From Eubacteriales bacterium (GTDB lineage Bacteria > Bacillota > Clostridia > Oscillospirales > CAG-272): a stretch of 64,000 nt of DNA. The translations under genes and the position numbers were made by a program. The stretch lies in contig JAZOUO010000035.1 in assembly GCA_045658225.1 (NCBI GenBank), forward strand, positions 13,639 to 77,638. The letters run 5' to 3'. The notes under the pieces are model-generated. The model saw nothing but the letters and a program-made list of their open reading frames with translations, was not told the DNA's origin and did no database searches. Shown one piece after another: positions 1 through 64,000 of this stretch; within the stretch, counting starts at the first letter, position 1, and each line of letters begins with the position of its first letter.

Positions 1-1
1 T

Positions 2-529
2 TTTTATTCTTACGCTACCACCGTTGCGGGTATTGAGGCGGACGCATATATGCTTCTGAATTATCTTGACGGCAAGCAATTTGAATATCCCATATATCTT
101 GACATTGAGGACGTGTCTCAGGAGAATCTTGACAAAGAGCTATTGACTCAAATGTGCATAAGATTCTTTGAAATACTCCAGAAAAAAGGATATTACGTTG
201 CGCTTTATACGAACAATAACTGGCTGACCTCTATTTTAGATGCGCAGTTCGTGCTTGAAAATTTTGATATATGGTATGCAAGACATCCTGTGGCGCTTGA
301 AAATTACGTGTTTACAAGCGAGGAACTGCCCGTATGGAATACTGATCTTTACGGAGAAAATCTTGGGATGTGGCAATTTACATCTACAGGTGTTCTTGCG
401 TCCATTCCAGAAATTAAGGTTGATTTCAATATTGCATATAAGGACTATCCCAAAATAATCAAGGAGTTTGGACTTAACGGCTACGGCTCACTTGATGAAA
501 ATACAAAAAATGATACCGAGCTATTATAA
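2..529 (+). CDS. GH25-type lysozyme/muramidase, C-terminal part (5' end outside window)
   Basis: The frame is open from base 2 (FYSYATTVAGIEADAY precedes the listed Met at 50). 'YPIYLDIEDVS', 'YYVALYTNNNW' and 'FDIWYARH' fit the GH25 barrel as I remember it. TAA stop, then a hairpin terminator. Confidence 0.7.
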   Translation, partial: FYSYATTVAGIEADAYMLLNYLDGKQFEYPIYLDIEDVSQENLDKELLTQMCIRFFEILQKKGYYVALYTNNNWLTSILDAQFVLENFDIWYARHPVALENYVFTSEELPVWNTDLYGENLGMWQFTSTGVLASIPEIKVDFNIAYKDYPKIIKEFGLNGYGSLDENTKNDTELL

Positions 530-558
530 AAAAGAGGCGGTCAGACCGCCTCTTTTTT
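527..558. terminator. bidirectional rho-independent terminator between lysozyme and CDF genes
   Basis: AAAAAAGAGGCGG-TCAG-ACCGCCTCTTTTTT: a GC-rich stem flanked by an A-run and a T-run. Confidence 0.8.
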
Positions 559-1465
559 AATGATGGTGATGATGCCCGTGGTGATGGTGCTGCCCTTCGC
601 TGTCCGCGCAAATATGACAAACTCTTTCGTTACATTCCTCGTTGAAACTTTCAGTTTCAATGGTAGCATGTGAGATGTTGTGTTCGTAAAGCTCCTCTCT
701 CACAGCTTCCTTGATTGCGTGAGTATCAGCTCCATTTGCGGTGACAATGTGTAGAGTTGCGTAATTGTGGTAGCCGTCAATTGAGCGCACGTGAATATGA
801 TGCGCCTCCGTCACCCCATCAATTTTTTTAATATGCTCCTTTATTTCATTAACAGATATGCTCTCCGGCGTTTTTTCGAGGAATAGGGCTAATACTTGCT
901 TCAGATTCTTCAATGCACTTAAAAGTATAAACAGTGAAACACAAATTGAGAGTATAGGATCTATTATGCTTATATTCGTAAATCTCATTACTATTGCGCC
1001 GATAAGTACGACTACCCAACCAAGCACGTCCTCAAGCATATGAAGATTTACAGCTTTCTGGTTTATTGAGTCGCCATCGCGTGTAAAATATGCCGCGAGA
1101 AAGTTTACGACAACTCCTACCACCGCGAAAATTATCATTCCGTTATAGTTTATGGGTGTCGGCTCTATAATACGTAGTATCGCGTTATAAATGACTATAC
1201 ACGAGCCGACAAGCAAAACGACAGTTGTAATCGCACCGCCGAGTACGGAATAACGAAGATATCCGTACGTGTATTTATCGTCGGGCTGTTTTTTGCTTTT
1301 TTTCTCAAGTAAGAATGATATGCCAATGCTCACACTGTCACCGAGATCATGAATGGCATCCGAAAGTATAGCCACGCTTCCCGTGAAAATTCCTCCTATA
1401 AATTCAAAAATTGAAAATGTAAGGTTGAGTATAAATGCTATAAAAATGTTTTTTTGAGTTTTCAT
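557..1465 (-). CDS. cation diffusion facilitator (CzcD/ZitB-type) divalent-metal efflux protein with His-rich tail
   Basis: Multi-TM N-terminal half with 'AIHDLGDS' and 'HMLEDVLGW' (HxxxD metal-site motifs) and a cytoplasmic C-terminal domain. The tail is 'EGQHHHHGHHHHH'. A GAGGT SD precedes the ATG. Confidence 0.85.
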   Translation of the reverse strand: MKTQKNIFIAFILNLTFSIFEFIGGIFTGSVAILSDAIHDLGDSVSIGISFLLEKKSKKQPDDKYTYGYLRYSVLGGAITTVVLLVGSCIVIYNAILRIIEPTPINYNGMIIFAVVGVVVNFLAAYFTRDGDSINQKAVNLHMLEDVLGWVVVLIGAIVMRFTNISIIDPILSICVSLFILLSALKNLKQVLALFLEKTPESISVNEIKEHIKKIDGVTEAHHIHVRSIDGYHNYATLHIVTANGADTHAIKEAVREELYEHNISHATIETESFNEECNERVCHICADSEGQHHHHGHHHHH

Positions 1466-1475
1466 AATACCTCAC

Positions 1476-1530
1476 TTGACTTTATATAAATTTTACCGTA
1501 TAATATATATGATACCGAACATATTGTTCG
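1476..1530 (+). promoter_or_regulatory. sigma-A type promoter of the TetR gene plus palindromic operator in the divergent TetR/CDF intergenic region
   Basis: TTGACT (1476-1481), a 17-nt spacer, then TATAAT (1499-1504). It is followed at 1516-1530 by the inverted repeat CGAAC-ATATT-GTTCG. Confidence 0.6.
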
Positions 1531-1625
1531 ATTATATTATATTGAATAGGCTATGAGAAATCAATAATCAAACATTGGAGGATGTACGATACCGAACAAA
1601 ATTCGAAAATTGTACGGATAATTTT

Positions 1626-2159
1626 ATGGACAGACGGCAAAAAAAGACGAGAGACGCGATATTTTCTGCCTTTATTGAACTTTTAGGCAAGCAGAAATAC
1701 GAGCATATAACGGTTCAGGATATAATTGACAAGGCAGACGTGGGACGAAGCACGTTTTACTCGCATTTTGAGACTAAAGACCACCTTCTGCGAGCTATGT
1801 GCTCGGACATATTTGACCATATCATTGAGGGTGCTATGTGCTCTTATTGTGAGGGATCGGACAGTCTTGAGACTGCTCTTGCACATATTCTTATTCATTT
1901 GCGGGAGAGTCGCAGATACGTCACGGGGCTTCTCTGCTCTGACAGCGGCGACATATTTATGAGGTATCTTCACGAATATCTGACAAAGCTTTTTTCAAGA
2001 TACGTATCGGATTTTCACACAAACGTCCCCCAAGACTTTCTTATAAATCACCTCACGGGCGCATTCGTACAGACTATACGTTGGTGGGTCAAGAAGGATA
2101 TGCAAACTCCGCCAGAGCAAACCGCACATTATTTTATGTCGGTTATAGAAACACATTAA
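1626..2159 (+). CDS. TetR/AcrR family transcriptional regulator
   Basis: 'RRQKKTRDAIFSAFIELLGKQKYEHITVQDIIDKADVGRSTFYSHFETKD' is a typical TetR N-terminal HTH. The listed ORF starts at TTG 1575, but ATG 1626 gives the usual N-terminus. Confidence 0.85.
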   Translation: MDRRQKKTRDAIFSAFIELLGKQKYEHITVQDIIDKADVGRSTFYSHFETKDHLLRAMCSDIFDHIIEGAMCSYCEGSDSLETALAHILIHLRESRRYVTGLLCSDSGDIFMRYLHEYLTKLFSRYVSDFHTNVPQDFLINHLTGAFVQTIRWWVKKDMQTPPEQTAHYFMSVIETH

Positions 2160-2161
2160 AA

Positions 2162-2201
2162 AAGCATAACGGACAGATTAAATAGTCCGTTATGCTTTTT
2201 T
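2162..2201. terminator. rho-independent terminator
   Basis: AGCATAACGGAC-agattaaata-GTCCGTTATGCT followed by TTTTTT. Confidence 0.8.
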
Positions 2202-2252
2202 GACTGATAAATTAAGAAAGAACAATATCGTGAAGATTTCCTTTCTTAAATA

Positions 2253-2819
2253 TTATTTATGCTGACCCTTTCTTCTGAGCCTTTTTAAAATTGATTTTAA
2301 CATGGGTGTGTTATAACGGAGCGCAAGAGTCGGCAATACATTAAGAAAGAGATTTACTATGGCAACTGGCAGTCCAATTGTCAGCGCGCAAATATTAGGC
2401 ATCGTGAGCATAACTAAAAATCCTGCGGGATATGAAAGCCTATGAGTAAGAACTCCTTTGTTGCACTCGATAATAAATTTTTCTATGTATTGGGGGTTAT
2501 CTGGTTCCCTTAGAATTTTTTTGCTGAAGCCTCCGAGACCGCCAAGCTCCCAGACCTTGTCCTTCCAAAGTCTTACCTTTAGTTTTTTATAAAGCTGCCG
2601 TTCTTTTTCTGACACATTATAAAGTGGATTATCCACACCAAACCAGCTGTCCGGCATCTTGTTTATGATAATCGCAATAAGACCGTCAATGCAAAACGCA
2701 AGCGCAGCACAAAAGATAGAAGCTATGATAACGTAATACCAAGGTGATATATCAAAGATTATATTGACGGCAGAAATAATTACTATTGCTATACCGATTG
2801 TTGAGAGATACAGTTTCAT
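2253..2819 (-). CDS. membrane acyltransferase of the CrtO (glycosyl-4,4'-diaponeurosporenoate acyltransferase-like) family
   Basis: The layout and motifs parallel S. aureus CrtO as I recall it. 'VRLWKDKVWE' matches 'VRKWKHKI', 'EKFIIECNKGVLTH' matches 'EKMIIEMKRAELIH', and 'LRYNTPMLKSILKRLRRKG' matches 'QRYNRPRLTQLLRILKRRG'. Confidence 0.6.
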   Translation of the reverse strand: MKLYLSTIGIAIVIISAVNIIFDISPWYYVIIASIFCAALAFCIDGLIAIIINKMPDSWFGVDNPLYNVSEKERQLYKKLKVRLWKDKVWELGGLGGFSKKILREPDNPQYIEKFIIECNKGVLTHRLSYPAGFLVMLTMPNICALTIGLPVAIVNLFLNVLPTLALRYNTPMLKSILKRLRRKGQHK

Positions 2820-3655
2820 TATTCACCATATACAAGAGGTGTGTTATAAAACTCCTCGTACACCCTTACCCACGCCTTGTAGTTTTCCTGTTTCATAGTT
2901 TCTCTTGCTTGTGTCCTTGAAAGTAATTGATTTGGGTATATAGCCGGCAAAATATGTATAGTATATTCCTGCACGAAAAATCCGTCGTTGTCAAGTATAT
3001 CGCTATCCTCCATAGTAATAAATATAGGAACTATAGGAGTTTTATTTCGTACTGCCAGCACAAAAGCACCGTCCTGCATTGGTTTTGGCTTGCGATAATT
3101 CCACCACATGCTTTGCTCGGGATATATCAGAATGGTTTCACCACGCTCAAGTAAAACTTTTACGGCACGTAAAAATTTCTTCATAGTTGCACTTTGACTT
3201 GAAAGAGGAAGCGTATTGCAGTGTCTCATTAAAAAGCCAAATGGCTTTGGCGGATTAGTATAATTCCCTTCGCGAATAACCTTATAAATCATTTTTTTAT
3301 CCATGTGATCGCGAAGTGCTACCCATACCGCGTAATTATCGCACACGTTGAAATGATTACAGGTGACGATTTTTCCGCCCTTGACGGCGGTGAAATTTTC
3401 AATGCCGCGTATTTCCTTGATAATGAGCTGACGGTTGTCAATCATTTTATCAAAAAACTTTTCACCCATGCGGTTAGCTATTTTATTTTTTATTTTGCTC
3501 GACAACTTTTCATTTAGATAATCCACCTGTTCCGGCATAAGTGGATAGGTTTCAGGGTCATCCTCTACGTCAATATGCCAAAGCTCCTTTTTTTCAAACT
3601 CGGCAATTTTTTTTATAAGCTCTAATTTATGAGCAGACTTTTCCATACAATCCAC
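2819..3655 (-). CDS. lysophospholipid/1-acyl-glycerol-3-phosphate acyltransferase family (PlsC-like)
   Basis: HX4D acyltransferase motif 'CNHFNVCD' plus 'IYPEQSMWW' (block III-like). Overlaps the downstream gene by 1 nt. Confidence 0.75.
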   Translation of the reverse strand: MDCMEKSAHKLELIKKIAEFEKKELWHIDVEDDPETYPLMPEQVDYLNEKLSSKIKNKIANRMGEKFFDKMIDNRQLIIKEIRGIENFTAVKGGKIVTCNHFNVCDNYAVWVALRDHMDKKMIYKVIREGNYTNPPKPFGFLMRHCNTLPLSSQSATMKKFLRAVKVLLERGETILIYPEQSMWWNYRKPKPMQDGAFVLAVRNKTPIVPIFITMEDSDILDNDGFFVQEYTIHILPAIYPNQLLSRTQARETMKQENYKAWVRVYEEFYNTPLVYGE

Positions 3656-3656
3656 C

Positions 3657-4604
3657 TCAAATTTTACAAAGCTTTTTTGAAAAGGTATTATCTGAGTTTA
3701 CAATTTGTATTGCATGCTCAAGTATTTCCTTAGCAGTTTCTTCTTTTTCTGCCTTGTCGATGCTACTGAAATTTTGCTTATTACAGCAGATCTGCTCGTA
3801 AAAGGTAGACTGCTTTGCATAATGCCAGAAGAATTCTCCGTCTATAACGTCATCGTACTGCCAAGGCTTTTTGTAGAGTGCGTAATGAACTATATTCTTG
3901 TTCCCTTCACAAAGCTGCGGCATGGGTTCTTTATTCCATCCGTTTGGCAATATATGTATCTTATTTATACAAAGATAGTTCAAGTATGCCTGATCGGGAT
4001 CAAGCAGATCAAAGTCGTACTCGGTTATAAGAGTTATAAATTTCTCCTCTATTTGATTTTTTCTGAATGCATCAAGGTTTATAAGAAGAACTCCTGCATT
4101 TACATATTTGTCAGGATCAACGTTTAATGCTTTTTTCGCATACTGTCTGAACTCCTTGGTGCTTTGCACGAACTGTTCGGGAGCAGCGCCTAAAATATTA
4201 TCGCCAAGATCTATATTGTAAAGCTCCGATATGTCACCAAGAACTACGAGGTCACAGTCAAGATATAAAACCTTATCGTATTCGGGAAAAAGCGAAGCTA
4301 TAAACAGTCTGTAGTATGTGACAATTGAAAAATGATATACATTTTTGAAGCGGGATTTGATATTCTCCAATTCCCCGGATATGTCAATAAAATCAATATT
4401 AAATCGGGGTTGTGAGTTTAATTTGATTTTTGCAATATTTTCAGACTTAAGTCCTGTATGTATAATTATAATTCGGTAATTGTTGATTTTACTTGCGTTG
4501 TCAATAAGTGAACGTATTGCAACGTCAAGATACGGTATATAATTGTCATCTGTTGAAAAAAAGATAGGAATTTCTTTTGATTGTACTTCAATTTTGCGAT
4601 TCAA
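3657..4604 (-). CDS. glycosyltransferase family 8 (retaining Gal/Glc transferase type)
   Basis: 'IPIFFSTDDNYIPYLDVAIRSL', DxD 'YLDCDLVVLGD' and 'NAGVLLINL' are GT8 hallmarks. The listed ORF starts at GTG 4652 with no SD. GGAGGT (4614-4619) lies 9 nt before in-frame TTG 4604, which I prefer as the start. Confidence 0.8.
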   Translation of the reverse strand: MNRKIEVQSKEIPIFFSTDDNYIPYLDVAIRSLIDNASKINNYRIIIIHTGLKSENIAKIKLNSQPRFNIDFIDISGELENIKSRFKNVYHFSIVTYYRLFIASLFPEYDKVLYLDCDLVVLGDISELYNIDLGDNILGAAPEQFVQSTKEFRQYAKKALNVDPDKYVNAGVLLINLDAFRKNQIEEKFITLITEYDFDLLDPDQAYLNYLCINKIHILPNGWNKEPMPQLCEGNKNIVHYALYKKPWQYDDVIDGEFFWHYAKQSTFYEQICCNKQNFSSIDKAEKEETAKEILEHAIQIVNSDNTFSKKLCKI

Positions 4605-4712
4605 AATAATTTTACCTCCGTAGAAAAAACAGTCAGTGTCTTTGTGTGCCACCCAATGTGGTTTTCAATACTATATTACCACAAAATCCAAATAAAGTCA
4701 AGCTATTTTACA

Positions 4713-4769
4713 AAAAAACAAATAAAAAAGAAAGCTCTGAGCCGGACTTGTGTCCGGGTCGGAGCCTTC
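4713..4769 (-). terminator. rho-independent terminator of typA
   Basis: Minus strand: GAAGGCTCCGACCCGGAC-acaa-GTCCGGCTCAGAGCTTTC, followed by TTTTTTATTTGTTTTTTT. Confidence 0.8.
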
Positions 4770-4800
4770 TGTATAGTTGCCTTAATAGCACGTATGCTTT

Positions 4801-6645
4801 TTATTTGTTTTCCTGCGCTGCCTTGCGTGCCTTCATCATTTCCTTCATTCGAAGCTCTGTATTGAGAATCTTCTTGCGGAGTCTTATGGACTTAGGTGTG
4901 ACCTCGATAAGCTCGTCGTCCGTGATGAATTCAATAGCCTCTTCAAGACTAAATATTGTGGGAGGAGTGAGCAGGAGCTTTTCATCCGCACCCGCGCTTC
5001 TAATTGCGGTAAGGTGCTTCTCCTTACAGGGATTTACTGCGATATCGTCATTCTTGGGGTTTTCACCGACTATCATTCCCTCGTATACGGGTGTCTGAGG
5101 TCCTACGAAGAGGTTTCCTCTTTCCTGTGTGTTATAGAGACCATAACGTGTAGTCACACCTGCCTCGGATGCAACGAGCGCACCCGTGAATCTCATAATG
5201 ATACCTCCGCGGTAAGGCTCGTAGCCCTCAAAGAGAGTGTTGAGCACGCCCTCGCCGTGAGTTGCGGAAAGGAACTCGGAGCGATAGCCGAAAAGACATC
5301 TTGACGGAATGAGATATTCAATTCTCATACGGCTTCCCATGGGGTTCATCTCAATAAGGTCGCCCTTTCTCTGTCCGAGCTTTTCTATAACTGCGCCAAC
5401 GTATTCGGTAGGCACGTCAAGTGTGACCTTTTCCATAGGCTCGCACTTTACACCGTCAATCTCCTTGATAATTACCTTGGGGTTAGAGCAAGTGAGCTCA
5501 TAACCCTCACGTCTCATATTTTCAATGAGTATGGAAAGGTGCATCTCTCCTCTGCCCGAAACTATAAACTCGTCGGTGGTGTCACCGTCGCGCACACGCA
5601 ATGATACGTCCTTGAGAAGCTCGCGGTAAAGTCTTTCACGAAGCTGACGTGAGGTGACAAATTTTCCCTCCTTACCTGCCAAGGGGCTGTCATTTACCGC
5701 AAAGGTCATTTCAACGGTAGGCTCGCTCACCTTAACGAATTCAAGAGGCTCGGGATTTGCGGTGGATGTGATTGTATCACCGATAGATATATCTCCTGCT
5801 CCCGAGAAACATACGATATCGCCCATTTTTGCGTTCTCAACGGGCAAACGTCCAAGTCCGTCTATCTGATAAAGAGAAACTATTTTGCTCTTTACGGGCT
5901 TTTCTGTGGGCTTGTGGAAGTTGCAAATTGCCACCTCCTGACCTACCTTGACACTTCCGCGCTCAATACGTCCGATTCCTATTCTTCCAACGTACTCGTT
6001 GTAGTCGATAGAGGAAACGAAAAGCTGAAGGCCTCCGTCCACATCTCCCTCGGGTGCGGGAATATATTCGAGTATCTTTTCAAACAAAGGAACAAGGTTC
6101 TCGCCGAGTACGTCGGGGTCCTCGGATGCAGTTCCTTCCCTGCCTGAGCAGTAAAGCATGGGAGAGTCAAGCTGCTCGTCAGACGCGCCAAGGTCGATAA
6201 GAAGCTCGAGTATCTCATCTTCAACCTCACCAAGACGTGCGTCGGGCTTGTCTATTTTATTAAAGCATACGATAACTCTATGATTGAGTTCAAGTGCGCG
6301 CTTAAGCACGAATCTTGTCTGAGGCATAGGTCCTTCTGCTGCGTCAACAAGGAGTATAACGCCGTTTACCATTTTAAGAACTCGCTCAACCTCGCCGCCG
6401 AAGTCCGCGTGACCGGGGGTATCAACGATATTTATTTTTACGTCCTTATAATGAACTGCTGTATTCTTCGCAAGAATGGTAATACCTCTCTCACGCTCAA
6501 TGTCTCCCGAGTCCATAACGCAGGTGACCGTTTCCTGATTTTCACGGTATATACCGCCCTGCTTCAGTAGACCATCAACAAGTGTTGTCTTTCCATGGTC
6601 AACGTGCGCTATTATTGCTACGTTTCTTAAATCCTCTCTTACCAT
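4801..6645 (-). CDS. typA: translational GTPase TypA/BipA
   Basis: 'AIIAHVDHGKTTL', 'DTPGHADF' and 'NKIDKP' G-motifs, 614 aa with an EF-G-like domain order. An SD AGAGGT precedes the ATG. Confidence 0.95.
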   Translation of the reverse strand: MVREDLRNVAIIAHVDHGKTTLVDGLLKQGGIYRENQETVTCVMDSGDIERERGITILAKNTAVHYKDVKINIVDTPGHADFGGEVERVLKMVNGVILLVDAAEGPMPQTRFVLKRALELNHRVIVCFNKIDKPDARLGEVEDEILELLIDLGASDEQLDSPMLYCSGREGTASEDPDVLGENLVPLFEKILEYIPAPEGDVDGGLQLFVSSIDYNEYVGRIGIGRIERGSVKVGQEVAICNFHKPTEKPVKSKIVSLYQIDGLGRLPVENAKMGDIVCFSGAGDISIGDTITSTANPEPLEFVKVSEPTVEMTFAVNDSPLAGKEGKFVTSRQLRERLYRELLKDVSLRVRDGDTTDEFIVSGRGEMHLSILIENMRREGYELTCSNPKVIIKEIDGVKCEPMEKVTLDVPTEYVGAVIEKLGQRKGDLIEMNPMGSRMRIEYLIPSRCLFGYRSEFLSATHGEGVLNTLFEGYEPYRGGIIMRFTGALVASEAGVTTRYGLYNTQERGNLFVGPQTPVYEGMIVGENPKNDDIAVNPCKEKHLTAIRSAGADEKLLLTPPTIFSLEEAIEFITDDELIEVTPKSIRLRKKILNTELRMKEMMKARKAAQENK

Positions 6646-6762
6646 ACTTACCTCTTATCTAAAAATTTTCCACTCATTATTATATCATAATTTTTTTCAA
6701 TATTAAATCACAAAAATAACGATTATTTACATTTTTCGTGGGATTTGATTGTGCATTTTGAC

Positions 6763-6794
6763 ACAAAAACAGCCCTCTCCGCAAAGAGAAGGCT
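6763..6794 (-). terminator. rho-independent terminator after thioredoxin gene
   Basis: Minus strand: AGCCTTCTC-tttgcg-GAGAGGGCT followed by GTTTTTGT. Confidence 0.65.
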
Positions 6795-6801
6795 ATTTGT
6801 T

Positions 6802-7110
6802 TTATTTCAACATTTCAAGTATTGACTCAAGAGGTCTGTAGCCTACCGCTTTATCTGCGAGCTTTCCGTCCTTGAGAAGCACGAGCGTGGGTATGCTGTG
6901 TATATCGTAAGCGTTTGCAATAGCACCCTGCTCGTCAACGTCAACCTTGCATACGACGACGTCGTCTCTCGTGTTTGCAATCTCCTCAATAATGGGAGCT
7001 ATCATTTTGCAGGGTCCGCACCACGTTGCATAAAAGTCGATAAGCACGGGCTTTTCGCTATTCAATGCCACCTGTTCAAAATTTTCAACCGTTAAATGTA
7101 TAATTGCCAT
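6802..7110 (-). CDS. trxA: thioredoxin
   Basis: 'FYATWCGPCKMIAP' active site. ATG 7110 is preceded by AGGAGG; the listed start at 7152 has no SD. Confidence 0.92.
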   Translation of the reverse strand: MAIIHLTVENFEQVALNSEKPVLIDFYATWCGPCKMIAPIIEEIANTRDDVVVCKVDVDEQGAIANAYDIHSIPTLVLLKDGKLADKAVGYRPLESILEMLK

Positions 7111-7124
7111 AAGTTTTCCTCCTA

Positions 7125-7322
7125 TTATTTCTGCTTGTAATAGAGCATACAATGACAGTATCCCTCAAAATCGGGGTCTTTAATCTGCTCCTTGAATTCC
7201 TTGCATACACACTTGGTGTCATCAGTTTTTTCGCGGCGGCAAGGACAGTATCCGCCCGTACGCTCAAGACCCTTGCGTATGGTCTCAACTACTTCCTTGT
7301 TGGGATTCTCTATAACTTTCAT
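7125..7322 (-). CDS. small ferredoxin:thioredoxin reductase catalytic-subunit-like protein (CPC/CxC/CHC)
   Basis: 65 aa with 'GGYCPCRREKTDDTKCVCKEF...EGYCHCMLY'. The spacing of three Cys pairs resembles the FTR-B / FDR 4Fe-4S-plus-disulfide site. It lies 14 nt upstream of trxA. Confidence 0.7.
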   Translation of the reverse strand: MKVIENPNKEVVETIRKGLERTGGYCPCRREKTDDTKCVCKEFKEQIKDPDFEGYCHCMLYYKQK

Positions 7323-7344
7323 AATTATTCCCTTCGTAAAAATT

Positions 7345-8277
7345 TTACTTCAAAAATCCGTTTATTATCTCTTCCTCTGCCTGTCTTTCGTCAAGTCCGA
7401 GAGTCATCAGCTTTATAAGCTGCTCTCCCGCAATCTTGCCGATTGCCGCCTCGTGGATAAGTGATGCCTCGATGTTATTTGCCTCTATTTCGGGGACTGC
7501 CTTGACAGACGCATTGTCCATAATAATGGCATCACATTCGGTATGTCCGTTGCAGCGTGCGTTGCCCTTGATATTTGATATAAAGAGCTGCTTTGAGTTA
7601 TCCTTTGCAACAGAACGGGAAACCACGTGCGTGCCGCATCCGTCACCGTTAAGCTCAACCTCAAACTCTGTTCTTGCAAACTGCTCGCCGTGAGTCATTA
7701 TCTTCTCGTACACCACGAGAGTTGAATCCTTATCAAGCTTTGCAACAGTCTTTCTATCGGTGGAGTCAACGCCCTTTATCTGTGTTGTCTCCATTTCAAG
7801 ATACGCGCCCTCTGAAAGTTCAACCACAGTCGTGGGGTTCATTACGTTTCTGCCGTTTCCATCACCCTCACCGTAATGCTTTTCCACATACTTTATCTTT
7901 GCGTTCTTTCCAACGTAAAACGAGTGAATTCCGCTGTGCTCGCTCATTTCTGTACCGCAGTTGTGTATTCCGCAGCCTGCAACGATTACGACGTCAGCAT
8001 CCTCACCGATATAAAAATCGTTATATACGGTCTCGGTTATACCTGTCTCGGAAAGGATTACGGGAATGTGTACGCTCTCGTTCTTTGTTCCCGCCTTGAT
8101 ATAAATCTCAATTCCCGGCTTGTCCATTTTTTTCTCAATTACAATGTTGCTTGAGGAATTCTTGCCGAAAAGCTCGCCGTTTACTCTCAAGGAGTATGCT
8201 CCCTCGGGGACTTTATGAAGCCCCGCGATATTTTCAAGGAGGTCTTTTTCCATTTTACTGAGTGTTTTCTGTGCCAT
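7345..8277 (-). CDS. SufB/SufD-family Fe-S cluster assembly scaffold protein
   Basis: 310 aa with a beta-helix-type repetitive core and 'EASLIHEAAIGKIAGEQLIKLMTLGLDERQAEEEII', typical of the SufBD C-terminus. Overlaps sufC by 1 nt. Confidence 0.8.
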   Translation of the reverse strand: MAQKTLSKMEKDLLENIAGLHKVPEGAYSLRVNGELFGKNSSSNIVIEKKMDKPGIEIYIKAGTKNESVHIPVILSETGITETVYNDFYIGEDADVVIVAGCGIHNCGTEMSEHSGIHSFYVGKNAKIKYVEKHYGEGDGNGRNVMNPTTVVELSEGAYLEMETTQIKGVDSTDRKTVAKLDKDSTLVVYEKIMTHGEQFARTEFEVELNGDGCGTHVVSRSVAKDNSKQLFISNIKGNARCNGHTECDAIIMDNASVKAVPEIEANNIEASLIHEAAIGKIAGEQLIKLMTLGLDERQAEEEIINGFLK

Positions 8278-9008
8278 CAGTTTTCACCTCCTGCCGTATA
8301 TCTGCATCCCGCGCTATGACTCAAAAGTTCGGGGAGTATCTCGTCCTTTGTTCCGTAAGCCGCGATCTTACCGCCTGCTATTACAACAACCTTGTCCGCA
8401 ATATCAAGAATTCTCTCCTGATGTGAGATGATAAGGATATTACCCTGTGTTCTCTCGTGCATTTTCTCAAACACCTTGATAAGATTGTTAAAGCTCCAAA
8501 GGTCAATTCCCGCCTCGGGCTCGTCGAATACCGAGAATTTTGTGCCTCTTGCGTTTATCATAGCTATTTCGATTCTCTTAAGCTCACCGCCCGACAAGGA
8601 CGCGTTAACCTCACGGTTGATATACTCCTTGGCGCAAAGCCCCACCTCAGAAAGATATGCGCACGCATCTGACACGGAAATCTTCTTTCCCGCCGCAAGC
8701 GAGATAAGGTCCTTTACGGTAATTCCCTTAAATCTTACAGGCTGCTGAAAAGCATAACTTATACCTGCTCGGGAACGCTCGGTAATGCTCATATTCGTAA
8801 TATCAACTCCATCAAGAATGATCTGTCCGCAGTCGGGAGAGATAATTCCAGCGATAAGCTTTGCAAGAGTTGACTTGCCGCTTCCGTTAGGGCCTGTGAC
8901 CGCAACAAATCTTTCGTTTATGGTTAAGTTTATGTCATCTAAAATACGGGTCTGCTTGCCTGTTGTAGGGTCTGTGACCGTATATGTCAGATTTTTAATT
9001 TCAAGCAT
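8277..9008 (-). CDS. sufC: Fe-S cluster assembly ATPase SufC
   Basis: Walker A 'GPNGSGKST', signature 'LSGGELKR', Walker B 'VFDEPEAGID' and 'ISHQERIL', as in SufC. Confidence 0.88.
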   Translation of the reverse strand: MLEIKNLTYTVTDPTTGKQTRILDDINLTINERFVAVTGPNGSGKSTLAKLIAGIISPDCGQIILDGVDITNMSITERSRAGISYAFQQPVRFKGITVKDLISLAAGKKISVSDACAYLSEVGLCAKEYINREVNASLSGGELKRIEIAMINARGTKFSVFDEPEAGIDLWSFNNLIKVFEKMHERTQGNILIISHQERILDIADKVVVIAGGKIAAYGTKDEILPELLSHSAGCRYTAGGEN

Positions 9009-9079
9009 TTATATATAAACCTTCCTTATATTACGTTCTTTGATTATTTTATCACAAAACTTTGGTTTATTCAATAGAT

Positions 9080-9127
9080 ATTTTGAAATTTTAAGGGCAT
9101 AAGAGTAGAAATTACACTCTTATGCCC
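9080..9127 (-). terminator. rho-independent terminator after the TrxR-like gene
   Basis: GGGCATAAGAGT-9 nt-ACTCTTATGCCC, followed on the minus strand by a T-rich tract. Confidence 0.7.
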
Positions 9128-9134
9128 CATTTTG

Positions 9135-10049
9135 TCATATATTACTGTTGTCAATATATCTGCAAGCGGCAAGGGCGGCAACTGCGCCGTCTCCGCAAGC
9201 TGTTGCAATCTGTCTTATTGCTTTAGTGCGGCAGTCTCCCGCCACGAAAAGTCCCTCGGTCGAGGTCAGACAGTTTTCATCGGATATAATATATCCTCTG
9301 TCCGAAAGCTCAACGAGATTTGCATACTGTTCATTCTCGGGAACCTGACCGATAGCAACGAAAATGCCGTCAACGTCAAGTCTTTCCTTTTCTCCGCTAT
9401 GAACATTTTGTATGATAATTCCCGCAAATTCATCCTCGGCGTAAATGCTGTCAACCACAGCGCCCGTGATAAATTCAACGTTATTTCTTTTCTTTAATGC
9501 AGATACGAGTCTTTCCTCGCCCGTCATAAAGTCAAGATTCTGTACTACGTACACCTTTTGGCATCCGTCGGATAACATCATTGCCTCAACGAGTGCCGAG
9601 TTTCCGCCACCTATGACTGCTACCTGCTTGCCGTTATAAAACGCACCGTCACAAACAGCACAGAAGGATATACCGTTGCCGATAAATTCTTCTTCTCTGT
9701 CAATGCCGAGGTGTCTGTGCTTTGAACCCGTGGCAATTATTACAGATTTGGCAAGATACTGCCCGTCGTCGCAGGAAATATAGAACGTGCCATTCTGCTT
9801 TTCAATTCCCGTGACCTCTGCCATTTCTATTTCAGCGCCCATAGAGAGAGCCTGCTCCACCATTCTCTCGGCAAGCTCATTTCCGCTTACCTGAGAAAAC
9901 GCGGGGTAGTTTTCTATCTTGGGAGAAAAGGTCATTTGTCCGCCAAAGGTAGCCTTCTCAATGACGAGTACGCTTTTTTCTGCTCTGCGAGCGTAGACCG
10001 CCGCAGTAAGTCCTGCGGGGCCTGCGCCTACGATTATTACGTCATACAT
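9135..10049 (-). CDS. thioredoxin-disulfide reductase homolog lacking the NADPH 2'-phosphate motif (FFTR-like)
   Basis: FAD motif 'VGAGPAGLTAA' and redox 'CAVCDG'. The second dinucleotide region reads 'GGGNSALVEAMMLSDGCQKVYVVQNLDFMTGEE', where NADPH-TrxRs have HRRDxFR. Confidence 0.85.
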   Translation of the reverse strand: MYDVIIVGAGPAGLTAAVYARRAEKSVLVIEKATFGGQMTFSPKIENYPAFSQVSGNELAERMVEQALSMGAEIEMAEVTGIEKQNGTFYISCDDGQYLAKSVIIATGSKHRHLGIDREEEFIGNGISFCAVCDGAFYNGKQVAVIGGGNSALVEAMMLSDGCQKVYVVQNLDFMTGEERLVSALKKRNNVEFITGAVVDSIYAEDEFAGIIIQNVHSGEKERLDVDGIFVAIGQVPENEQYANLVELSDRGYIISDENCLTSTEGLFVAGDCRTKAIRQIATACGDGAVAALAACRYIDNSNI

Positions 10050-10075
10050 TCTGATACCTACCTGAATCTAAAGTA

Positions 10076-12481
10076 TCAATTGCTAGAGCAGTCGATAAAC
10101 TTTCTGATATTAGAGAGATTTACAGCCTTCTCTGTCTCAACGCCGTCAACCGTGACAACGAGCGTGGGAGCCTGCTTGATACCAAACTTTGCAACAAGGT
10201 CAGCGTTATCCTCTGCATATACCTTTTCGTAAGCTATTCCTGCTTTGTCAAGGAATACGCCTGCCATCTTACAGTTGGGGCAAGTCTTTGTGGCAAAAAG
10301 GTATATCTTTGTTCCCTCGTCTGTCTCGGGAGCTACGGCCTCGGGAATAGGCATAGCGATAGTTCTTACTCCGCCCGAGCCGATATTTATCTCGGGATGA
10401 AGCTGTGTGGATCTTTCAATATTATACGTGCGTCTCTCCTTGAATTCCTGAGACTTACCGTCGTTCCAAGCCTGAACGGGTCTGTAATAGCCTGTTATAC
10501 GGCTATAAACCTCGGTAGTCTTTCCACAGTGAGGACACGTGTATTCCTCACCTGCGATATAACCGTGGTCGGTACAAACGCTGTACGTGGGCGAGAGAGT
10601 GTAGTAAGGAAGCTTGTAGTTCTCTGCAATCTTGCGAACGAGAGTAGCTGCTGCCTTCCAGTCGGGAAGCTTTTCGCCGAGGAATGCGTGGAATACCGTA
10701 CCCGAGGTGTAGAGGGTCTGGAGCTCGTCCTGAATCTCAAGAGCTGCGAAGATATCCTCTGTAAAGCTTACGGGAAGGTGAGAGGAGTTTGTATAGTAGG
10801 GGCTGTTGCCCTTTTCGGTTGCTGTGATAATGTCGGGATAGTGCTTGAGGTCGTGCTTTGCGAAACGGAAAGATGTTGACTCTGCAGGAGTTGCTTCAAG
10901 GTTATAAAGGTCTCCGTATGCTTCCTGATAGTCAGAAAGTCTGTCTCTCATATGATTGAGAACTGCCTTTGAGAATTCCTGAGTTTCCTTCTGTGTCATA
11001 TCTGCACGGAGCCACTTAGCGTTAAGTCCCACCTCGTTCATACCGACAAGACCGATAGTCGAGAAGTGGTTGTTGAACGTGCCAAGGTATCTCTTTGTGT
11101 AGGGATAAAGTCCTTCGTTGAGAAGCTTTGTAATAACGGTTCTCTTCATCTTGAGCGAGCGTGCGGAGATGTCCATAAGCTTGTCAAGTCTCTTGTAGAA
11201 TTCCTCCTCTGTTTCGGAGAGGTATGCGATTCTGGGCATATTGATTGTGACAACGCCAACAGAGCCTGTGGACTCACCCGAGCCAAAGTATCCGCCGGAC
11301 TTTTTACGAAGCTCACGGAGGTCAAGACGGAGACGGCAACACATAGAACGAACGTCCGAGGGCTCCATATCCGAGTTGATGTAGTTGGAGAAATAAGGTG
11401 TACCGTACTTTGCGGTCATCTCAAAGAGAAGCTTGTTGTTCTCTGTCTCGGACCAGTCAAAATCACGTGTGATAGAATACGTAGGAATAGGATACTGGAA
11501 GCCACGGCCGTTAGCGTCACCCTCGATCATTATCTCGATGAACGCCTTGTTGACCATGTCCATTTCAGCCTTACAGTCCTTATACTTGAAGTCCATTTCC
11601 TTGCCGCCAACGATACAGTTGAGCTCTGCAAGGTCGTTAGGAACTGTCCAGTCAAGAGTGATATTAGTAAAGGGAGACTGCGTACCCCAACGGGAAGGTG
11701 TGTTGACACCGTAAATAAAGGACTGGATGCACTGCTTAACTTCCTTATAGGAAAGATTATCTACTTTTACAAAAGGAGCGAGATATGTATCAAATGAGGA
11801 GAACGCCTGCGCGCCTGCCCACTCGTTCTGCATAATACCGAGGAAGTTTACCATCTGGTTGCAGAGTGTGGAAAGGTGAGCCGCGGGAGAGGACGTGATC
11901 TTACCTGTCACTCCGCCAAGACCTTCTTGAATGAGCTGCTTGAGTGACCAACCTGCGCAATAGCCTGTAAGCATAGAAAGGTCGTGAATGTGAATGTCTG
12001 CGTTTCTGTGCGCGTTTGCAATCTCATCATCGTAAATCTCGGAGAGCCAATAGTTAGCCGTAACTGCGCCCGAGTTTGAAAGGATAAGTCCGCCTACAGA
12101 GTAAGTGACGGTAGAGTTTTCCTTAACTCTCCAGTCAAGCACCTTAAGGTAGCCGTTTACTATCTCCTTATAGTCAACTGCCGTGGATTTGAGATTTCTG
12201 AGCTTCTCTCTCTGACGGCGGTAAAGAATATATGCCTTTGCAACGTCTGCGTAGCCTGCCTGAACGAGCACGGACTCAACGCTGTCCTGAATATCTTCTA
12301 CTGTGATAAGTGAGTCCTTGATCTTGGGTTCAAAGTCCGCAGTGACCTTGAGTGCCAAAAAATCAATAGTGTCCTGATTGAACTGCTTCTCCTGTGCCTC
12401 GAATGCCATTTTGATTGCATCCGAAATTTTCGAGATTGTAAAATCTACAACCTTTCCGTCTCTTTTTTGTACCTGATACAT
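10076..12481 (-). CDS. nrdD: anaerobic (class III) ribonucleoside-triphosphate reductase NrdD with C-terminal glutaredoxin/NrdH-like domain
   Basis: N-terminal ATP-cone ('MYQVQKRDGKVVDF'), 'SMCCRLRLD' thiyl loop, Zn ribbon 'CPHCG', glycyl-radical motif 'SRITGYYRPV'. An extra ~140 residues follow, ending in 'IYLFATKTCPNCKMAG...KQAPTLVV'. Confidence 0.93.
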   Translation of the reverse strand: MYQVQKRDGKVVDFTISKISDAIKMAFEAQEKQFNQDTIDFLALKVTADFEPKIKDSLITVEDIQDSVESVLVQAGYADVAKAYILYRRQREKLRNLKSTAVDYKEIVNGYLKVLDWRVKENSTVTYSVGGLILSNSGAVTANYWLSEIYDDEIANAHRNADIHIHDLSMLTGYCAGWSLKQLIQEGLGGVTGKITSSPAAHLSTLCNQMVNFLGIMQNEWAGAQAFSSFDTYLAPFVKVDNLSYKEVKQCIQSFIYGVNTPSRWGTQSPFTNITLDWTVPNDLAELNCIVGGKEMDFKYKDCKAEMDMVNKAFIEIMIEGDANGRGFQYPIPTYSITRDFDWSETENNKLLFEMTAKYGTPYFSNYINSDMEPSDVRSMCCRLRLDLRELRKKSGGYFGSGESTGSVGVVTINMPRIAYLSETEEEFYKRLDKLMDISARSLKMKRTVITKLLNEGLYPYTKRYLGTFNNHFSTIGLVGMNEVGLNAKWLRADMTQKETQEFSKAVLNHMRDRLSDYQEAYGDLYNLEATPAESTSFRFAKHDLKHYPDIITATEKGNSPYYTNSSHLPVSFTEDIFAALEIQDELQTLYTSGTVFHAFLGEKLPDWKAAATLVRKIAENYKLPYYTLSPTYSVCTDHGYIAGEEYTCPHCGKTTEVYSRITGYYRPVQAWNDGKSQEFKERRTYNIERSTQLHPEINIGSGGVRTIAMPIPEAVAPETDEGTKIYLFATKTCPNCKMAGVFLDKAGIAYEKVYAEDNADLVAKFGIKQAPTLVVTVDGVETEKAVNLSNIRKFIDCSSN

Positions 12482-12606
12482 AGTCTCTCCCTCTTTCTGC
12501 TGATGTTTTTATAGTAATTTTTCTTTACAAAATAAGACATTTTTCGCCAAAATTTGCCTAAAACGTCAGAAATACGGCGCAAAGTACCCCTAAGCGCCGT
12601 ATTTTG

Positions 12607-12658
12607 ATTATACAATATCTTGTGTCAACTGTCAACTACCAAACACAACATATTGTGT
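12607..12658 (-). promoter_or_regulatory. nrdD promoter with tandem NrdR boxes
   Basis: Minus strand: TTGACA (12630-12635), a 17-nt spacer, then TATAAT (12607-12612). Two 16-mers, ACACAATATGTTGTGT (12643-12658) and ACACAAGATATTGTAT (12610-12625), match the NrdR box acaCwAtATaTwGtgt, with starts 33 nt apart. Confidence 0.7.
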
Positions 12659-12689
12659 TTTTCGTTAAAATTTGGCAGTTTCAATAAGT

Positions 12690-13394
12690 TTACATCCCCC
12701 TTAATTGTGCATTTGGAACTAAAGACTTTAATACGTTAAGAAATTCATACATTTTTTCATCTGAATAAGCGTCAAGTCCCCTACCGATTACATCCCCGGA
12801 ATCAATAAATTTCTGGAGAAAATATCTTTCGTCTCCCGCAAGCCACTCCCCAATAAGTTGGAAATCGTCTGTTTCATGAAGCGGGTCAACTACTGTTGTG
12901 CGGAACTCAAAGTCAATCGCATCTGACATAAGAAAGCTTGCGCTTTCCTCTATTTTGGAAATGTCATATTCCTCACACACTCCCGCGGTAAGAGCATATT
13001 TTTCACGACTGTTTTTTATATCCATAGCAACGTAGTCTATAAGTCCCTCGCCTACAAGGTGCTTGAGAATATCGGGACGGGTGCCGTTGGTGTCAAGCTT
13101 GACAGCAAATCCAAGTGCTTTGACTTTTCGGATAAAATCCTCAAGTCCGGGCATCAGCGTGGGCTCTCCCCCGCTGATACAAACACCCTCAATTATTCCT
13201 TGTCTTTTTTTCAAAAAGTCAAGCACATGCTCCACAGAATATCCCTCGCTATCGCCCGTGTGGGTGACAAGAGACGCATTATGACAAAACGGGCAACGGA
13301 AATTGCAACCCTCTGTAAATATTGTGCAGGCGACTTTCCCCGGGAAGTCAAGCAAGGTAAGCTTTTGCAGTCCCGCAATCTTAAATGCTTTCAT
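12690..13394 (-). CDS. nrdG: anaerobic ribonucleotide reductase activating protein (radical SAM)
   Basis: 'CNFRCPFCHN' CX3CX2C cluster and 'ISGGEPT', 234 aa, immediately upstream of nrdD. Confidence 0.9.
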   Translation of the reverse strand: MKAFKIAGLQKLTLLDFPGKVACTIFTEGCNFRCPFCHNASLVTHTGDSEGYSVEHVLDFLKKRQGIIEGVCISGGEPTLMPGLEDFIRKVKALGFAVKLDTNGTRPDILKHLVGEGLIDYVAMDIKNSREKYALTAGVCEEYDISKIEESASFLMSDAIDFEFRTTVVDPLHETDDFQLIGEWLAGDERYFLQKFIDSGDVIGRGLDAYSDEKMYEFLNVLKSLVPNAQLRGM

Positions 13395-13406
13395 AAAATA
13401 TCCTTA

Positions 13407-14000
13407 TTATATGTAGTTTCTTTGTACAGCAACGACTCTGCCGAGTATCAGCACCTCGTCAACAATTATGGGCTGCATCTCGCAATTTTCGGGCTGAAGT
13501 CTGTAATGTCCGTTTTCGCGGAAAAATCTCTTGACGGTAGCCTCGTTTTCAATAAGAGCCACAACTATTTCTCCACTATCCGCATAGCAAGTCTGCTCGG
13601 CGATAATAATATCTCCGTCAAGTATTCCCGCCTCAATCATAGACTCTCCCTTTACGCGCAAAGCGAATAGACTGTCTGTTTTTGAGTTCCCTGCATATCC
13701 CACGTATCCCTCGCGATTTTCCTCGGCAAGTATAGGCTCGCCTGCAGTAATAACTCCAAGAAGCGGCACGGCGGTTATCTTGGGCGTGTTTCCCACAAGC
13801 TTTACAGCGCGGCTCTTGCCATCCTCCTTACTTATATATCCGAGAAGATCCAAGCGATTGAGATACATATGCACAGTCGACGTGCTTTTATATCCGAGGT
13901 CGCGGCATATATCACGAACAGATGGCGCATAGCCGTTCTCGCGTACGGATTTAGCTATATAATCGTATATTTTTTGTTCCTTTGGCTTTAACTTTTCCAT
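13407..14000 (-). CDS. lexA: LexA repressor
   Basis: Winged-helix N-terminus ('QKIYDYIAKSVRENGYAPSVRDI'), cleavage-site region, Ser 'VKGESMIEAGI' and Lys 'ATVKRF' of the S24 dyad. Confidence 0.93.
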   Translation of the reverse strand: MEKLKPKEQKIYDYIAKSVRENGYAPSVRDICRDLGYKSTSTVHMYLNRLDLLGYISKEDGKSRAVKLVGNTPKITAVPLLGVITAGEPILAEENREGYVGYAGNSKTDSLFALRVKGESMIEAGILDGDIIIAEQTCYADSGEIVVALIENEATVKRFFRENGHYRLQPENCEMQPIIVDEVLILGRVVAVQRNYI

Positions 14001-14027
14001 TGATGTACTCCTGTTTAGGTCATTATA

Positions 14028-14039
14028 GAACTATTGTAC
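14028..14039. promoter_or_regulatory. candidate LexA (Cheo-type) box abutting the lexA -10 element
   Basis: GAACTATTGTAC fits GAAC-N4-GTTC with one mismatch. On the minus strand it reads GTACAATAGTTC immediately followed by TATAAT. Confidence 0.5.
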
Positions 14040-14250
14040 CATATTTTTATGATTTTGTCATTATATGTTGAAAATTTATTTGTAAACTTTTTATTTTTGG
14101 AAAAATATTGAAAATATTAACAAAATGAAACTTTTAGAATTATCTCTTGCAAAATAACAAAAGATATAGTAAAATATATAATAGCGAAGAATTGGATTTT
14201 TCGCTTGTAATTCTGCAAAAAAAATTGAAAATATAAAGGAGTAAAAGACT

Positions 14251-16038
14251 ATGACACCTACAAACAACAAGTTTGTTCTTGATTGGATCAATGAGATGGC
14301 TGAAATGACCTGCCCCGACAAGATCGTATGGATCGATGGATCTGACGAACAGGCAGAGGCTCTTCGCGCTGAGGCTTGTTCCACAGGCGAGATCATCAAG
14401 CTCAATCAGGATCTTCTTCCCAACTGCTACCTTCACAGAACTGCCGTAAACGACGTTGCTCGTGTTGAGGGCAGAACCTTTATTTGCACATCCAAGAAAG
14501 AGGATGCAGGCAACATCAACAACTGGATGGCTCCCGAGGAGTGCTATGCAAAGCTCTCCAAACTTTACGCAGGCTCTATGAAGGGCAGAACAATGTACGT
14601 TATTCCCTATTCTATGAGTATCGTTGGCTCTCCCTTTGCAAAGTACGGTATCGAGCTTACAGACTCCATTTACGTCGTTCTTAACATGCTTATTATGACA
14701 CGTGTCGGCAACAACGTTCTTGAGGCTCTTGGCGACAGCAGTGACTTTATCAAGGGTCTCCACGCAAGAGCTGATATTGACGAGGAAAACCGTTATATCT
14801 GTCATTTCCCCGAGGATAACACAATCTGGTCTGTTAACTCCGGCTACGGCGGAAACGTTCTTCTCGGTAAGAAGTGCTTTGCGCTCCGTATCGCTTCCTA
14901 CCTCGGTCGTAAGGAAGGCTGGATGGCTGAGCACATGCTCATTCTCGGTGTTGAATATCCCGACGGTGAGACAAAGTACGTTTGCGCAGCATTCCCCTCC
15001 GCTTGCGGTAAGACCAACCTCGCTATGCTTATTCCCCCCGAGTACTACTCCAAGCAGGGCTATAAGGTTTGGTGCGTAGGTGACGATATTGCATGGCTCC
15101 GCGTCGGTGAGGACGGCAGACTCTGGGCAGTTAACCCCGAAAACGGATTCTTCGGCGTTGCTCCCGGTACAAACGAGAAATCCAACCCCAACGCTCTCCA
15201 CACTTGTCTTAAGGACACTATCTTTACAAACGTAGTTCACAACCTCGATAACAACACAGTTTGGTGGGAAGGTCTTGACAAGAATCCTCCCGCAAACGCT
15301 ATCGACTGGAAGGGCAACGTTTGGGATTACAGAAAATATGATAAGAAGGATAAGTCCACTTGCGGCGCTCATCCCAACTCTCGTTTCACTGCTCTTGCAA
15401 AGAACTGTCCTTGGATCTCTTCTGAATTCAGCAATCCCGCAGGCGTGCCTATCTCCGCTATCGTATTTGGCGGACGTAGAGCAAAGACTGCTCCCCTTGT
15501 ATATCAGTCAACGTCCTGGCAGAACGGCGCATTCGTCGGCTCTATCATGGCTTCCGAGACAACTGCGGCTGCAGCAGGCGCTGTCGGCGTAGTAAGACGT
15601 GACCCCATGGCTATGAGACCTTTCGTTGGCTACGATATGGGTGACTACTGGGCACACTGGCTCAAGATGGGCACACTTATTCCCAATGCTCCCAAGATAT
15701 TCCACGTTAACTGGTTCCGTACCGACGACGAAGGCAACTTCATCTGGCCCGGATTTGGTGACAATATGAGAGTACTCATGTGGATTCTCGCTCGTTGCGA
15801 AGGTAAGGTTGATGCGGACATCACTCCTATCGGATATGTTCCCAAGGCTGAGGATATCTGCATTGAGGGACTTACAGACGTAAGCCTTGACACAATCAAG
15901 GAGCTTCTCACAGTTGATAAGGCTTCCTGGCTTGAGGATATTGAGAACATCAAGGCGTTCTACGCACAGGTAGGCGACCGCGTTCCTCAGACTATGTACG
16001 ACGAGCTCGCAGCTCTTGAAGCAAGACTTAAGGCATAA
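14251..16038 (+). CDS. pck: phosphoenolpyruvate carboxykinase (GTP)
   Basis: 595 aa with 'FPSACGKTNLAML' kinase-1a, 'GDDIAW' and 'NPNSRFT' motifs of GTP-PEPCK. An SD AAGGAG precedes the ATG. Confidence 0.95.
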   Translation: MTPTNNKFVLDWINEMAEMTCPDKIVWIDGSDEQAEALRAEACSTGEIIKLNQDLLPNCYLHRTAVNDVARVEGRTFICTSKKEDAGNINNWMAPEECYAKLSKLYAGSMKGRTMYVIPYSMSIVGSPFAKYGIELTDSIYVVLNMLIMTRVGNNVLEALGDSSDFIKGLHARADIDEENRYICHFPEDNTIWSVNSGYGGNVLLGKKCFALRIASYLGRKEGWMAEHMLILGVEYPDGETKYVCAAFPSACGKTNLAMLIPPEYYSKQGYKVWCVGDDIAWLRVGEDGRLWAVNPENGFFGVAPGTNEKSNPNALHTCLKDTIFTNVVHNLDNNTVWWEGLDKNPPANAIDWKGNVWDYRKYDKKDKSTCGAHPNSRFTALAKNCPWISSEFSNPAGVPISAIVFGGRRAKTAPLVYQSTSWQNGAFVGSIMASETTAAAAGAVGVVRRDPMAMRPFVGYDMGDYWAHWLKMGTLIPNAPKIFHVNWFRTDDEGNFIWPGFGDNMRVLMWILARCEGKVDADITPIGYVPKAEDICIEGLTDVSLDTIKELLTVDKASWLEDIENIKAFYAQVGDRVPQTMYDELAALEARLKA

Positions 16039-16143
16039 TATAGCTTAAATGAATAGAATGCGGTGGAAGGAAAACCTCTTGAAAGAATTATTTCTTCCCC
16101 CGCGCCCCTATCCTTTCAAGAACTTTACCAAATATAAGAAATA

Positions 16144-16175
16144 CCCCACGGCACATAAATGCTGTGGGGTTATTT
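16144..16175. terminator. bidirectional terminator between pck and tadA
   Basis: CCCCACGGCA-cataaa-TGCTGTGGGG with T-rich tracts on both strands. Confidence 0.7.
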
Positions 16176-16619
16176 TTATCTTTTGTTTGAAAAGAAATTT
16201 GAAAGTATTTCTTGGCACTCCTCTGCCATGATTCCCGACACTATTTCGGGCTTATGATTGAATGGATAATTGTTGAGGTTTATCACGCTTCCGCATGCGC
16301 CTGCTTTGGCGTCCTTTGCGCCAAAAACCACGCGCTTTATGCGTGAATTGATTATTGCGCCCATACACATAGGACACGGCTCAAGCGTGACGTAAAGCTC
16401 GCAGTCATCAAGCCTCCATGTGCCAAGCTTTCCACAAGCCTCACGTATAGCTAAGGTTTCTGCGTGACCTGTTGCGTCCCCTGCCTCTTCTCTGTTGTTT
16501 TTACCCGTGGAAATTACTTCTCCGTTCCTCACGATTATAGCACCAACGGGAACTTCATTTTTACTATAAGCCTCGCAAGCTTGTGCATAGGCTTGTTCCA
16601 TATAATCTCTATCTGTCAT
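16176..16619 (-). CDS. tadA: tRNA adenosine(34) deaminase
   Basis: 'GHAETLAIREA' (HAE) and 'LEPCPMCMGA' (PCxxC) zinc motifs, 147 aa. Confidence 0.92.
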   Translation of the reverse strand: MTDRDYMEQAYAQACEAYSKNEVPVGAIIVRNGEVISTGKNNREEAGDATGHAETLAIREACGKLGTWRLDDCELYVTLEPCPMCMGAIINSRIKRVVFGAKDAKAGACGSVINLNNYPFNHKPEIVSGIMAEECQEILSNFFSNKR

Positions 16620-17581
16620 AAGAATAACATCATTACAGCCATAGCGACCATACTCGCCGCTGAAAGCGCGATAAATATGATCATCGTCGGTCTGAAAAAT
16701 CCTTTTACTGCCGTACCTCTTGAAAGCTCATTCTCAGTATAAAATAACCACTCGGGATCGTTTAGATTCTTTCTGCCGTGACGGAAATAATAATATATTG
16801 CCGCCGCTGCGCCTATAACAACTATTACAAGCTCTATCGCCGCTATTATAAAGTTTGCTCTTGCCTCGTGCTCCGTATAGGTCACCGCATTCATTATTAC
16901 CTGGGTGAAGTTGTTGACAAAATGCAGTACTATTGCACCCCATATAGAGCCTGACTCAACCACAATGTATCCAAGAACAAGACCTAGAATAAATGTGTAG
17001 AGTATTTGTCCTATATTCTGATGCATCAGCGCAAAAAGCAGGGCAGATATGAATATCGCCTTTGCTCTGCCAAAACGCGAAAGTCTGTCAAGTATAAGCC
17101 CTCTGAAAAGGAACTCCTCACAGAATGCGGGAATTATCGCGATCTTTATCGTGTCAAGCACAAAATGATAAGCGTGATAGCCGTTTGGATAGTCTACAAG
17201 CATAAGAGAAGACATGTCTATTCCAAGTATTGCAACTATTATGGAATTTACATATGCCGCAGCATAATTTATTGCGAGACCGGCAAGCAAAATCAGTGGG
17301 AAATGACGCGAAAATTTGAATTTACATGGCATCTGGCTAAATTTGTATTCTCTATCAAACTTCTTATAAAAAAGCATAGGGATAAAGAACATGCAGAAAT
17401 ACAGAGCGCTGTAAGCAAGCTCGTATGCAACCTCATACGCTATGGAGTCTGTGAAAATTTCACCCACAACTTGAAGTATTCCAAGCGCAATGGATACTAT
17501 AGATGATGCTCCAAAAAATATGAGCATTATTATTCCTATTTTAGTATTTTGTTTCTTGTATTCTATGTCGTTAAAGTACAT
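16616..17581 (-). CDS. CPBP family intramembrane glutamic endopeptidase (CAAX protease-like)
   Basis: 'EEFLFRG', 'FALMH' and 'HFVNN' motifs in a polytopic membrane protein. 4-nt overlap with tadA. Confidence 0.85.
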   Translation of the reverse strand: MYFNDIEYKKQNTKIGIIMLIFFGASSIVSIALGILQVVGEIFTDSIAYEVAYELAYSALYFCMFFIPMLFYKKFDREYKFSQMPCKFKFSRHFPLILLAGLAINYAAAYVNSIIVAILGIDMSSLMLVDYPNGYHAYHFVLDTIKIAIIPAFCEEFLFRGLILDRLSRFGRAKAIFISALLFALMHQNIGQILYTFILGLVLGYIVVESGSIWGAIVLHFVNNFTQVIMNAVTYTEHEARANFIIAAIELVIVVIGAAAAIYYYFRHGRKNLNDPEWLFYTENELSRGTAVKGFFRPTMIIFIALSAASMVAMAVMMLFL

Positions 17582-17660
17582 ATCTATCTCCTATATGGAA
17601 CTACTACAATACTACTATACCAAAAAACAGGAAAAAATTCAATAGCTTATAATATAAATT

Positions 17661-18503
17661 TTATACTTTTGCGTTGTATTCTTCTACGCCGAGCATAGTC
17701 TCACCGTCTATCTGAAGAGCTCTGGGGGCATCAAATTTGACGGTTATGTTTTTACCTGTAAGTACTGTCACATATTTTTTACTCTTAACGTGCTCGCCCT
17801 TGAATATCGAGGGGAATATCATAAGAGTTTTGATCTTGCTGGATCCGTGGAATATCATAACGGACAATTCACTCTCCTCTGCATCTCGGCTCTGCTTGGG
17901 AGTGGGTATCATACCGCCTCCGTAACGACTGCCGTGCATTGTGGGGGCTATCCATACCTTTTCGTATTCGTATTCCTTGCCGTCAACAATAACCCTTGCA
18001 TTAGTAGGCTTATAATGGAAAAGCAATCCCTTAATTGCAATTGCCGTATAGTTTGCGGGCTTACCCTCTGCGTGAAGCTTATCTCCAACCTCGCAGCAAT
18101 ATCCGTCAATTCCGTAGCCTACGCCGTTGATAAACTTATATTCCTTGCCGTTTACCGTAGCTGTTGGGAGATTTGTAATATACTTGTTGATAAGAACGGG
18201 CTTTTCATCGGACTCGCCCTTTACGTCAGCATAAAAATCGTTTCCTGTGCCTGCGGGATAATAATAAATGGGATTATTTATCTCTATACCTTCTGTATCG
18301 TTAACAAACCTGTTGAGCGTTCCGTCGCCTCCGCAGATAACTATCTCGTCCTCGGCAGAAAGTCCTTGGAAAAGATCCTTGTAGCTCTCAACTTCAGTCA
18401 TATTGAACAACTTATACTCATCAGAAATGCTTTCCGCATAAGCCGTAGCGAGCTTTTCACACTCGCCGTTGCATGAAAAGGGGTTAAACAGTACGTATTT
18501 CAT
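17661..18503 (-). CDS. diacylglycerol/lipid kinase family protein (YegS/BmrU-like)
   Basis: 'ICGGDGTLNRF' and 'PAGTGNDF' motifs. ATG 18503 (MKYVLFNPFS) has a GGAG SD; the listed start at 18581 is probably an extension. Confidence 0.82.
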   Translation of the reverse strand: MKYVLFNPFSCNGECEKLATAYAESISDEYKLFNMTEVESYKDLFQGLSAEDEIVICGGDGTLNRFVNDTEGIEINNPIYYYPAGTGNDFYADVKGESDEKPVLINKYITNLPTATVNGKEYKFINGVGYGIDGYCCEVGDKLHAEGKPANYTAIAIKGLLFHYKPTNARVIVDGKEYEYEKVWIAPTMHGSRYGGGMIPTPKQSRDAEESELSVMIFHGSSKIKTLMIFPSIFKGEHVKSKKYVTVLTGKNITVKFDAPRALQIDGETMLGVEEYNAKV

Positions 18504-18600
18504 ATTGCTGTCTCCGTTTCGTTCAAATTGTCTTTTTTGAATAGTATATTCATCATACACTTTTGTTATTTTACTAAACAATTATTAACTCAATATTAAC

Positions 18601-18634
18601 TTAAAAATGGCATCCTCGGATGAAGATGCCATTT
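18601..18634 (-). terminator. rho-independent terminator of tsf
   Basis: AAATGGCATC-10 nt-GATGCCATTT with a T-run on the minus strand. Confidence 0.75.
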
Positions 18635-18646
18635 ATGTTTTTTAAA

Positions 18647-19573
18647 TTATTTATTTCCGCCTGCAAGCTTCTCGATCTCAGCAGCAAAGTCTTCCTGCTT
18701 CTTCTCGATACCCTCGCCCTTTTCGAAACGTACAAAGGAAGCGATCTTGATAGAGCCGCCGAGAGCCTTTGCGGTGTTCTCAACGTACTTGGAAACCTTC
18801 TCATGATCCTCTGCCTTAACGTATTCCATATCTACAAGGCAGTTGTTCTCATAGAACTTACCGATCTTACCGAGAACCATCTTTTCCTTGATGTTGTCGG
18901 GCTTGTTAGCGTTTGCGGGATCGTTAGCGATCTGAGCAAGAAGAATTGCCTTCTCGTTCTCGATAACGGATGCGGGAACGCTCTCTCTGTTGAGGTAAGG
19001 TGTGGGATATGCGCCAACCTGAAGAGCGATGTTCTTTGCGAATTCAGCAAAGCCGTCCTTATCTGCACAGTCAGTGTCGAACTTAACGATAACACCGATA
19101 GAGCCCATACCATGAATATATGTGCTTGTTGTACCCTCAACTATTGCGAAACGACGAACAGTGATCTTCTCACCGATCTGGAAAATGAGTTCCTTAAGCT
19201 TTGCGTCAACAGTTGTTCCCTCATAGTCGGAAGCAAGAAGAGCCTCAACATCTGCGGGATTTGTGTCGATGATGCACTTAAGAAGGTTCTTTACGAATGC
19301 CTTGAATGTCTCGTTCTTTGCAACGAAGTCTGTCTCTGTGTTAACCTCGATGATAGCGGTCTTGTTGCCCTCTGTGAGAACGTCAACGATACCGTCAGCA
19401 GCGATTCTTGTTTCCATCTTGGACTGTGCCTTAAGCTCACCCTTCTCACGAAGAATGGTTATTGCCTTGTCCATATCACCCTCAGCCTCAACGAGTGCCT
19501 TCTTGCACTCCATCATGCCGATACCTGTCTTTGCGCGGAGAGCCGCAACGTCTTTAGCAGTAATTGTAGCCAT
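18647..19573 (-). CDS. tsf: translation elongation factor Ts
   Basis: 'ITAKDVAALRAKTGIGMMECKKAL' UBA-like N-terminus, 308 aa, directly downstream of rpsB. Confidence 0.95.
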   Translation of the reverse strand: MATITAKDVAALRAKTGIGMMECKKALVEAEGDMDKAITILREKGELKAQSKMETRIAADGIVDVLTEGNKTAIIEVNTETDFVAKNETFKAFVKNLLKCIIDTNPADVEALLASDYEGTTVDAKLKELIFQIGEKITVRRFAIVEGTTSTYIHGMGSIGVIVKFDTDCADKDGFAEFAKNIALQVGAYPTPYLNRESVPASVIENEKAILLAQIANDPANANKPDNIKEKMVLGKIGKFYENNCLVDMEYVKAEDHEKVSKYVENTAKALGGSIKIASFVRFEKGEGIEKKQEDFAAEIEKLAGGNK

Positions 19574-19607
19574 TTTTTTATCCTCGTTTAATCTTAGATT
19601 TTTTGAA

Positions 19608-20357
19608 TTATGCGTTTTCTGCGTCCTCAGCAGCCTCTGCCTCTGCCTTTACAGCCTCAGCCTCAACTGTCTGCTCGCCCTGCTTACCCTCGATAACTGC
19701 GTCAGCGATTACGGAGGAGATGAGCTTGATTGCACGGATAGCGTCGTCGTTACCGGGAATTACGTAGTCAGCATCGTCAGGATCACAGTTTGTGTCAACG
19801 ATAGCGATTACGGGAATACCAAGCTTCTTTGCTTCGAGAACTGCGTTTCTTTCCTTGCGGGGGTCAACGATGAAGATCGCATCGGGAAGTCTTTCCATGG
19901 TCTTGATACCGCCAAGGTTCTTCTCGAGGTCGAAGATCTCCTTCTGGAGAGCTGCAACTTCCTTCTTGGGAAGCATATCGAACGTGCCGTCCTCTGCCAT
20001 CTTGTTAAGGCTGTTGAGACGAGCGATAGACTTCTTGATAGTCTTAAAGTTCGTCATCATACCGCCGGGCCAACGAACGTTTACGTAGTACATACCGCAA
20101 CGAGTAGCTTCTTCCTTGATAGCCTCTGCAGCCTGCTTCTTTGTACCTACGAAGAGGATGTTACCGTTTTCAGCGGAAAGCTCACGAACGAACATGTAAG
20201 CTTCCTCGAACTTCTTAACAGTCTTCTGAAGGTCGATGATGTAGATGCCGTTTCTTTCTGTGAAGATGTATTCCTGCATCTTAGGATTCCATCTTCTTGT
20301 GTGATGTCCAAAATGGACGCCTGCTTCAAGCAGCTGTTTGATTGAGATAATAGACAT
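19608..20357 (-). CDS. rpsB: 30S ribosomal protein S2
   Basis: '[27 protein letters not shown]'. ATG 20357 is preceded by GGAGGA; the listed start at 20486 is an upstream extension through the leader. Confidence 0.95.
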
Positions 20358-20495
20358 TTTTATGTCCTCCTTCGGTTTTTTCCACCACAGAAGCTGTGCG
20401 TCATAATCCTTGTCCGCATTGACAAAGACACCGATTCCGCTTTCTGCATCTGTGTGTGTATTATTTTTTGTCTGTGTTTTGCACACAGCCTTTAA

Positions 20496-20524
20496 ATTAT
20501 AACATAGACCATATTTTTATGCAA
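20496..20524 (-). promoter_or_regulatory. consensus sigma-A promoter of rpsB-tsf
   Basis: Minus strand: TTGCAT (20519-20524), a 17-nt spacer, then TATAAT (20496-20501). This leaves a ~130-nt leader. Confidence 0.7.
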
Positions 20525-20632
20525 TATCTTTCGTCATTGTTTACAAATTATTTACAATATTTTTGTCAAAAAATACCGCCCACAAGCCTTGACACTCAAA
20601 AAATACATGTTTAACTTGGGGCGAATTTATTT

Positions 20633-20917
20633 TTAATGTCTCTTTTTTGATTTTTTTGAATTACAGCAGGACGTTTCCCCACTTGTGAGTTTTACGAGTA
20701 TAGTGTCCTCCCCTATGCATTCTATTTTGTTCCACGGAATTATTATGTTCTGTCGCTTTCCAAAGGATAAAAAGCTTTCGCATATCGGAACAACAAGCGC
20801 AAGTATCTGACCGCATTCCATATCAAATTCAAAGTCAGTAGGGTATCCAAGCTTTTCTCCGTCACATAGGTTTACAACTTCAAGCTCGCGTAAGTCCTTG
20901 GTGCTTATTCTTCGCAT
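20633..20917 (-). CDS. YlmC/YmxH family sporulation protein (PRC-barrel)
   Basis: 'LRELEVVNLCDGEKLGYPTDFEFD...GQILALVVP' matches the YlmC/YmxH pattern as I recall it, 94 aa. Confidence 0.75.
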   Translation of the reverse strand: MRRISTKDLRELEVVNLCDGEKLGYPTDFEFDMECGQILALVVPICESFLSFGKRQNIIIPWNKIECIGEDTILVKLTSGETSCCNSKKSKKRH

Positions 20918-20970
20918 AAAAAATCCTCGCTCTCTTTTTGTTGCATTATATGCGAGAGCGAGGGGTTTTA

Positions 20971-23784
20971 TTATTTTGGAATTTTCATTTTTGCTTTGAT
21001 ATGTAATGCGAATTTATCGCAAATAGCGTCAAGTGCAAAGCATGCTCCAACAAACAATGGTATAAGTATCAGTGACCACACGTCGAACACACCGCCGCAA
21101 AATTCACCTACTATACTATTAGGGATAGCAAGCAGGTCTCTGTAATCTCCTTTTGTAATTATATTCACAGCATAAAGCCCTGCGCTTAGTGTAAGAATCA
21201 GAGCGACTGCCGCTGATGAAATTATCAAGAGAAGATTAAACATAGTCCTTTTGCTGTTTGACTTTGAATATTCTCTTTCTGCTCTGAGCATATCAAATAT
21301 GCTTATTATAAATGCAGATACGAATACCGCAAGCGCAATTCCCTCTTTGCTGACTACGTTGCAAAGTGCAAGCACGAGCGTAAAAACAAAAAACACTATA
21401 AGCGCTATACCTCTCGCAAACATATATGGCAGATTTGACTTTATTAACGCATCAGGAAGTGCTACAAATCCTCGCTTAGTCTGGCGCAGTATCTCACTCT
21501 TGGGATTATTATGAGCGAAACAATAAAGACCCAAAACACACGCTATCAGATATAGGGCGGATATTTGCAAGGAATTTATAAGTACCAGTCCCGAGAACGC
21601 AGATAAAAGCACAAGTGTAGTCAATGTTGCCGTCTGCATAGCGAGATACTCGATATAATAGGAAAGGTTTATATATGCCGAGGACGCAATATCCGATGCT
21701 TGAAGTATTCTCTCAAGTCCGCCGCTTTTCTTTGCGCGTTCAACAAGCATATCCGCGGCAACTCTGCTTCTTTGAGACGATATATGAGATGTTTCTTCAC
21801 CCTGGTTTGGAAAGCTCTCAAAGAATGAGTCCTTATATTTTTCACTATTATATTCTATACTGTTGCAGGTGACGGCAGTGTCTGTAAAAGTCATAAGACT
21901 ATTAAATTTATCCTCAACTCCGTAGGATAGAATAACCTTACCTTGCGAATGCATGTGAACTATGAGCGCAGAATACTCGCTCATTTCAAAGCCAAGATAG
22001 GCACGATATTTTCCCAAGTCCGAGGTTATATCCATTTCGTTTTGCTTAAAATGCGAGGCAAATGCTATCCTTGTGTCATTGGGAGACGATATAATTCCAG
22101 ACTGCACAAGATATTTGATATTTTCCGCACTCTCATTGGCCATAAAGGCGGTCAGAGAAATTCCCATTTCTCTGTACTGCTCAAGAGTTTCTGCAAGGTT
22201 GTCAACGGTATGCTCCTCAAGGGCAATAATTCCCTCAAGAACGGTATTTCTTGACTTTCGGTAAGACTCCCCGACCTCCTCGGAAAGTACAAATATCAGC
22301 GTTTCTCCCGACTCTGTGCACTCATCAATATATCCAAGAATGCGGTTTTTTAGATTTTCATCTATCTCTACCATCATATCTCCGACACTCAGGTATCTGC
22401 AACTTTTTAAAGTAGTCTCCTCAATCGAAAGAGTTATACGGATATTAGATCCGGAGGACTCGGCGCACGCCGTACCAACAGAATCTTCATTTTCAAGATA
22501 ATAAAGCGATTTTAAGCGGAGGTCCGCGGCTTCTGTGTCATATCCCATCTGAGATATAAAAGCTTCAAGACTTCTCTTGTAAGCCTCTATCTGCGGGATG
22601 CTTCTGCTTTCAGCCACCTTGAGATAGGTATATATGTACTCGCAAAGTCGGTGCGTTCTGTCGGGTTTTGTTTCTATGGTCAGATTGTCAAGCTTTCTAC
22701 CCGAAACAAACAAGCTGGATACGTGAAGCTGACCGTCTGTAATACTGGCGCGACCAAAAAGCAGAACATCTGAAAAGCCTGTAAGTATATCAAAAGCCTT
22801 ATTCTTTTTGATTACAGTTCCGTCTGTAAGCTTGTCAGCAGACGATTTAAATATATATTTTGCAATCACATCGGCAAGCGTGGGTGAAATAAACAAAAGG
22901 CTTGAAATTGCCATAAGAAAGACGGCGTAAAAATCAAATCTTTGCAAAGTAAACATCCCAAGCACGACAACTGTAAGAATGAAAAGTGATGCAAATATAC
23001 TTATTTTGCTCAAAGAAGACATAATCTCTGAAATTCCGAGAGGTCTTTGAGTATCCCCCGTCATCTCCCCATTGTTCAAATGCTGGGCGAGCAGAGTATC
23101 CTCTGCGGTGGCTACCGCTATCGCACGGCCGTTTCCGCTTATAACAACACTCCCTGCAAGCAGCATATTCTGAGCGTCAGACACGGGAATTGTTGTATCC
23201 TCGCCGTATGTCTTTTGAGAATTTTTAGAAACACGCCGGCGTATAAGCTTGCCGTCAGACGTATCAAATATAAACTCGTCAACTACAAGGTCATCACAAT
23301 CAACAAGTCTTGCATCGCAAGTTATAATATCACCCGTGCAAAAGACTATAATGTCTCCGTCGGCGATATTTCTGCTGTCAGTATGCTTTACAACACCTAA
23401 ACGAATAACCTTTACAGTGGGATTTGAGTACAGATCTGTTTTCTGCTTGGATTTTACGGAGCGCAAATTTAGAATTCCTAAAAAGATGCCTTGAGCTACA
23501 AGCAATATTATCGCCCACGCGCCAAAACACATCTCATTTTTTAAGAATGCAAATATCGCTACCGCAAGATAAAGTATATATGTAACGCTTGCAAACGGAG
23601 AAAAAATATATCCTAAAAGGTTTTTGCTTTTTTTCAGATACAGAGGCGCACGGTTTTTCTTTCCGTTGCGTATATCATTCTGTATTCTGTCCTCTGCTTG
23701 ATTTCGGGAAAGTCCTACTTTGGCGGAGGTATTCAATTTTTGCTCTGTCTCTGCAACAGTTAAAGAATGCCACGCTTTCATCAT
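20971..23784 (-). CDS. P-type ATPase homolog with degenerate catalytic motifs (probably not an ATP-driven pump)
   Basis: Cation-ATPase N-terminal motif ('WHSLTVAETEQKLNTSAKVGLS') and ~10 TM segments. The signatures are changed: 'DTSDG' for TGES, 'FGRASITDGQL' for DKTGT, 'SYGVEDKFNS' for GDGxND. ATG 23784 is preceded by AAGGGA. Confidence 0.75.
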   Translation of the reverse strand: MMKAWHSLTVAETEQKLNTSAKVGLSRNQAEDRIQNDIRNGKKNRAPLYLKKSKNLLGYIFSPFASVTYILYLAVAIFAFLKNEMCFGAWAIILLVAQGIFLGILNLRSVKSKQKTDLYSNPTVKVIRLGVVKHTDSRNIADGDIIVFCTGDIITCDARLVDCDDLVVDEFIFDTSDGKLIRRRVSKNSQKTYGEDTTIPVSDAQNMLLAGSVVISGNGRAIAVATAEDTLLAQHLNNGEMTGDTQRPLGISEIMSSLSKISIFASLFILTVVVLGMFTLQRFDFYAVFLMAISSLLFISPTLADVIAKYIFKSSADKLTDGTVIKKNKAFDILTGFSDVLLFGRASITDGQLHVSSLFVSGRKLDNLTIETKPDRTHRLCEYIYTYLKVAESRSIPQIEAYKRSLEAFISQMGYDTEAADLRLKSLYYLENEDSVGTACAESSGSNIRITLSIEETTLKSCRYLSVGDMMVEIDENLKNRILGYIDECTESGETLIFVLSEEVGESYRKSRNTVLEGIIALEEHTVDNLAETLEQYREMGISLTAFMANESAENIKYLVQSGIISSPNDTRIAFASHFKQNEMDITSDLGKYRAYLGFEMSEYSALIVHMHSQGKVILSYGVEDKFNSLMTFTDTAVTCNSIEYNSEKYKDSFFESFPNQGEETSHISSQRSRVAADMLVERAKKSGGLERILQASDIASSAYINLSYYIEYLAMQTATLTTLVLLSAFSGLVLINSLQISALYLIACVLGLYCFAHNNPKSEILRQTKRGFVALPDALIKSNLPYMFARGIALIVFFVFTLVLALCNVVSKEGIALAVFVSAFIISIFDMLRAEREYSKSNSKRTMFNLLLIISSAAVALILTLSAGLYAVNIITKGDYRDLLAIPNSIVGEFCGGVFDVWSLILIPLFVGACFALDAICDKFALHIKAKMKIPK

Positions 23785-23814
23785 AGGCTTTCCCTTTCTC
23801 AAAATTATAGTTTA

Positions 23815-26178
23815 TTAAAGACACTCAATGACAAGCTCACCGTCGCGTACAAATATTTTTGCTACGCTGACAGTCTTATCATAATCCGAGATTATAAGCT
23901 CGGCTAGCTTATCTTCGATGTGCTTCTGAATATATCTTCTCATATTTCTTGCGCCGTATTTCTGTGAATACGACTTTTCGGCAACGTATGCCGCCGCCTC
24001 GTCGGAAAAGTCAAGCTTAATTCCCTTGTCAGTCAGAAGCTCTGAAAGCTGACCAAGCATAATCTTGGCTATCTTTGCAAAGTCTGCTTTGGTCAGGCTG
24101 TTAAACGTGATTATCTCGTCAATGCGGTTGATAAATTCAGGACGGAGGAACGTAGATAGCGCCTTCTCGGTTCTCTCGGCGCTTCCTTTGCTTTCGTCAG
24201 GCGCAAAGCCTACGACTCCTGCGGTCTTATCCGAGCCTGCGTTGGTGGTCATAACTATGACAGTATTCTCAAAGTTGACCGTTCTGCCGTGCGCATCGGT
24301 GATTCGTCCGTCGTCAAGTATCTGCAAAAGAATGTTGAGCACGTCGGGATGCGCCTTTTCTATCTCGTCGAAAAGCACGACGGAATAAGGCTTACGTCTT
24401 ATTTTCTCTGTGAGCTGTCCCGCATCGTCATAGCCGAGATATCCCGGAGGCGAGCCGATAATACGAGATACGGCGTGCTTTTCCATAAACTCGGACATAT
24501 CAAGTCTTATGAGATTTTCGGGCGAGTCGAACAGGTCTGCCGCGAGGGTCTTTACAAGCTCGGTCTTACCCACACCCGTAGGTCCTGCGAATATAAACGA
24601 CACGGGCTTTCTCTTGTAGGATATTCCAGCTCTGTTTCTCTTTACGGCTCTTGCCACCGCCTCTACAGCATGGTCCTGACCCACGACGTGAGATTTGAGT
24701 CTCTCGGCAAGCATATCTATTCTCTTATACTCGTTTTCGGTAATGCTTGTCGCGGGAACGCCTGTCCAAATCTCTATGACCTTTGCGAGATTTTCCTCAG
24801 TAAGCACTATTCTTTCACACTCTGCCTCAAGCTCTTTAAGTCTGTTGGAGAGCTTTATTTCCTCGGACTGTATTCTGGCTATCGTCTCGTACTTTTTTTG
24901 ACTTTGCTTATCGTCGTTCGTTATCTCGCCCTCAGCAAGCTCTCGCTCCTGCTTGAGCACGAGAAGTCTGTCGTGTATGTCAAGAGACTCGTTTATGGAC
25001 GAGCAGGACAAGGAAAGCTGCGCTGCCGCCTCATCAAGCAAATCAATCGCCTTATCGGGCAGATATCTGTCTGTGATGTATCTCTCGGAAAGTATTACCG
25101 CACGACGAAGAATGCCATCGGGTATGTGTATTCTGTGGAACTGCTCATAGTAGTGGCTTATTCCCTTGAGCATCTCCACCGCATCGGAAATAGACGGCTC
25201 ATTTACTGTTATGGGCTGGAATCTGCGCTCAAGCGCGGAGTCCTTTTCTATATATTTACGGTATTCTGTAAGGGTAGTCGCACCGATAACTCTGACCTCG
25301 CCTCGTGAGAGCGCAGGCTTGAGAATATTTGCCGCATTGACGCTTCCCTCGCCTCCGCCTGTGCCGACGATATTGTGAAGCTCGTCGATAACAAGAATTG
25401 CGTTTCCGTGGTCCTTGACCTCGGAAAGAAGTCCAAGTATTCTTGACTCAAACTGTCCGCGGAACTGTGTGCCTGCAACGAGAGCTGTAAGGTCAACGAG
25501 AAATATTTCTTTGTTCTTCAAAAGATAAGGAACATTGCCCTCGGCTATTCTTATAGCAAGTCCCTCGGCTATTGCCGTTTTACCAACACCCGGCTCACCG
25601 ATAAGGCAAGGATTGTTCTTTTGTCTGCGGCAGAGTATCTGTATAACTCTGTCGGTCTCGTTTTGTCTGCCGACTATTCTGTCGAGCTTACCGCGTTTTG
25701 CGTACTCGGTGAGGTTGCGACAGTAAGAGGTCAAAAATTTATACTGCTTTTTGGGCGGAGCATTTTTTTCCGCCTTACCTCTTTGTCTTTTGGGAATTTC
25801 CGCGTTCGGCTGTGCGGGCAAATTATTACTGCTCTGCGCGGGAAGATTTCCCCCCATCATTTCCGACAGACCGCTGTCACGGAAAAGCTTTTGAAAATCT
25901 ATTGCGGGGGCTGTTGCCTCACCGTTCTCGTCATATCCATCGGAGTCCTCGTCAAAATCTGCGTTTTCGAGCACTCCGCCAAGCTCGTTTTCAAGATTTT
26001 CTATCTGCTCGGGGGAAATTCCCATCTTTTTATACATATCTCCCATCATGTTGTCAACGGGAAGACCAAGCTCCTTGGCGCACTGTATGCAAAGTCCCTC
26101 GGACTTTTTTTCCCCCATTTCAACTTTTGTCACGAAAATCACTGCCATTCTCTTATGGCATCTGGAACATTTTATCAT
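23815..26178 (-). CDS. Clp/Hsp100 double-AAA+ ATPase, ClpE-like (N-terminal zinc ribbon)
   Basis: 'CSRCHKRMAV...CIQCAKELG' zinc ribbon, Walker A 'GEPGVGKTAI' and 'GPTGVGKTEL', short coiled-coil M-region, ClpP-docking 'GVVGFAP'. Confidence 0.88.
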   Translation of the reverse strand: MIKCSRCHKRMAVIFVTKVEMGEKKSEGLCIQCAKELGLPVDNMMGDMYKKMGISPEQIENLENELGGVLENADFDEDSDGYDENGEATAPAIDFQKLFRDSGLSEMMGGNLPAQSSNNLPAQPNAEIPKRQRGKAEKNAPPKKQYKFLTSYCRNLTEYAKRGKLDRIVGRQNETDRVIQILCRRQKNNPCLIGEPGVGKTAIAEGLAIRIAEGNVPYLLKNKEIFLVDLTALVAGTQFRGQFESRILGLLSEVKDHGNAILVIDELHNIVGTGGGEGSVNAANILKPALSRGEVRVIGATTLTEYRKYIEKDSALERRFQPITVNEPSISDAVEMLKGISHYYEQFHRIHIPDGILRRAVILSERYITDRYLPDKAIDLLDEAAAQLSLSCSSINESLDIHDRLLVLKQERELAEGEITNDDKQSQKKYETIARIQSEEIKLSNRLKELEAECERIVLTEENLAKVIEIWTGVPATSITENEYKRIDMLAERLKSHVVGQDHAVEAVARAVKRNRAGISYKRKPVSFIFAGPTGVGKTELVKTLAADLFDSPENLIRLDMSEFMEKHAVSRIIGSPPGYLGYDDAGQLTEKIRRKPYSVVLFDEIEKAHPDVLNILLQILDDGRITDAHGRTVNFENTVIVMTTNAGSDKTAGVVGFAPDESKGSAERTEKALSTFLRPEFINRIDEIITFNSLTKADFAKIAKIMLGQLSELLTDKGIKLDFSDEAAAYVAEKSYSQKYGARNMRRYIQKHIEDKLAELIISDYDKTVSVAKIFVRDGELVIECL

Positions 26179-26191
26179 AGCCTTATCTCTT

Positions 26192-26686
26192 TCACATCAA
26201 AACATCTTTAATAAATCCGAAGATATTACTTTCATTTATAAATTTGAACACGTGTGAATTATTGTAGACCTCAATATAGGTCTGATTATTAGTTATCCAC
26301 GTCATAGCAGCAAGGAGACTGTTAAGCATTACAGCTACAAGCGATACTGTAAGCACACCTAGCGCAGCACCGATAAGGATACCTAAAAGCTTATCTATTT
26401 TACTGATAAGAGGTATCTTTATCTGCCTGAAGATATACATCAACACCGTTGCGATGACAAACGTCACGGCAAATACCGAAATATATCCAAGCACTCGGGC
26501 AAAAAAGCCCCCGTTGCCGAATGCGTCTCCTATCGCGGGGCCTAATGCAAGCGCCGACAAAAAGGATAAAATTATCCTTGCAAATCCAAGCACGACACCT
26601 GTAAGCCCGCGTCTCCAACCTAGGAAAATCTGCAAAGCCAAAACTGCAATCAGAATAACGTCAATAATTCCACTCATATTACTCAC
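26192..26686 (-). CDS. CvpA family membrane protein
   Basis: 4-TM protein of 164 aa with N-terminus 'IIDVILIAVLALQIFLGWRRGL', typical of CvpA. Confidence 0.7.
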   Translation of the reverse strand: MSNMSGIIDVILIAVLALQIFLGWRRGLTGVVLGFARIILSFLSALALGPAIGDAFGNGGFFARVLGYISVFAVTFVIATVLMYIFRQIKIPLISKIDKLLGILIGAALGVLTVSLVAVMLNSLLAAMTWITNNQTYIEVYNNSHVFKFINESNIFGFIKDVLM

Positions 26687-28026
26687 TCCATATCAAAATA
26701 AATTCCACGTGAGTCTGTACAAAGAAGAACTTTATCTTTGCTACATACAAGAAGCTCGCCGAATATGATGTCGCTCTCCTTGAACGTAGTTATTTTCGTT
26801 TTACTATTGAATTTACAAATTCCGTTATTTGTAAGTAAAAATACGTATCCGCCGTACATTTCCATATCCGTAAAGCTTCCACTAATTTTACCCGAATATG
26901 TTTGTTTACCGTTCTTGTTGAGAACAACAAGGGTGTTCTGACCGTTGATGAGGTCGTCCTCAAACAGAAGTGATAATCCACCTTGTGTATGGGATATGTA
27001 TGCGAGCTTGGAACTTGGATATATATATTCACCTATAAGCTTACCTTTAAGATTATACACGCAAACTCTGTCATTATAAAACACTGCGATTCGGTTATTT
27101 GAAACAAAGCTGCAAGTGTATGGCGAGAGATTTCCAACATCAATCTGCGCGTGTACCTTTTTCTTGTTTTGCTTTAGCACCGTAAGTGTTGAGGACATCT
27201 CTCCGTGCTCTGCGGACGAGGATATCACCGCTGTATATTTGCCGTTTTGCGACATCTGCGCAGCTATTACGTATTCGTTTGTAGCATATGCGCTTATACG
27301 GTTGCAGTCGTCATCATAAATATGTGTCACGGAGTTATAATCTTGCGTTTTTTCAACTATAACGAAACCGCCGTCCTCGGACATAGACGCATATGCTATA
27401 GTACCATCAAGTGTCACAGTCTCTATTTTTTTGAAGGAATTATAAATAGAAAATTTACTTCCGCCAAGGTCATACACAATAACGTATTTATTTGACGTAA
27501 TTATGGTGGGATTTGCAAATATATCGCCCGAGGTAAGTGTCACTCTGCCCGTTGCATTAAATATTTTAACCTCGCTTCCCGAGGCGGCAACAAGACCGTT
27601 TTTATAAAGTGCAAAATCATCGTTGGTTGAGGCTTTGGTGTAATTCAAAATATTAGACGGAGCCTCGGAATACGAGTTCATATACCATATATCCATAGCA
27701 GAATAATATATGTTGTTGATACTTAAACGTCCGGAGCTGAATATTACACCTAAAAGTATGGTCAATACCAATGCGATAACTAATATCTTTTTAAGAATAT
27801 TTAACTTTACAGCATAGTCCGCATATCCTGTATCACTTCCGCAGCGAGCTTTAACTATAGCGCGCTCTCCTGACACTATTTTTTGTATAGGAGTCAGGTC
27901 GCGAAGCTTTTCTATATAGAATATTGCCTTGCCAAGAGGATTTACGTCCGCTTCTGCCTTTTGTTTATTTTCTTTCGCGTTATCTTTAGACTTACGCTCT
28001 CTTTTTTTTATAAAAGGCATAACCAT
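26683..28026 (-). CDS. hypothetical membrane-anchored protein with beta-rich ectodomain (DUF5711-like from memory)
   Basis: Basic N-terminus, one TM ('ILVIALVLTILLGVIF'), then ~330 residues of repetitive beta-strand-like sequence. 4-nt overlap with cvpA. Confidence 0.6.
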   Translation of the reverse strand: MVMPFIKKRERKSKDNAKENKQKAEADVNPLGKAIFYIEKLRDLTPIQKIVSGERAIVKARCGSDTGYADYAVKLNILKKILVIALVLTILLGVIFSSGRLSINNIYYSAMDIWYMNSYSEAPSNILNYTKASTNDDFALYKNGLVAASGSEVKIFNATGRVTLTSGDIFANPTIITSNKYVIVYDLGGSKFSIYNSFKKIETVTLDGTIAYASMSEDGGFVIVEKTQDYNSVTHIYDDDCNRISAYATNEYVIAAQMSQNGKYTAVISSSAEHGEMSSTLTVLKQNKKKVHAQIDVGNLSPYTCSFVSNNRIAVFYNDRVCVYNLKGKLIGEYIYPSSKLAYISHTQGGLSLLFEDDLINGQNTLVVLNKNGKQTYSGKISGSFTDMEMYGGYVFLLTNNGICKFNSKTKITTFKESDIIFGELLVCSKDKVLLCTDSRGIYFDME

Positions 28027-28053
28027 ACCTCCCTTCTGAAAATTTGTTTATGT

Positions 28054-28812
28054 TTAATACTGTACTTTATTAAGATACAATCCGTGCGCGGGTGCTGTCA
28101 TTCCTGCGCGGCCTCTATCGCAAGACTCTATTATATCCTTTATCTCATTGGGGGATATTTTTCCCTCTGCTACCGAGATAAGCGTACCTGTAAGTATTCT
28201 CACCATATTGTAGAGAAATCCGTCTGCGGCCACTCGGAATACAACAACGTCACCCTGACGCTCAACGCTTGCATAATAAATATTACGAACAGTACTCTCA
28301 ACCTTTGAGCCTTGAGCCATAAATGCTGAAAAATCGTGAACGCCTTGCAGATTTTGAGCCGCCTTATTCATATTATCAAACGCAACCTCCGATATAACTC
28401 TAGGATAGTGAAGGCTTCTGCCTTCTTCAAAGGGATCACGCTCGCGTCTGTTATATATGCGATAGATATATTCCTTGTATTTTACGTCATATCGTGGGTG
28501 AAAATCATCGTCACGCCAATCAGCGCCCCACACCGCAATATCGGGTGGCAAATGTGCATTCATAGCGCTGGGGATTTTTTCTGCCGATATATGAGTATCA
28601 AGTGTGTCATCGCCCTTTTTGGTGACCGTTGCGCAGAACATATTTGCGTGCACTCCGCTATCCGTTCGACTGCATCCCGTAATATCACAGTCAAAACCGA
28701 ACAGCTCCTGCGCGGCGCGGCAAAGCTCGCCCTGCACTGTACGGCGCTCAGGTTGTACTTGATAACCGCAAAAATCACTGCCAAGATAGGACAAATAAAG
28801 AAGTAATTTCAT
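28054..28812 (-). CDS. truA: tRNA pseudouridine(38-40) synthase
   Basis: 'YLGSDFCGYQVQP' and 'GCSRTDSGVHA' catalytic-Asp motif. Downstream of the ecf genes, as in many Firmicutes. Confidence 0.92.
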   Translation of the reverse strand: MKLLLYLSYLGSDFCGYQVQPERRTVQGELCRAAQELFGFDCDITGCSRTDSGVHANMFCATVTKKGDDTLDTHISAEKIPSAMNAHLPPDIAVWGADWRDDDFHPRYDVKYKEYIYRIYNRRERDPFEEGRSLHYPRVISEVAFDNMNKAAQNLQGVHDFSAFMAQGSKVESTVRNIYYASVERQGDVVVFRVAADGFLYNMVRILTGTLISVAEGKISPNEIKDIIESCDRGRAGMTAPAHGLYLNKVQY

Positions 28813-28824
28813 AAGAATCCTTTG

Positions 28825-29649
28825 TCAATTGATAGTATATCCAATGGAAATAATATTTATTACCACAATGCCGCTAATGAATATCACCATTGCTGCAAGG
28901 GCAATAAAATCTCTGTATGAGAGTTTCAGCACCGTCATTCTGGTTCTTCCCTCGCCGCCACGATAACAACGGCAGGTCATAGCGGTCGCAAGATCTCCCG
29001 CGCGTCTGAACGCGGATACAAACAGTGGTATGATAATGGGTATGAGCGCCTTTATGCGCTTTGTAATCGGGCCGTTTGAGAAGTCAGTGCCTCTCGCCTT
29101 CTGCGCAGCCATTATCTTCTCCGTCTCCTCAACTATAGTGGGAATAAAGCGAAGAGCTATGGTCATCATCATAGCAAACTCATGCACGGGTACGTGAAGC
29201 ACCTTGAGGGGTGAGAAAAGTCTCTCTATCGCATCCGTGAGCTGTATGGGTGTGGTCGTGTACGTAAGGAAAATACTTGTACCTATTATCATTGCAAGTA
29301 TTCTTACCACAATAAACAACGCGTTATATATTCCGCTTTCATATATCTCAATAAATTTCCATTTAAGCAAAGGTTCCTCTGCCTCTCCCTTAGTGAGAAA
29401 AATATTGATTATTGCCGTAAATATAATGATGAACATTATGGCTTTAATTGATTTGAGGACAATTCTCATAGGGATTTTGCTAAGCAGAATCATTATGACA
29501 GTTGACACCAAAAGCAAAGCAAAGGCTATGACGTTTTTGCAGAGAAATCCTGCAACTATATAGGCTATTGCCAAAATAAACTTCATTCTGGGGTCAAGAC
29601 GGTGCATGACCGAGCCCGAGGGATAATACTGACCTAATGCTACGTTCAT
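28825..29649 (-). CDS. ecfT: energy-coupling factor transporter transmembrane component
   Basis: Polytopic protein with 'ALRFIPTIVEETEKIMAAQKARG' coupling-helix motifs. 4-nt overlap with ecfA2. Confidence 0.9.
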   Translation of the reverse strand: MNVALGQYYPSGSVMHRLDPRMKFILAIAYIVAGFLCKNVIAFALLLVSTVIMILLSKIPMRIVLKSIKAIMFIIIFTAIINIFLTKGEAEEPLLKWKFIEIYESGIYNALFIVVRILAMIIGTSIFLTYTTTPIQLTDAIERLFSPLKVLHVPVHEFAMMMTIALRFIPTIVEETEKIMAAQKARGTDFSNGPITKRIKALIPIIIPLFVSAFRRAGDLATAMTCRCYRGGEGRTRMTVLKLSYRDFIALAAMVIFISGIVVINIISIGYTIN

Positions 29650-30506
29650 TTCGCGTCACCTCCAAACATACAAAGAAGTGCGCTTTCCACCGCCTCAACG
29701 GTATATATATTACGTCCGAGATTTATTCCAAGGGCTTCAAGCTCAAGCACAAGCTCGGTTATCTGTGGAATATTGAGTCCCATAGACTTCAGCTCCTCGC
29801 CTCTTGAAAATATTTCATCCTTAGAGCCCTGCATTGCAAGCTCGCCCTCATTCATAACTATAAGCTCATCGCAGTACTTTGCCATATCCTCCATACTGTG
29901 ACTGACTATGATGACCGAAGCGTTATTTTCTCTTGCGTATCTGCAAATTCCCTCAAAAATAGAATTTCTTCCCGCAGGGTCAAGTCCTGCTGCGGGCTCG
30001 TCAAGCACAAGCACCTCGGGACTCATAGCCATAACTCCCGCTATTGCCGCGCGGCGCTTTTGTCCGCCCGACAGATCAAATGGCGATTTGTCAAGCATAG
30101 ATAATTCAAGCCCCACAAAATCTGCCGCAAGCATTACGCGACTCTTTATTTCGGCATCCTCAAGCCCCATATTTTTCGGCCCGTATGCTATATCCTTGAA
30201 AACTGTATCCTCAAAAAGCTGATATTCGGGATACTGCATTACAAGTCCGACCTTGAATCTTACCTTTCCTATCTCCTTCGGGTTTTCCCATATATCCTTG
30301 CCGTCAAGCAGAATTCTACCCTCGGTGGGTTTTACAAGTCCGTTGAACATCTGCACAAGCGTTGATTTTCCCGAGCCCGTGTGACCTATAATTCCCGTTA
30401 TGCAATTTTCTTTTATTTCTGCATTTACGCCCTTTAGAGCCTTTACCTCAAAAGGAGTTTTCGGGCTGTAAATGTAAGACACATTTTCAATTGTAAGCTT
30501 TGGCAT
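29646..30506 (-). CDS. ecfA2: energy-coupling factor transporter ATPase (second)
   Basis: 'GHTGSGKST', 'LSGGQKRRAAIAG' and 'VLDEPAAGLD'. Confidence 0.9.
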   Translation of the reverse strand: MPKLTIENVSYIYSPKTPFEVKALKGVNAEIKENCITGIIGHTGSGKSTLVQMFNGLVKPTEGRILLDGKDIWENPKEIGKVRFKVGLVMQYPEYQLFEDTVFKDIAYGPKNMGLEDAEIKSRVMLAADFVGLELSMLDKSPFDLSGGQKRRAAIAGVMAMSPEVLVLDEPAAGLDPAGRNSIFEGICRYARENNASVIIVSHSMEDMAKYCDELIVMNEGELAMQGSKDEIFSRGEELKSMGLNIPQITELVLELEALGINLGRNIYTVEAVESALLCMFGGDAK

Positions 30507-30527
30507 TTATGCCGTCACCTCCTCATG

Positions 30528-31397
30528 TCAGTTTCTCTCTCCAAGCGCGTCTGCTAATGCTTTCGCGCAATTTTCGGGAGTGTTTGACTCCCCTTTTATT
30601 TTTATTCCCTTTTTCTTGAGTCTTTCTGCAAGGTCGATACACTGCGGCAGATCAAGTCCTGCGGCGCGGAGTATCTCGGACTGTGCAAAGACCTCTCTCG
30701 GCGTGCCGTTAAGTATGACAGAGCCGTTGTTGAATACAATTATCCTGTCAGCTCTCGCCGCCTCGTCCATATAGTGAGTTATATTGACCGTTGTAATATT
30801 CATTTCACGGTTGAGCTTTTCAATAGTTGATATGACCTCGCGTCTACCTATTGGGTCAAGCATAGCGGTTGACTCGTCAAATATCATACACTCGGGCATC
30901 ATAGCAATAATTCCCGCAATAGCTACTCTTTGCTTCTGACCGCCCGAAAGTCTGTGCGGCTCGTGCTTGGCGTATTTAGTCATACCTACCGTTGCAAGCG
31001 CATCATCAACACGGCTACGTATTTCCTCTCTGGGAAGCCCGAGATTTTCAGGACCGAAAGCTACGTCCTCCTCTACTATCGTGGCTACGAGCTGATTGTC
31101 GGGGTTTTGGAACACCATTCCCACTCTCTTGCGTATCTCATAGGTCTCATCCTCAGTCATATCTTCGCTAAGAATGTTTTTGCCATCTATAAGGATGCTT
31201 CCGTCAAGATAATCGTAGTCGTCTATAACCATTGTGAGAAGCTTTGCAAACGTAGATTTTCCCGAGCCGTTGTGGCCGAGAATAGCAACGTATTCTCCCT
31301 TTTGAATGTCAAACGAGAGATTGTTCAGCGCGCGAACGGGCGTGTCCTCATTTTCGCTGTATGCATAACTTAAATTTTTAACTTCGATAAAAGCCAT
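30528..31397 (-). CDS. ecfA1: energy-coupling factor transporter ATPase (first)
   Basis: 'GHNGSGKST', 'LSGGQKQRVAIAG' and 'IFDESTAMLD'. ATG 31397 (MAFIEVKNLSY) is the usual N-terminus. Confidence 0.9.
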   Translation of the reverse strand: MAFIEVKNLSYAYSENEDTPVRALNNLSFDIQKGEYVAILGHNGSGKSTFAKLLTMVIDDYDYLDGSILIDGKNILSEDMTEDETYEIRKRVGMVFQNPDNQLVATIVEEDVAFGPENLGLPREEIRSRVDDALATVGMTKYAKHEPHRLSGGQKQRVAIAGIIAMMPECMIFDESTAMLDPIGRREVISTIEKLNREMNITTVNITHYMDEAARADRIIVFNNGSVILNGTPREVFAQSEILRAAGLDLPQCIDLAERLKKKGIKIKGESNTPENCAKALADALGERN

Positions 31398-31420
31398 TTT
31401 TTTCTCCGATAATAACTTTC

Positions 31421-32299
31421 TTATTTTTTGAACCAACGTGAGCTTGCGCCGCAAGGCAGATATGCTCCCGTCTGCGTCACACGAAGTCCAAGCTCTCCTG
31501 ATTCAATCTTTCCGCCGTAAACACTCTTAACCTTAAGCTCAAGAATATAGCTCATTGTTAAGGGAGAGAGTCCCGTGGTATATGAATTTACAAGGAAGAA
31601 TAGCGGATCGTCTGAAAGAAGCTGTGCGGCAAGAGTTATAAACTCGTCGATGCTGTCCTCAAGCTTCCATACCTCGCCCGAAGGTCCTCTACCGTATGAG
31701 GGCGGGTCCATAATAATACCGTCATATTTGTTGCCGCGTCTTATCTCGCGCTCAACAAACTTTTTGCAATCGTCAACTATATAGCGGATAGGCGCACTCT
31801 CAAGTCCCGAGAGCGCGGCGTTTTCCTTTGCCATAGCGACCATTCCCTTGGATGCGTCAACGTGAACTACCTGCGCACCTGCCTCAGCAGCCGCCATAGT
31901 CGCTCCGCCCGTGTAGGCAAAGAGGTTGAGCACCTTTATCTGTCGGCTCGGTTCTTTAGCTTTGGCACGCTTTATTATGTCCGAAAACCAGTCCCAGTTT
32001 GCCGCCTGCTCGGGAAAAAGTCCCGTATGCTTAAAGCCCATAGGCTTCAGCGTAAAGCCGAGATTTTTATAGGATATATTCCACGACTCAGGAGTTTTCT
32101 GCTTAACCCAGCCGCCCCCACCGTTGTTAGAACGGCGATAAATTCCGTCGGCGTTTTTCCACGCAGGATGTCTTGCCGCGTTTTTCCATATTATTTGAGG
32201 ATCGGGACGGATGAGTATGTATTTTCCCCATCTCTCAAGTCGCTCTCCGTCGGAGGCGTCAAGTAATTCATAGTCCTTCCAATTTTCACTGCACCACAT
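31421..32299 (-). CDS. class I SAM-dependent methyltransferase (RlmI/YwbD-like rRNA methyltransferase)
   Basis: 'VLNLFAYTGGATMAAA' SAM motif and 'IIMDPPSYGRG' motif IV. ATG 32299 avoids overlap with ruvC. Confidence 0.8.
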   Translation of the reverse strand: MWCSENWKDYELLDASDGERLERWGKYILIRPDPQIIWKNAARHPAWKNADGIYRRSNNGGGGWVKQKTPESWNISYKNLGFTLKPMGFKHTGLFPEQAANWDWFSDIIKRAKAKEPSRQIKVLNLFAYTGGATMAAAEAGAQVVHVDASKGMVAMAKENAALSGLESAPIRYIVDDCKKFVEREIRRGNKYDGIIMDPPSYGRGPSGEVWKLEDSIDEFITLAAQLLSDDPLFFLVNSYTTGLSPLTMSYILELKVKSVYGGKIESGELGLRVTQTGAYLPCGASSRWFKK

Positions 32300-32312
32300 A
32301 TATTTTCTCCAA

Positions 32313-32813
32313 TTATTTTTTGTTGTAGTATTGAGACAGACGCGAGCAACCCGAGTGCGCGTGGCACACGGCAATCGCTAACGCGTCGGCGGTATCGTCG
32401 GGCTTTGGGGGCGCTGGCAGACCTAAAAGGCTTGTCACCATTACTATGACCTGCTTTTTCTCCGCGCGTCCGTATCCGACAACCGCCTGCTTTACTTGCA
32501 AGGGCGTATATTCCGCAATGGTAAGTCCCGCAAGCTTTGCCGAGAGAAGTATCACTCCTCTTGCCTCGGCGACGAGTATTGCCGTGGTCGTATTTGTATT
32601 AAAAAACAATTCCTCGACGGCTATCTGATCGGGCTTGTACTTCTCGATTATCTCGTTCATTCCGCGATACACCATCAAAAGACGCTCCGACGGTTCAAGT
32701 CCTGCGGGGGTATTTATCGATCCGTATCCCAGCACTCTGAATTTCGAGCCGTTATATTCAATTACTCCCCAACCCACGATTGCATATCCGGGATCTATTC
32801 CGAGAATTATCAT
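32313..32813 (-). CDS. ruvC: crossover junction endodeoxyribonuclease RuvC
   Basis: '[18 protein letters not shown]' and '[12 protein letters not shown]'. ATG 32813. Confidence 0.92.
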
Positions 32814-32949
32814 CAAATGTCCTTTCCGAGCAAATTTTTGCAATACTGCCCCATTTTCAATTCTCTATATTATAACACACTATTTTGATAATGTCAAATA
32901 TATTTTTAATTATATTTGTTAATTAAAGGAAAATTTATATTAAAAACCG

Positions 32950-32978
32950 TTTACAATCCCGAAAGTTTGTGGTATAAT
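32950..32978 (+). promoter_or_regulatory. sigma-A promoter for the DUF951-yfhO-ruvAB transcription unit
   Basis: TTTACA, a 17-nt spacer, then TATAAT with TG at -15/-14 (TGTGGTATAAT). Confidence 0.6.
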
Positions 32979-33015
32979 TTATGATGTTGAATTATTGCTT
33001 GCGGAGGGACTTTTT

Positions 33016-33201
33016 ATGAAAATACTTAAGATTGACGTCGGAGACGTTATTGAACTAAAAAAAGAGCATCCCTGCGGAGGTAAGCTTTTCAAAATTTTGC
33101 GTGTTGGCAGCGAGGTTCGCATCGTGTGTCAGAATTGCGGACACGATATGACTCTCGGCCGCGAAAAGCTTGAAAAAGCTATAAAAAAGATCAATCCATA
33201 A
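33016..33201 (+). CDS. small DUF951-family protein (zinc-ribbon-like CxxC pair)
   Basis: 'MKILKIDVGDVIELKKEHPCGG...IVCQNCGHDMTL', 61 aa. GGAGGG lies 7 nt before the ATG. Confidence 0.7.
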   Translation: MKILKIDVGDVIELKKEHPCGGKLFKILRVGSEVRIVCQNCGHDMTLGREKLEKAIKKINP

Positions 33202-33213
33202 AAATCAGGGGAA

Positions 33214-36200
33214 ATGAAACTGATGAAAAAAAACAAAGTTCAAGATTTACAAAACAATGACATAGAACTCGCCGATGCTATCCCTACTCAAAAGCCTTGG
33301 AATCTCATTCTGAGTAAGCTTAAGGAATACAGATATCTCGGCATTTCAGGACTTATTTCTGCGGTAGCTGTCCTTCTCATTTATATGATTGTCACCGGTG
33401 GACTTTTCCCCATCGGAGACGGCACTACCCTTATACTTGACTTAAACGCACAGTACGTGTATTTCTTCTCTGCTCTGAGAAATGCGATATTTGGAGATGG
33501 CGAGCTTCTTTATTCATTTTCACGTTCGCTTGGCGGAGAGTTTTTGGGCATATACGCATACTATCTCGCGAGCCCGCTTTCATACCTTGTATGTCTGTTC
33601 CCGGCAGATAAAATGCAGGAGTTTGCATTGCTTTTGCTTATGCTCAAGTCTGCCCTTGGCGGCATGACTATGGGGTACTATCTGCACAAGCATTCCGAAA
33701 AGCTCAATAAGCTTACGATAGTTGCATTCTCTCTTCTTTATTCCTTGTGTGCGTACTGCATAGTATATCAGACAAACACAATGTGGATGGATGCAGTTAT
33801 ATGGCTTCCTCTTCTGACTCTCGGAATAGAGTCACTTATAAAATACGGCAAGTACAAGCTTTTCGTTGTATCTCTTACTCTCACGATAGCGAGCAACTAT
33901 TATATCGGATATATGTGTTGTATATTCGTAGCTCTGTACTTTTTCTACTATATGTTTGCGCACAAAGATGATTTTGCAAACAATCCTATGCGCGAAAAAT
34001 CGCATTTTGTAAAATCCCTTTTGAGAATAGCGATATTTTCAATCATCGCGGTATGTATAGCGGCAGTCATTATATTTAGCGCCTATTACTCACTTTCGTT
34101 CGGAAAAACCGAATTTTCCGACTCTGATTTCGATATATCAACCCGAATAACCTTCTTTGATGTCATATTCAAGTTCTTCCCCGGCTCGTATGACACCATT
34201 GACAATATGAACGCCACTGCAACCTCGCCGTCAACTGGCGCGTTTCCCTTTATTTACTGCGGAGTTATAACCCTGCTTTTAGCGCCTGCATTCTTCCTCT
34301 CAAAGAAGTTTTCTCTTAAGGAGAAGATCGCATCGGCTGTATTTATCGGTTTCTTTATCCTCAGCTTTATTATTTCCACTCTTGATCTTATATGGCACGG
34401 ATTCCAGTATCCCAACTGTCTCCAGAACAGATATAGCTTTATGCTCTGCTTCTTCCTTGTTATTCTTGCATTCAAGGCGTTTGAAAACATTGAAGAGACC
34501 AGTGTCAAGCTGGGCGTGTTTATATCCGCAATTTTCTGGGGCTCGTTTGCGATAATCATTCAAAAGCTTGCTCCCGAGATAACGGAGGGTATACAGAAGA
34601 TAAACGGCAAATTTGAGCTTGGCAATTTCCAGTTTGCCCTATTTGCCTTGATAATGATAGCGGTCTATCTTATAATCATTGCCATTGCACGAAGCGCAAA
34701 TAATAAAAACCTTGTTTCTGCTGTTTTGCTTGTAGTTATAACAGTCGAGCTTACACTCAACGGTATATCCAACGTTGACGATTTTGGAGAGGATTTCGGC
34801 TTTTCGACATACTCAAGATACGACAACTTTCAGGACATAATGTATCCTATAATTGATACTGTCAAGGATAACGATAGCTCATTCTACCGTATGGAAAAAA
34901 CCGTGTATCGCCAGCCTAACGACAATATGCAGTTCGGCATAAGAGGCGTGGCTAACAGCACGTCTACTCTTAACGCATCTGCAATTCAGTTTATTCAAAT
35001 GATGGGATATTCGGCACGCGCACAGTGGTCACTTTATCTCGGTGGAAACCCTGTTAATGACTCCTTGCTTGGTATTAAATATATCGTCACAGACAGAGAC
35101 CTGAGCGAATTTTACGGCGACCCCGTCTATACCGCAGAGGAATTCGCGGCGCACGAGGGCATCTCTGTTGAGGAGCTTATAGAAGAAACTATCGCAGATG
35201 ATACTGATTCGGGAAAATATAAAGGTAAGTCGGCAGCGGATTACGTTGTATATAAGAACCCTTACGCTCTCTCACTTGGATTTGCGGCAAGCAATGACGT
35301 TATTGACTTCAATATGAAGGCATATAACACCTACCTTCCCGAAACAGATGAAAAATACAATAACGGCGGCTATACAAATCCCTTTGAAAGACTTAACGCT
35401 CTTTATACCGCACTTCTTGGTGAGGATGAAACTGTTCAGATATTCAAACCCGCAACACAAAACAATGTCACCTATACAAGTAATATAACCTACGGAGTTT
35501 CCAAGGGATCTCTTGATGACTCAATAATACACCACAGATACACAGGTGAGGGTGGAAGCATCACATATGACTACACCGTTCCCGAAAACACAACTCTTTA
35601 TCTGTATCTCCCTGCTTATTACACCCGTCAGGTAAAGCTTTCGGCGAGCAGTCCTATTGCAGACGGCACAAATAATTTCGGAAGCAACGTATCAATAAAC
35701 CCCACGCTTCGCATAGTTGAGCTTGGAAAGTCCGACATGAATGATTATCAGTTTACCGTGACGATAAACAACTCCTACAATCAATTTTACGTTCAGGAGC
35801 AGGAGTCATATATCTACTATATCGACACAGAGCTTCTCTCTCAGGTAACCCAAAGATTGCAAAAGAACGAGCTTGTTATTGACAAGCATACAGAAAGTAG
35901 TTTTGAGGGTAGTATTTCCACAGAAAACAACAATCAGATGGTGCTCACAACTATAACGTACGACAAGAATTGGGATGTTTATGTTGACGGCAAGAAGGTT
36001 GAAACCTTTGATGCGATAGACACAACTCCCGGCAAGGACGGCGGCGGTGCCTTGCTTGCCTTTGAGATTGAGGATGCAGGTAATCACACAATCCGTATGG
36101 TATACAGACCTAAAATTGTGACGGTTGGACTTATAATATCCTGTGTTGCAATAATAGTTTTCGTCCTGATCTGGATATTTGAAAAAAAGCTTATGCGAAT

Positions 36201-36318
36201 TCAGCCATTCAGAACTGTTCTCTGCATTGAGAATAACTCCGAGGACACCCATTCTGAAATAAACGACAAAAAGCATTCTCAACCGCCAAAAAACGCAAAG
36301 AATAAGCGAAAGGACTGA
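33214..36318 (+). CDS. YfhO family membrane protein (GT-C-like glycosyltransferase)
   Basis: 1034 aa. The N-terminal polytopic part has 'LDLNAQYVYFFSALRNA...YAYYLASPLSYL', followed by a large extracytoplasmic domain and a C-terminal TM. Confidence 0.85.
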   Translation: MKLMKKNKVQDLQNNDIELADAIPTQKPWNLILSKLKEYRYLGISGLISAVAVLLIYMIVTGGLFPIGDGTTLILDLNAQYVYFFSALRNAIFGDGELLYSFSRSLGGEFLGIYAYYLASPLSYLVCLFPADKMQEFALLLLMLKSALGGMTMGYYLHKHSEKLNKLTIVAFSLLYSLCAYCIVYQTNTMWMDAVIWLPLLTLGIESLIKYGKYKLFVVSLTLTIASNYYIGYMCCIFVALYFFYYMFAHKDDFANNPMREKSHFVKSLLRIAIFSIIAVCIAAVIIFSAYYSLSFGKTEFSDSDFDISTRITFFDVIFKFFPGSYDTIDNMNATATSPSTGAFPFIYCGVITLLLAPAFFLSKKFSLKEKIASAVFIGFFILSFIISTLDLIWHGFQYPNCLQNRYSFMLCFFLVILAFKAFENIEETSVKLGVFISAIFWGSFAIIIQKLAPEITEGIQKINGKFELGNFQFALFALIMIAVYLIIIAIARSANNKNLVSAVLLVVITVELTLNGISNVDDFGEDFGFSTYSRYDNFQDIMYPIIDTVKDNDSSFYRMEKTVYRQPNDNMQFGIRGVANSTSTLNASAIQFIQMMGYSARAQWSLYLGGNPVNDSLLGIKYIVTDRDLSEFYGDPVYTAEEFAAHEGISVEELIEETIADDTDSGKYKGKSAADYVVYKNPYALSLGFAASNDVIDFNMKAYNTYLPETDEKYNNGGYTNPFERLNALYTALLGEDETVQIFKPATQNNVTYTSNITYGVSKGSLDDSIIHHRYTGEGGSITYDYTVPENTTLYLYLPAYYTRQVKLSASSPIADGTNNFGSNVSINPTLRIVELGKSDMNDYQFTVTINNSYNQFYVQEQESYIYYIDTELLSQVTQRLQKNELVIDKHTESSFEGSISTENNNQMVLTTITYDKNWDVYVDGKKVETFDAIDTTPGKDGGGALLAFEIEDAGNHTIRMVYRPKIVTVGLIISCVAIIVFVLIWIFEKKLMRIQPFRTVLCIENNSEDTHSEINDKKHSQPPKNAKNKRKD

Positions 36319-36322
36319 TTTT

Positions 36323-36943
36323 ATGTTTCACTATATATCGGGAGAGTTGGCATACTCCTCTCCCACAACGGCAGTAATCGACGTGTGCGGTGTTGGATAC
36401 AAGCTCACAATAAGCGGTAATACCTATGAGATTCTTGCGCGCTCTACTGCTCAAAAGGTAAAGCTTTACACCTATCTCGCCGTACGCGAGGACGGCATTG
36501 AGCTTTTCGGCTTTGGCAGCGAGACTGAGCTTTCAACATTCAAGATGCTGCTTACAGTATCCGGTGTAGGTCCCAAGGCAGCAATCTCTATTCTCTCCTT
36601 GCTCACACCCGAGAAGTTTGCGCTTGCGGTGTGTACCGACGATAAAAAGACTATATCCAAGGCAAGCGGTATAGGTCCTAAGACCGCCGCAAGAATAATA
36701 CTTGAGCTTAAGGACAAGCTCTCAAAGGAAACAAACCTTGACACCTCATTGGCAAGCGCGGTATCCGCAGGAGGAGGCGCGGTTGCGCCCACGTCAAGCG
36801 GAAAGCTCGCAGAGGCACAGGACGCTCTTATGGTGCTTGGCTACAGCAGAGCCGAGGCGCAGAGAGTTCTCTCTTCCCTTGACACCCAGAATATGAACCT
36901 TGAGCAGATAATCAAAGAATCTCTCAAGCAGCTTATGAGATAA
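36323..36943 (+). CDS. ruvA: Holliday junction branch migration complex subunit RuvA
   Basis: 'MFHYISGEL' OB-fold start and two HhH motifs ('VSGVGPKAA', 'ASGIGPKTA'). Confidence 0.93.
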   Translation: MFHYISGELAYSSPTTAVIDVCGVGYKLTISGNTYEILARSTAQKVKLYTYLAVREDGIELFGFGSETELSTFKMLLTVSGVGPKAAISILSLLTPEKFALAVCTDDKKTISKASGIGPKTAARIILELKDKLSKETNLDTSLASAVSAGGGAVAPTSSGKLAEAQDALMVLGYSRAEAQRVLSSLDTQNMNLEQIIKESLKQLMR

Positions 36944-36958
36944 TTTGAGGAGGTAATT

Positions 36959-38017
36959 ATGGATTTTACAGAAGATTTTGATTTTGAAAGCCGAATAGTA
37001 TCTACCTCCTATTCTTCTGAGGATTCGGACACCGACAGCTCTCTTCGTCCCAAAAGTCTTGATGAGTATATAGGTCAGGACAAGGCAAAGGAAAACCTTA
37101 AGGTCTATATGGATGCGGCAAAATTCAGAGGCGAGTCCCTTGACCACGTGCTTCTCTATGGTCCTCCCGGTCTCGGTAAGACCACTCTTTCCAACATCGT
37201 TGCCGCAGAAATGGGTGTTAATATAAGAGTGACCTCAGGACCCGCGATTGAAAAACAGGGCGACCTTGCGGCTCTGCTTACGAATCTCAGCGAGGGCGAC
37301 GTGCTTTTCATTGACGAGATACACCGTCTTTCACGCTCGGTTGAGGAAATTCTCTATCCCGCTATGGAGGACTTTGCGCTTGACATTATTATCGGTAAAG
37401 GCCCGTCGGCGAGAAGTATAAGAATTGACCTGCCTAAATTCACGCTTATAGGCGCGACTACTCGCGCAGGTCAGCTTACAACTCCCCTCCGTGACCGTTT
37501 CGGCGTACTGCTCAAGCTTGAGCTTTACACACCTGAGCAGCTTGCCACTATCGTCAAGCGCAGCGCGTCCATACTTGGCATCGGAATCAATGAAAACGGC
37601 GCGTATGAGATAGCATCACGCTCGCGCGGAACACCCCGTATTGCCAACAGACTTCTCAAGCGCGTGCGAGATTTCGCGCAGGTGTCGGGCAAGGAGATAA
37701 TTGGCGAGGAGATAGCATCGTATGCTCTCGGCAAGCTTGAAATTGACGAGCTTGGACTTGACAACACCGACAGACGTATGCTTGAGACCATAATAAAGTT
37801 CTACGACGGCGGCCCCGTCGGGCTTGAAACCCTTGCCGCTACTATCGGCGAGGAGGCAGTCACTATTGAGGACGTTTACGAGCCTTATCTTATGCAGATA
37901 GGATTCCTCTCGCGTACTCCCCGAGGCCGTTGCGTGACAAGACTTGCATACGAGCACCTCGGAATCCCCTTTGGAAAGAAAAACGGCTCTGCACAGATGA
38001 ATATTTTTGATAATTAA
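36959..38017 (+). CDS. ruvB: Holliday junction branch migration DNA helicase RuvB
   Basis: '[12 protein letters not shown]', 'GPPGLGKTT', 'IDEIHRL' and 'GATTRAG'. Confidence 0.96.
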
Positions 38018-38037
38018 CGAAAAAACAGCAATCAAAT

Positions 38038-38077
38038 AAGACCCCGACAGACTTTAAAAATCTGTCGGGGTCTTTTC
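38038..38077 (+). terminator. rho-independent terminator of ruvB
   Basis: AAGACCCCGACAGA-9 nt-TCTGTCGGGGTCTT followed by TTC. Confidence 0.85.
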
Positions 38078-38249
38078 TGTCCCATCATAAAAACATATCA
38101 AATTGGTAGATAATTATTGCGCTCCGCACGGCGCATCTCTGTAATTTCGGTTTTTGCAGACTGACCTCACATATAAGTGACTAACTTGGAAATATCCTTG
38201 CGCTTCTTTTGACGGAGCTTGTCTCCCTCTGCGGCATATCCAAGGATAA

Positions 38250-38381
38250 CTACCAAAGATTCATAAGATCACCGTAGCTTTTATCATACTGTGCTTTACT
38301 GATATCACCGTTTTCAAGAAATATATGAAGCGTTCTTTTTTGTTCAAGAAAAAGTGCTTTTTTCTTTTGGTCAATCGGCAT
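38250..38381 (-). CDS. possible 43-aa protein translationally coupled to the hydrolase gene
   Basis: ATG 38381 overlaps the hydrolase stop region and lies ~8 nt after GAGGAG. The product is 'MPIDQKKKALFLEQKRTLHIFLENGDISKAQYDKSYGDLMNLW'. No family recognised. Confidence 0.35.
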   Translation of the reverse strand: MPIDQKKKALFLEQKRTLHIFLENGDISKAQYDKSYGDLMNLW

Positions 38382-39132
38382 ATACATCGCTCTCCTCGTC
38401 CATGATAAATTTCGCAAACTCTCTGCGGACAAGCTCAATATCCTTTGGATCATAGTAAAAATGTCCCGATTTTTCCATTTCAAAAACCTTTATATTGGAG
38501 TGGCGACGCAATATCTTACCCGAAACTTGGGATACGACCTCGTCCTTTTTTGACACAAAAGCCACGCAGGGTATTTTGAAATCTTTAAGCAACGGTGAGG
38601 ATTTCCTCATCATCATAAAGAGATCCCAGAATCTCGGGATCCAACCGACGTATTTGAATAAATTTCGGCTAAGCTGAATTCCCAAACATCTCGTCGCCGC
38701 GAGAGTTATCTTGTCGTCGGGTCTGATTATACCAAATACCATATTGAAGGCGCATATCACGATTGCCGGTTTCAGACAAGGGGAAAGTGCGGGCTGCAGG
38801 AAAAAAGCCTTGGTGATCTTGGGATTATTTATTACATTTCCTATTACAAGCAATGCGCCCATCGAGTGCGCCACAACGTATATCTCGTCGTGAGTAGCCG
38901 CAAGCTCATCAACTACGGCTTTGAACTGCTGCTCCCATTTTTTTCTTGAGGTTCTTGAAAAGTCACCGGCCTTGCCTCCGTGACCGTCAAGAAGAATATT
39001 CCAGAGTGTTGCGTCCTCCGGTACCATATCGATAATATCCACAAAATGGTCAGGTGTTCCAATAATACCGTGCACAAAAAGATACGCGCGCTTTGAACCG
39101 TCCACTATCCGCTTAAGTTCACAATGTTTCAT
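38371..39132 (-). CDS. alpha/beta hydrolase (esterase/lipase-like)
   Basis: 'YLFVHGIIGTPDHF' oxyanion region and nucleophile elbow 'VAHSMGA'. ATG 39132 follows GGTGGAG. Confidence 0.8.
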   Translation of the reverse strand: MKHCELKRIVDGSKRAYLFVHGIIGTPDHFVDIIDMVPEDATLWNILLDGHGGKAGDFSRTSRKKWEQQFKAVVDELAATHDEIYVVAHSMGALLVIGNVINNPKITKAFFLQPALSPCLKPAIVICAFNMVFGIIRPDDKITLAATRCLGIQLSRNLFKYVGWIPRFWDLFMMMRKSSPLLKDFKIPCVAFVSKKDEVVSQVSGKILRRHSNIKVFEMEKSGHFYYDPKDIELVRREFAKFIMDEESDVYAD

Positions 39133-39296
39133 AAAACTCCACCTTTTTATCATAACTGACACAAGTATAACATAAATGCCGTTAATTTGCAATAACCGAT
39201 TGAATGAAAGAAACAAAAAAGGACAGACGATTTGAAAATCGCCTGTCCTCGTCCAAGAAGCACAACTTACTAGTAACGTAATGCCTTCCGTTTTTA

Positions 39297-41060
39297 TTAT
39301 TCAAACTGACTGTTCCAGAGATTTGCGTAGAAGCCGCCCTTGTCGAGTAGCTCTGCGTGGTTTCCCTTTTCAATTATCCGTCCGTTGTCCATAACGAGAA
39401 TTATGTCCGCTTCCTTGATTGTGGAAAGGCGGTGCGCGACGATAAACGACGTTCTGCCCTTCATCATAAGCGCAAAGGAATTCTGTATTTTTATCTCAGT
39501 ACGGGTATCTATTGAGGATGTTGCCTCGTCAAGTATGAGCATTGGCGGCAGACACAAAAGCACTCGTGTAATACAGAGAAGCTGCTTTTGTCCTTGCGAG
39601 AGCGAGCCGCCGTCCTCGCCTATTACCGTGTCGTAGCCCTGAGGCAGACGACGTATAAAGCTATGCGCATGGGTGAGCTTTGCCGCCTCGATAATTTCCT
39701 CATCGGTAGCATCGGGCTTGCCCATTGTGATATTTTCGCGTATAGTTCCCGACTTGAGCCCCGTCTCCTGAAGCACCATTCCGTAAGAGCCTCGAAGCGA
39801 GCCGCGAGTCAAATCTCTTATATCATGACCGCTGACCGCTATTTTTCCGCTATTAACGTCGTAAAATCTCATAAGCAGATTGATTACAGTCGTTTTTCCG
39901 CAGCCCGTAGGGCCTACTATCGCAACTCTCTGACCGTTTTCTATGGACAGATTGAAGTCACGTATAAGCTCGCGGTCGGGGGTGTAGGAAAAGCTTACGT
40001 CCTCAATGCTTACCTTTCCGTTTACCTCGTCCTCGACAAGCACGTGCGCGTAGGGGGCGTCGGGAGTCTGCGAGGGCTGGTCTATAAGCTCAAACAGACG
40101 CGAAGCGCAAGCGAGCGAGTTCTGAAGCTCGGTCACAACGCCCGATATCTCATTAAAGGGCTTTGTGTATTGGTTTGCGTAGTTGAGAAGCGAGAAAAGT
40201 CCGCCGACGGTAAGTCCACCCTCTGCGTTTCCGTTTGCTATACATATCATAGCACCAACGAAAGCAACCGCCGCGTAAACGAGGTTGTTTACAAAGCGCG
40301 TGCAAGGATTTGTGAGCGAGGAATAAAACAGAGCCTTAAGAGAGGTTTTTTCAAGTCTGGCATTTATCTCGTCAAAGGTAGCCAGAGCCTCATCCTCGTG
40401 TGAGAACGCCGCGACGACCTTGTGCTCGCCTATCATCTCGTCGATAAGAGCCGTTTGTTCGGCTCTGGTCTCGGACTGTGCCTTAAACAGCGAAAAGGTA
40501 TTTTTCGCTATAAATGCGGCAACGAAAAGCGACAGGGGCGTTATAAGCACAACCACTGCGGCTATAGGCAAACTTATGGATATCATAAATCCAATCGTGC
40601 CAACAATAGTGAGAATTCCCGTAAAGAACTGCGAAAATCCCATAAGCAGTCCGTCACCGAACTGGTCAACGTCCGAGATAACTCGGCTGACTGTGTCACC
40701 TATGGGCTTTGTGTCAAGATACGAAAGCGGTAGCTCTTGTATCTTGACAAACGCGTCGCGTCTGAGCTTTTTAACTATGCCAAACGTGATTCTGTTGTTT
40801 ATAACGTTCATTATCCATTGGCAAATCGCGGTAGCTCCGCAAACTATGCCTATAATAATCAGAAGCTTGAAAATTCCTTCAAAATCAACGTTATTCTTAC
40901 CTATCGCGAGATCAATAGCCTGACCTGCGAGAATCGGAATATAGAGCGTTCCAACGACTATCAGTGCCGCAAGAATAAGCGAGATACTAAAAAGTACTCG
41001 GTATCCCTTCATATATCTGAGCACCTTTGAAAAGGTGGTCTTTTGGGAAGATTTAGCCAT
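39297..41060 (-). CDS. ABC exporter half-transporter (TMD-NBD), consensus-site subunit
   Basis: 'GPTGCGKTT', 'LSQGQKQLLCITR' and 'LILDEATSSID'. ATG 41060 follows GGGAGGTG and overlaps the upstream partner by 8 nt. Confidence 0.9.
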   Translation of the reverse strand: MAKSSQKTTFSKVLRYMKGYRVLFSISLILAALIVVGTLYIPILAGQAIDLAIGKNNVDFEGIFKLLIIIGIVCGATAICQWIMNVINNRITFGIVKKLRRDAFVKIQELPLSYLDTKPIGDTVSRVISDVDQFGDGLLMGFSQFFTGILTIVGTIGFMISISLPIAAVVVLITPLSLFVAAFIAKNTFSLFKAQSETRAEQTALIDEMIGEHKVVAAFSHEDEALATFDEINARLEKTSLKALFYSSLTNPCTRFVNNLVYAAVAFVGAMICIANGNAEGGLTVGGLFSLLNYANQYTKPFNEISGVVTELQNSLACASRLFELIDQPSQTPDAPYAHVLVEDEVNGKVSIEDVSFSYTPDRELIRDFNLSIENGQRVAIVGPTGCGKTTVINLLMRFYDVNSGKIAVSGHDIRDLTRGSLRGSYGMVLQETGLKSGTIRENITMGKPDATDEEIIEAAKLTHAHSFIRRLPQGYDTVIGEDGGSLSQGQKQLLCITRVLLCLPPMLILDEATSSIDTRTEIKIQNSFALMMKGRTSFIVAHRLSTIKEADIILVMDNGRIIEKGNHAELLDKGGFYANLWNSQFE

Positions 41061-42786
41061 TTGACTCACCTCCCTTAAACTGCGACTCATATATCTCGCG
41101 GTAAACAGTGCAGTCTCGTAGCAGATCGTCGTGCTTGCCCTTGCCAACTACAGCGCCGTCGTCAAGCACAAGTATCAGATCTGCGTGAGATATTGAGGAA
41201 GTTCTCTGCGAAATAATGAAAACACAGGGATCGTAATCAAGGTTCTTTATTTCGTGGCGAAGTCTCGCCTCGGTAGCGAAGTCAAGCGCAGACGCGGAGT
41301 CGTCAAGTATCAATACGGGAGCTTTTGAGACTACCGCGCGAGCTATACAAAGTCTTTGCCTCTGTCCGCCCGAGAAGTTTCTTCCCTTTTGCTCTACCTT
41401 GGCGTCAAGTCCGCCGTTCTTTTCGCGGATAAAATCCGCCGCCTGCGCTATCTCAAGCGCCGCCCAAAGCTCTTCGTCGGTAGCGTCCTCCTTGCCCCAA
41501 CAAAGATTTGAACGCACAGTACCCTTGAAAAGCACCGCCTTTTGAGGAACTATTCCAATCTGAGAGCGTAGAAATTCAAGATCATATTCTTCAACTCCGC
41601 GGCCCATAAATCTGACTTGCCCCTCAGTAGCGTCGTAAAATCTCGGTATCATATTCACAAGCGTGGTTTTGCCACAGCCCGTTCCACCTATAATACCTAC
41701 CGTCATTCCTCTCTGAGCCTTGAAATTCACGCCAGAAACCGACGGAGCCGCTGAGGTGGCATAAGTGAGTGCAACATTTTCAAACTCAACTATAGGAGAA
41801 TTTTCGTCGCCCTCCGAGATGGGATTGTCCGACATATTCATTGACGCAGGAGTATCAAACACCGCCTGAATACGCTTACTGCAAGCAAGTGCCTTGGTCA
41901 CAAGGAATATAGTGTTTGCAAGCTTGACAAGCTCAACGAGTATCTGCGTCATATAGTTATACATAGCCACAAGCTCGCCCTGCGACATATCCCCAGAGTT
42001 TACCGTGGGAGCAGAAAAATAAATTATGGCGATTATACCGAGGTTGACAACTACGTACGTGAGTGGGTTCATAAGGGCAGTTATCCTACCCGTAAAGTTC
42101 TGAATATGTGTATGCTCTCGGTTGGCTGTTTCAAAGCCCTCTATCTCCTCGCTCTCCTTATTGAACGCGCGAATAACTCGCACGCCCGCAAGACTTTCAC
42201 GTGTACGCGAGGTGACGTTATCAAGTCTTTGCTGTACCTTCTTGTAAAGCGGTATTCCAGCAAGTATGATACTAAAAACAATAACGGCAAGCACAGGGAT
42301 GACAACAACGAAAACAAGCGCGATCTCTTTGTTTACAAAGAACGCCATTATCATTGCGCCAAACACGATTATGGGCGAGCGCAAGAACAGTCTGAGTGTC
42401 ATATTTACACCAGATTGGAGCTGATTTACATCGCTCGTCATTCTCGTTATCATAGACGACGTACCAAGCCTGTCCGTCGCGGAATATGAGAATTTACCAA
42501 GGTGGGCAAAGAGCGAGTGCCTCATACCCGTAGCCATACCTACAGCCGCCTTTGCCGCAAAATACTGAGCAATAACTGCACATGTCAGTCCAATAATACC
42601 AAGCGCCACAAGTACAAGGCACATTTTTACAATGTGAGAGTTATCGCTATTAGCAATTCCCTTGTCGATTATTGACTGAACAACAAGAGGAACCATAAGA
42701 TCAAAGCAAGCCTCGAGCAATTTGAACAAAGGCGCTATAATACATTCAAGCTTATATTTTTTTAAAAAACGCAGAACTGTTTTCAT
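41053..42786 (-). CDS. ABC exporter half-transporter (TMD-NBD), degenerate-site subunit
   Basis: 'GGTGCGKTT', 'FSGGQRQRLCIAR', and Walker B 'LILDDSASALD' with Asp in place of the catalytic Glu. Confidence 0.9.
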   Translation of the reverse strand: MKTVLRFLKKYKLECIIAPLFKLLEACFDLMVPLVVQSIIDKGIANSDNSHIVKMCLVLVALGIIGLTCAVIAQYFAAKAAVGMATGMRHSLFAHLGKFSYSATDRLGTSSMITRMTSDVNQLQSGVNMTLRLFLRSPIIVFGAMIMAFFVNKEIALVFVVVIPVLAVIVFSIILAGIPLYKKVQQRLDNVTSRTRESLAGVRVIRAFNKESEEIEGFETANREHTHIQNFTGRITALMNPLTYVVVNLGIIAIIYFSAPTVNSGDMSQGELVAMYNYMTQILVELVKLANTIFLVTKALACSKRIQAVFDTPASMNMSDNPISEGDENSPIVEFENVALTYATSAAPSVSGVNFKAQRGMTVGIIGGTGCGKTTLVNMIPRFYDATEGQVRFMGRGVEEYDLEFLRSQIGIVPQKAVLFKGTVRSNLCWGKEDATDEELWAALEIAQAADFIREKNGGLDAKVEQKGRNFSGGQRQRLCIARAVVSKAPVLILDDSASALDFATEARLRHEIKNLDYDPCVFIISQRTSSISHADLILVLDDGAVVGKGKHDDLLRDCTVYREIYESQFKGGESNG

Positions 42787-42861
42787 CTCAAGACTCCTTT
42801 CCCTAAAATCTTTTATAATTATATCACTTAATTAAAATAAAATCAATAGGCTTGGGGAAAA

Positions 42862-42900
42862 ATATTAAATACAAAGAACACCCGCGGAAACCCGCGGGTG
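42862..42900 (-). terminator. rho-independent terminator after the esterase lipoprotein gene
   Basis: CACCCGCGG-aaac-CCGCGGGTG followed on the minus strand by TTCTTTGTATTT. Confidence 0.75.
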
Positions 42901-42921
42901 TTTGAGAAAATAATAATTATG

Positions 42922-45282
42922 TTAATCGGGAGAAATTTCTTCGAGGAAAAGCATACCCTCGCCCATCATATATCCAAGCTTGAACATATCGGGACCGCAG
43001 AGGTGCGCATAATCAGGCATGAACATATCTTCTCCCACACTTGCCTTTGTCAACAAGTTGTCCGCAAGAATAAGATAGGAGCTTTCGATATTGGCTTTAT
43101 CGTTCGAAATCAGCTCGCCGTCATTATCATAGTCAAACCAGTATTCACAGTTTGCTTTCTTGCTGTTGTTAAGTGCTTCAGCATGAGGCCAAACAGCGTG
43201 GTCATGAGGGAAGTTCTTTCCGTTGGGATCTCCCTCCAAGGTTTTCTGAATAGCGTAGTTTATAAAGGAAATACCGTCGGATGACGCATAATTTTTAAAG
43301 TCGGAACGAATAGAATTAACAAGCAATTGCTCATATTCAACGTATTCCTGTGCAACGTCAAGAGCACCTGCGTCGGATTCACCCTGAACCCAGAAGAAGC
43401 TCTGAATCTGAGGATTATAATCTTTAGAGATCATAGCCAGCGACTCACAAATGTAAGCAAACATCTGATTGTAGAGATAATCTCCCATATCACTTACAAG
43501 TCCTTCCGGGTCAAGGTTATGTCCAGGAGTAGTATTTGTCGTCGGGAACCACTGTCCGTTGAGGTAGGTTCCTGCAGCTGTGAACTTAATTATGTAAAGA
43601 GGTGCGTCGTTGGTGTATCCGTTAGCGGTGAGGTATTCAACTATACCAAGCTCTGGACCGATATATCCATATCCTCCACCGCCCATTCCGCCGCGGTATG
43701 CATCAAATCCGTTGTTAGCGAAAAACGTTTTCCATGTTCCATTGTCTACATTAATGTTGTTATAATGTATGTAAACATTGTTATAAACTTTGTTATTATA
43801 CTGAGAAACATTTGTAATAGGGCTTGCGCCGAAAGCATTTGACTGACCTGAAATAATAATTACGTTTGCTACAGGCTTATTGGAAGAGTCATCTTTTCCT
43901 AATATGGTGACATTCCAGGTTGTAAGATCAACATAAACTCCGTTGCCAAACTGAGCAAAGAACGTTATCTGATGATCTCCTGTTGTCATGCCCTTGGTGT
44001 TTACGGTTATATTAAACACCTTTGCCTTCTTTCCTGCGGCTTCTTTAATCTCGTTAGATGCTTTTCCAGCAGCAGATGTGACCGAGTTAGCATGATCTCC
44101 GTCAATATAATATCCAAAATTACTGATAGTTGTATCAAATCCTGCATATCCGGATACGGAAACACTCATTCCCGCAAAAAGGCTTGAGAAATTAACTACT
44201 CCGCTTTCCTTGTCAACAGAACTTATAACTACACCCGGGAATTCTCCCGATGTAAAATTATCGAAAGATACTGTATTGCTGTTTCCAACCGTTATGGTAT
44301 CAAAGAAAGAATTGCCAACCTGTGCGGGAATCTCTCTCTCTGCTCCGCCGCAGACCAAACATACTCCGCCATACGGATTTGCGTAAGAGTGGGGGATACA
44401 ACGCTTCATTGTATAATTACAAACAGTACATGACTGAACTGATGTGCACGTAGCCTCAGGACCGGGTGTGTGAGGTATCTTATCTATTTTTTTGGGCTCA
44501 ACGATATACTCATTGCAAAGCGAGCATTTGCTTCCTTCGGTGCTACCATCTAATTTACAAGTAGGCGCTACAGCCTCAATTACCTCAGGCTTATGATCGA
44601 GAATTGCGATCTCTGTTTGAGCGGATAATGTTTCTTTGCAAACAGAACATTTTACTTCCGCTGTAAGACCTGTGCTTGTGCAAGTGGCTTCCACAGCCTC
44701 TTTTACGATTTCTTCAGTATGTCCGAGGGCGTCAAGCTTTGTCTGCGCAACTAAAACCTCTCCGCAATCCGCGCATTTGCTTCCCTCTGTAAGACCGTCT
44801 GAGGTGCAGGTAGCTGCAACTGCCGCGAGCTTTTCTGTGTTCTCATGCTCACATATCTTTGTAATAATAATGACTATAGACGTTTCGCCGCTTTCAAAGA
44901 ACGTATATTCATCCGAGAACGTATATCCGTCTGCCTTGCTTACCTTAGCCTTGTATCCATCCGCGGGCTCAAGCTTCATGCTTACAACGCCTTCCGAATC
45001 GGTGACTATGGGATTAAAGCACGAGGCTTCACTGCAGATGGTGACTCTTGCTCCTGAAACGGTATTACCGTCAGTATCCTTTACTGTGACGGTATATTCA
45101 ACCTTTGTGTCCACGGGCTCATCCGTGGGTGCTTCAGTAGGTACACTGGTGGGAGCATCTGTAGGAGCTGCAGAGGGTGTTTCCGTAGGTGTTTCCTCGT
45201 CATTGCAAGCAACGATAAAAGCCATACAAGAAATCAAAAGCACAACTGCAAGCGCAATACTTAAAAATCTTTTGAGTTGCAT
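42922..45282 (-). CDS. lipoprotein: Pro/Thr linker, Ig/CarboxypepD_reg-like domain, His/Cys-rich tandem modules, SASA/CE6-type carbohydrate esterase domain
   Basis: Signal and lipobox 'LLISCMAFIVAC', 'TPTETPSAAPTDAPTSVPTEAPTDEP', 'TVTVKDTDGNTVSGARVTI', 3-4 H/C modules, then 'VIIISGQSNAFG' and 'FWVQGESDAG' esterase motifs. A strong SD AAGGAGG precedes the ATG. Confidence 0.85.
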   Translation of the reverse strand: MQLKRFLSIALAVVLLISCMAFIVACNDEETPTETPSAAPTDAPTSVPTEAPTDEPVDTKVEYTVTVKDTDGNTVSGARVTICSEASCFNPIVTDSEGVVSMKLEPADGYKAKVSKADGYTFSDEYTFFESGETSIVIIITKICEHENTEKLAAVAATCTSDGLTEGSKCADCGEVLVAQTKLDALGHTEEIVKEAVEATCTSTGLTAEVKCSVCKETLSAQTEIAILDHKPEVIEAVAPTCKLDGSTEGSKCSLCNEYIVEPKKIDKIPHTPGPEATCTSVQSCTVCNYTMKRCIPHSYANPYGGVCLVCGGAEREIPAQVGNSFFDTITVGNSNTVSFDNFTSGEFPGVVISSVDKESGVVNFSSLFAGMSVSVSGYAGFDTTISNFGYYIDGDHANSVTSAAGKASNEIKEAAGKKAKVFNITVNTKGMTTGDHQITFFAQFGNGVYVDLTTWNVTILGKDDSSNKPVANVIIISGQSNAFGASPITNVSQYNNKVYNNVYIHYNNINVDNGTWKTFFANNGFDAYRGGMGGGGYGYIGPELGIVEYLTANGYTNDAPLYIIKFTAAGTYLNGQWFPTTNTTPGHNLDPEGLVSDMGDYLYNQMFAYICESLAMISKDYNPQIQSFFWVQGESDAGALDVAQEYVEYEQLLVNSIRSDFKNYASSDGISFINYAIQKTLEGDPNGKNFPHDHAVWPHAEALNNSKKANCEYWFDYDNDGELISNDKANIESSYLILADNLLTKASVGEDMFMPDYAHLCGPDMFKLGYMMGEGMLFLEEISPD
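44347..44856 (-). repeat. in-frame tandem ~40-residue His/Cys-rich modules inside the lipoprotein gene
   Basis: 'H-x4-6-(V/I)-x-A-x-(A/P)TC-x3-G-x-T-x3-KC-x2-C-x-E' recurs at residues ~143-186, 187-229, 230-269 and degenerately at 270-312. Confidence 0.7.
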
Positions 45283-45505
45283 AATTTCCTCCTTGGTTTG
45301 AGTGGCGCGTCCTGCGCACCTAAAAATTTACCACTATAATTTTATCACGGAATTTACATTTTGTCAACAGACCAAAGCAAAAAATAGAAACATCTTTAAA
45401 AGAATAAAAATATCACAAAAAAAAGCCTTATCCTTCACATTGAGTTTACAAAACAATGATAAAATTACTCTAAATTACTATTGATTTTTTAAAAGGAGAA
45501 AATAG

Positions 45506-48500
45506 ATGCTTCAATTAACCAACATTACCAAGGTATATGCTTCGGGTGCAGAAAAGGTAGAAGCTCTCAAGGGCATAAATCTTGAGTTCCGCAAAAATGA
45601 ATTCGTTTCTATTCTTGGACAGTCGGGTTGCGGTAAAACAACGCTTCTGAATATTATCGGTGGACTCGACCGATACACCGACGGAGACCTTGTTATCAAC
45701 GGCAAGTCTACAAAAACCTTTAAAGACTCGGATTGGGATACTTACAGAAATCACTCTATAGGATTTGTCTTCCAAAGCTACAATCTTATTCCCCACCAGA
45801 CAGTTCTCGCAAACGTAGAGCTTGCGCTTACCCTCTCGGGCGTTTCCAAGGCTGAAAGAAGACAGCGTGCTATAGCTGCGCTTGAAAGTGTTGGGCTTTC
45901 CGACCAAATCCATAAAAAGCCCACTCAGATGTCGGGCGGACAGATGCAGAGAGTTGCCATTGCCCGTGCGCTTGTAAACAATCCTGATATTCTTCTTGCC
46001 GACGAGCCCACGGGCGCGCTTGACACGAAGACCAGCGTTCAGATAATGGATATTCTTAAAGATGTCTCAAAGGACAGACTGGTTATTATGGTCACTCATA
46101 ACCCCGATCTTGCAGAGGAATATTCCACACGTATAGTAAAGCTTAGTGACGGACTTGTAATAGACGACTCAAATCCCTATGACAGCTCCACAAAAACCAT
46201 GGAAGCTGAAGTGGTATCCCCTGCTCCAAAGAAGGCAAAGAAAAAGGATAGAAAGGCTGAAAAGAAACCTCGTATGTCGTTCTTCACCGCGCTTTCCCTT
46301 TCTATGAACAACCTTTTCACCAAAAAGGGCCGCACGGCAATGACGTCTTTTGCCGGAAGTATAGGTATTATCGGTATCGCGCTTATCCTCTCGCTTTCAA
46401 ACGGTATTCAGTTGTTTATAAATCAGGTTCAGGAAGATACGCTCTCCACATACCCCCTTTCAATTCAGAAAGAAACACAGGATATGTCGGCGTTGCTTTC
46501 GGCAATGACGAACTCGTCCGCCTCAACAGACTACTCAGATTCGGGTATGATTTATGTTGATGACTCGCTCGGTACGATGATGTCGGCTATGACATCAACC
46601 GTAAAAAATAATCTTGAAGCATTCAAGGTGCATATTGATGCTAACAGAGACTCCCTTGATCAGTATGTAAGCGACATACAGTACACATACGACTACGACC
46701 TTCAGGTCTTCAATACCGCAAACGGAACAGTCAAGGTCGGAATGGAGACTATGTTTGAGCATATGGGAGATGCCTTTTCGGGAATGACGGAAATGATGCA
46801 AATGGGCGGATCTTCCATAAACGTATTCTCGGAAATGATAGATAATCAAGAGCTTCTTGGTCAGCAATACGAGGTCGTGGCGGGTAATTGGCCCTCTGCA
46901 GATGCCGCAGATGAGGTTGTTCTGGTTGTTAATTCTAACAACCAGATAAGCAAAATGACTCTTTATATGCTCGGTATACTTGATCCTAACAATATTGATC
47001 AAGAAATGTCAGATCTTATGAATGGTAAATACGAGTCTAAGGATCTTCCTCCCTACACTTACGATGATATTCTCAATATGAGATTCAAGCTTCTCACAAC
47101 GTCAGATTTCTTCCAGAAAAATTCCGATGTTTCAAAGGGATACACCGTTGGCGATAAGCAGTACAGCAGTTGGATGGATATAAGAGAATATCCCGGATAC
47201 GATCAGGAAAAATTCGTAAATCAAAATGGAATGGATATAAAGATCGTGGGAATAATCCGTCCAAGAGTTGACGCTACCGCAACGTCCATTTCGGGTGCAG
47301 TCGGCTACACGAAGGCTCTTACCAACTATATTCTTGAAAAGAACGCTACAAGCGAGGTCATAAATCAGCAAAAGGAAACTCCTGATGTAAACGTTCTTAC
47401 AGGTCTTGCATTTGAAAGAACACATTATACCCCCGAAACTATTAATCAGCTTATCGCAAAAATAGATTCGGCGACTATGGATATGTTCTATGCCTATATG
47501 ACCGAGCAAATACTCACCAACGAGGAGTTCGCAGGCAGAATTGACGTTAAGGACACAGAATCCTTCCTCGGCGTCTATATGCTTCTTCCTGCGGATAAGC
47601 AGGCGGAGGTGCTTACCGCCGTTCTTGACGCTGTTAATGAAAATCCCATGTCAGCAACAATGGCGGATAATCTCCTAAAAGTAGTGTCACAGACCACGGG
47701 CGGCATAGAAATCACGCGCCAGAATTTTGTAAAGCTTCTTCCCTCTCTTGACACAAAAATGCACGTAATGCTTGCGTTCGTTGGACTTCAGCAGAGCGAG
47801 CAGATGCCGATAGCTATGCCCGGACTTATTGAGCTTGCGGGCGAGGAAAAAATGTCCGTTATATATGAGAAAATGACCGCTGACATCAAGACTATGACCG
47901 TCAACGAAGATATATTCGTGACTATACTCGGTACAATGACAGCAGGCGATCCCGCCTTTGTTCAACTTGAGGAGACACTTTACGGAATGGCTCCGGGAAT
48001 TGATGCAACCTACGATAGCGTGCTTGAGGAGCTCGACGATGCTCAAAAGGCTTCTCCTTCTTCGGTAAACTTCTATGCAAAGGACTTCAACTCCAAAGAG
48101 CAGGTTGAAAAGTTTATTGAAGATTACAATAGCTCTGTTGAGAAAAAGGATCAGCTTCAGTACAGTGACATCGTTGGAACAATGATGTCGTCGGTATCTA
48201 CGATAATCGACGTTATCTCCTATGTTCTTATCGCGTTCGTTGCAATCTCCCTCGTTGTATCCTCTATAATGATTGGAATAATCACAAACATCTCGGTTCT
48301 TGAAAGAACCAAGGAAATTGGTATTCTCCGAGCTATCGGTGCTTCCAAGAAGGACGTATCACGCGTATTCAATGCAGAAACCTTTATTATCGGTACCTGC
48401 GCAGGAATACTCGGCATACTCATAACTCTCCTTCTCTGTATACCTGCAAATGCTATTATTCAAGCATTGACGGGCTTCTCTAACGTTAAGGCAGTACTTC

Positions 48501-48619
48501 CTGCCGCGGCGGCATTCATACTTATCGCAATAAGTATGGGACTCACTCTTATAGCGGGACTTATTCCCTCCCGTTCTGCCGCAAAGAAGGACCCCGTTGA
48601 AGCACTCAGAAGCGAATAA
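45506..48619 (+). CDS. fused ABC ATPase / FtsX-type permease (MacB-like) with very large extracytoplasmic domain
   Basis: The N-terminus has 'GQSGCGKTT', 'MSGGQMQRVAIAR' and 'LLADEPTGALD'. A TM at ~270 is followed by ~600 extracytoplasmic residues and a C-terminal FtsX 3-TM bundle ('ERTKEIGILRAIGASKKD'). Confidence 0.88.
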   Translation: MLQLTNITKVYASGAEKVEALKGINLEFRKNEFVSILGQSGCGKTTLLNIIGGLDRYTDGDLVINGKSTKTFKDSDWDTYRNHSIGFVFQSYNLIPHQTVLANVELALTLSGVSKAERRQRAIAALESVGLSDQIHKKPTQMSGGQMQRVAIARALVNNPDILLADEPTGALDTKTSVQIMDILKDVSKDRLVIMVTHNPDLAEEYSTRIVKLSDGLVIDDSNPYDSSTKTMEAEVVSPAPKKAKKKDRKAEKKPRMSFFTALSLSMNNLFTKKGRTAMTSFAGSIGIIGIALILSLSNGIQLFINQVQEDTLSTYPLSIQKETQDMSALLSAMTNSSASTDYSDSGMIYVDDSLGTMMSAMTSTVKNNLEAFKVHIDANRDSLDQYVSDIQYTYDYDLQVFNTANGTVKVGMETMFEHMGDAFSGMTEMMQMGGSSINVFSEMIDNQELLGQQYEVVAGNWPSADAADEVVLVVNSNNQISKMTLYMLGILDPNNIDQEMSDLMNGKYESKDLPPYTYDDILNMRFKLLTTSDFFQKNSDVSKGYTVGDKQYSSWMDIREYPGYDQEKFVNQNGMDIKIVGIIRPRVDATATSISGAVGYTKALTNYILEKNATSEVINQQKETPDVNVLTGLAFERTHYTPETINQLIAKIDSATMDMFYAYMTEQILTNEEFAGRIDVKDTESFLGVYMLLPADKQAEVLTAVLDAVNENPMSATMADNLLKVVSQTTGGIEITRQNFVKLLPSLDTKMHVMLAFVGLQQSEQMPIAMPGLIELAGEEKMSVIYEKMTADIKTMTVNEDIFVTILGTMTAGDPAFVQLEETLYGMAPGIDATYDSVLEELDDAQKASPSSVNFYAKDFNSKEQVEKFIEDYNSSVEKKDQLQYSDIVGTMMSSVSTIIDVISYVLIAFVAISLVVSSIMIGIITNISVLERTKEIGILRAIGASKKDVSRVFNAETFIIGTCAGILGILITLLLCIPANAIIQALTGFSNVKAVLPAAAAFILIAISMGLTLIAGLIPSRSAAKKDPVEALRSE

Positions 48620-48627
48620 TTATAAGA

Positions 48628-48664
48628 CAAAAATCCGACTCGCAAGAGTCGGATTTTTTCTTTT
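48628..48664. terminator. bidirectional terminator between the MacB-like gene and rubredoxin
   Basis: AAAAATCCGACTC-gcaa-GAGTCGGATTTTTT. Confidence 0.85.
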
Positions 48665-48667
48665 CAG

Positions 48668-48841
48668 TCATTCATCGTCGGGATATACAAGCTCAAACTC
48701 GTCCTTGGCAGCTCCGCATATCGGACATACCCACTCACTTGGAATATCCTCAAACTCTACACCCTCCGCTATACCGCCCTCTACGTCACCATTATCCTGA
48801 ACATACTCATATCCGCAAATCGCGCAAGCATAGACCTTCAT
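48668..48841 (-). CDS. rubredoxin (57 aa, not in the ORF track)
   Basis: My own translation gives MKVYACAICGYEYVQDNGDVEGGIAEGVEFEDIPSEWVCPICGAAKDEFELVYPDDE*. It has the two CxxCG knuckles, and GGAGGTG lies 7 nt before the ATG. Confidence 0.88.
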   Translation of the reverse strand: MKVYACAICGYEYVQDNGDVEGGIAEGVEFEDIPSEWVCPICGAAKDEFELVYPDDE

Positions 48842-48977
48842 AAATACACCTCCATAGCAAATTAAATTTCGGAAAGACCGATTTCTCTAATATAATATTA
48901 CGAAGCCTGCGTATTGCTAATACATATTACAAAATCATAAAATTTTTCCCTCGTCATATATTTGATATATAAATGAT

Positions 48978-50540
48978 ATGCGAAAGGCTTATAATATGTC
49001 ATCAAGAACGAGGAGATTTTTTCTGAATTTTCTGTCGCTGACCGCTACCGCACTGATAATTCGCGGCGTGGGCGTGGCTTTTAATATTTACGTGTCAAAT
49101 ACGGCGGGGGCAGAAGCAATGGGCTTGTACTCACTTATGGGTGGAATATATGCCTTTGCCGTGACTCTCGGGTGCGCGGGAATAAATCTCGGCACTACGC
49201 GCGCCGTATCCGATGCCATGGGTGTAGGCGACAAAGGACTTGCGCGCAAGACCGCAAAAAAAGCCCTTGTATGCGCGTTTGTATCAAGTATTGCGGCAAC
49301 TGTTTTGCTCTTTTCCCTATCAAATTTGATTGGTGAAAATGTACTTGGCGATACAAGAGTTATTCGCTCGCTGAAAATACTCGCGCTCTCGCTTGTTCCA
49401 GTTTCTCTTTGCTCATGTCTGTCGGGATATTTTACTGCTGTCAAGCGTGTACGCGCTAGCTCACTGATACAGATAATCGCTCAAGGCATAAAGATAATTC
49501 TGACAATAATATTTTTAACGAAATTTGTTCAACGCGGCGCAGAATATGCCTGCATTGCACTCGTACTCGGCGCGGTGCTTGCTGAATTTTTTTCATTGCT
49601 TGCCGTGTTCATTCTGTACAAGTATGACAGCAAAAAAAACCTTAATTTTCCTACGTTATCTAAAGGCGCGGAGAATAAAATCACAAAAAAACTCCTTTCT
49701 ATAACTGTTCCCGTCACTATAAGTGCGTGCGTAAGGTCGGGGCTTACGACAGTACAGCACATTCTTATTCCAAAAGGACTTAAAGCCAGTGGAAAATCAT
49801 GGTCGGCAGCACTTGCCTCGTACGGAATCTTACATAGTATGGTAATGCCTCTGATACTTTTTCCTTCAGCTTTTATTACCTCCTTTTCGGGTCTGCTTAT
49901 ACCCGAAGTCACTGAGTGCCGAGTGCAAAATGACCCTGAGCGACTTAAACGTATATCATACAGAGTTCTTACTCTCGCGCTTATTTTTTCAATAGGCACG
50001 TCGGGAATTATGATATTCTACTCCTACGGGCTTGGCACGACAGTTTACAACAGCGAGGAGGCGGCTCGATATATAAAGCTTATGGCGCCACTCATACCCA
50101 TAATGTATATTGACAGCGCGGTGGATGCTATTCTCAAGGGCATGGGACACGAAGTATATTCTATGAACGTAAATATCGCCGACGCGTTCACGGCATGTAT
50201 TTTCGCCCTTGTGCTTATTCCTAAAATGGGACTCATGGGGTACGTTATATCCATATACGCGACCGAAATGCTCAATACCTTTTTAAGTCTATGGAAAATG
50301 GTATCTGTGACAAAAATGAAATTCAAAATTTTTCATCAGATACTTATGCCCGTGATATGTATTCTCTGCGCAACTAATACCGCGTATTTTGTGCTTCGCA
50401 TTTTTGATATTAGAGGACAAATACTTGATATAACACTCCACATAGTTCTCTCAATATTCTTTTATATCGCATTCCTATATCTTACAAAAACCATAGGCAG
50501 AGACGAAAAAGAGGTCATTTTCTTTGCATTAAAAAAATAA
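48978..50540 (+). CDS. MOP-superfamily flippase, SpoVB/MurJ-like (stage V sporulation protein B type)
   Basis: ~14 TM and 520 aa, with 'NIYVSNTAGAEAMGLYSL...LGCAGINLGTTR' typical of SpoVB-type polysaccharide biosynthesis proteins. An alternative start is ATG 48996. Confidence 0.75.
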   Translation: MRKAYNMSSRTRRFFLNFLSLTATALIIRGVGVAFNIYVSNTAGAEAMGLYSLMGGIYAFAVTLGCAGINLGTTRAVSDAMGVGDKGLARKTAKKALVCAFVSSIAATVLLFSLSNLIGENVLGDTRVIRSLKILALSLVPVSLCSCLSGYFTAVKRVRASSLIQIIAQGIKIILTIIFLTKFVQRGAEYACIALVLGAVLAEFFSLLAVFILYKYDSKKNLNFPTLSKGAENKITKKLLSITVPVTISACVRSGLTTVQHILIPKGLKASGKSWSAALASYGILHSMVMPLILFPSAFITSFSGLLIPEVTECRVQNDPERLKRISYRVLTLALIFSIGTSGIMIFYSYGLGTTVYNSEEAARYIKLMAPLIPIMYIDSAVDAILKGMGHEVYSMNVNIADAFTACIFALVLIPKMGLMGYVISIYATEMLNTFLSLWKMVSVTKMKFKIFHQILMPVICILCATNTAYFVLRIFDIRGQILDITLHIVLSIFFYIAFLYLTKTIGRDEKEVIFFALKK

Positions 50541-50546
50541 GGGTGA

Positions 50547-51215
50547 TCATTCACCCTTATTTTGCGTTATATCGTCCTCAATGTGTACTCGAGGCAGACT
50601 CCAACGGTATTTAGCTGCGAGCATTCTCAATACTACTATCGTGACTACGGGAATGGCTATGGATAATACAGAGTCACCGAGCCAGATCCTCAAGCAGTAG
50701 TACATAAGGCTTCCGAGTATAGAAACCAAGGCGTAAACGTGCTTTTTAAGTATGTAAGGTGTATCATTAACCAGCACGTCGCGTATAAGTCCTCCACCGA
50801 CTCCCGTTAAAACTCCGAGAGTGACGGAAAGAAGTATCTTATCCTCCAGACCGCAGGCAAATGCAGTCTCAGTTCCCATTACCGAAAATGCGGCAAGTCC
50901 AAGCGCATCAAAGAAATTGTTGATATGCTCTATCTTTTTTCGCATTTCCGTAAAATTCCGACGTCTTATATACGATATGATAAATACCACAACCGATACA
51001 GCCAAGGCTATCAAGATTATATATGACCTTGAAAACACCGCAGGGGGCGTGCGTCCTATTATGATATCTCTTATAATTCCTCCACCGACTGCCGTAATAA
51101 TACCGAGAAGTATTACTCCGAGCATATCAAGCTTTGCCTTTATTGACACGAGCGCGCCCGATATCGCAAACGCGACCGTTCCCACTATTTCAAGAATAAG
51201 TAATGCAATATCCAT
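50547..51215 (-). CDS. trimeric intracellular cation channel (TRIC/UPF0126, YadS-like) family protein
   Basis: Two internal repeats, each with the 'GGG(I/L)IRD(I/V)' motif, in a 7-TM protein. Confidence 0.8.
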   Translation of the reverse strand: MDIALLILEIVGTVAFAISGALVSIKAKLDMLGVILLGIITAVGGGIIRDIIIGRTPPAVFSRSYIILIALAVSVVVFIISYIRRRNFTEMRKKIEHINNFFDALGLAAFSVMGTETAFACGLEDKILLSVTLGVLTGVGGGLIRDVLVNDTPYILKKHVYALVSILGSLMYYCLRIWLGDSVLSIAIPVVTIVVLRMLAAKYRWSLPRVHIEDDITQNKGE

Positions 51216-51293
51216 ACGTAAATTCCCTTAATAATTTGATATTTGATGCTTTTCGCACCTATTATATCATATACAAAAATATAAGTCAAGCGC

Positions 51294-51331
51294 AAAAAAC
51301 GGACAAGCATACTTGTCCGTTTTTTGATTTT
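51294..51331. terminator. rho-independent terminator downstream of the zinc-ribbon gene
   Basis: AAAAAACGGACAAG-cata-CTTGTCCGTTTTTT. Confidence 0.8.
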
Positions 51332-51395
51332 TTATCAACTATATGTAACCGAAGTTAAAAGCGCAACTTTTCGTTATTATAGCAGATTACAGCAA

Positions 51396-51728
51396 TTATC
51401 TTGATCTTCTTGCTTCAAAACACTTGCTGCAGTAAACGGGTCTGTCGCTTGAAGGCTGGAAAGGAAGCTTTGCTTCGCCGCCGCACTCGCTGCACACAGC
51501 TATAAAGGTCTCGCGCTCAGGCTTATCTGCGTTCTTTCTCTTGTCGCGGCAAGCCTTGCAAGCCTTGGGCTGATTCTTGAAACCCTTTTCAGCATAGAAC
51601 TGCTGCTCGCCTGCGGTGAACGTGAATTCCTCTCCGCAGTCCTTACATGTGAGAACTATGTCCTCATATACAGTTTCTACTACTTCGGTCTCGGCAACTT
51701 CGCCTTCAACTTTTACTTCTTCGCACAT
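51396..51728 (-). CDS. zinc-ribbon protein with two CxxC-x17-CxxC units (zf-trcl-like)
   Basis: The acidic N-terminus is followed by 'CKDCGEEFTFTAGEQQFYAEKGFKNQPKACKAC' and 'CSECGGEAKLPFQPSSDRPVYCSKC'. Confidence 0.7.
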   Translation of the reverse strand: MCEEVKVEGEVAETEVVETVYEDIVLTCKDCGEEFTFTAGEQQFYAEKGFKNQPKACKACRDKRKNADKPERETFIAVCSECGGEAKLPFQPSSDRPVYCSKCFEARRSR

Positions 51729-51822
51729 TTTTTTAATACCTCACTTTTGATAATGATACCTGTCACTCCGCTTTTATAATGACTTGTATATAAACTCTCT
51801 TTGAGAATTTATCTTATGTAAT

Positions 51823-52422
51823 TCAATCAGACAAAAGCTGTCTGAGTTTTTTGCGTATTCTGTAAATTGCGTTATTAACGGATCGCACGTCTCCATCAAC
51901 CTTTTCCGCAATAGTCTTTGCGGAAAGTCCCGATGTGTAAAGCCACCATACTCTTGCCTCGTATGGAGAAAGATTACTCTGTATTCTGTCAACTAGAGAT
52001 CTTATTTTCTCATCTTCAACAACCTGATCCAAGGGGTCTGTCTGCCCTTCCTCCGAGATGAACTGCGAAAGCTCATCAAGCGACGCAACGCCACGCGCAC
52101 CTGTTGAATTGTACTTTCGGATAAATGTAATAAGCCTGTTGCTTATACACACCTTCGCGTACAGTCCAAACTCAACCTGCGATTCCTCACAGTTGTAATT
52201 ACACACCGCATTAACAAACGCGCTGACCGCCTCGTCATGCAAATCCTCACGATCTTGATTGGACATATAGTCAGCATAAGCGCGATTTACCTGCGACTCG
52301 ATAAGAGGATGATATTTACTTTTTAGAAAGTCCAAGGCGTCAAGGCTGCCCTCTCTCGCCTTCTGAATCATAGAAATGATTTCATCCCTTGATTCTGCTG
52401 CATTTCTGTTTTCCGAGTTCAT
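51823..52422 (-). CDS. sigma-70 family RNA polymerase sigma factor (group 3/4-like)
   Basis: Region 2 ('LHDEAVSAFVNAVCNY...FGLYAKVCISNRLITFIRK') and region 4 HTH ('LSAKTIAEKVDGDVRSVNNAIYRIRKKL'). Confidence 0.75.
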   Translation of the reverse strand: MNSENRNAAESRDEIISMIQKAREGSLDALDFLKSKYHPLIESQVNRAYADYMSNQDREDLHDEAVSAFVNAVCNYNCEESQVEFGLYAKVCISNRLITFIRKYNSTGARGVASLDELSQFISEEGQTDPLDQVVEDEKIRSLVDRIQSNLSPYEARVWWLYTSGLSAKTIAEKVDGDVRSVNNAIYRIRKKLRQLLSD

Positions 52423-52681
52423 TTTTCTCCTACCGATTTGTAAAAATGACGCTTACAAATACACTATCTAATTGTATCATTATTTTTCCCAAAAGTCAAC
52501 ACTATTTTTTGCGTTTTTTTGTTGCACTTTTACAAAATATGTTGTCTATGGTCTGTTTTGAACAAATTAAAGCCTGTCTACTTGTGCATTTTAATCAATC
52601 AATTTTGACTTTGTTGTTCATTATGCACATTGGTATTCTTGAAAGTTTGTTAACTATTTTTCTTAAAAAATATTAAGTACA

Positions 52682-53233
52682 TTATTCAAATAAGAAGTTG
52701 ATATTTCCTGCAACAAGAGATACAATTCCTCTGTAAACTATCTCGGGATGTTCTCTGAAGTTGTCTTCCATTTTCTGCGCAAATTTAAGGTTGTCCACAA
52801 CGAGAGTTGTCGTGAGTATAGGCTCGTTCTTCTCGTTGACCTTGCAGATAACATCGTATCTGCCGTCCTCTCTTTTCTCTATCTTGCAGGATATGGTTAT
52901 ACCGCGCTTTCTGAAATCAAGATAACGCAACGCGCAAGAAAGGCTTTTCTGCAAAAGAGCCATATGTATTTCTCCGTGAAGCTCGGTAGCAACAAGTCTT
53001 CCCTTTGGGCTGACTACGTAAAGATCGTCTCCATCTTCGTTCTGTCCGTAAATATCGATAAGTCCCGCATCAAGCATTTCGTGGAAGCTCTCGGCGAAGT
53101 CAAGATAAAGCACGTAATCGTTTTGCATAACGATATCATTTATTGTGATATAATCCATAGGATAATTTATATTCTGCATAAGGTAAAGCACAAAGATTTT
53201 TACATTCTGCTTACCTCCGACTAGTGATCCCAT
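52682..53233 (-). CDS. DUF4364-family protein (from memory)
   Basis: 183 aa with 'KIFVLYLMQNINYPMDYITINDIV...' at the N-terminus. AGGGAGGA precedes the ATG. Confidence 0.6.
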   Translation of the reverse strand: MGSLVGGKQNVKIFVLYLMQNINYPMDYITINDIVMQNDYVLYLDFAESFHEMLDAGLIDIYGQNEDGDDLYVVSPKGRLVATELHGEIHMALLQKSLSCALRYLDFRKRGITISCKIEKREDGRYDVICKVNEKNEPILTTTLVVDNLKFAQKMEDNFREHPEIVYRGIVSLVAGNINFLFE

Positions 53234-53389
53234 ACAATTTCCTCCCTATTTTTTAACTCATACTGATATTTTACCATAAATATTATTTTTTTTCAATAGT
53301 AAGGTTGCATTTTCTGAAAAAATGTGGTATTATATATTCATATTACTTTAATTCGATAAAATTACCCAATTTCGAAAGGACCCTTGATA

Positions 53390-54586
53390 ATGGCAAAAAT
53401 AGCAATTCTGGGCTTCGGCACCGTAGGATCGGGTGTTGCGGAGGTTATCACACAAAACAACAATATCATCACTAAAAAGATAGGCGAAAGCCTTGATGTC
53501 AAATACATTCTCGATTTGTGCGACTTCCCCGGAAGCCCCTTTGAGAATCTTGTAATTCACGATTTCAATATCATACTCAATGACCCCGAGGTCTCTATCG
53601 TTGCAGAAATGATGGGCGGATCCCACCCTGCATACGACTTTTCAAAGGCGTGTCTTGAGGCGGGCAAGAGCGTTGTCACATCAAACAAGGAGGTAGTTGC
53701 AAAGTTCGGCGCGGAGCTTCTTGAGACCGCAAAGGCTCATGGTGTCTCTTACTTGTTCGAGGCGAGCGTTGGCGGCGGTATTCCGATTATCCGTCCCATG
53801 TGCAACGACCTGTCCTCCAACAATCTCTGCGAGGTCAGCGGTATTCTCAACGGAACTACGAACTTTATCCTTACCAAGATGGACAAGGAGGGCGCAGAGT
53901 TCTCCGACGTGCTCAAGGAGGCTCAGAGACTTGGCTATGCCGAGGCAAACCCCACGGCAGACGTTGAGGGAATTGATGCGGCAAGAAAGATAGTTATTCT
54001 CGCGGCCCTGTCATTCGGTAAGCTCGCAAGTCCCGACAGTATTCATACAGAGGGTATAACGAAGATTTCCAAGACTGCGGTTGAGGTTGCTAAAAAGCTC
54101 GGATATTCCGTAAAGCTTATTGGCCACACAAGAAATATTGACGGAAAGATGCTCTGCATGGTATCTCCCAGACTTATACCCGACTCAAATCCCCTCTCTA
54201 GCATTGACGGCGTATTCAACGGAATACTCGTTTCGGGAGATATGGTTGGTCAGGTTATGTTCTATGGCCCCGGCGCGGGAAAGCTTCCCACGGCGAGTGC
54301 TGTGTGCGCCGACATAGTTGATATCGCGGCTCACAAGGGCAATATAAAGCTTCCCTCTTTTACTGTTGCAACAGAGTCTGACATGGCTGATTTTGAGTCC
54401 TACACCTGCGACAGATTGTTTATCTTGAATGGCGATTCTTCCCTTTCCCGCTTTGGAGATATACAGACAACTGTGCGCGAGGGTGACTACACCTGCGTAA
54501 TTGTAAAGCAGATGAGCGAAGCAGATGCCGCGACTCTTATTTCGGACGAGAGCGTGGGTATTTGCGAGTCTATAAGACTTCTTTGA
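53390..54586 (+). CDS. hom: homoserine dehydrogenase
   Basis: 'IAILGFGTVGSGV' NAD(P) motif, 'VTSNKE', 'EASVGGGIPII', 'GILNGTTNFILT' and a C-terminal ACT-like domain. ATG 53390 follows AAAGGA. Confidence 0.92.
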   Translation: MAKIAILGFGTVGSGVAEVITQNNNIITKKIGESLDVKYILDLCDFPGSPFENLVIHDFNIILNDPEVSIVAEMMGGSHPAYDFSKACLEAGKSVVTSNKEVVAKFGAELLETAKAHGVSYLFEASVGGGIPIIRPMCNDLSSNNLCEVSGILNGTTNFILTKMDKEGAEFSDVLKEAQRLGYAEANPTADVEGIDAARKIVILAALSFGKLASPDSIHTEGITKISKTAVEVAKKLGYSVKLIGHTRNIDGKMLCMVSPRLIPDSNPLSSIDGVFNGILVSGDMVGQVMFYGPGAGKLPTASAVCADIVDIAAHKGNIKLPSFTVATESDMADFESYTCDRLFILNGDSSLSRFGDIQTTVREGDYTCVIVKQMSEADAATLISDESVGICESIRLL

Positions 54587-54594
54587 TAAGATAT

Positions 54595-54621
54595 ACGGGG
54601 TTGTTCTCAGGACAACCCCGT
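54595..54621 (+). terminator. hairpin after hom (no clear T-run)
   Basis: ACGGGGTTGT-tctcagg-ACAACCCCGT. Confidence 0.45.
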
Positions 54622-54646
54622 CAAAATATAAAATCAAGGTGATAAA

Positions 54647-55396
54647 ATGAAAAAAAGTACCTTTCTTATGACTATAATCGGAACGGTCACATCAATTCTT
54701 TTGACGGTCATTTATGTACTGTTATTGAATATTACGGCAAGCCTGAGTTTTTCAGCCTTTGCTCCCGATATCGCAGTTATAGCTCTGCGCGAGCATACCA
54801 CGGTCTTTATAATTACCGCATTTTTGATATTTGAAGTGATTTTCTTTATCTACCTGTTTTCAATTATGGCCAAAGAAAAAAGCGACAAGCAGGACGGCGT
54901 GCTTTTGGACGGCAACTCTATTGACAACAAGAAAAATCACAAGATTATTCTTACAAAGACCACTAAAATTGCGGGTGCTTTGGGAATAGTTCTCCTCGTT
55001 GGGATGCTTGTGTTCAACGCGGGAGTTTATACCGAGGTTTCAAAGGACTCCATAAAGAAAAAAGTTTTTATAACCACGCAGGAGTACACGTGGGACGAGG
55101 TTTACAGATACTCATTCTCCTGCGATGAAAATGCAAATCTTCAATACACCGTTCAAATGACTGACGGAAAGTCCTTTCAGATACTTGTTTCGTCCAACTC
55201 CTGCTCCGAGGAGTTCACACAGGAGTTTGGAGACGTATTAACCTTTGCCTACTACCTCTCATGTGAATTTGAAAGCAGTGACAGGCAGATCATAAAGGAT
55301 ATCGTAGGACTTGAATATATGGAGCAGTACTATAAATCCAACGAGACAAATTGGTCGAAAATTGAGAAAATAATCAACGCGGGAGATACCCCGTAA
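54647..55396 (+). CDS. hypothetical membrane protein (3 predicted TM plus C-terminal soluble domain)
   Basis: Long ORF with hydrophobic segments and GGTGA 6 nt before the ATG. No family recognised. Confidence 0.65.
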   Translation: MKKSTFLMTIIGTVTSILLTVIYVLLLNITASLSFSAFAPDIAVIALREHTTVFIITAFLIFEVIFFIYLFSIMAKEKSDKQDGVLLDGNSIDNKKNHKIILTKTTKIAGALGIVLLVGMLVFNAGVYTEVSKDSIKKKVFITTQEYTWDEVYRYSFSCDENANLQYTVQMTDGKSFQILVSSNSCSEEFTQEFGDVLTFAYYLSCEFESSDRQIIKDIVGLEYMEQYYKSNETNWSKIEKIINAGDTP

Positions 55397-55398
55397 CA

Positions 55399-55431
55399 CA
55401 AAAATCCGATGACAAGTGTCATCGGATTTTT
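55399..55431. terminator. perfect bidirectional hairpin terminator
   Basis: AAAAATCCGATGACA-ag-TGTCATCGGATTTTT. Confidence 0.8.
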
Positions 55432-55471
55432 GTTATTCGCCTTTGATTTTTTTCCAATATTCCTCTGCCGC
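55419..55471 (-). repeat. orphan copy of the rarA 3' end (left repeat of the cassette)
   Basis: The minus-strand reading is RAAEEYWKKIKGE* plus 14 nt after the stop. By hand alignment, 47 of 53 nt are identical to 60525-60577. Confidence 0.8.
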
Positions 55472-55510
55472 GCGAGGTTTTTCTCACCCCCGCCGTCACA
55501 GGGGGGATTA

Positions 55511-55945
55511 CTATTTATACATCAAAACAACGGACGGATCTATGTTTGGATCTCCGTGAATATTAAACACTTCTCCCCAAGAAAAAACTTTTCTGGGGGT
55601 ATCACAATATTTACCAAACCATATTTTTACATTTTCAGATACCTTATCGATGTTATTAAAATACATTTTGGCATCTATAGGGTTATTTTTCTGTATATGA
55701 GGATAGATATATACACGACAAAGTTTTGACTTTTGATTCCTAACAGAAAAGCAAATCGAAAGTTGTATATATTTATTTTCTTCAACATCTGCCCAGATAC
55801 TATACCATATATATCCCGTTTTAAAGTCTTTCTTCTTAATCAACTCTATGTCGGTGTCAGTTTCAAGCTTGTCTATCGTTAAATATCTATCTATTTTTAA
55901 TCCCGATTGACAAAGGACAATTTCGCCGTTTTTTAAGTCTAACAT
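55511..55945 (-). CDS. hypothetical 144-aa cytoplasmic protein, candidate immunity protein
   Basis: GAGGT SD. The start overlaps the upstream stop (ATGTTAG). It is the last gene of the toxin-like operon. No family recognised. Confidence 0.6.
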   Translation of the reverse strand: MLDLKNGEIVLCQSGLKIDRYLTIDKLETDTDIELIKKKDFKTGYIWYSIWADVEENKYIQLSICFSVRNQKSKLCRVYIYPHIQKNNPIDAKMYFNNIDKVSENVKIWFGKYCDTPRKVFSWGEVFNIHGDPNIDPSVVLMYK

Positions 55946-56379
55946 TTTTCTACCTCGGGTTTATCCTCGCCGTCAAACGAATCCATAAGAGTGGGGACTG
56001 CGCCGTCATAATACCACGACTCATCCAACCAATACACGTTTTCAGGCGTTGCTATAACCGACGGGTGGGGCGCCTCTCCTCTATCTACAGGCCAAAGTAT
56101 ATTCTGACCATAAGACAAAGGTCCCTCTATCATCATTCCACAATCAGGACAAAAATAAGACTTTGTGGACGGATTAAATGTTCCGTAATAAACCCTTTGC
56201 TCAACAGTTTTAATCTTATAGTCATCCAAAACTCTTTTCATTGTCACAACCATTGTGGCTGGGGCGCTTTCCGTTTTCTTATGATTCATCATTGATGCAA
56301 TATAATTTCCCCTTGTGAGTTCGGACTTGTAAATTTCCTGCAATTCTTTACATAGTTTCATTGTTATATTTCCTTTCAT
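55939..56379 (-). CDS. hypothetical 146-aa cytoplasmic protein, candidate immunity protein
   Basis: The start overlaps the toxin-like gene's stop (ATGA). An alternative ATG at 56361 follows AAAGGA. Contains 'YFCPDCGMMIEGP'. No family recognised. Confidence 0.6.
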   Translation of the reverse strand: MKGNITMKLCKELQEIYKSELTRGNYIASMMNHKKTESAPATMVVTMKRVLDDYKIKTVEQRVYYGTFNPSTKSYFCPDCGMMIEGPLSYGQNILWPVDRGEAPHPSVIATPENVYWLDESWYYDGAVPTLMDSFDGEDKPEVEKC

Positions 56380-58226
56380 CCCGTAGTTAGTGCTGTTTCT
56401 GCCACACGTTCTAAAACATTCGCAAAAAATTCAATAAAATATTGTTCGTACCCCCCAGTGCCAATAAACTCACCATTTACATAAGTATTATTAGATGCAG
56501 TGCCGTATGCAACCACTATATCTTCTTTAACAACATATTCAGCAACGGATGTTCTATATCCATGACTAGGATCTTTCTTAATTTGCAACCCTTGGTTGAG
56601 GGTTATCTGATTATATCCGCTTTGTTCAACACTTGCCGCTGTTGTATACCAACTACCCTGCCCAGGCAACAGACCGTACACTTTATCTCCTTTTTTCAAA
56701 ATTACCGTTTTGAAATTATCAGGACTATACCCATTAGCAATTTGAGATTGTCTTGCAACATCAACCACGGTGTGTCTTCTTTGATATGCCGCCTGAACAT
56801 CCGCCTGTGCGCTTGTAGTCATATTGGCCGCAAAGTCATCTGCATACAGCGTTTTTGCATAATTAAAGCCACACATCGCTATTAAAGCTTTAATATTATT
56901 CAAAAATTCGTTGAGATTTTCAATCTGCACCACAGGATTATAATATCCACCAAGCCCCTTAACTTCGTATTCTGCCGTCACATACTGTGCTCTATCGGTG
57001 GTAATGCTTAATCCAAAATAGTTTTGAATTCTTGATTTAATCCATTCTATGCCCAAATTCCCATTGTACCATAGTCTAAAATAACTTATCAATACCAATT
57101 TAACTTCAAGAAAATCCCTTGAAGTACCTGAACATATATCACTCGCCAAACTATTTAATCCACAAGGTCCATGGTGATATAAATAATATGTTTCATTAGT
57201 AGTTAAGGCTTCAAGTATCTTATCCTTTTGAGTCACACCCCTAACTTCAACAAGAGCAAGCAAGCCTCCATCGGAATCATATCCTGAAACAAGAGCATAT
57301 CCGCTTTCAATACATTCGAATACCGTTATATCGTTTTGCGAAATAACATCAGGATTATCGGTCCTCCATTCCGAGACACCATTTATTATTCGACGCATAT
57401 TAAAAGTTTGGCCTTGGTCAATTTGTATAGAATAAAGCTGTTCATTGACTGTAACGTAAAAGTCAAAAGTCCGATCAAGCAACACATGTTTTGCCTGTAT
57501 CTGAACCGTGCCAGCTTTAAGTCCTAATATTTTGCCCCGTTCAAGCATTATCTTAACACAACTATCATCGCCTGACAATATCGTATATTCAAAATCCTGA
57601 AGAGATGCATATCTAAAATAATCTGGTAAATTTATATCTATATCAGCAGGTTCTCCAATGTCTATGTTTAAATTGCTGAAACTTGTATTATTTAAAATAG
57701 AGATATACTCCGCATCCAATGGATATACTCTCCAGCGATGATTTTTCTCAGTTGTTGGATTGTCATCGGAAACTAAATTCTCCCCGTCGTAATACAAATA
57801 CTTGTTCGTCGCCTTATTCTTTATGCTTAGTAGCTCAGAGCCAAATATTGGAGACAATTCCAATTTCCAAATGCAATCATCCGTTACAATACCTTGCCGT
57901 TGCGCAAGAGATATGCGTCCTGTGCTTGAGCATGACAAGCAGTACCCTAATCTGCTATACGGCTGTATAACATACTGATTAAAACCAATATTTGTGATCT
58001 CCCATTTTACCTTGTCGCCAAGGTCCCATGAAAATCCATTTTCAAGCTTTCTGGTACTTGACAAAAAACCTCCATAGCCAACGTTATTTATGAAATATGT
58101 CCCCGATTCAATTCGTTCCAAACCAAGCTCAAGCTCTAAGAGTTCACCGTTTCTATACAAATACCACTCCTGATGATTGAAATCGCAGTACGGACAAGTA
58201 AAATCATCTATATGATAGCAGGACAA
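56376..58226 (-). CDS. C-terminal 616 codons of the interrupted toxin-like gene (lectin-like repeats, Ig-like domain, unassigned C-terminal module)
   Basis: Same frame as 58251..60269, separated by TGA plus 8 codons. The listed start is TTG without an SD. Motifs: xxW repeats (VKWEI, CIWKL, HRWRV), Big_2-like 'LGLKAGTVQIQAKH', and C-terminal 'GTGGYEQYFIEF'. Confidence 0.6.
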   Translation of the reverse strand: MSCYHIDDFTCPYCDFNHQEWYLYRNGELLELELGLERIESGTYFINNVGYGGFLSSTRKLENGFSWDLGDKVKWEITNIGFNQYVIQPYSRLGYCLSCSSTGRISLAQRQGIVTDDCIWKLELSPIFGSELLSIKNKATNKYLYYDGENLVSDDNPTTEKNHRWRVYPLDAEYISILNNTSFSNLNIDIGEPADIDINLPDYFRYASLQDFEYTILSGDDSCVKIMLERGKILGLKAGTVQIQAKHVLLDRTFDFYVTVNEQLYSIQIDQGQTFNMRRIINGVSEWRTDNPDVISQNDITVFECIESGYALVSGYDSDGGLLALVEVRGVTQKDKILEALTTNETYYLYHHGPCGLNSLASDICSGTSRDFLEVKLVLISYFRLWYNGNLGIEWIKSRIQNYFGLSITTDRAQYVTAEYEVKGLGGYYNPVVQIENLNEFLNNIKALIAMCGFNYAKTLYADDFAANMTTSAQADVQAAYQRRHTVVDVARQSQIANGYSPDNFKTVILKKGDKVYGLLPGQGSWYTTAASVEQSGYNQITLNQGLQIKKDPSHGYRTSVAEYVVKEDIVVAYGTASNNTYVNGEFIGTGGYEQYFIEFFANVLERVAETALTTG

Positions 58227-58250
58227 ATATCCGCCCGTGACTACCCATTC

Positions 58251-60203
58251 TCAATTTTCATAATGACCTTGATCCGGCATTGTAAGCGCGAGACTCATAT
58301 CTCCGCGAAGCACAATATAAAACGTCCATACCGAAGTAGGCGCAAATATCCATTCCTGTCTCTCGGGAATATCATCGCTGCTCCATATCACGCCGCCGGT
58401 ATCATTAACGGTAAGATATAGAGAAGAATTTGCAGTGCTTCTTATCTTATATCCGCCCGTATCATCGTTTTTGAGCAATGTAAAGTTTACACTGCTTTCG
58501 GTAGTCTGCGCGGTGGAGTTTGGTACTGCCCCATAGTCTATATATCTGCCATTGTCGGCATTATAAAAGCTTAAGCTATCACCCGTATTAAATTCGCTTG
58601 CAAACGCATATCCGTACGTGATCGCTATATACGGACCTGCTCCGTTTGCATTTTCCGACGAGCATATGGGATATACATATGAATTACCGTCCGAAATCAG
58701 CTTCGCCGCAAACACCTTATCGCTAAGAAATTCAGCTGTTCCCTGAAAAACGCTCGTCCAATTAAAGATAAGTTGTTTTTCTTGAGGGAACATGCTCATA
58801 TTGGTAGAAAATTCCACATATGAATCAAGATAATCATCATACGTCATCTCATCCGCCGACATCATAGCAGTTAGCACTTCAAAATTTATTTGACCCTCAC
58901 TAAACGGGGCAAATGATAACGTAAGATTTAGCGTTGCTTTTTGTATCGGTAAACTATCGTGTATCACGGGGAGAGTTAAAAATGATATTACAGCAATATT
59001 TCCTTCTGTGATCTGCAAAATCTGCTCGTCGCTATGATCCACAGTATCGCCTTCTTTGAAATACGCATCCTGCACGTTTGACTGGTATTCCTTAGTCGTC
59101 ACCGAGGGGTCAAGCATTATTGGATATACTCTGTCAGGCGAGTTCAGCCACTCGCTGTTGGGAGTATACGTGATTATACATTTGTTGCCGTCAACAGAAA
59201 GTTTGACCTGTATATCGTTGAGAACTGCATACGATGCGTCTATCATATAAGGTATGCTTATATGATACGCCATATCTCCGTTTTTGTCAAGAAAATCTAT
59301 GCTGTTATCGGAATTCAGTACAGGTATCAAGCCCGTGCAGTCAACCGACATCGAAAAGGACTCTATATCCGTTTTTCTTTCAATAAAAATGTCCTCTTCT
59401 ATTTTATTACGATAGACTGTATAGCGCACCGATACCCCCTCGTCTTCTCCAAAAAGAGCATCATATCTTACAGTGTTCGATACCTTGGGGAGAGCAAATG
59501 CGCTCTCATCGTTTATATTTATTTTTGTAAAGCTTTCATTCTCTTCTTCGTTCTTCATTGTACCAAGCACGCTAACCGATGTGGATGATGATACTCCTAT
59601 CGTAGTCTGCTCGGTGTTTTCAGACAGCGAATAAATACTTGATGTACTCGACGCCTGTAATTTTTTGTTTGCGGTTAGCGTCCACGAAAGCGCACTGTCT
59701 TTACTTTGCATTGTGACCAGCTTGCCACTGCTTGACGTGTCATTGGTATTGCCTTGAATACCCGCGACGCTCGTGTCACCGGGCGTCTGTACAGGCGCAG
59801 TATAGAAACTTACCTTATAATCTCCGTTTTGCGCCTCGTATGCGCCGATTGTTTCGTTTGCGGAAAGACTGTTGTCAATGTCTGTCCATTCCCCGTTATC
59901 ATCACGGTAATGCACCGCCTCGGCATACGTGACCGCAACAAACGTTCCGTCAGAGCACAGATAATGCTTTTCAAATTTTCCGCGCTTGGTAGTGTCCTCG
60001 GAGAGTATATACACGTCCTTCTCTGTCTCATCAAGCTCTGTTTCAGTCAGATTCTCATATGTTGGTTGAGAGATTGTTTCTTCTATGTTATCATTTTCTG
60101 TAGTTTCAAGCGTTTGTGCCAACGAAGCTACCGGAAAGCTGGCGATAAGCATTACTACTACGAGTAAAAACGCCAAGCATCTTAAAAATTTATATTTTTT
60201 CAT
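58251..60203 (-). CDS. N-terminal 650 codons of the interrupted toxin-like gene (signal peptide, beta-rich region, lectin-like repeat)
   Basis: ATG 60203 follows GAAAGGAA. Signal peptide 'MKKYKFLRCLAFLLVVVMLIASFPVASLAQT', then 'VYPIMLDPSV' and 'ERQEWIF'. The ORF ends at TGA 58251-58253 in mid-domain. Confidence 0.65.
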   Translation of the reverse strand: MKKYKFLRCLAFLLVVVMLIASFPVASLAQTLETTENDNIEETISQPTYENLTETELDETEKDVYILSEDTTKRGKFEKHYLCSDGTFVAVTYAEAVHYRDDNGEWTDIDNSLSANETIGAYEAQNGDYKVSFYTAPVQTPGDTSVAGIQGNTNDTSSSGKLVTMQSKDSALSWTLTANKKLQASSTSSIYSLSENTEQTTIGVSSSTSVSVLGTMKNEEENESFTKININDESAFALPKVSNTVRYDALFGEDEGVSVRYTVYRNKIEEDIFIERKTDIESFSMSVDCTGLIPVLNSDNSIDFLDKNGDMAYHISIPYMIDASYAVLNDIQVKLSVDGNKCIITYTPNSEWLNSPDRVYPIMLDPSVTTKEYQSNVQDAYFKEGDTVDHSDEQILQITEGNIAVISFLTLPVIHDSLPIQKATLNLTLSFAPFSEGQINFEVLTAMMSADEMTYDDYLDSYVEFSTNMSMFPQEKQLIFNWTSVFQGTAEFLSDKVFAAKLISDGNSYVYPICSSENANGAGPYIAITYGYAFASEFNTGDSLSFYNADNGRYIDYGAVPNSTAQTTESSVNFTLLKNDDTGGYKIRSTANSSLYLTVNDTGGVIWSSDDIPERQEWIFAPTSVWTFYIVLRGDMSLALTMPDQGHYEN

Positions 60204-60345
60204 ATAAAAATTCCTTTCAGAGTATGGTTGATTTTCGTAATTGCATATAGCATCGCTATATGCCCACACTCCAAAAAATCAGAGGGGTGTTTCTGTGTGT
60301 TGTTTTTTTGCTTGCGTTAATCATAACATCCCTCCTTTGAAATTT

Positions 60346-60391
60346 AAAAATACAAAAACGCATAGGTATGGCAGAACCGCCAACCTATGCG
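60346..60391 (-). terminator. rho-independent terminator for rarA, carried inside the cassette
   Basis: Minus strand: CGCATAGGT-15 nt-ACCTATGCG followed by TTTTTGTATTTTT. Confidence 0.7.
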
Positions 60392-60524
60392 TAAATTACC
60401 TTTTGTCAATAAACTCGGCAACTGCTTGTTGTCGGGCGATATTGCTCTTGATTTATTTTACCATATTTTTACATTAAATGTGTGAACAATATGTAAATCA
60501 AAACAGTTTTGAGAATTCATGACC

Positions 60525-60577
60525 TCATCGGATTTTTGTTATTCGCCCTTAATCTTCTTCCAGTATTCCTCTGCTGC
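60525..60577 (-). repeat. right repeat: authentic 3' end of rarA plus 14 nt downstream
   Basis: It reads KAAEEYWKKIKGE* and matches 55419-55471 (47/53). Only the right arm of the 55.4-kb hairpin is present here. Confidence 0.8.
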
Positions 60578-61774
60578 CTTTTCCGTCTTGTTCTCGCCGA
60601 AACGGTAGTATTTTTTGCCCTTTATGTCGCTGGGCAGATACTGCTGCTTGACATAATGATTGGGGTAATCGTGAGGGTATTTATAGCCCTTGAAAAGCGG
60701 GCTTTGGAGCTGAATAGGAGGCTCAAGTCCAAGCCCTGCCTTTATATCCTCGTCTGCCGCCGCAAGCGCCATATACGCGGAGTTGGATTTGGGCGCGGTA
60801 GCAAGCATCAAAGCCGCATGAATTAGAGGAAGTCTTGCCTCGGGCATACCAAGCTCGCGCGCAGAGTCACAGCAAGCCTTTACTATCGCGGGGGCTATGG
60901 GATACGCAAGCCCTATATCCTCGCTGGCTATTACCTGAAGTCTACGGCAAAGAGATATTATATCTCCCTGCTCAAGCATTTTCGCGACGTAAAACGCAGT
61001 CGCGTCGGGATCGGAGCCTCGGATAGACTTTTGCAGACAGCCAAGCATATCGTAGTGTGTGTCGTCGTTAAAGTTGCCCACTCCTGCGGAAAACTGACTT
61101 GCGGAGTCAACAGTAATTATATTGTCCGACGCAAAATATGCGTTCTCAAAAAGTCCTATCGAGCGACGCACGTCTCCCCTTGCCGCCTTGGAGATAAACT
61201 CAAGCGCGTCGGGCGCGACTGTTTTTTGCGTGTTGTTTTCGGTGTTGAGATAATCCAAAGCTCGCAAAAGCATTTTTTGTATTTCGGTGTGCTCCACGGG
61301 CTTAAACTCAAAGAGTGACGAACGGGATATGACCGCGTTATATACGTAAAAATGCGGGTTTTCCGTGGTTGACGCGATAAGCGTCACACGTCCGTCCTCG
61401 ATATATTCAAGCAACGCCTGCTGCTGCTTGCGGTTAAAATACTGTATCTCATCTATGTAAAGAAGTATTCCCGACGCGCCGAATAAATTTGACGAGGAAT
61501 TGAGTACTTCTTTTACGTCCGAAAGGCTTGCGCTGGTCGCGTTAAAGCGGTGGAACGAGATTCCTGACATCTTTGCGATAACTCCCGCTGCGGTAGTCTT
61601 ACCCGTGCCTGGAGGGCCATAAAATATCATATTTGTTATTCTTCCGCCTGAAAGCATTCTTCGGATTATTCCTTTTTCTCCGAAAAGGTGGGACTGTCCC
61701 ACTATTTCGTCCATATTTTGCGGTCTTAAAATATCCGCAAGCTGTGCATTTCTCATTTGAATTGATTTCTCCAA
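60539..61774 (-). CDS. rarA: replication-associated recombination protein A (RarA/MgsA AAA+ ATPase)
   Basis: 'LRPQNMDEIVGQSHL', 'GPPGTGKTT', 'IDEIQYFNRKQQ', 'ASTTENP' and a C-terminal MgsA domain. Confidence 0.93.
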   Translation of the reverse strand: MEKSIQMRNAQLADILRPQNMDEIVGQSHLFGEKGIIRRMLSGGRITNMIFYGPPGTGKTTAAGVIAKMSGISFHRFNATSASLSDVKEVLNSSSNLFGASGILLYIDEIQYFNRKQQQALLEYIEDGRVTLIASTTENPHFYVYNAVISRSSLFEFKPVEHTEIQKMLLRALDYLNTENNTQKTVAPDALEFISKAARGDVRRSIGLFENAYFASDNIITVDSASQFSAGVGNFNDDTHYDMLGCLQKSIRGSDPDATAFYVAKMLEQGDIISLCRRLQVIASEDIGLAYPIAPAIVKACCDSARELGMPEARLPLIHAALMLATAPKSNSAYMALAAADEDIKAGLGLEPPIQLQSPLFKGYKYPHDYPNHYVKQQYLPSDIKGKKYYRFGENKTEKAAEEYWKKIKGE

Positions 61775-61778
61775 ACAA

Positions 61779-62705
61779 TTATTTAAACATCTGTGTTGAA
61801 AGGTATCGCTCGCCCGTATCGGGAAGTAGCACCACTATTTTTTTGCCCTTGTTTTCGGGTCTTTGAGCCAACTTTTTAGCCGCTGAAAGCGCCGCACCCG
61901 AGGATATGCCAACGAGTATGCCCTCTACTTGTGCAAGGCTTCTGCCATCACAATACGCCTCATCCTCGCTAACGGTTATAATCTCGTCACAGACGCTTGT
62001 ATCAAGGGTTTCGGGGATAAATCCCGCGCCTATGCCCTGAAGTCCGTGCGTCCCCACAATTCCCTTTGTAAGATAAGGAGAATTAGTAGGCTCAACGCCG
62101 ACTATTTTTATATTGGGATTATTCTCTTTTAGGTATTTCCCTATACCGCTTATAGTGCCGCCTGTGCCTATACCCGCAACGAAAATATCCACCTCGCCGT
62201 TTGTGTCGTCCCATATCTCCACGCCCGTGGTTTCGTAATGCGCGCGGGGGTTGTCGGGGTTTTCAAACTGTCCCATAACTACTCCGCCATCAATTTCCGT
62301 GGCAAGCTCGTTTGCCTTCTCTATTGCGCCCTTCATACCAAGCGCACCGTCGGTAAGCACAAGCTCTGCTCCGTAAGCTCTCATAAGCATCTGCCTCTCA
62401 ACAGACATAGTGTCTGGCATAACTATTATAACTTTGTATCCGCGCGACACACCGATAGCACAAAGTCCAATTCCCGTGTTTCCAGAGGTGGGCTCAATTA
62501 TGGTTGAGCCAACTTTTAGTCTACCGTCGCTCTCCGCACCCTCTATCATATAAAGCGCCACCCTATCCTTGACAGAGCCTGCGGGATTGAAGCACTCAAG
62601 CTTTACATATATAGTCGCGTCTATAGAATTTTTATTGCTGTAATTTACAATTTCGAGCAAGGGGGTATTACCTACAAGCTCGGACACTGACTTATAAATT
62701 GCCAT
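61779..62705 (-). CDS. cysK: cysteine synthase A (O-acetylserine sulfhydrylase)
   Basis: 'LVGNTPLLE', PLP-lysine 'NPAGSVKDR', 'TSGNTGIGLA' and 'GIGTGGTISG'. ATG 62705 follows GGAGGTG. Confidence 0.93.
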   Translation of the reverse strand: MAIYKSVSELVGNTPLLEIVNYSNKNSIDATIYVKLECFNPAGSVKDRVALYMIEGAESDGRLKVGSTIIEPTSGNTGIGLCAIGVSRGYKVIIVMPDTMSVERQMLMRAYGAELVLTDGALGMKGAIEKANELATEIDGGVVMGQFENPDNPRAHYETTGVEIWDDTNGEVDIFVAGIGTGGTISGIGKYLKENNPNIKIVGVEPTNSPYLTKGIVGTHGLQGIGAGFIPETLDTSVCDEIITVSEDEAYCDGRSLAQVEGILVGISSGAALSAAKKLAQRPENKGKKIVVLLPDTGERYLSTQMFK

Positions 62706-62733
62706 ATCGCACCTCCAAAAAATTACTGTTTTT

Positions 62734-62762
62734 ATTATAGCACACGCCACCTGCGGTGTCAA
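62734..62762 (-). promoter_or_regulatory. consensus sigma-A promoter of cysK
   Basis: Minus strand: TTGACA, a 17-nt spacer, then TATAAT. Confidence 0.7.
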
Positions 62763-62792
62763 CACAATTTTGTCGAATACTGCTCAAGGCTA

Positions 62793-62821
62793 TTGACTGT
62801 GAGTACATTTTGTGATATAAT
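62793..62821 (+). promoter_or_regulatory. sigma-A promoter of the divergent membrane-protein gene
   Basis: TTGACT, a 17-nt spacer, then TATAAT with an upstream TG (TGATATAAT). Confidence 0.65.
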
Positions 62822-62856
62822 TATTATGTATATTTATGAGAAAGTGAGATTGTTTT

Positions 62857-63669
62857 ATGTCGCAAAGCACAATAAAACGAATACATCTTGTCTACGGCAT
62901 CTGTCTGTCCGTGATTATAACGCTCACAGCGTTAAGTATAATATTGTCGTGCTATGCCATATATAACGGCGGGGACGGAGAATTTTCGCGCGAGATCGTG
63001 GCTGAGTATTTTTCAAAAATCGCGGTTTTGGTTTTTCTCTGCCTTGCGGGCATTGTAGGCAGTATTGTTTTGTTAATTTGTCTCCCTGTCCAGAAGGAGC
63101 CTGCGGGCAAGGAAAATATAAAGAACCCCAAGGCTCATCCGAATTATTTTATGTCGCGTGAGAGACTCGCGCAAAAGGTTGATCTTGACTCTTGTGACAC
63201 TGATCTCGCCGAAAAAATAAAGGAGGAGCGCTCGGATCGCCGCATAATGACCTGTGTTTGTATAGGTTTCCCTGCGATAACTTCTATTCCCTTGCTAATA
63301 TACCTCTGTAATTCTCAAAACTACGACAAGTATCTTATCAATCAAAGCATCATACCCGCCGTAATATTCACTCTTATCTGGTGCGCTTTTGCCGCTGTGT
63401 TCTGTATTACATTAAGCATAATAACTCGCATCAGCTTAAAATCGGAAATTGAATATCTCAAACAAGCTATATCTCTTGGTGCAGTCGCTCCCGAAAAGAC
63501 TGCTGACCCTGCTAAAACCAAAAAAGAGACTATTATTATGTGGAGCGTGCGCGGTGTAATTCTTACTCTTGCAATAATATTTATCGCCGTGGGTATTTTC
63601 AACGGCGGTATGGCTGACGTTCTCGGAAAGGCAATACGACTCTGTACAGAGTGTATTGGATTGGGTTGA
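62857..63669 (+). CDS. polytopic membrane protein ending in a CXXC tail (CD1871A-like C-terminus, from memory)
   Basis: Several TM segments. The last ~45 residues, 'VILTLAIIFIAVGIFNGGMADVLGKAIRLCTECIGLG', resemble the small CD1871A-family CXXC proteins found next to membrane 4Fe-4S proteins. Confidence 0.6.
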   Translation: MSQSTIKRIHLVYGICLSVIITLTALSIILSCYAIYNGGDGEFSREIVAEYFSKIAVLVFLCLAGIVGSIVLLICLPVQKEPAGKENIKNPKAHPNYFMSRERLAQKVDLDSCDTDLAEKIKEERSDRRIMTCVCIGFPAITSIPLLIYLCNSQNYDKYLINQSIIPAVIFTLIWCAFAAVFCITLSIITRISLKSEIEYLKQAISLGAVAPEKTADPAKTKKETIIMWSVRGVILTLAIIFIAVGIFNGGMADVLGKAIRLCTECIGLG

Positions 63670-63673
63670 TGTT

Positions 63674-64000
63674 ATGAGTAAGATAAAAAATTGGTTTATA
63701 GCTCACAAGCCCTCAAAGCGCAGAATTATTCAGCTCTACGCGGCGCTTCTTTTTAACGCAAACATTAAGGGCTTTATCAAAGGCACTATTTACACGGGCC
63801 CACTTAAAAATTTCTGTACTCCGGGTCTTAACTGTTATTCCTGCCCAGGAGCGTCGGGCGCTTGTCCTCTCGGCGCGCTTCAGAACTCTCTGGCAAGTTC
63901 AAATAAGCGTCTTCCCTACTATATGTTCGGAATTATTTTGCTTTACGGAATAATGTTCGGTCGTTGGATTTGCTCCTTCCTCTGTCCGTTCGGACTTATT
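63674..64000 (+). CDS. membrane 4Fe-4S-binding (NapH/MauN-like polyferredoxin) protein, N-terminal part (3' end outside window)
   Basis: My own translation from ATG 63674 gives MSKIKNWFIAHKPSKRRIIQLYAALLFNANIKGF...CTPGLNCYSCPGASGACPLGALQ...CSFLCPFGL. The frame is open to the window end. Confidence 0.7.
   Translation, partial: MSKIKNWFIAHKPSKRRIIQLYAALLFNANIKGFIKGTIYTGPLKNFCTPGLNCYSCPGASGACPLGALQNSLASSNKRLPYYMFGIILLYGIMFGRWICSFLCPFGLI

What the first reader, a model, noticed from the sequence alone, without database searches (positions are those of the whole stretch)
9135..12481. Class III RNR fused to a glutaredoxin-like domain and followed by an NADPH-motif-less thioredoxin reductase
Seen in the sequence:
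- NrdD has its glycyl-radical motif 'SRITGYYRPV' about 140 residues before the end, whereas ordinary NrdDs stop soon after it.
- After a ~60-residue linker comes 'KIYLFATKTCPNCKMAGVFLDKAGIAYEKVYAEDNADLVAKFGIKQAPTLVV', a CxxC glutaredoxin/NrdH-like fold (nt 10079-10312).
- 26 nt downstream begins a TrxB homolog with FAD ('GAGPAG') and redox ('CAVC') motifs. Where NADPH-dependent enzymes have HRRDxFR, it reads 'YVVQNLDFMTGEE'.

Established knowledge:
- Loss of that basic cluster characterises the ferredoxin-dependent flavin thioredoxin reductases first described in Clostridium pasteurianum, and related pyridine-nucleotide-independent TrxRs.
- Some class III RNRs use thioredoxin-type reductants instead of formate. 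Examples are Neisseria bacilliformis NrdD, and Methanosarcina barkeri NrdD with an NrdH-like redoxin and a ferredoxin:disulfide reductase.

Inference: the redoxin here is covalently attached to NrdD and its likely reductase is co-transcribed. That suggests a path from ferredoxin to the flavoenzyme, to the fused redoxin, to NrdD.
Basis: partly seen in the sequence, partly recalled or inferred. Interest (0 to 1): 0.6.

Follow-up and report, generated by a model that had tools for sequence, protein, structure and literature searches.

The report
Anaerobic RNR with tethered redoxin
This gut bacterium's only enzyme for making DNA building blocks has a small thioredoxin-like electron carrier fused to its tail and a recharging-enzyme gene right behind it, a design shared by hundreds of gut anaerobes but never tested; the recharger most likely runs on NADH, not on ferredoxin as first proposed.

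Summary
NrdD (10076-12481, minus strand, 801 aa) is a complete class III RNR. A 34-residue linker joins it to an 80-residue thioredoxin-fold domain with a CPNC site. A trxB homologue (9135-10049) starts 26 nt downstream and reads QNLDFMTGE where NADPH enzymes have HRRDxFRxE.

The active site is the thiol type: C175, the finger loop M-C-C-R and E529. The Met used in formate chemistry is also kept.

The layout is common. 65 of 151 sampled genomes of the order carry the fusion. 66 of 80 related loci have trxB directly downstream, and 54 of those 66 lack HRR. nrdD-trxB forms a two-gene unit between an NrdR-boxed consensus promoter and a strong hairpin.

The ferredoxin reading is not supported. The reductase keeps the GGGNSA pyrophosphate loop that ferredoxin-type and NAD(P)H-independent TrxRs have lost. 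It scores 130 bits against FFTR but 230-246 bits against ordinary TrxRs. It has also converged on the Q-x-L-x-x-L-T motif of Thermotoga maritima TrxR, which is reported to prefer NADH.

Best reading: NADH, then TrxB, then the tethered redoxin, then the NrdD disulfide. All of this is untested at the bench. This scan has met the same architecture in several other genomes. The literature I could search holds one supplementary-table line on it.

The parts
12607..12658 (-). Promoter of the nrdD-trxB unit. It has a perfect TTGACA-17-TATAAT (12635..12607) and two NrdR-like 16-mers (12643-12658 and 12610-12625) whose starts are 33 bp apart.
   Evidence: The promoter scan scores 12/12. The NrdR-box pattern gives 0 and 1 mismatch, with 6 matches in the window against 0.78 expected. 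nrdR is present in the genome.
10076..12481 (-). nrdD: class III ribonucleoside-triphosphate reductase fused to a redoxin, 801 aa.
   Evidence: NF006126 scores 1137 bits over residues 1-688. Pfam finds ATP-cone, NRDD and Glutaredoxin.
12206..12475 (-). ATP-cone, residues 3-92 (allosteric on/off domain).
   Evidence: PF03477 scores 80 bits.
11957..11959 (-). C175, the beta-A cysteine and partner of the active-site disulfide. It aligns with T. maritima C125.
   Evidence: Alignment to 4coi. Invariant in 81/81 sequences.
11333..11344 (-). Finger-loop motif M380-C381-C382-R383, the double-cysteine type with Met. It aligns with T. maritima S328-CCR331.
   Evidence: Invariant in 81/81 sequences. Motif classes are taken from PMC9669993.
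10895..10897 (-). E529, at the column of the proposed proton-donor Glu (T. maritima E495).
   Evidence: Alignment. The column definition is in PMC9669993 section 4.3. Invariant in 81/81 sequences.
10475..10576 (-). Zn ribbon (C636, H639, C649, C652) and glycyl-radical motif SRITGYYRPV (G664).
10316..10417 (-). Linker, residues 689-722. It has no Cys here and is variable in length and sequence among relatives.
   Evidence: In one search (an alignment slice one residue offset from 689-722) the linker is 11-67 aa, and 44 of 81 sequences have at least one Cys in it. pLDDT is about 30 in the full-length model.
10079..10315 (-). Thioredoxin-fold redoxin domain, residues 723-801. Active site C734-P-N-C737 (10271-10282) and cis-Pro P772.
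   Evidence: C734, P735 and C737 are invariant, and P772 is present in 80/81.
9135..10049 (-). trxB homologue, 304 aa. FAD motif GAGPAG (10011-10028), redox CAVC (9651-9662), pyrophosphate loop GGGNSA (9594-9611), and QNLDFMTGE in place of HRRDxFRxE (9516-9542).
9094..9128 (-). 14-bp hairpin followed by a U-rich tract, directly after the trxB stop. It is the likely terminator of the nrdD-trxB unit.
   Evidence: Fold energy is -22.2 kcal/mol, z -5.8, with 0 of 200 shuffles as stable. The simple terminator scan did not flag it because the tail has too few T.
12690..13394 (-). nrdG, the radical-SAM activase (NrdG2 type). It lies upstream and is separated from nrdD by the 208-nt promoter region.
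   Evidence: TIGR02495 scores 219 bits against a cut-off of 131. nrdG is found on the locus in about 69 of 80 loci and lies directly upstream of nrdD in most of them.

Best explanation
This is a self-contained, thiol-driven class III ribonucleotide reductase system.

**Proposed mechanism**
1. NrdG installs the glycyl radical on G664.
2. During turnover, C175 and one cysteine of the C381-C382 pair deliver the two electrons and form a disulfide. E529 acts as proton donor. This is the mechanism of the thioredoxin-dependent 'NrdD2' enzymes.
3. The disulfide is re-reduced by the enzyme's own C-terminal CPNC thioredoxin-fold domain, which swings on a ~34-residue flexible linker.
4. That domain is recharged by the flavoprotein TrxB encoded 26 nt downstream.

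**Regulation.** Both genes are transcribed from one NrdR-controlled promoter.

**Electron donor.** TrxB has lost the 2'-phosphate (HRR) site but kept the dinucleotide pyrophosphate loop. It therefore most likely takes electrons from NADH, possibly with residual NADPH use.

**Wider role.** In this genome and most relatives it is also the only TrxR. It probably serves the general thioredoxin as well.

**Shown here:** domain architecture, active-site residues, operon structure, conservation and linkage.
**Inferred:** every electron-transfer step and the identity of the donor.
For: **Architecture and fold:**

**Thiol-type active site**
- C175, MCCR and E529 align with T. maritima C125, SCCR(328-331) and E495.
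- All are invariant in 81/81 fused enzymes.

**The redoxin is not a glutathione-type Grx or an NrdH**
- It scores 19-22 bits on the Grx and NrdH equivalogs against cut-offs of 85-129.
- It resembles Trx and PDO proteins, which are TrxR substrates.

**Linkage to trxB**
- trxB lies directly downstream on the same strand in 66/80 loci and in 48/65 genomes of an even sample of the order.
- The nrdD-adjacent TrxBs form one clade with 99% support.

**Operon**
- The gap is 26 nt.
- There is a 12/12 promoter with two NrdR-like boxes and nrdR is present.
- A hairpin of -22 kcal/mol follows trxB.

**No alternative enzymes in the assembly**
- No class I or II RNR was found in the 82%-complete assembly.
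- There is one TrxR-like gene.

**Donor**
- GGGN[ST]A is kept in every HRR-less sequence.
- The protein is 43% identical (246 bits) to T. maritima TR TM0869. That enzyme reads IQLLETLTAAK at the same place and is reported to prefer NADH (PMC5627308).
- The same H-to-Q, R-to-L and R-to-T replacements arose independently in Thermotogae and in this clade (tree; AU test p = 1e-4).
- T. acidophilum TR lacks HRR and is NADH-dependent (PMC6262447).
Against: - Nothing here has been assayed.
- The finger loop keeps the Met that supports formate chemistry in E. coli NrdD. Burnim et al. say such enzymes could use either reductant. PFL-like genes exist in the genome, so formate may be available.
- The residue at the end of strand beta-2 is Gln, not the Asp or Glu typical of NADH sites.
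- The T. maritima motif is QLL, not QNL. The closest structure (7JYP, QNL) has no reported cofactor data that I could find.
- Motif convergence is an argument by analogy.
- 14 of 80 loci have the fusion without an adjacent trxB.
- 12 of 66 adjacent TrxBs are canonical HRR enzymes. The HRR-less state is therefore not required for the partnership.
- The full-length AlphaFold model was too poor (pLDDT 44) to show whether the tethered domain can reach the active site.
Confidence: 0.55

Rival explanations
1. The HRR-less TrxB is a ferredoxin-dependent, or otherwise pyridine-nucleotide-independent, flavin thioredoxin reductase. Electrons would then flow from ferredoxin to TrxB, to the fused redoxin, to NrdD.
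For: - The HRR cluster is absent and is replaced by a conserved non-basic motif.
- Such anaerobes make reduced ferredoxin.
- FFTR and DvTRi show that low-Mr TrxRs can abandon NAD(P)H.
- The end of beta-2 carries Gln rather than an acidic residue.
- An FTR-like gene and a thioredoxin lie 2-3 kb downstream in this genome, so ferredoxin-linked thiol reduction is plausible in this organism.
Against: - FFTR and TRi are described as lacking both GxGxxA and HRR, or as having a degenerate pyrophosphate loop. Here GGGN[ST]A is invariant.
- The score against FFTR structures is 125-130 bits, against 230-246 bits for NAD(P)H enzymes.
- A true TRi-type paralogue exists in the same order. It looks different (286 aa, GSGDYA, TNGE, best PDB match 5nii) and is not linked to nrdD.
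- The clade descends from HRR-type nrdD-linked TrxBs.
- It converges on the motif of an NADH-preferring enzyme.
Confidence: 0.2
2. Formate remains the working reductant through the retained Met380-Cys175 pair. The tethered redoxin would have an auxiliary role. It might rescue adventitious disulfides after oxygen exposure, keep the Zn-ribbon and active-site thiols reduced before activation, or act as a backup when formate is scarce.
For: - Met380 is invariant.
- PFL-like genes are present.
Against: - The second Cys and the Glu, which define the thiol mechanism, are also invariant.
- A covalent fusion plus an operon-encoded reductase under NrdR control is a large investment for a repair function.
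- T. maritima NrdD showed no activity with formate but worked with a protein fraction larger than 10 kDa (PMC4493059).
Confidence: 0.15
3. TrxB still works mainly with NADPH despite the motif change, or is truly dual. The motif change would then have little physiological meaning.
For: - T. maritima TR uses both nucleotides (as cited).
- Twelve nrdD-linked relatives are canonical HRR enzymes, which shows that the partnership works with NADPH.
- TIGR01292 is missed by only 10 bits.
Against: - All three arginines that hold the 2'-phosphate in E. coli TrxR are replaced by N, L and T.
- The replacement is strictly conserved across a clade of 55 sequences, which suggests selection for a new specificity.
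Confidence: 0.1

Closest known systems
Thioredoxin-dependent class III RNR ('NrdD2'): Neisseria bacilliformis NrdD with TrxA/TrxB/NADPH, and the T. maritima NrdD structures 4COI/4U3E
   Same: - Glycyl-radical NrdD with a beta-A Cys, a double-Cys finger loop and the active-site Glu.
- The reductant is predicted to be a thioredoxin-fold protein recharged by a low-Mr TrxR.
   Different: - The redoxin is fused to the C-terminus rather than free.
- The finger loop is MCCR (Met kept), not SCCR.
- An N-terminal ATP-cone is present.
- trxB sits in the same operon and lacks the NADPH 2'-phosphate motif.
- Identity to T. maritima NrdD is low (137 bits). By the one published table entry for a related fusion, the family would be RNRdb subclass NrdDd.
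Thermotoga maritima thioredoxin reductase TM0869 (NADH-preferring). From my own memory of Yang & Ma 2010, it works with a glutaredoxin-like protein.
   Same: - Low-Mr TrxR with GGGxxA kept and HRRDxFR replaced by Q-x-L-x-x-L-T.
- 43% identical to the window's TrxB.
- Its partner is a non-glutathione, Grx-like or Trx-fold protein.
   Different: - The motif arose independently, so the two are not in the same clade.
- The motif is QLLETLTAA there and QNLDFMTGE here.
- The Thermotoga gene is not fused or linked to nrdD in anything I examined.
Methanosarcina barkeri NrdD3 with an NrdH-like redoxin and a ferredoxin:disulfide reductase
   Same: A class III RNR served by a dedicated small redoxin and a dedicated reductase encoded nearby.
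   Different: - NrdD3 has QCCR and no Glu. Here the loop is MCCR and the Glu is present.
- The reductase there is an FTR-like iron-sulfur enzyme. Here it is a flavoprotein TrxR.
- This window does hold an FTR-like gene (7125-7322), but it lies outside the operon and outside the conserved module.
Grx::NrdB fusion of Facklamia ignava, and the list of Grx-RNR fusions in Rozman Grinberg et al. 2018
   Same: - A redoxin fused to an RNR subunit, shown there to act as the RNR's reductant.
- Their Table S1 lists one 'Glutaredoxin:NrdD' protein (Lachnospiraceae bacterium TWA4, NrdDd).
   Different: - That work concerns class I and glutathione-dependent Grx.
- The NrdD fusion was only listed, as a single case. 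Its breadth, its trxB linkage and the altered TrxB were not described.
Ferredoxin-dependent flavin thioredoxin reductases (clostridial FFTR, 6GNA) and D. vulgaris TRi (5NII)
   Same: Low-Mr TrxR fold, FAD and CxxC motifs, and no HRR cluster.
   Different: - Those enzymes also lose the GxGxxA loop and are shorter (about 286-290 aa).
- The window's TrxB keeps the loop.
- It scores only 109-130 bits against them.

Membership tests
Class III RNR (NrdD) | Full-length match to a curated NrdD model, a C-terminal glycyl-radical motif (RxxGY), a Zn ribbon, and a cognate radical-SAM activase. | tested here: met
   - NF006126 scores 1137 bits against a cut-off of 548.
- TIGR02487 scores 520 against 326.
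- RITGY has G664 and the Cys/His ribbon is at 636-652.
- NrdG (TIGR02495) scores 219 against 131 and lies directly upstream.
NrdD2 (thiol/thioredoxin-dependent subtype, criteria of Wei et al. 2014 as summarised in PMC4493059) | A third active-site Cys adjacent to the thiyl Cys (CC in the finger loop). | tested here: met
   C381-C382 align with T. maritima C329-C330. Invariant in 81/81 sequences.
NrdD2 | An active-site Glu at the column of T. maritima E495. | tested here: met
   E529 aligns with E495 (column defined). Invariant in 81/81 sequences.
NrdD2 | Turnover with Trx/TrxR and none with formate. | not testable with these tools
   This needs an anaerobic enzyme assay. The retained Met380 leaves formate use open.
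FFTR (ferredoxin-dependent flavin thioredoxin reductase) | Absence of both NAD(P)H motifs, GxGxxA and HRRxxxR. | tested here: not met
   HRR is absent, but GGGNSA is present and invariant in the clade. The criterion is taken from PMC10880999.
FFTR | Clusters with clostridial or cyanobacterial FFTR sequences. | tested here: not met
   - 6gna, 6gnd and 6gnc score 125-130 bits and 5j60 scores 152 bits.
- NAD(P)H TrxRs score 228-246 bits.
- The clade is nested among HRR-type nrdD-linked TrxBs.
FFTR | Flavin reduced by ferredoxin and not by NAD(P)H. | not testable with these tools
   Biochemical assay required.
Low-Mr thioredoxin reductase (TIGR01292) | FAD GxGxxG motif, redox CxxC in the second domain, and a full-length model match. 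| tested here: inconclusive
   GAGPAG and CAVC are present and all 300 model positions align. The score of 333.2 is just below the curated cut-off of 343.45.
NADH-preferring TrxR of the Thermotoga type | HRRDxFR replaced by Q-x-L-x-x-L-T, with GGGxxA retained. | tested here: met
   QNLDFMT here against QLLETLT in TM0869 and QNLPYLT in 7JYP.
NADH-preferring TrxR of the Thermotoga type | Common descent with the Thermotogae clade. | tested here: not met
   The two form separate clades. The AU test rejects a single Q-x-L clade at p = 1e-4. The resemblance is therefore convergent.
Glutaredoxin / NrdH | Match to the curated Grx or NrdH models. From my own knowledge, the family signatures are CPYC with a glutathione site for Grx, and CVQC plus WSGFRP for NrdH. 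| tested here: not met
   - TIGR02194 (NrdH) scores 22 bits against 85.75.
- GRX_bact scores 19 against 90.
- The site is CPNC, and no WSGFRP or GG-x-x-D is seen in the sequence.
- Only the generic Pfam Glutaredoxin domain passes, at 24.7 against 22.9.
- It is best called a short thioredoxin-fold redoxin.

The most novel reading that the evidence does not exclude
The Q-N-L clade of nrdD-linked TrxBs would be a third, independently evolved class of flavin thioredoxin reductase. It would draw on a low-potential donor (ferredoxin or flavodoxin) rather than a pyridine nucleotide. In hundreds of gut Clostridia, dNTP synthesis, and in most of them the whole thioredoxin system, would then be wired directly to the ferredoxin pool. 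A milder version is that the MCCR-plus-Glu enzyme is a true dual-reductant RNR that switches between formate and its tethered redoxin.
Probability: 0.2. Interest if true: 0.7.

Novelty: new variant of a known kind. Interest (0 to 1): 0.45.

Why it matters
- **An open question in the class III RNR field.** The majority subtype, MCCR plus Glu, has no biochemically established reductant. Burnim et al. (2022) could only say it might use formate or thioredoxin. A covalent redoxin fusion with an NrdR-co-regulated TrxR, conserved across dozens of families of gut anaerobes, is strong genomic evidence for the thiol route. It also offers a convenient single-polypeptide system for testing it.
- **Thioredoxin systems in gut anaerobes.** In most of these genomes the nrdD-linked, HRR-less TrxB is the only TrxR. 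Its cofactor therefore sets how the whole thiol-redox system of abundant gut Oscillospirales is powered.
- **A marker for cofactor preference.** The independent arrival of Thermotogae and Clostridia at the same Q-x-L-x-x-L-T motif suggests a sequence marker for NADH-preferring TrxRs. These are currently annotated as 'thioredoxin reductase (NADPH)'.
- **A caution on annotation.** This case warns against reading 'no HRR' as 'ferredoxin-dependent'.

Tried and rejected
- **Full-length AlphaFold2 model of NrdD (13-sequence alignment).** Mean pLDDT was 44, so it says nothing on domain docking. Only the redoxin domain folded confidently.
- **Rfam on 6000-15000.** No riboswitch or leader in the nrdG-nrdD gap, only a sub-threshold chance hit.
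- **Simple terminator scan.** It did not flag the hairpin after trxB because the tail is too short on T. Direct folding did find it.
- **Papers not held in the library.** Wei et al. 2014 (PMC4246965), Yang & Ma 2010 (PMC2820846) and Susanti et al. 2017 (PMC5579543). Their content is cited only through papers that quote them.
- **An alternative reductase in the 13 trxB-less loci examined (a 14th, L011, ends too soon after nrdD).** None recurs downstream of nrdD.
- **Downstream genes as part of the system.** I considered whether SufC, SufBD, the FTR-like gene and Trx belong to it. They accompany nrdD only in the two closest relatives (L001, and partly L006) and lie beyond the hairpin. I rejected them as part of the conserved module.
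- **A single origin of the Q-x-L motif by transfer from Thermotogae.** Rejected by the tree and the AU test.

Full report
**What is there**

All genes discussed lie on the minus strand. In order of transcription:
- lexA (14000..13407);
- nrdG (13394..12690; TIGR02495 at 219 bits);
- a 208-nt gap;
- nrdD (12481..10076, 801 aa);
- 26 nt;
- a trxB homologue (10049..9135, 304 aa);
- 126 nt containing a strong hairpin;
- sufC-like, sufBD-like, a 65-aa FTR-catalytic-subunit-like gene and a WCGPC thioredoxin (9008..6802).

The window belongs to a 1.57-Mb, 109-contig assembly, 45% G+C, 82% complete and 3% contaminated. Its nearest relatives are uncultured gut 'Eubacteriales/Oscillospiraceae' genomes.

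**Checking the observation**

- NrdD matches the equivalog model NF006126 from end to end with residues 1-688 (1137 bits). It has an ATP-cone (3-92) and the Pfam NRDD domain (121-686).
- The glycyl-radical motif SRITGYYRPV is at 660-669. Residues 689-801 are therefore extra.
- Residues 723-801 pass Pfam Glutaredoxin (24.7 bits against 22.9).
- A profile of 40 such domains finds thioredoxins and PDO-type 'glutaredoxin-like' proteins in the PDB at about 1e-8.
- AlphaFold2 gives a confident beta-alpha-beta-alpha-beta-beta-alpha fold (pLDDT 96.3). Foldseek matches it to thioredoxins with probability 1.00 and TM 0.75-0.81.
- The active site is C734-P-N-C737 with a cis-Pro context (QAPTL).
- The domain fails the curated NrdH and Grx models by a wide margin. 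'Short thioredoxin-fold redoxin' is the safest name.
- The trxB homologue has GAGPAG, CAVC and GGGNSA, and reads QNLDFMTGE where S. aureus TrxR has HRRDELRAQ.

The true linker is about 34 residues, not about 60.

**NrdD subtype**

- In the alignment with T. maritima NrdD, Y174-C175 match Y124-C125, M380-C381-C382-R383 match S328-C-C-R331, and E529 matches E495.
- Burnim et al. define the finger-loop motif and the proton-donor column by exactly those T. maritima residues.
- Aurelius et al. summarise the Wei et al. criteria: NrdD2 has the third Cys and the Glu, and some members also have a Met. The enzyme meets the sequence criteria for the thiol-using subtype.
- The enzyme belongs to the MCCR majority. 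For that group Burnim et al. state that both formate and thioredoxin chemistry remain possible.
- All of these residues are invariant in 81 fused NrdDs.

**How common the fusion is, and whether trxB is really linked**

- The C-terminal region alone finds 1587 protein clusters at 90% identity, nearly all about 800 aa with ATP-cone plus NRDD plus Grx/Trx domains.
- In an even sample of 151 genomes of the order, 70 have this NrdD type. 65 of them extend through the redoxin domain, spread over many families.
All of the best 80 carry the CP[NK]C domain. They include Oscillospiraceae, Acutalibacteraceae, Butyricicoccaceae and a Christensenellaceae MAG. They also include the cultured Pseudoflavonifractor phocaeensis and Ruminococcus turbiniformis, and seven Lentisphaerota MAGs.
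- A trxB homologue lies directly downstream on the same strand in 66 of the 80 loci, mostly within 5-300 nt.
- It does so in 48 of the 65 sampled genomes. In 32 of those 48 it is the only TrxR-like gene at E <= 1e-40.
- nrdG is found on the locus in about 69 of the 80 loci and lies directly upstream of nrdD in most of them.
- The Suf, FTR-like and Trx genes accompany the cassette only in the two closest relatives. They are not part of the conserved module.

**Transcription unit**

- The gap before nrdD holds a perfect TTGACA-17-TATAAT.
- It is overlapped and preceded by two NrdR-like palindromes, ACACAATATGTTGTGT and ACACAAGATATTGTAT, whose starts are 33 bp apart.
- nrdR is present on another contig.
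- The 26-nt nrdD-trxB spacer has no hairpin.
- Immediately after the trxB stop lies a 14-bp hairpin (-22.2 kcal/mol, z -5.8) followed by a U-rich tract.
- nrdD-trxB therefore reads as a bicistronic, NrdR-controlled operon.

**The reductase: ferredoxin or NADH?**

Of the 66 linked TrxBs, 54 lack HRR. 53 read Q[N/D]L-x-x-[LMFV]-TGE and one reads QNK. The other 12 are canonical HRRDxFR enzymes.

All linked TrxBs form one clade with 99% support. The HRR-less ones are a monophyletic subclade (99%) arising among HRR-type members. The linkage to nrdD therefore came first and the motif change later.

Four observations argue against a ferredoxin-type enzyme:
1. The pyrophosphate loop GGGN[ST]A is invariant. 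FFTRs are described as lacking both NAD(P)H motifs. TRi enzymes have a degenerate loop, GEGxxAxN.
2. The protein scores 125-130 bits against the FFTR structures and 109 against DvTRi. It scores 228-241 bits against ordinary TrxRs and 246 against T. maritima TR.
3. A real TRi-type paralogue occurs in the same order. It is 286 aa, reads GSGDYA and TNGE, and its best PDB match is 5nii at 216 bits. It is not linked to nrdD.
4. The closest solved structure, Thermosipho africanus TrxR (7JYP), reads VQNLPYLTAAK. T. maritima TR (TM0869, AAD35951.1) reads IQLLETLTAAK at this position. It was identified by exact cluster look-up. Valette et al. list TmTR as an NADH-TR that prefers NADH over NADPH, citing Yang & Ma 2010.

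The Thermotogae Q-x-L enzymes are a separate clade nested among Thermotogae HRR enzymes. A tree forcing all Q-x-L sequences together is rejected (delta lnL 151, p-AU 1e-4). The group was named after the tree had been seen. The motif columns were left in the alignment, which works against rejection.

Two lineages have thus independently swapped H-R-R...R for Q-x-L...T. That points to the same selective outcome in both.

T. acidophilum TR is a further warning. It lacks HRR, was first called pyridine-nucleotide independent, and was later shown to be NADH-dependent.

I therefore favour NADH at about 0.5. Ferredoxin or another donor gets about 0.2, and the remainder goes to retained or dual NADPH use. 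This rests on analogy, and the Gln at the end of beta-2 is not a classical NADH marker.

**Mechanism proposed**

1. NrdG makes the G664 radical.
2. The thiyl Cys of the finger loop starts catalysis. By analogy with MGCR enzymes, this is the second Cys, C382.
3. C175 and C381 supply the electrons and form a disulfide, with E529 as proton donor.
4. The tethered CPNC domain reduces that disulfide, in cis or across the dimer.
5. TrxB re-reduces the domain with NADH.

Only the parts list, its conservation and its genetic linkage are shown here. Every transfer step is inferred. No other RNR was found in the assembly, so this system probably carries all dNTP synthesis.

**Comparison with what is known**

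- The closest system is the N. bacilliformis/T. maritima NrdD2 type. It differs in having a free thioredoxin, an SCCR loop, NADPH-TrxR and no fusion.
- The M. barkeri NrdD3 system uses an FTR-like iron-sulfur reductase and lacks the Glu.
- Redoxin-RNR fusions are established for class I (F. ignava Grx::NrdB).
- Table S1 of that paper lists a single 'Glutaredoxin:NrdD' protein, from Lachnospiraceae bacterium TWA4, subclass NrdDd.
- In the library I found no paper describing the breadth of the fusion, its trxB linkage or the altered TrxB.
- Earlier agents of this scan noted the same architecture in other genomes. One of them also favoured NADH. I reached that view from my own tests.

**Verdict**

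It is probably wrong about ferredoxin.
- This is a new variant of a known kind. It is widespread, untested and of moderate interest.

Noticed in passing
window 6802-9008 (minus strand): sufC-like, sufBD-like, a 65-aa FTR-catalytic-subunit-like protein and a WCGPC thioredoxin sit just beyond the trxB hairpin. The FTR-like protein has CPC..CVC..CHC and scores 25 bits on PF02943. This could be a separate ferredoxin-to-thioredoxin route. It accompanies nrdD only in the closest relatives (L001, and partly L006).
   Followed up: partly
window 52499-52547: A second pair of NrdR-like 16-mers (2 mismatches each), again with starts 33 bp apart. It lies upstream of a 199-aa sigma-factor-like gene (51823-52422, minus strand). 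It may be chance or an extra NrdR target.
   Followed up: no
L013, L021, L023, L036, L053, L060, L080: Seven Lentisphaerota/Victivallaceae MAGs carry a fused NrdD about 78% identical to the Clostridia ones, on contigs up to 254 kb. Three of them also have the Q-x-L TrxB, nested inside the Clostridia clade. This looks like transfer of the whole cassette between phyla.
   Followed up: partly
phage record MT835493.1, 47428-48015: One unannotated human-gut phage genome encodes an NrdD C-terminus that runs through the redoxin domain (55% identity, 98% coverage). Other phage NrdDs match only up to the glycyl-radical region.
   Followed up: no
L001-L080, linker between the NrdD core and the redoxin domain: 44 of 81 relatives have one to four cysteines in the linker, often as CxC or CxxC. 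This window has none. Linker length ranges from 11 to 67 residues.
   Followed up: partly
window 9666-9680 (TrxB residues 124-128) and relatives: The canonical thioredoxin-docking G[R/K]G is G[E/N/D]G in most Q-x-L-type TrxBs. The fused redoxin has a conserved Lys right after CPNC. This may be a charge swap at the docking interface.
   Followed up: no
window 12690-14000: nrdG follows lexA with a 12-nt gap. A full promoter separates it from nrdD. The activase and the reductase therefore appear to be transcribed separately in this genome.
   Followed up: no
L081 (G010:C5), L082 (G002:C2): Some genomes of the order carry a second, short (283-286 aa) TrxR paralogue of the D. vulgaris TRi type, which is NAD(P)H-independent. 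It has a degenerate GxGxxA loop and a T-N/D-G motif, and it is not linked to nrdD.
   Followed up: partly
L077, about 200-2370 nt after nrdD: One relative has a second, 720-aa NrdD-like gene directly downstream of the fused nrdD, in the place where trxB usually sits.
   Followed up: no

Follow-up and report, generated by a model that had tools for sequence, protein, structure and literature searches.

A 5,053-bp toxin cassette without a recombinase gene, bounded by reciprocal chimeras of the rarA 3′ end

How does a cassette carrying a toxin come to lie at the very end of a housekeeping gene, between two copies of that gene's tail, when no recombinase gene accompanies it? The question is raised by a 64,000-nt stretch of DNA (hereafter the window) whose host belongs to an uncultured Oscillospiraceae/Eubacteriales gut clade. 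The locus is a clean, sequence-resolved case of a toxin-immunity module set in a housekeeping-gene tail without a recombinase of its own; hybrid att-like sites, empty sites and a crossover interval of at most 17 nt are all readable from the letters. With it, rarA joins the protein-gene 3′ ends that appear to serve as attachment sites, in a clade of gut Clostridia whose mobile elements are poorly described.

Boundaries of the insert and occupancy of the site

The features that flank the cassette are the following.

54647–55396, plus strand: membrane-protein gene, adjoining the native terminator hairpin
55398–55433, no strand assigned: native bidirectional terminator hairpin with perfect 17-bp arms, common to the membrane-protein gene and, in empty-site relatives, rarA
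60539–61774, minus strand: rarA, the target gene (MgsA/RarA AAA+ ATPase; MgsA_C, 1.9e-52)

The initial annotation described the cassette as bracketed by a diverged direct repeat of the rarA terminus, and alignment bears this out, the copies at 55419–55471 and 60525–60577 being identical at 47 of 53 nt without gaps. The match is not a chance one: when the final 60 nt of rarA, together with the 40 nt that follow, were aligned against the rest of the same locus, the best direct score was 38 in the window and 36 in the related species L005, against 6–14 across about 75 related loci with enough sequence downstream of rarA; the sole exception (L046, score 22) is a terminator-proximal tandem repeat. 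The weaker, indel-containing similarity said to continue further upstream is present but marginal (GGTGAGA--AAAACC against GGTGAGAATAAAACC, with a shuffle p of 0.02–0.4 depending on the reference). Two minor repeats, D6 and D10, stand by eye in mirrored order to the main one and are taken as chance.

As first noticed, the terminator hairpin is complete only at 55.4 kb (arms 55398–55414 and 55417–55433) and its right arm alone recurs at 60525–60539; the same hairpin lies directly 3′ of rarA in L001, L161, L164, L167 and L176. The 55.4-kb copy is indeed an orphaned gene end, which can be followed to 55475 (CGCGCGG) against relatives whose rarA reads ...ERAAEEYW. The corresponding empty arrangement (membrane-protein gene, hairpin, rarA) is found in five related species-level lineages (L001; L161–163; L164–165; L167–168; L176–178), in at least 14 contigs. 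Alignments of these relatives to the window run to 55471–55474 and pick up again at 60522–60525; because their single rarA-tail copy aligns to both copies in the window, the insert can be placed at 55472–60524 (5,053 bp). Two other species, L005 and L002, have the same element ends at the same site, and in L005 the cargo is different, a single lipoprotein gene. All sampled conspecific strains are occupied, and seven gene trees do not group the occupied lineages as one clade. Insertions in the same gap in the more distant L007, L013, L017, L020 and L021 hold unrelated genes, lack repeats and reflect ordinary differences in gene content. Neither rarA nor the membrane protein of the window has an exact protein match on record, and a metagenome scan for rarA gave only relatives of at most 78% identity, uninformative for this locus.

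Composition also sets the cassette apart, as had been supposed: its GC content is 39.3% (48.1% for rarA, 43.3% for the window), within the lowest 2% of 5-kb windows, and its tetranucleotide distance is the largest in the window (0.22 vs 0.147 ± 0.023). The end at 55.5–57.7 kb does fall below its surroundings in GC; the earlier hand counts of 27–33% were too low, since 55472–57700 comes to 37.0%. It is extremely improbable that the locus is a metagenome-assembly artefact, in which unrelated contigs would have been joined at repeated sequence: chimeric assemblies probably do occur in these samples (L168), and the leader module modA described below is multi-copy, with contigs breaking at or near it (L169, L002, L171), but three further independent conspecific assemblies (L173–L175) and L005 have these junctions, both copies of the repeat and these flanks too.

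Cargo genes and non-coding ends

The insert is fully accounted for by a toxin gene, two small genes and two non-coding modules, listed here from the rarA side.

60338–60486, minus strand: left-end module modA, comprising an extended −10 promoter (TGGTAAAAT), a ~100-nt leader RNA that contains two hairpins, and an intrinsic terminator (60358–60392)
58254–60203, minus strand: N-terminal toxin segment carrying a Sec-type signal peptide
58251–58253, minus strand: single in-frame TGA splitting the toxin gene, where homologues have Gly or Glu
56376–58250, minus strand: C-terminal part of the toxin, in frame with the N-terminal part, with a ricin-type lectin repeat (RicinB_lectin_2) and an Rhs2-NADase-like C-terminal domain
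55939–56379, minus strand: p146, a small CxxC protein, candidate immunity or accessory protein, co-varying with the toxin's C-terminal tip between conspecific strains
55511–55945, minus strand: p144, candidate immunity protein, whose paralogues follow toxins of the same C-terminal type in L169, L170 and L172
55476–55507, minus strand: right-end module modB, a GC hairpin (55488–55507) plus TGAGAAAAACCT abutting the orphan copy, inside a 51-nt run identical to L005

The gene content is thus the one first described, a toxin-like gene and two small genes with no recombinase domain, except that the toxin-like gene proves to be one frame of 1275 codons split by a single TGA. Its C-terminus matches PDB 6xtd_A (E = 9.7e-13), the Rhs2 NADase toxin of Serratia marcescens (PMC10539506). 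Homologues span ~72% of the protein and differ at their C-termini, which carry for example lipase or LCAT domains, so that a conserved N-terminal region of ~920 aa is combined with variable toxin domains, as in polymorphic toxins. The cargo is a polymorphic toxin, predicted to be Sec-secreted, that has lectin repeats and whose C-terminal domain is akin to the Rhs2 NADase; it presumably serves interbacterial competition. Between conspecific strains with identical flanks, p146 and the tip of the toxin diverge by 22%. Pfam, NCBIfam and PDB sequence searches gave nothing significant for p144 and p146, to which an immunity function is ascribed as candidates only, nor for the membrane protein next to the insert.

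The second terminator said to serve rarA is confirmed as a hairpin followed by a T-run at 60358–60392 on the minus strand, ~150 nt past the rarA stop; it is part of the conserved promoter and leader module of the cargo and also ends read-through from rarA. modA is 93–95% identical in L005, L002, L171 and L169, and in L171 it precedes a toxin gene located elsewhere, behind rsmF, at a locus unrelated to this one; modA is therefore a piece of cargo regulation and not necessarily an arm of an attachment site. As to the right end, L169 and L170 have a very similar hairpin (CCCCCGCCGTCACAGCGGGGG) that, with the T-run after it, forms the toxin operon terminator. Both ends are more conserved between species than syntenic intergenic DNA, with 51 consecutive identical nt at the right end and 127/133 in modA against an intergenic baseline of 83–90%. 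An Rfam search of both strands of the cassette picked up nothing but the native terminator hairpin, below threshold, and a scan of metagenome DNA for modA gave no match.

Chimeric rarA tails and the origin of the insert

The parentage of the two tail copies can be read site by site against the empty-site and occupied relatives.

60525–60577, minus strand: attL-like copy, the present rarA 3′ end; codons upstream of the crossover appear native, the last ~10 codons, stop and 14 nt element-derived
60558–60573, minus strand: crossover interval in the rarA-attached copy (CAGAGGAATACTGGAA), where parentage switches between native and foreign
55419–55475, minus strand: attR-like orphan rarA tail (RAAEEYWKKIKGE, stop and 14 nt); cassette-side CGCGCGG...GGAATAT appears element-derived, terminator-side AAAAATCAAAGG... 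native
55453–55468, minus strand: crossover interval in the orphan copy (CAGAGGAATATTGGAA), with informative sites on either side changing parentage

The two copies are reciprocal native/foreign chimeras and both switch inside CAGAGGAATAYTGGAA. In the rarA-attached copy, the left part GAGAACAAGACGGAAAAGGCAG matches the sister lineage L161 only and the right part GAAGATTAAGGGCGAATAACAAAAATCC is of the foreign type; in the orphan copy, the left part ...GGGTGAGAAAAACCTCGCGCGG is identical to the L005 element end and the right part AAAAATCAAAGG matches L161 and L176. Taking the EK codons of the rarA-attached copy as foreign was an earlier assignment that the comparison with L161 reversed. The replacement tail is synonymous, encoding the same WKKIKGE and stop as the native one, and the switch lies ~10 codons before the rarA stop. 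Across it, no identical run exceeds 20 nt, and the longest may be as short as 5 nt: should the C/T and A/G sites be native polymorphisms, as L176 suggests, the switch would be confined to TGGAA, and such a 5-nt island of identity with flanking mismatches would suit a site-specific enzyme and not RecA. Two of the narrowing sites are third-position transitions, possibly homoplasies. The ancestral attB is reconstructed from sister species in a star-like phylogeny, and no dyad symmetry around the crossover interval is evident by eye.

Together with a 53–57-nt repeat and a single empty-site copy that matches both repeats, these reciprocal chimeras are, as far as sequence comparison can tell, the attL/attR signature that a circular element would leave on integrating through a mimic of the rarA tail (attP); they agree with the prediction of the initial annotation that the insert supplied a replacement 3′ end. 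The origin that the evidence modestly favours is therefore that the 5,053 bp at 55472–60524 would be a small integrated element, which entered by one reciprocal crossover between a ~56-nt rarA-tail mimic borne on a circle and the real rarA tail (attB), and which is now an integrase-less element resembling cis-mobilizable elements (CIMEs), fixed and decaying. A presumed circular form would have met the chromosomal tail and recombined once inside CAGAGGAATAYTGGAA; rarA would from then on end in synonymous sequence supplied by the element and be terminated by the element's leader/terminator module, and the displaced native tail and its hairpin would have been left as an orphan beside the membrane-protein gene. 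In such an element, exchangeable cargo would sit within a constant non-coding backbone made up of the attP core, modA at one end and the GC hairpin with 12 nt at the other end. The catalyst would most likely be a site-specific recombinase, probably of the tyrosine type, provided in trans by a related integrase-bearing element, which would make the cassette a stranded element of the CIME kind. In the species of the window it is apparently fixed and decaying, the toxin being interrupted and the small genes intact.

An integrase is lacking from the element here, in conspecific strains and in the two other occupied species, as the initial annotation had it for this locus. Pfam and NCBIfam searches of all four ORFs of the cassette found no recombinase, a phmmer search seeded with XerD and resolvases detected none in the 64-kb window (with positive controls elsewhere), and in ~130 related loci there is none closer than 6 kb to the rarA 3′ end. 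The cassette contains no transfer genes and no remnants of the backbone genes of integrative and conjugative or mobilizable elements (ICEs, IMEs). Scans of viral contigs for modA, a degenerate rarA-tail pattern and the junction of modB with the left part of attP gave no matches, and neither did blastn of the cassette against plasmids and phages.

That absence would also be expected if homologous recombination did all the work, a possible though unlikely history in which the occupied allele (rarA tail, cassette and orphan tail) had a single origin in some other species and was spread by RecA, either as a linear fragment that crossed over twice, both times in the repeated tail, or as a circle that left through recombination between the repeats and went back in by a Campbell event. 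The clade is a mosaic whose gene trees disagree; the hom gene of L168 is identical to that of the window; the 22%-divergent patch lies inside the cassette of conspecific strains whose genomes are otherwise identical; and species of the L001/L002/L167 type have, as their natural rarA tail, the same sequence as the foreign att halves. However, the homology on offer is just ~56 nt with mismatches, and identical runs of 20 nt or less, such as the one across the switch, fall short of the minimal efficient processing segment that RecA usually needs. A linear donor would moreover require two independent crossovers in the same interval of at most 17 nt despite ~1.2 kb (rarA) and 0.75 kb (membrane-protein gene) of 83–90% homology, and the origin of the first duplication is left unexplained. 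An ancient duplication of the rarA tail in situ, with cargo inserted later between the copies, vertical descent and repeat-mediated losses in the empty lineages, would account for the weak collinear similarity past the 56-nt core on both sides, as in an old decaying copy, and direct repeats favour precise deletion; it is nonetheless distinctly improbable, as it requires at least 4–5 independent precise losses, cannot yield within one lineage an orphan whose left half is foreign (ER) and an attached copy whose left half is native (EK), and leaves element ends more conserved between species than neutral intergenic DNA.

A transposon-like insertion with a long target-site duplication from staggered cuts, scarcely credible, would place direct repeats of target sequence on both sides of the insert, but it is effectively refuted by the chimeric copies, since a target-site duplication would give two identical native copies; there is neither a transposase nor terminal inverted repeats, the same junction occurs in another species with a different cargo, and a duplication of ~56 bp is, to our knowledge, far beyond the known ranges. 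Two further models were rejected on anatomy, recombination of attC with attI as in integrons and use of Xer and dif as in integrative mobile elements exploiting Xer (IMEX), which insert at the chromosomal dif near the terminus of replication. The insertion here lies in coding sequence at the rarA 3′ end, and over 50–64 kb the cumulative GC skew declines steadily without changing sign. It is quite unlikely, finally, that the ~250 nt of non-coding backbone (rarA-tail core, modA, GC hairpin and 12 nt) would be the mobile unit itself, a recombinase-free platform inserted at the rarA tail by a host or unlinked enzyme or by RecA-independent short-repeat insertion, with secreted-protein cargoes exchanged inside it. 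Were this so, the site would exchange cargoes in the manner of an integron but lack an integrase gene, and sister platforms might exist at further gene ends such as rsmF in the L002 genome.

Resemblance to known elements

An att-flanked element without an integrase is a known type of stranded mobile element; rarA as a target was not found in a limited full-text literature search. CIMEs related to ICESt1 and ICESt3 occupy the 3′ end of fda in Streptococcus thermophilus. Like CIMEs as defined in PMC5704250, the element of the rarA tail is bounded by attL/attR-like direct repeats that include a housekeeping-gene 3′ end, has no integrase or transfer genes and leaves its target gene intact because it supplies the replaced end. 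Unlike them, it contains no decayed ICE or IME genes and has a backbone of only ~250 non-coding nt, with a lipoprotein as cargo in L005 and a toxin-immunity module in the window; no cognate ICE or IME and no rarA-targeting integrase was found in the searches above.

In comparison, the H47 island of Escherichia coli, which encodes microcin H47, excises and integrates as seen by PCR, independently of RecA and through four homology blocks in long att sites (PMC5426353). Both are small islands for an antibacterial product with imperfect direct repeats and no recombinase, so that the function has to come from the host or from a different element; in the window, by contrast, mobility is deduced from comparative data, and the repeat consists of a gene's 3′ terminus and has one crossover interval. 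Islands, prophages and IMEs that encode an integrase insert at the 3′ ends of tRNA, tmRNA and protein genes, for example the ssrA islands of Dehalococcoides (PMC3146451); these share with the rarA locus a Campbell-type insertion, a 3′-end direct repeat, restoration of the gene by the element, empty sites in relatives and an atypical composition, and differ from it by an integrase gene adjoining an att site. The defined attP junction can be searched for in reads, where its discovery would show that stranded elements of this sort still move and help identify the enzyme. For annotators, short orphan gene tails beside terminators can mark the borders of small islands.

The cargo, for its part, resembles polymorphic toxin-immunity systems (PMC10539506) in its conserved N-terminus and variable C-termini, in the small genes directly downstream and in the apparent joint replacement of the tip and the adjacent small gene between strains. 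It departs from known toxin-immunity pairs in that the small proteins match no known immunity family and the toxin gene is interrupted, and from the Rhs2 toxin of Serratia, a type VI secretion (T6SS) Rhs protein, in being secreted by the Sec route, in having lectin repeats and in coming from a gut anaerobe of Gram-positive type.

The repeat and the borders of the insert

The last 13 codons of rarA, its stop and 14 downstream nt (60525-60577, copy 1) are repeated at 55419-55471 (copy 2), the two 53-nt copies being identical at 47 of 53 positions in an ungapped alignment.

60539-61774, minus strand: rarA/mgsA (Pfam MgsA_C, 1.9e-52; AAA)

When the 3'-terminal 60 nt of rarA and the 40 nt that follow were compared with the remaining locus in related loci with enough downstream sequence, the best direct scores were 6-14, against 38 in the window; the single outlier, locus L046 with a score of 22, is a terminator-proximal tandem repeat. 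The direct repeat of the rarA tail reported in the initial annotation is therefore upheld, as is its description of a hairpin that is complete at 55.4 kb and keeps one arm alone at 60.5 kb, copy 2 overlapping a perfect 17-bp hairpin at 55398-55433. In blastn comparisons of the window with empty-site contigs, where the membrane-protein gene, the hairpin and rarA adjoin without a cassette, the alignment ends at 55471-55474 and restarts at 60522-60525, and the single rarA-tail segment of the empty sites aligns with both window copies; together, these breakpoints and this single copy matching both repeats define an insert of 5,053 bp (55472-60524). Beyond a 56-nt core (in pattern form, CAGAGGAATAYTGGAARAARAT), a weak and statistically marginal collinear similarity continues on both sides (window 60490-60524 and 55476-55487), with GTCATGAATT versus GTCATCGGATT on the native terminator side and GGTGAGAAAAACC versus GGTGAGAATAAAACC on the rarA-codon side; these traces may stem from an older copy of ~110 nt of the rarA end, now decayed, within the element.

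The computed composition profile also sets the cassette apart from the rest of the window, as had been proposed: its GC content is 39.3% (window 43.3%, rarA 48%), within the lowest 2% of 5-kb windows, and its tetranucleotide distance is the window maximum, at about 3 sd. The 55.5-57.7 kb end is indeed low in GC; the 27-33% counted there by hand is too low as an average (37.0% over 55472-57700).

Empty-site alleles, which the initial annotation had suggested looking for, are present in relatives. A RarA scan of species-representative genomes yielded 80 loci, all from uncultured gut Eubacteriales/Oscillospiraceae MAGs, with a conserved synteny of sigma factor, DUF4364, homoserine dehydrogenase, 249-aa membrane protein, rarA, cysK and 270-aa membrane protein; in many of them, including L001 (RarA 98% identical), the hairpin alone lies between the convergent genes. 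Protein-based look-ups added four further close-clade lineages, all empty (L161-163, L164-165, L167-168 and L176-178); of these, L161-163, with a membrane protein 91% identical to the window's, is by several genes the nearest relative of the window's species. In one of these contigs (L168, ERZ28633639 scaffold_419), otherwise of L167 type, the homoserine dehydrogenase gene hom is identical to the window's (53137-54534), and the window's species (L174) is present in the same sample; this reflects either a chimeric metagenome assembly or a very recent interspecies recombination. In the more distant relatives L007, L013, L017, L020 and L021, the gap between rarA and the membrane-protein gene is variable in content and holds unrelated genes without a rarA-tail repeat; among their products are a membrane protein of 256-259 aa, a protein of 161 aa, a membrane enzyme of 988 aa and, in L017, a lectin-repeat protein next to a lipoprotein.

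Chimeric copies and a proposed route of insertion

The repeat copies and the rarA tails of relatives were aligned on an invariant segment, CAGAGGAATA.

Table. Repeat copies of the window and rarA tails of related loci, left / invariant / right
Window copy 1 (rarA-attached): GAGAACAAGACGGAAAAGGCAG / CAGAGGAATA / CTGGAAGAAGATTAAGGGCGAATAACAAAAATCCGATGA, then element
Window copy 2 (orphan): element, then GGGTGAGAAAAACCTCGCGCGG / CAGAGGAATA / TTGGAAAAAAATCAAAGGCGAATAACAAAAATCCGATGAC, then hairpin
L161 (sister empty site): GAGAACAAGACCGAAAAGGCAG / CAGAGGAATA / TTGGAAGAAAATCAAAGGCGAATAAT...
L176: ...GAAAAAGCGG / CAGAGGAATA / CTGGAAAAAAATAAAAGGCGAATAAC...
L001, L002, L167, L005: ...GAGCGCGCGG / CAGAGGAATA / TTGGAAGAAGATTAAGGG... 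or close variants

The left part of copy 1 is native, since its EK codons are common to L161 only, and its right part is of the foreign ER-lineage type; conversely, the left part of copy 2 is foreign and identical to copy 2 of L005, including the junction with the right-end module modB, and its right part is native, with AAAATCAAAGG in common with L161 only (L176 is similar). In both copies the parentage switches inside CAGAGGAATAYTGGAA; if the flanking C/T and A/G sites are native polymorphisms, as L176 suggests, the switch narrows to 5 nt (TGGAA). Judged from sequence, these reciprocal chimeras are the attL/attR pattern expected of Campbell integration. The reconstructed attP, CGCGCGGCAGAGGAATATTGGAAGAAGATTAAGGGCGAATAACAAAAATCCGATGA, is the same as the natural rarA tail of L001-type species; the synthetic junction sequences are ...GGCGGGGGTGAGAAAAACCTCGCGCGGCAGAGGAATATTGGAAGAAGATTAAGGGCGAATAACAAAAATCCGATGAGGTCATGAATTC... 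for attP and ...GACGGAAAAGGCAGCAGAGGAATAYTGGAAAAAAATCAAAGGCGAATAACAAAAATCCGATGACACTTGTCATCGG... for attB of the window's species. The rarA end supplied by the element encodes the same amino acids (WKKIKGE*), and the proposed insertion with a replacement 3' end for the gene is supported by reciprocal chimeric copies and synonymous codons. A target-site duplication is ruled out by the reciprocal native/foreign make-up of the copies, and duplication within the lineage is ruled out as their source.

The initial annotation had seen no recombinase in or near the cassette, and the searches agree. The cassette carries four minus-strand ORFs, in which no recombinase or transposase domain was found, and is flanked by conserved core genes. 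Using E. coli XerD and gamma-delta resolvase as phmmer seeds (a search of limited sensitivity, confined to these two recombinase families), there were zero matches even at E <= 10 among 414 ORFs lying <=6 kb downstream of rarA in ~130 loci, and zero at E <= 0.01 in the whole 64-kb window; as positive controls, three Xer-like proteins and one resolvase were recovered elsewhere in the 2.1 Mb searched. Neither the cassette nor its junctions matched phages, plasmids or viral contigs.

The arrangement would be explained if a rarA-tail mimic had recombined with rarA in a single reciprocal crossover, leaving an integrated element that is now without a recombinase. A site-specific recombinase acting in trans is, somewhat more probably than not, the agent; it is favoured because the crossover falls in a very short island of identity and because the switch point is common to the two products. 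Exchange by RecA, involving an occupied allele or an excised circle, for which the evident mosaicism of the clade speaks, is a possible but clearly less probable route. An old in-situ duplication with multiple losses is poorly supported and unlikely. Transposition and an assembly artefact are likewise poorly supported, and both are very improbable.

The observation of an element in the rarA 3' end without a recombinase is thus real, and its interpretation holds. A precedent is the island for microcin H47 in E. coli, which is small and antibacterial and, like the cassette, has imperfect repeats at its flanks and lacks a recombinase (PMC5426353). The type of element is known; the target gene, rarA, is new, and the clade is poorly studied. 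Full-text literature searches did not turn up a description of rarA serving as an attachment site, which is weak negative evidence.

A backbone shared with other lineages

The same ends recur at the rarA tail in L005 and L002, in answer to the suggested search for the cassette elsewhere. The RarA of L005 is 99% identical to the window's, yet cysK (81% nt) marks L005 as a separate species. Its insert at this position measures 1.27 kb, is bracketed by a rarA-tail repeat (score 36) and carries a single gene, for a lipoprotein of 309 aa that weakly matches Pfam DUF4901. In L002 the left end is shared, and the contig ends within the cargo. Non-coding ends are common to all three inserts, modB being found in the window and L005 only, where it consists of a GC hairpin and TGAGAAAAACCT directly adjoining the orphan tail. 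Across the modB junction, 51 consecutive nt are identical between window and L005, against a baseline of only 83-90% identity in their syntenic intergenic DNA. L005 and the window have the same backbone with different cargo, and this backbone is unusually minimal. In none of seven gene trees do the occupied lineages (the window's species, L005 and L002) form a group, and for each of them some empty lineage is equally close or closer; this pattern is suggestive only, since the phylogeny is star-like and mosaic.

The left-end module, modA, is a conserved ~150-nt unit:

Window 60338-60486, minus strand: modA, with extended -10 promoter, ~100-nt structured leader and intrinsic terminator
L005 11258-11403; L002 5234-5384; L171 9733-9876; L169 1-67: other modA copies

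The copies are 93-95% identical and fold into two hairpins and an intrinsic terminator (z = -3.6); no Rfam family was matched. modA precedes genes for different secreted proteins, at no fewer than two kinds of locus, and may be an attenuator, a leader or a small RNA. On another contig of the L002 MAG (L171), a modA-toxin unit directly follows rsmF; modA is therefore a leader that occurs in several copies before genes of this kind, without specificity for the rarA site. That unit (L171 9706-10001, GCA_045659745.1) begins 13 nt past the stop of the rsmF-like methyltransferase gene, and the contig ends before its far end. An upstream ORF of ~22 codons with a strong ribosome-binding site (window ~60256-60324, minus strand) lies after the modA terminator and ahead of the toxin gene. 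Its nucleotide sequence is conserved in L171 and L169, whose leaders are of the toxin type, whereas L005 and L002, with leaders of the lipoprotein type, lack it.

Toxin cargo and its variation within the species

The toxin-like gene and two small genes of the initial annotation are present, with the toxin redefined: ORFs of 672 and 616 aa form one 1275-codon frame split by a single TGA (58251-58253). In homologues this codon encodes Gly or Glu, and TGA serves as a normal stop in this genome; the break is therefore either a sequencing error or a nonsense mutation. The frame is intact over its full length in the homologues P0013 (1274 aa, 67% identity, 98% coverage) and P0015. Most homologues have only the N-terminal ~72% in common and carry other C-termini (e.g., lipase, LCAT, PGAP1-like), which points to a polymorphic toxin architecture; RicinB_lectin_2, DNRLRE and Big_2 domains are frequent in the family. 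The last 167 residues match PDB 6xtd_A (E = 9.7e-13), which its depositors present as the toxin domain of an Rhs2 NADase, determined together with the immunity protein (PMC10539506). In the related loci L169/L170, the operon runs from the modA terminator through leader, toxin and 143-aa, 146/140-aa and 144-aa genes to a modB-type hairpin, there with a T-run.

Three further assemblies of the window's own species (L173-L175) are all occupied, and both repeat copies and the junctions are as in the window. At most one residue of cysK is changed, and over 5 kb of flanking sequence each 200 nt contains 0-1 mismatch; the differences from the window are confined to the cassette. Window 57945-59412 is missing from all three, with an in-frame loss of ~490 codons in L173 and L175 that leaves a 785-aa ORF in which the toxin domain and the signal peptide are kept; L174 has its ORF further split into 175 and 621 aa. 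The element thus appears fixed in the sampled population, its interior recombining and its toxin eroding. Between 55933 and 56732, 175 mismatches in 800 nt separate the window from the conspecific strains, and as this patch covers the small candidate immunity gene p146 and the C-terminal tip of the toxin, it looks like a recombinational swap of toxin-tip/immunity alleles.
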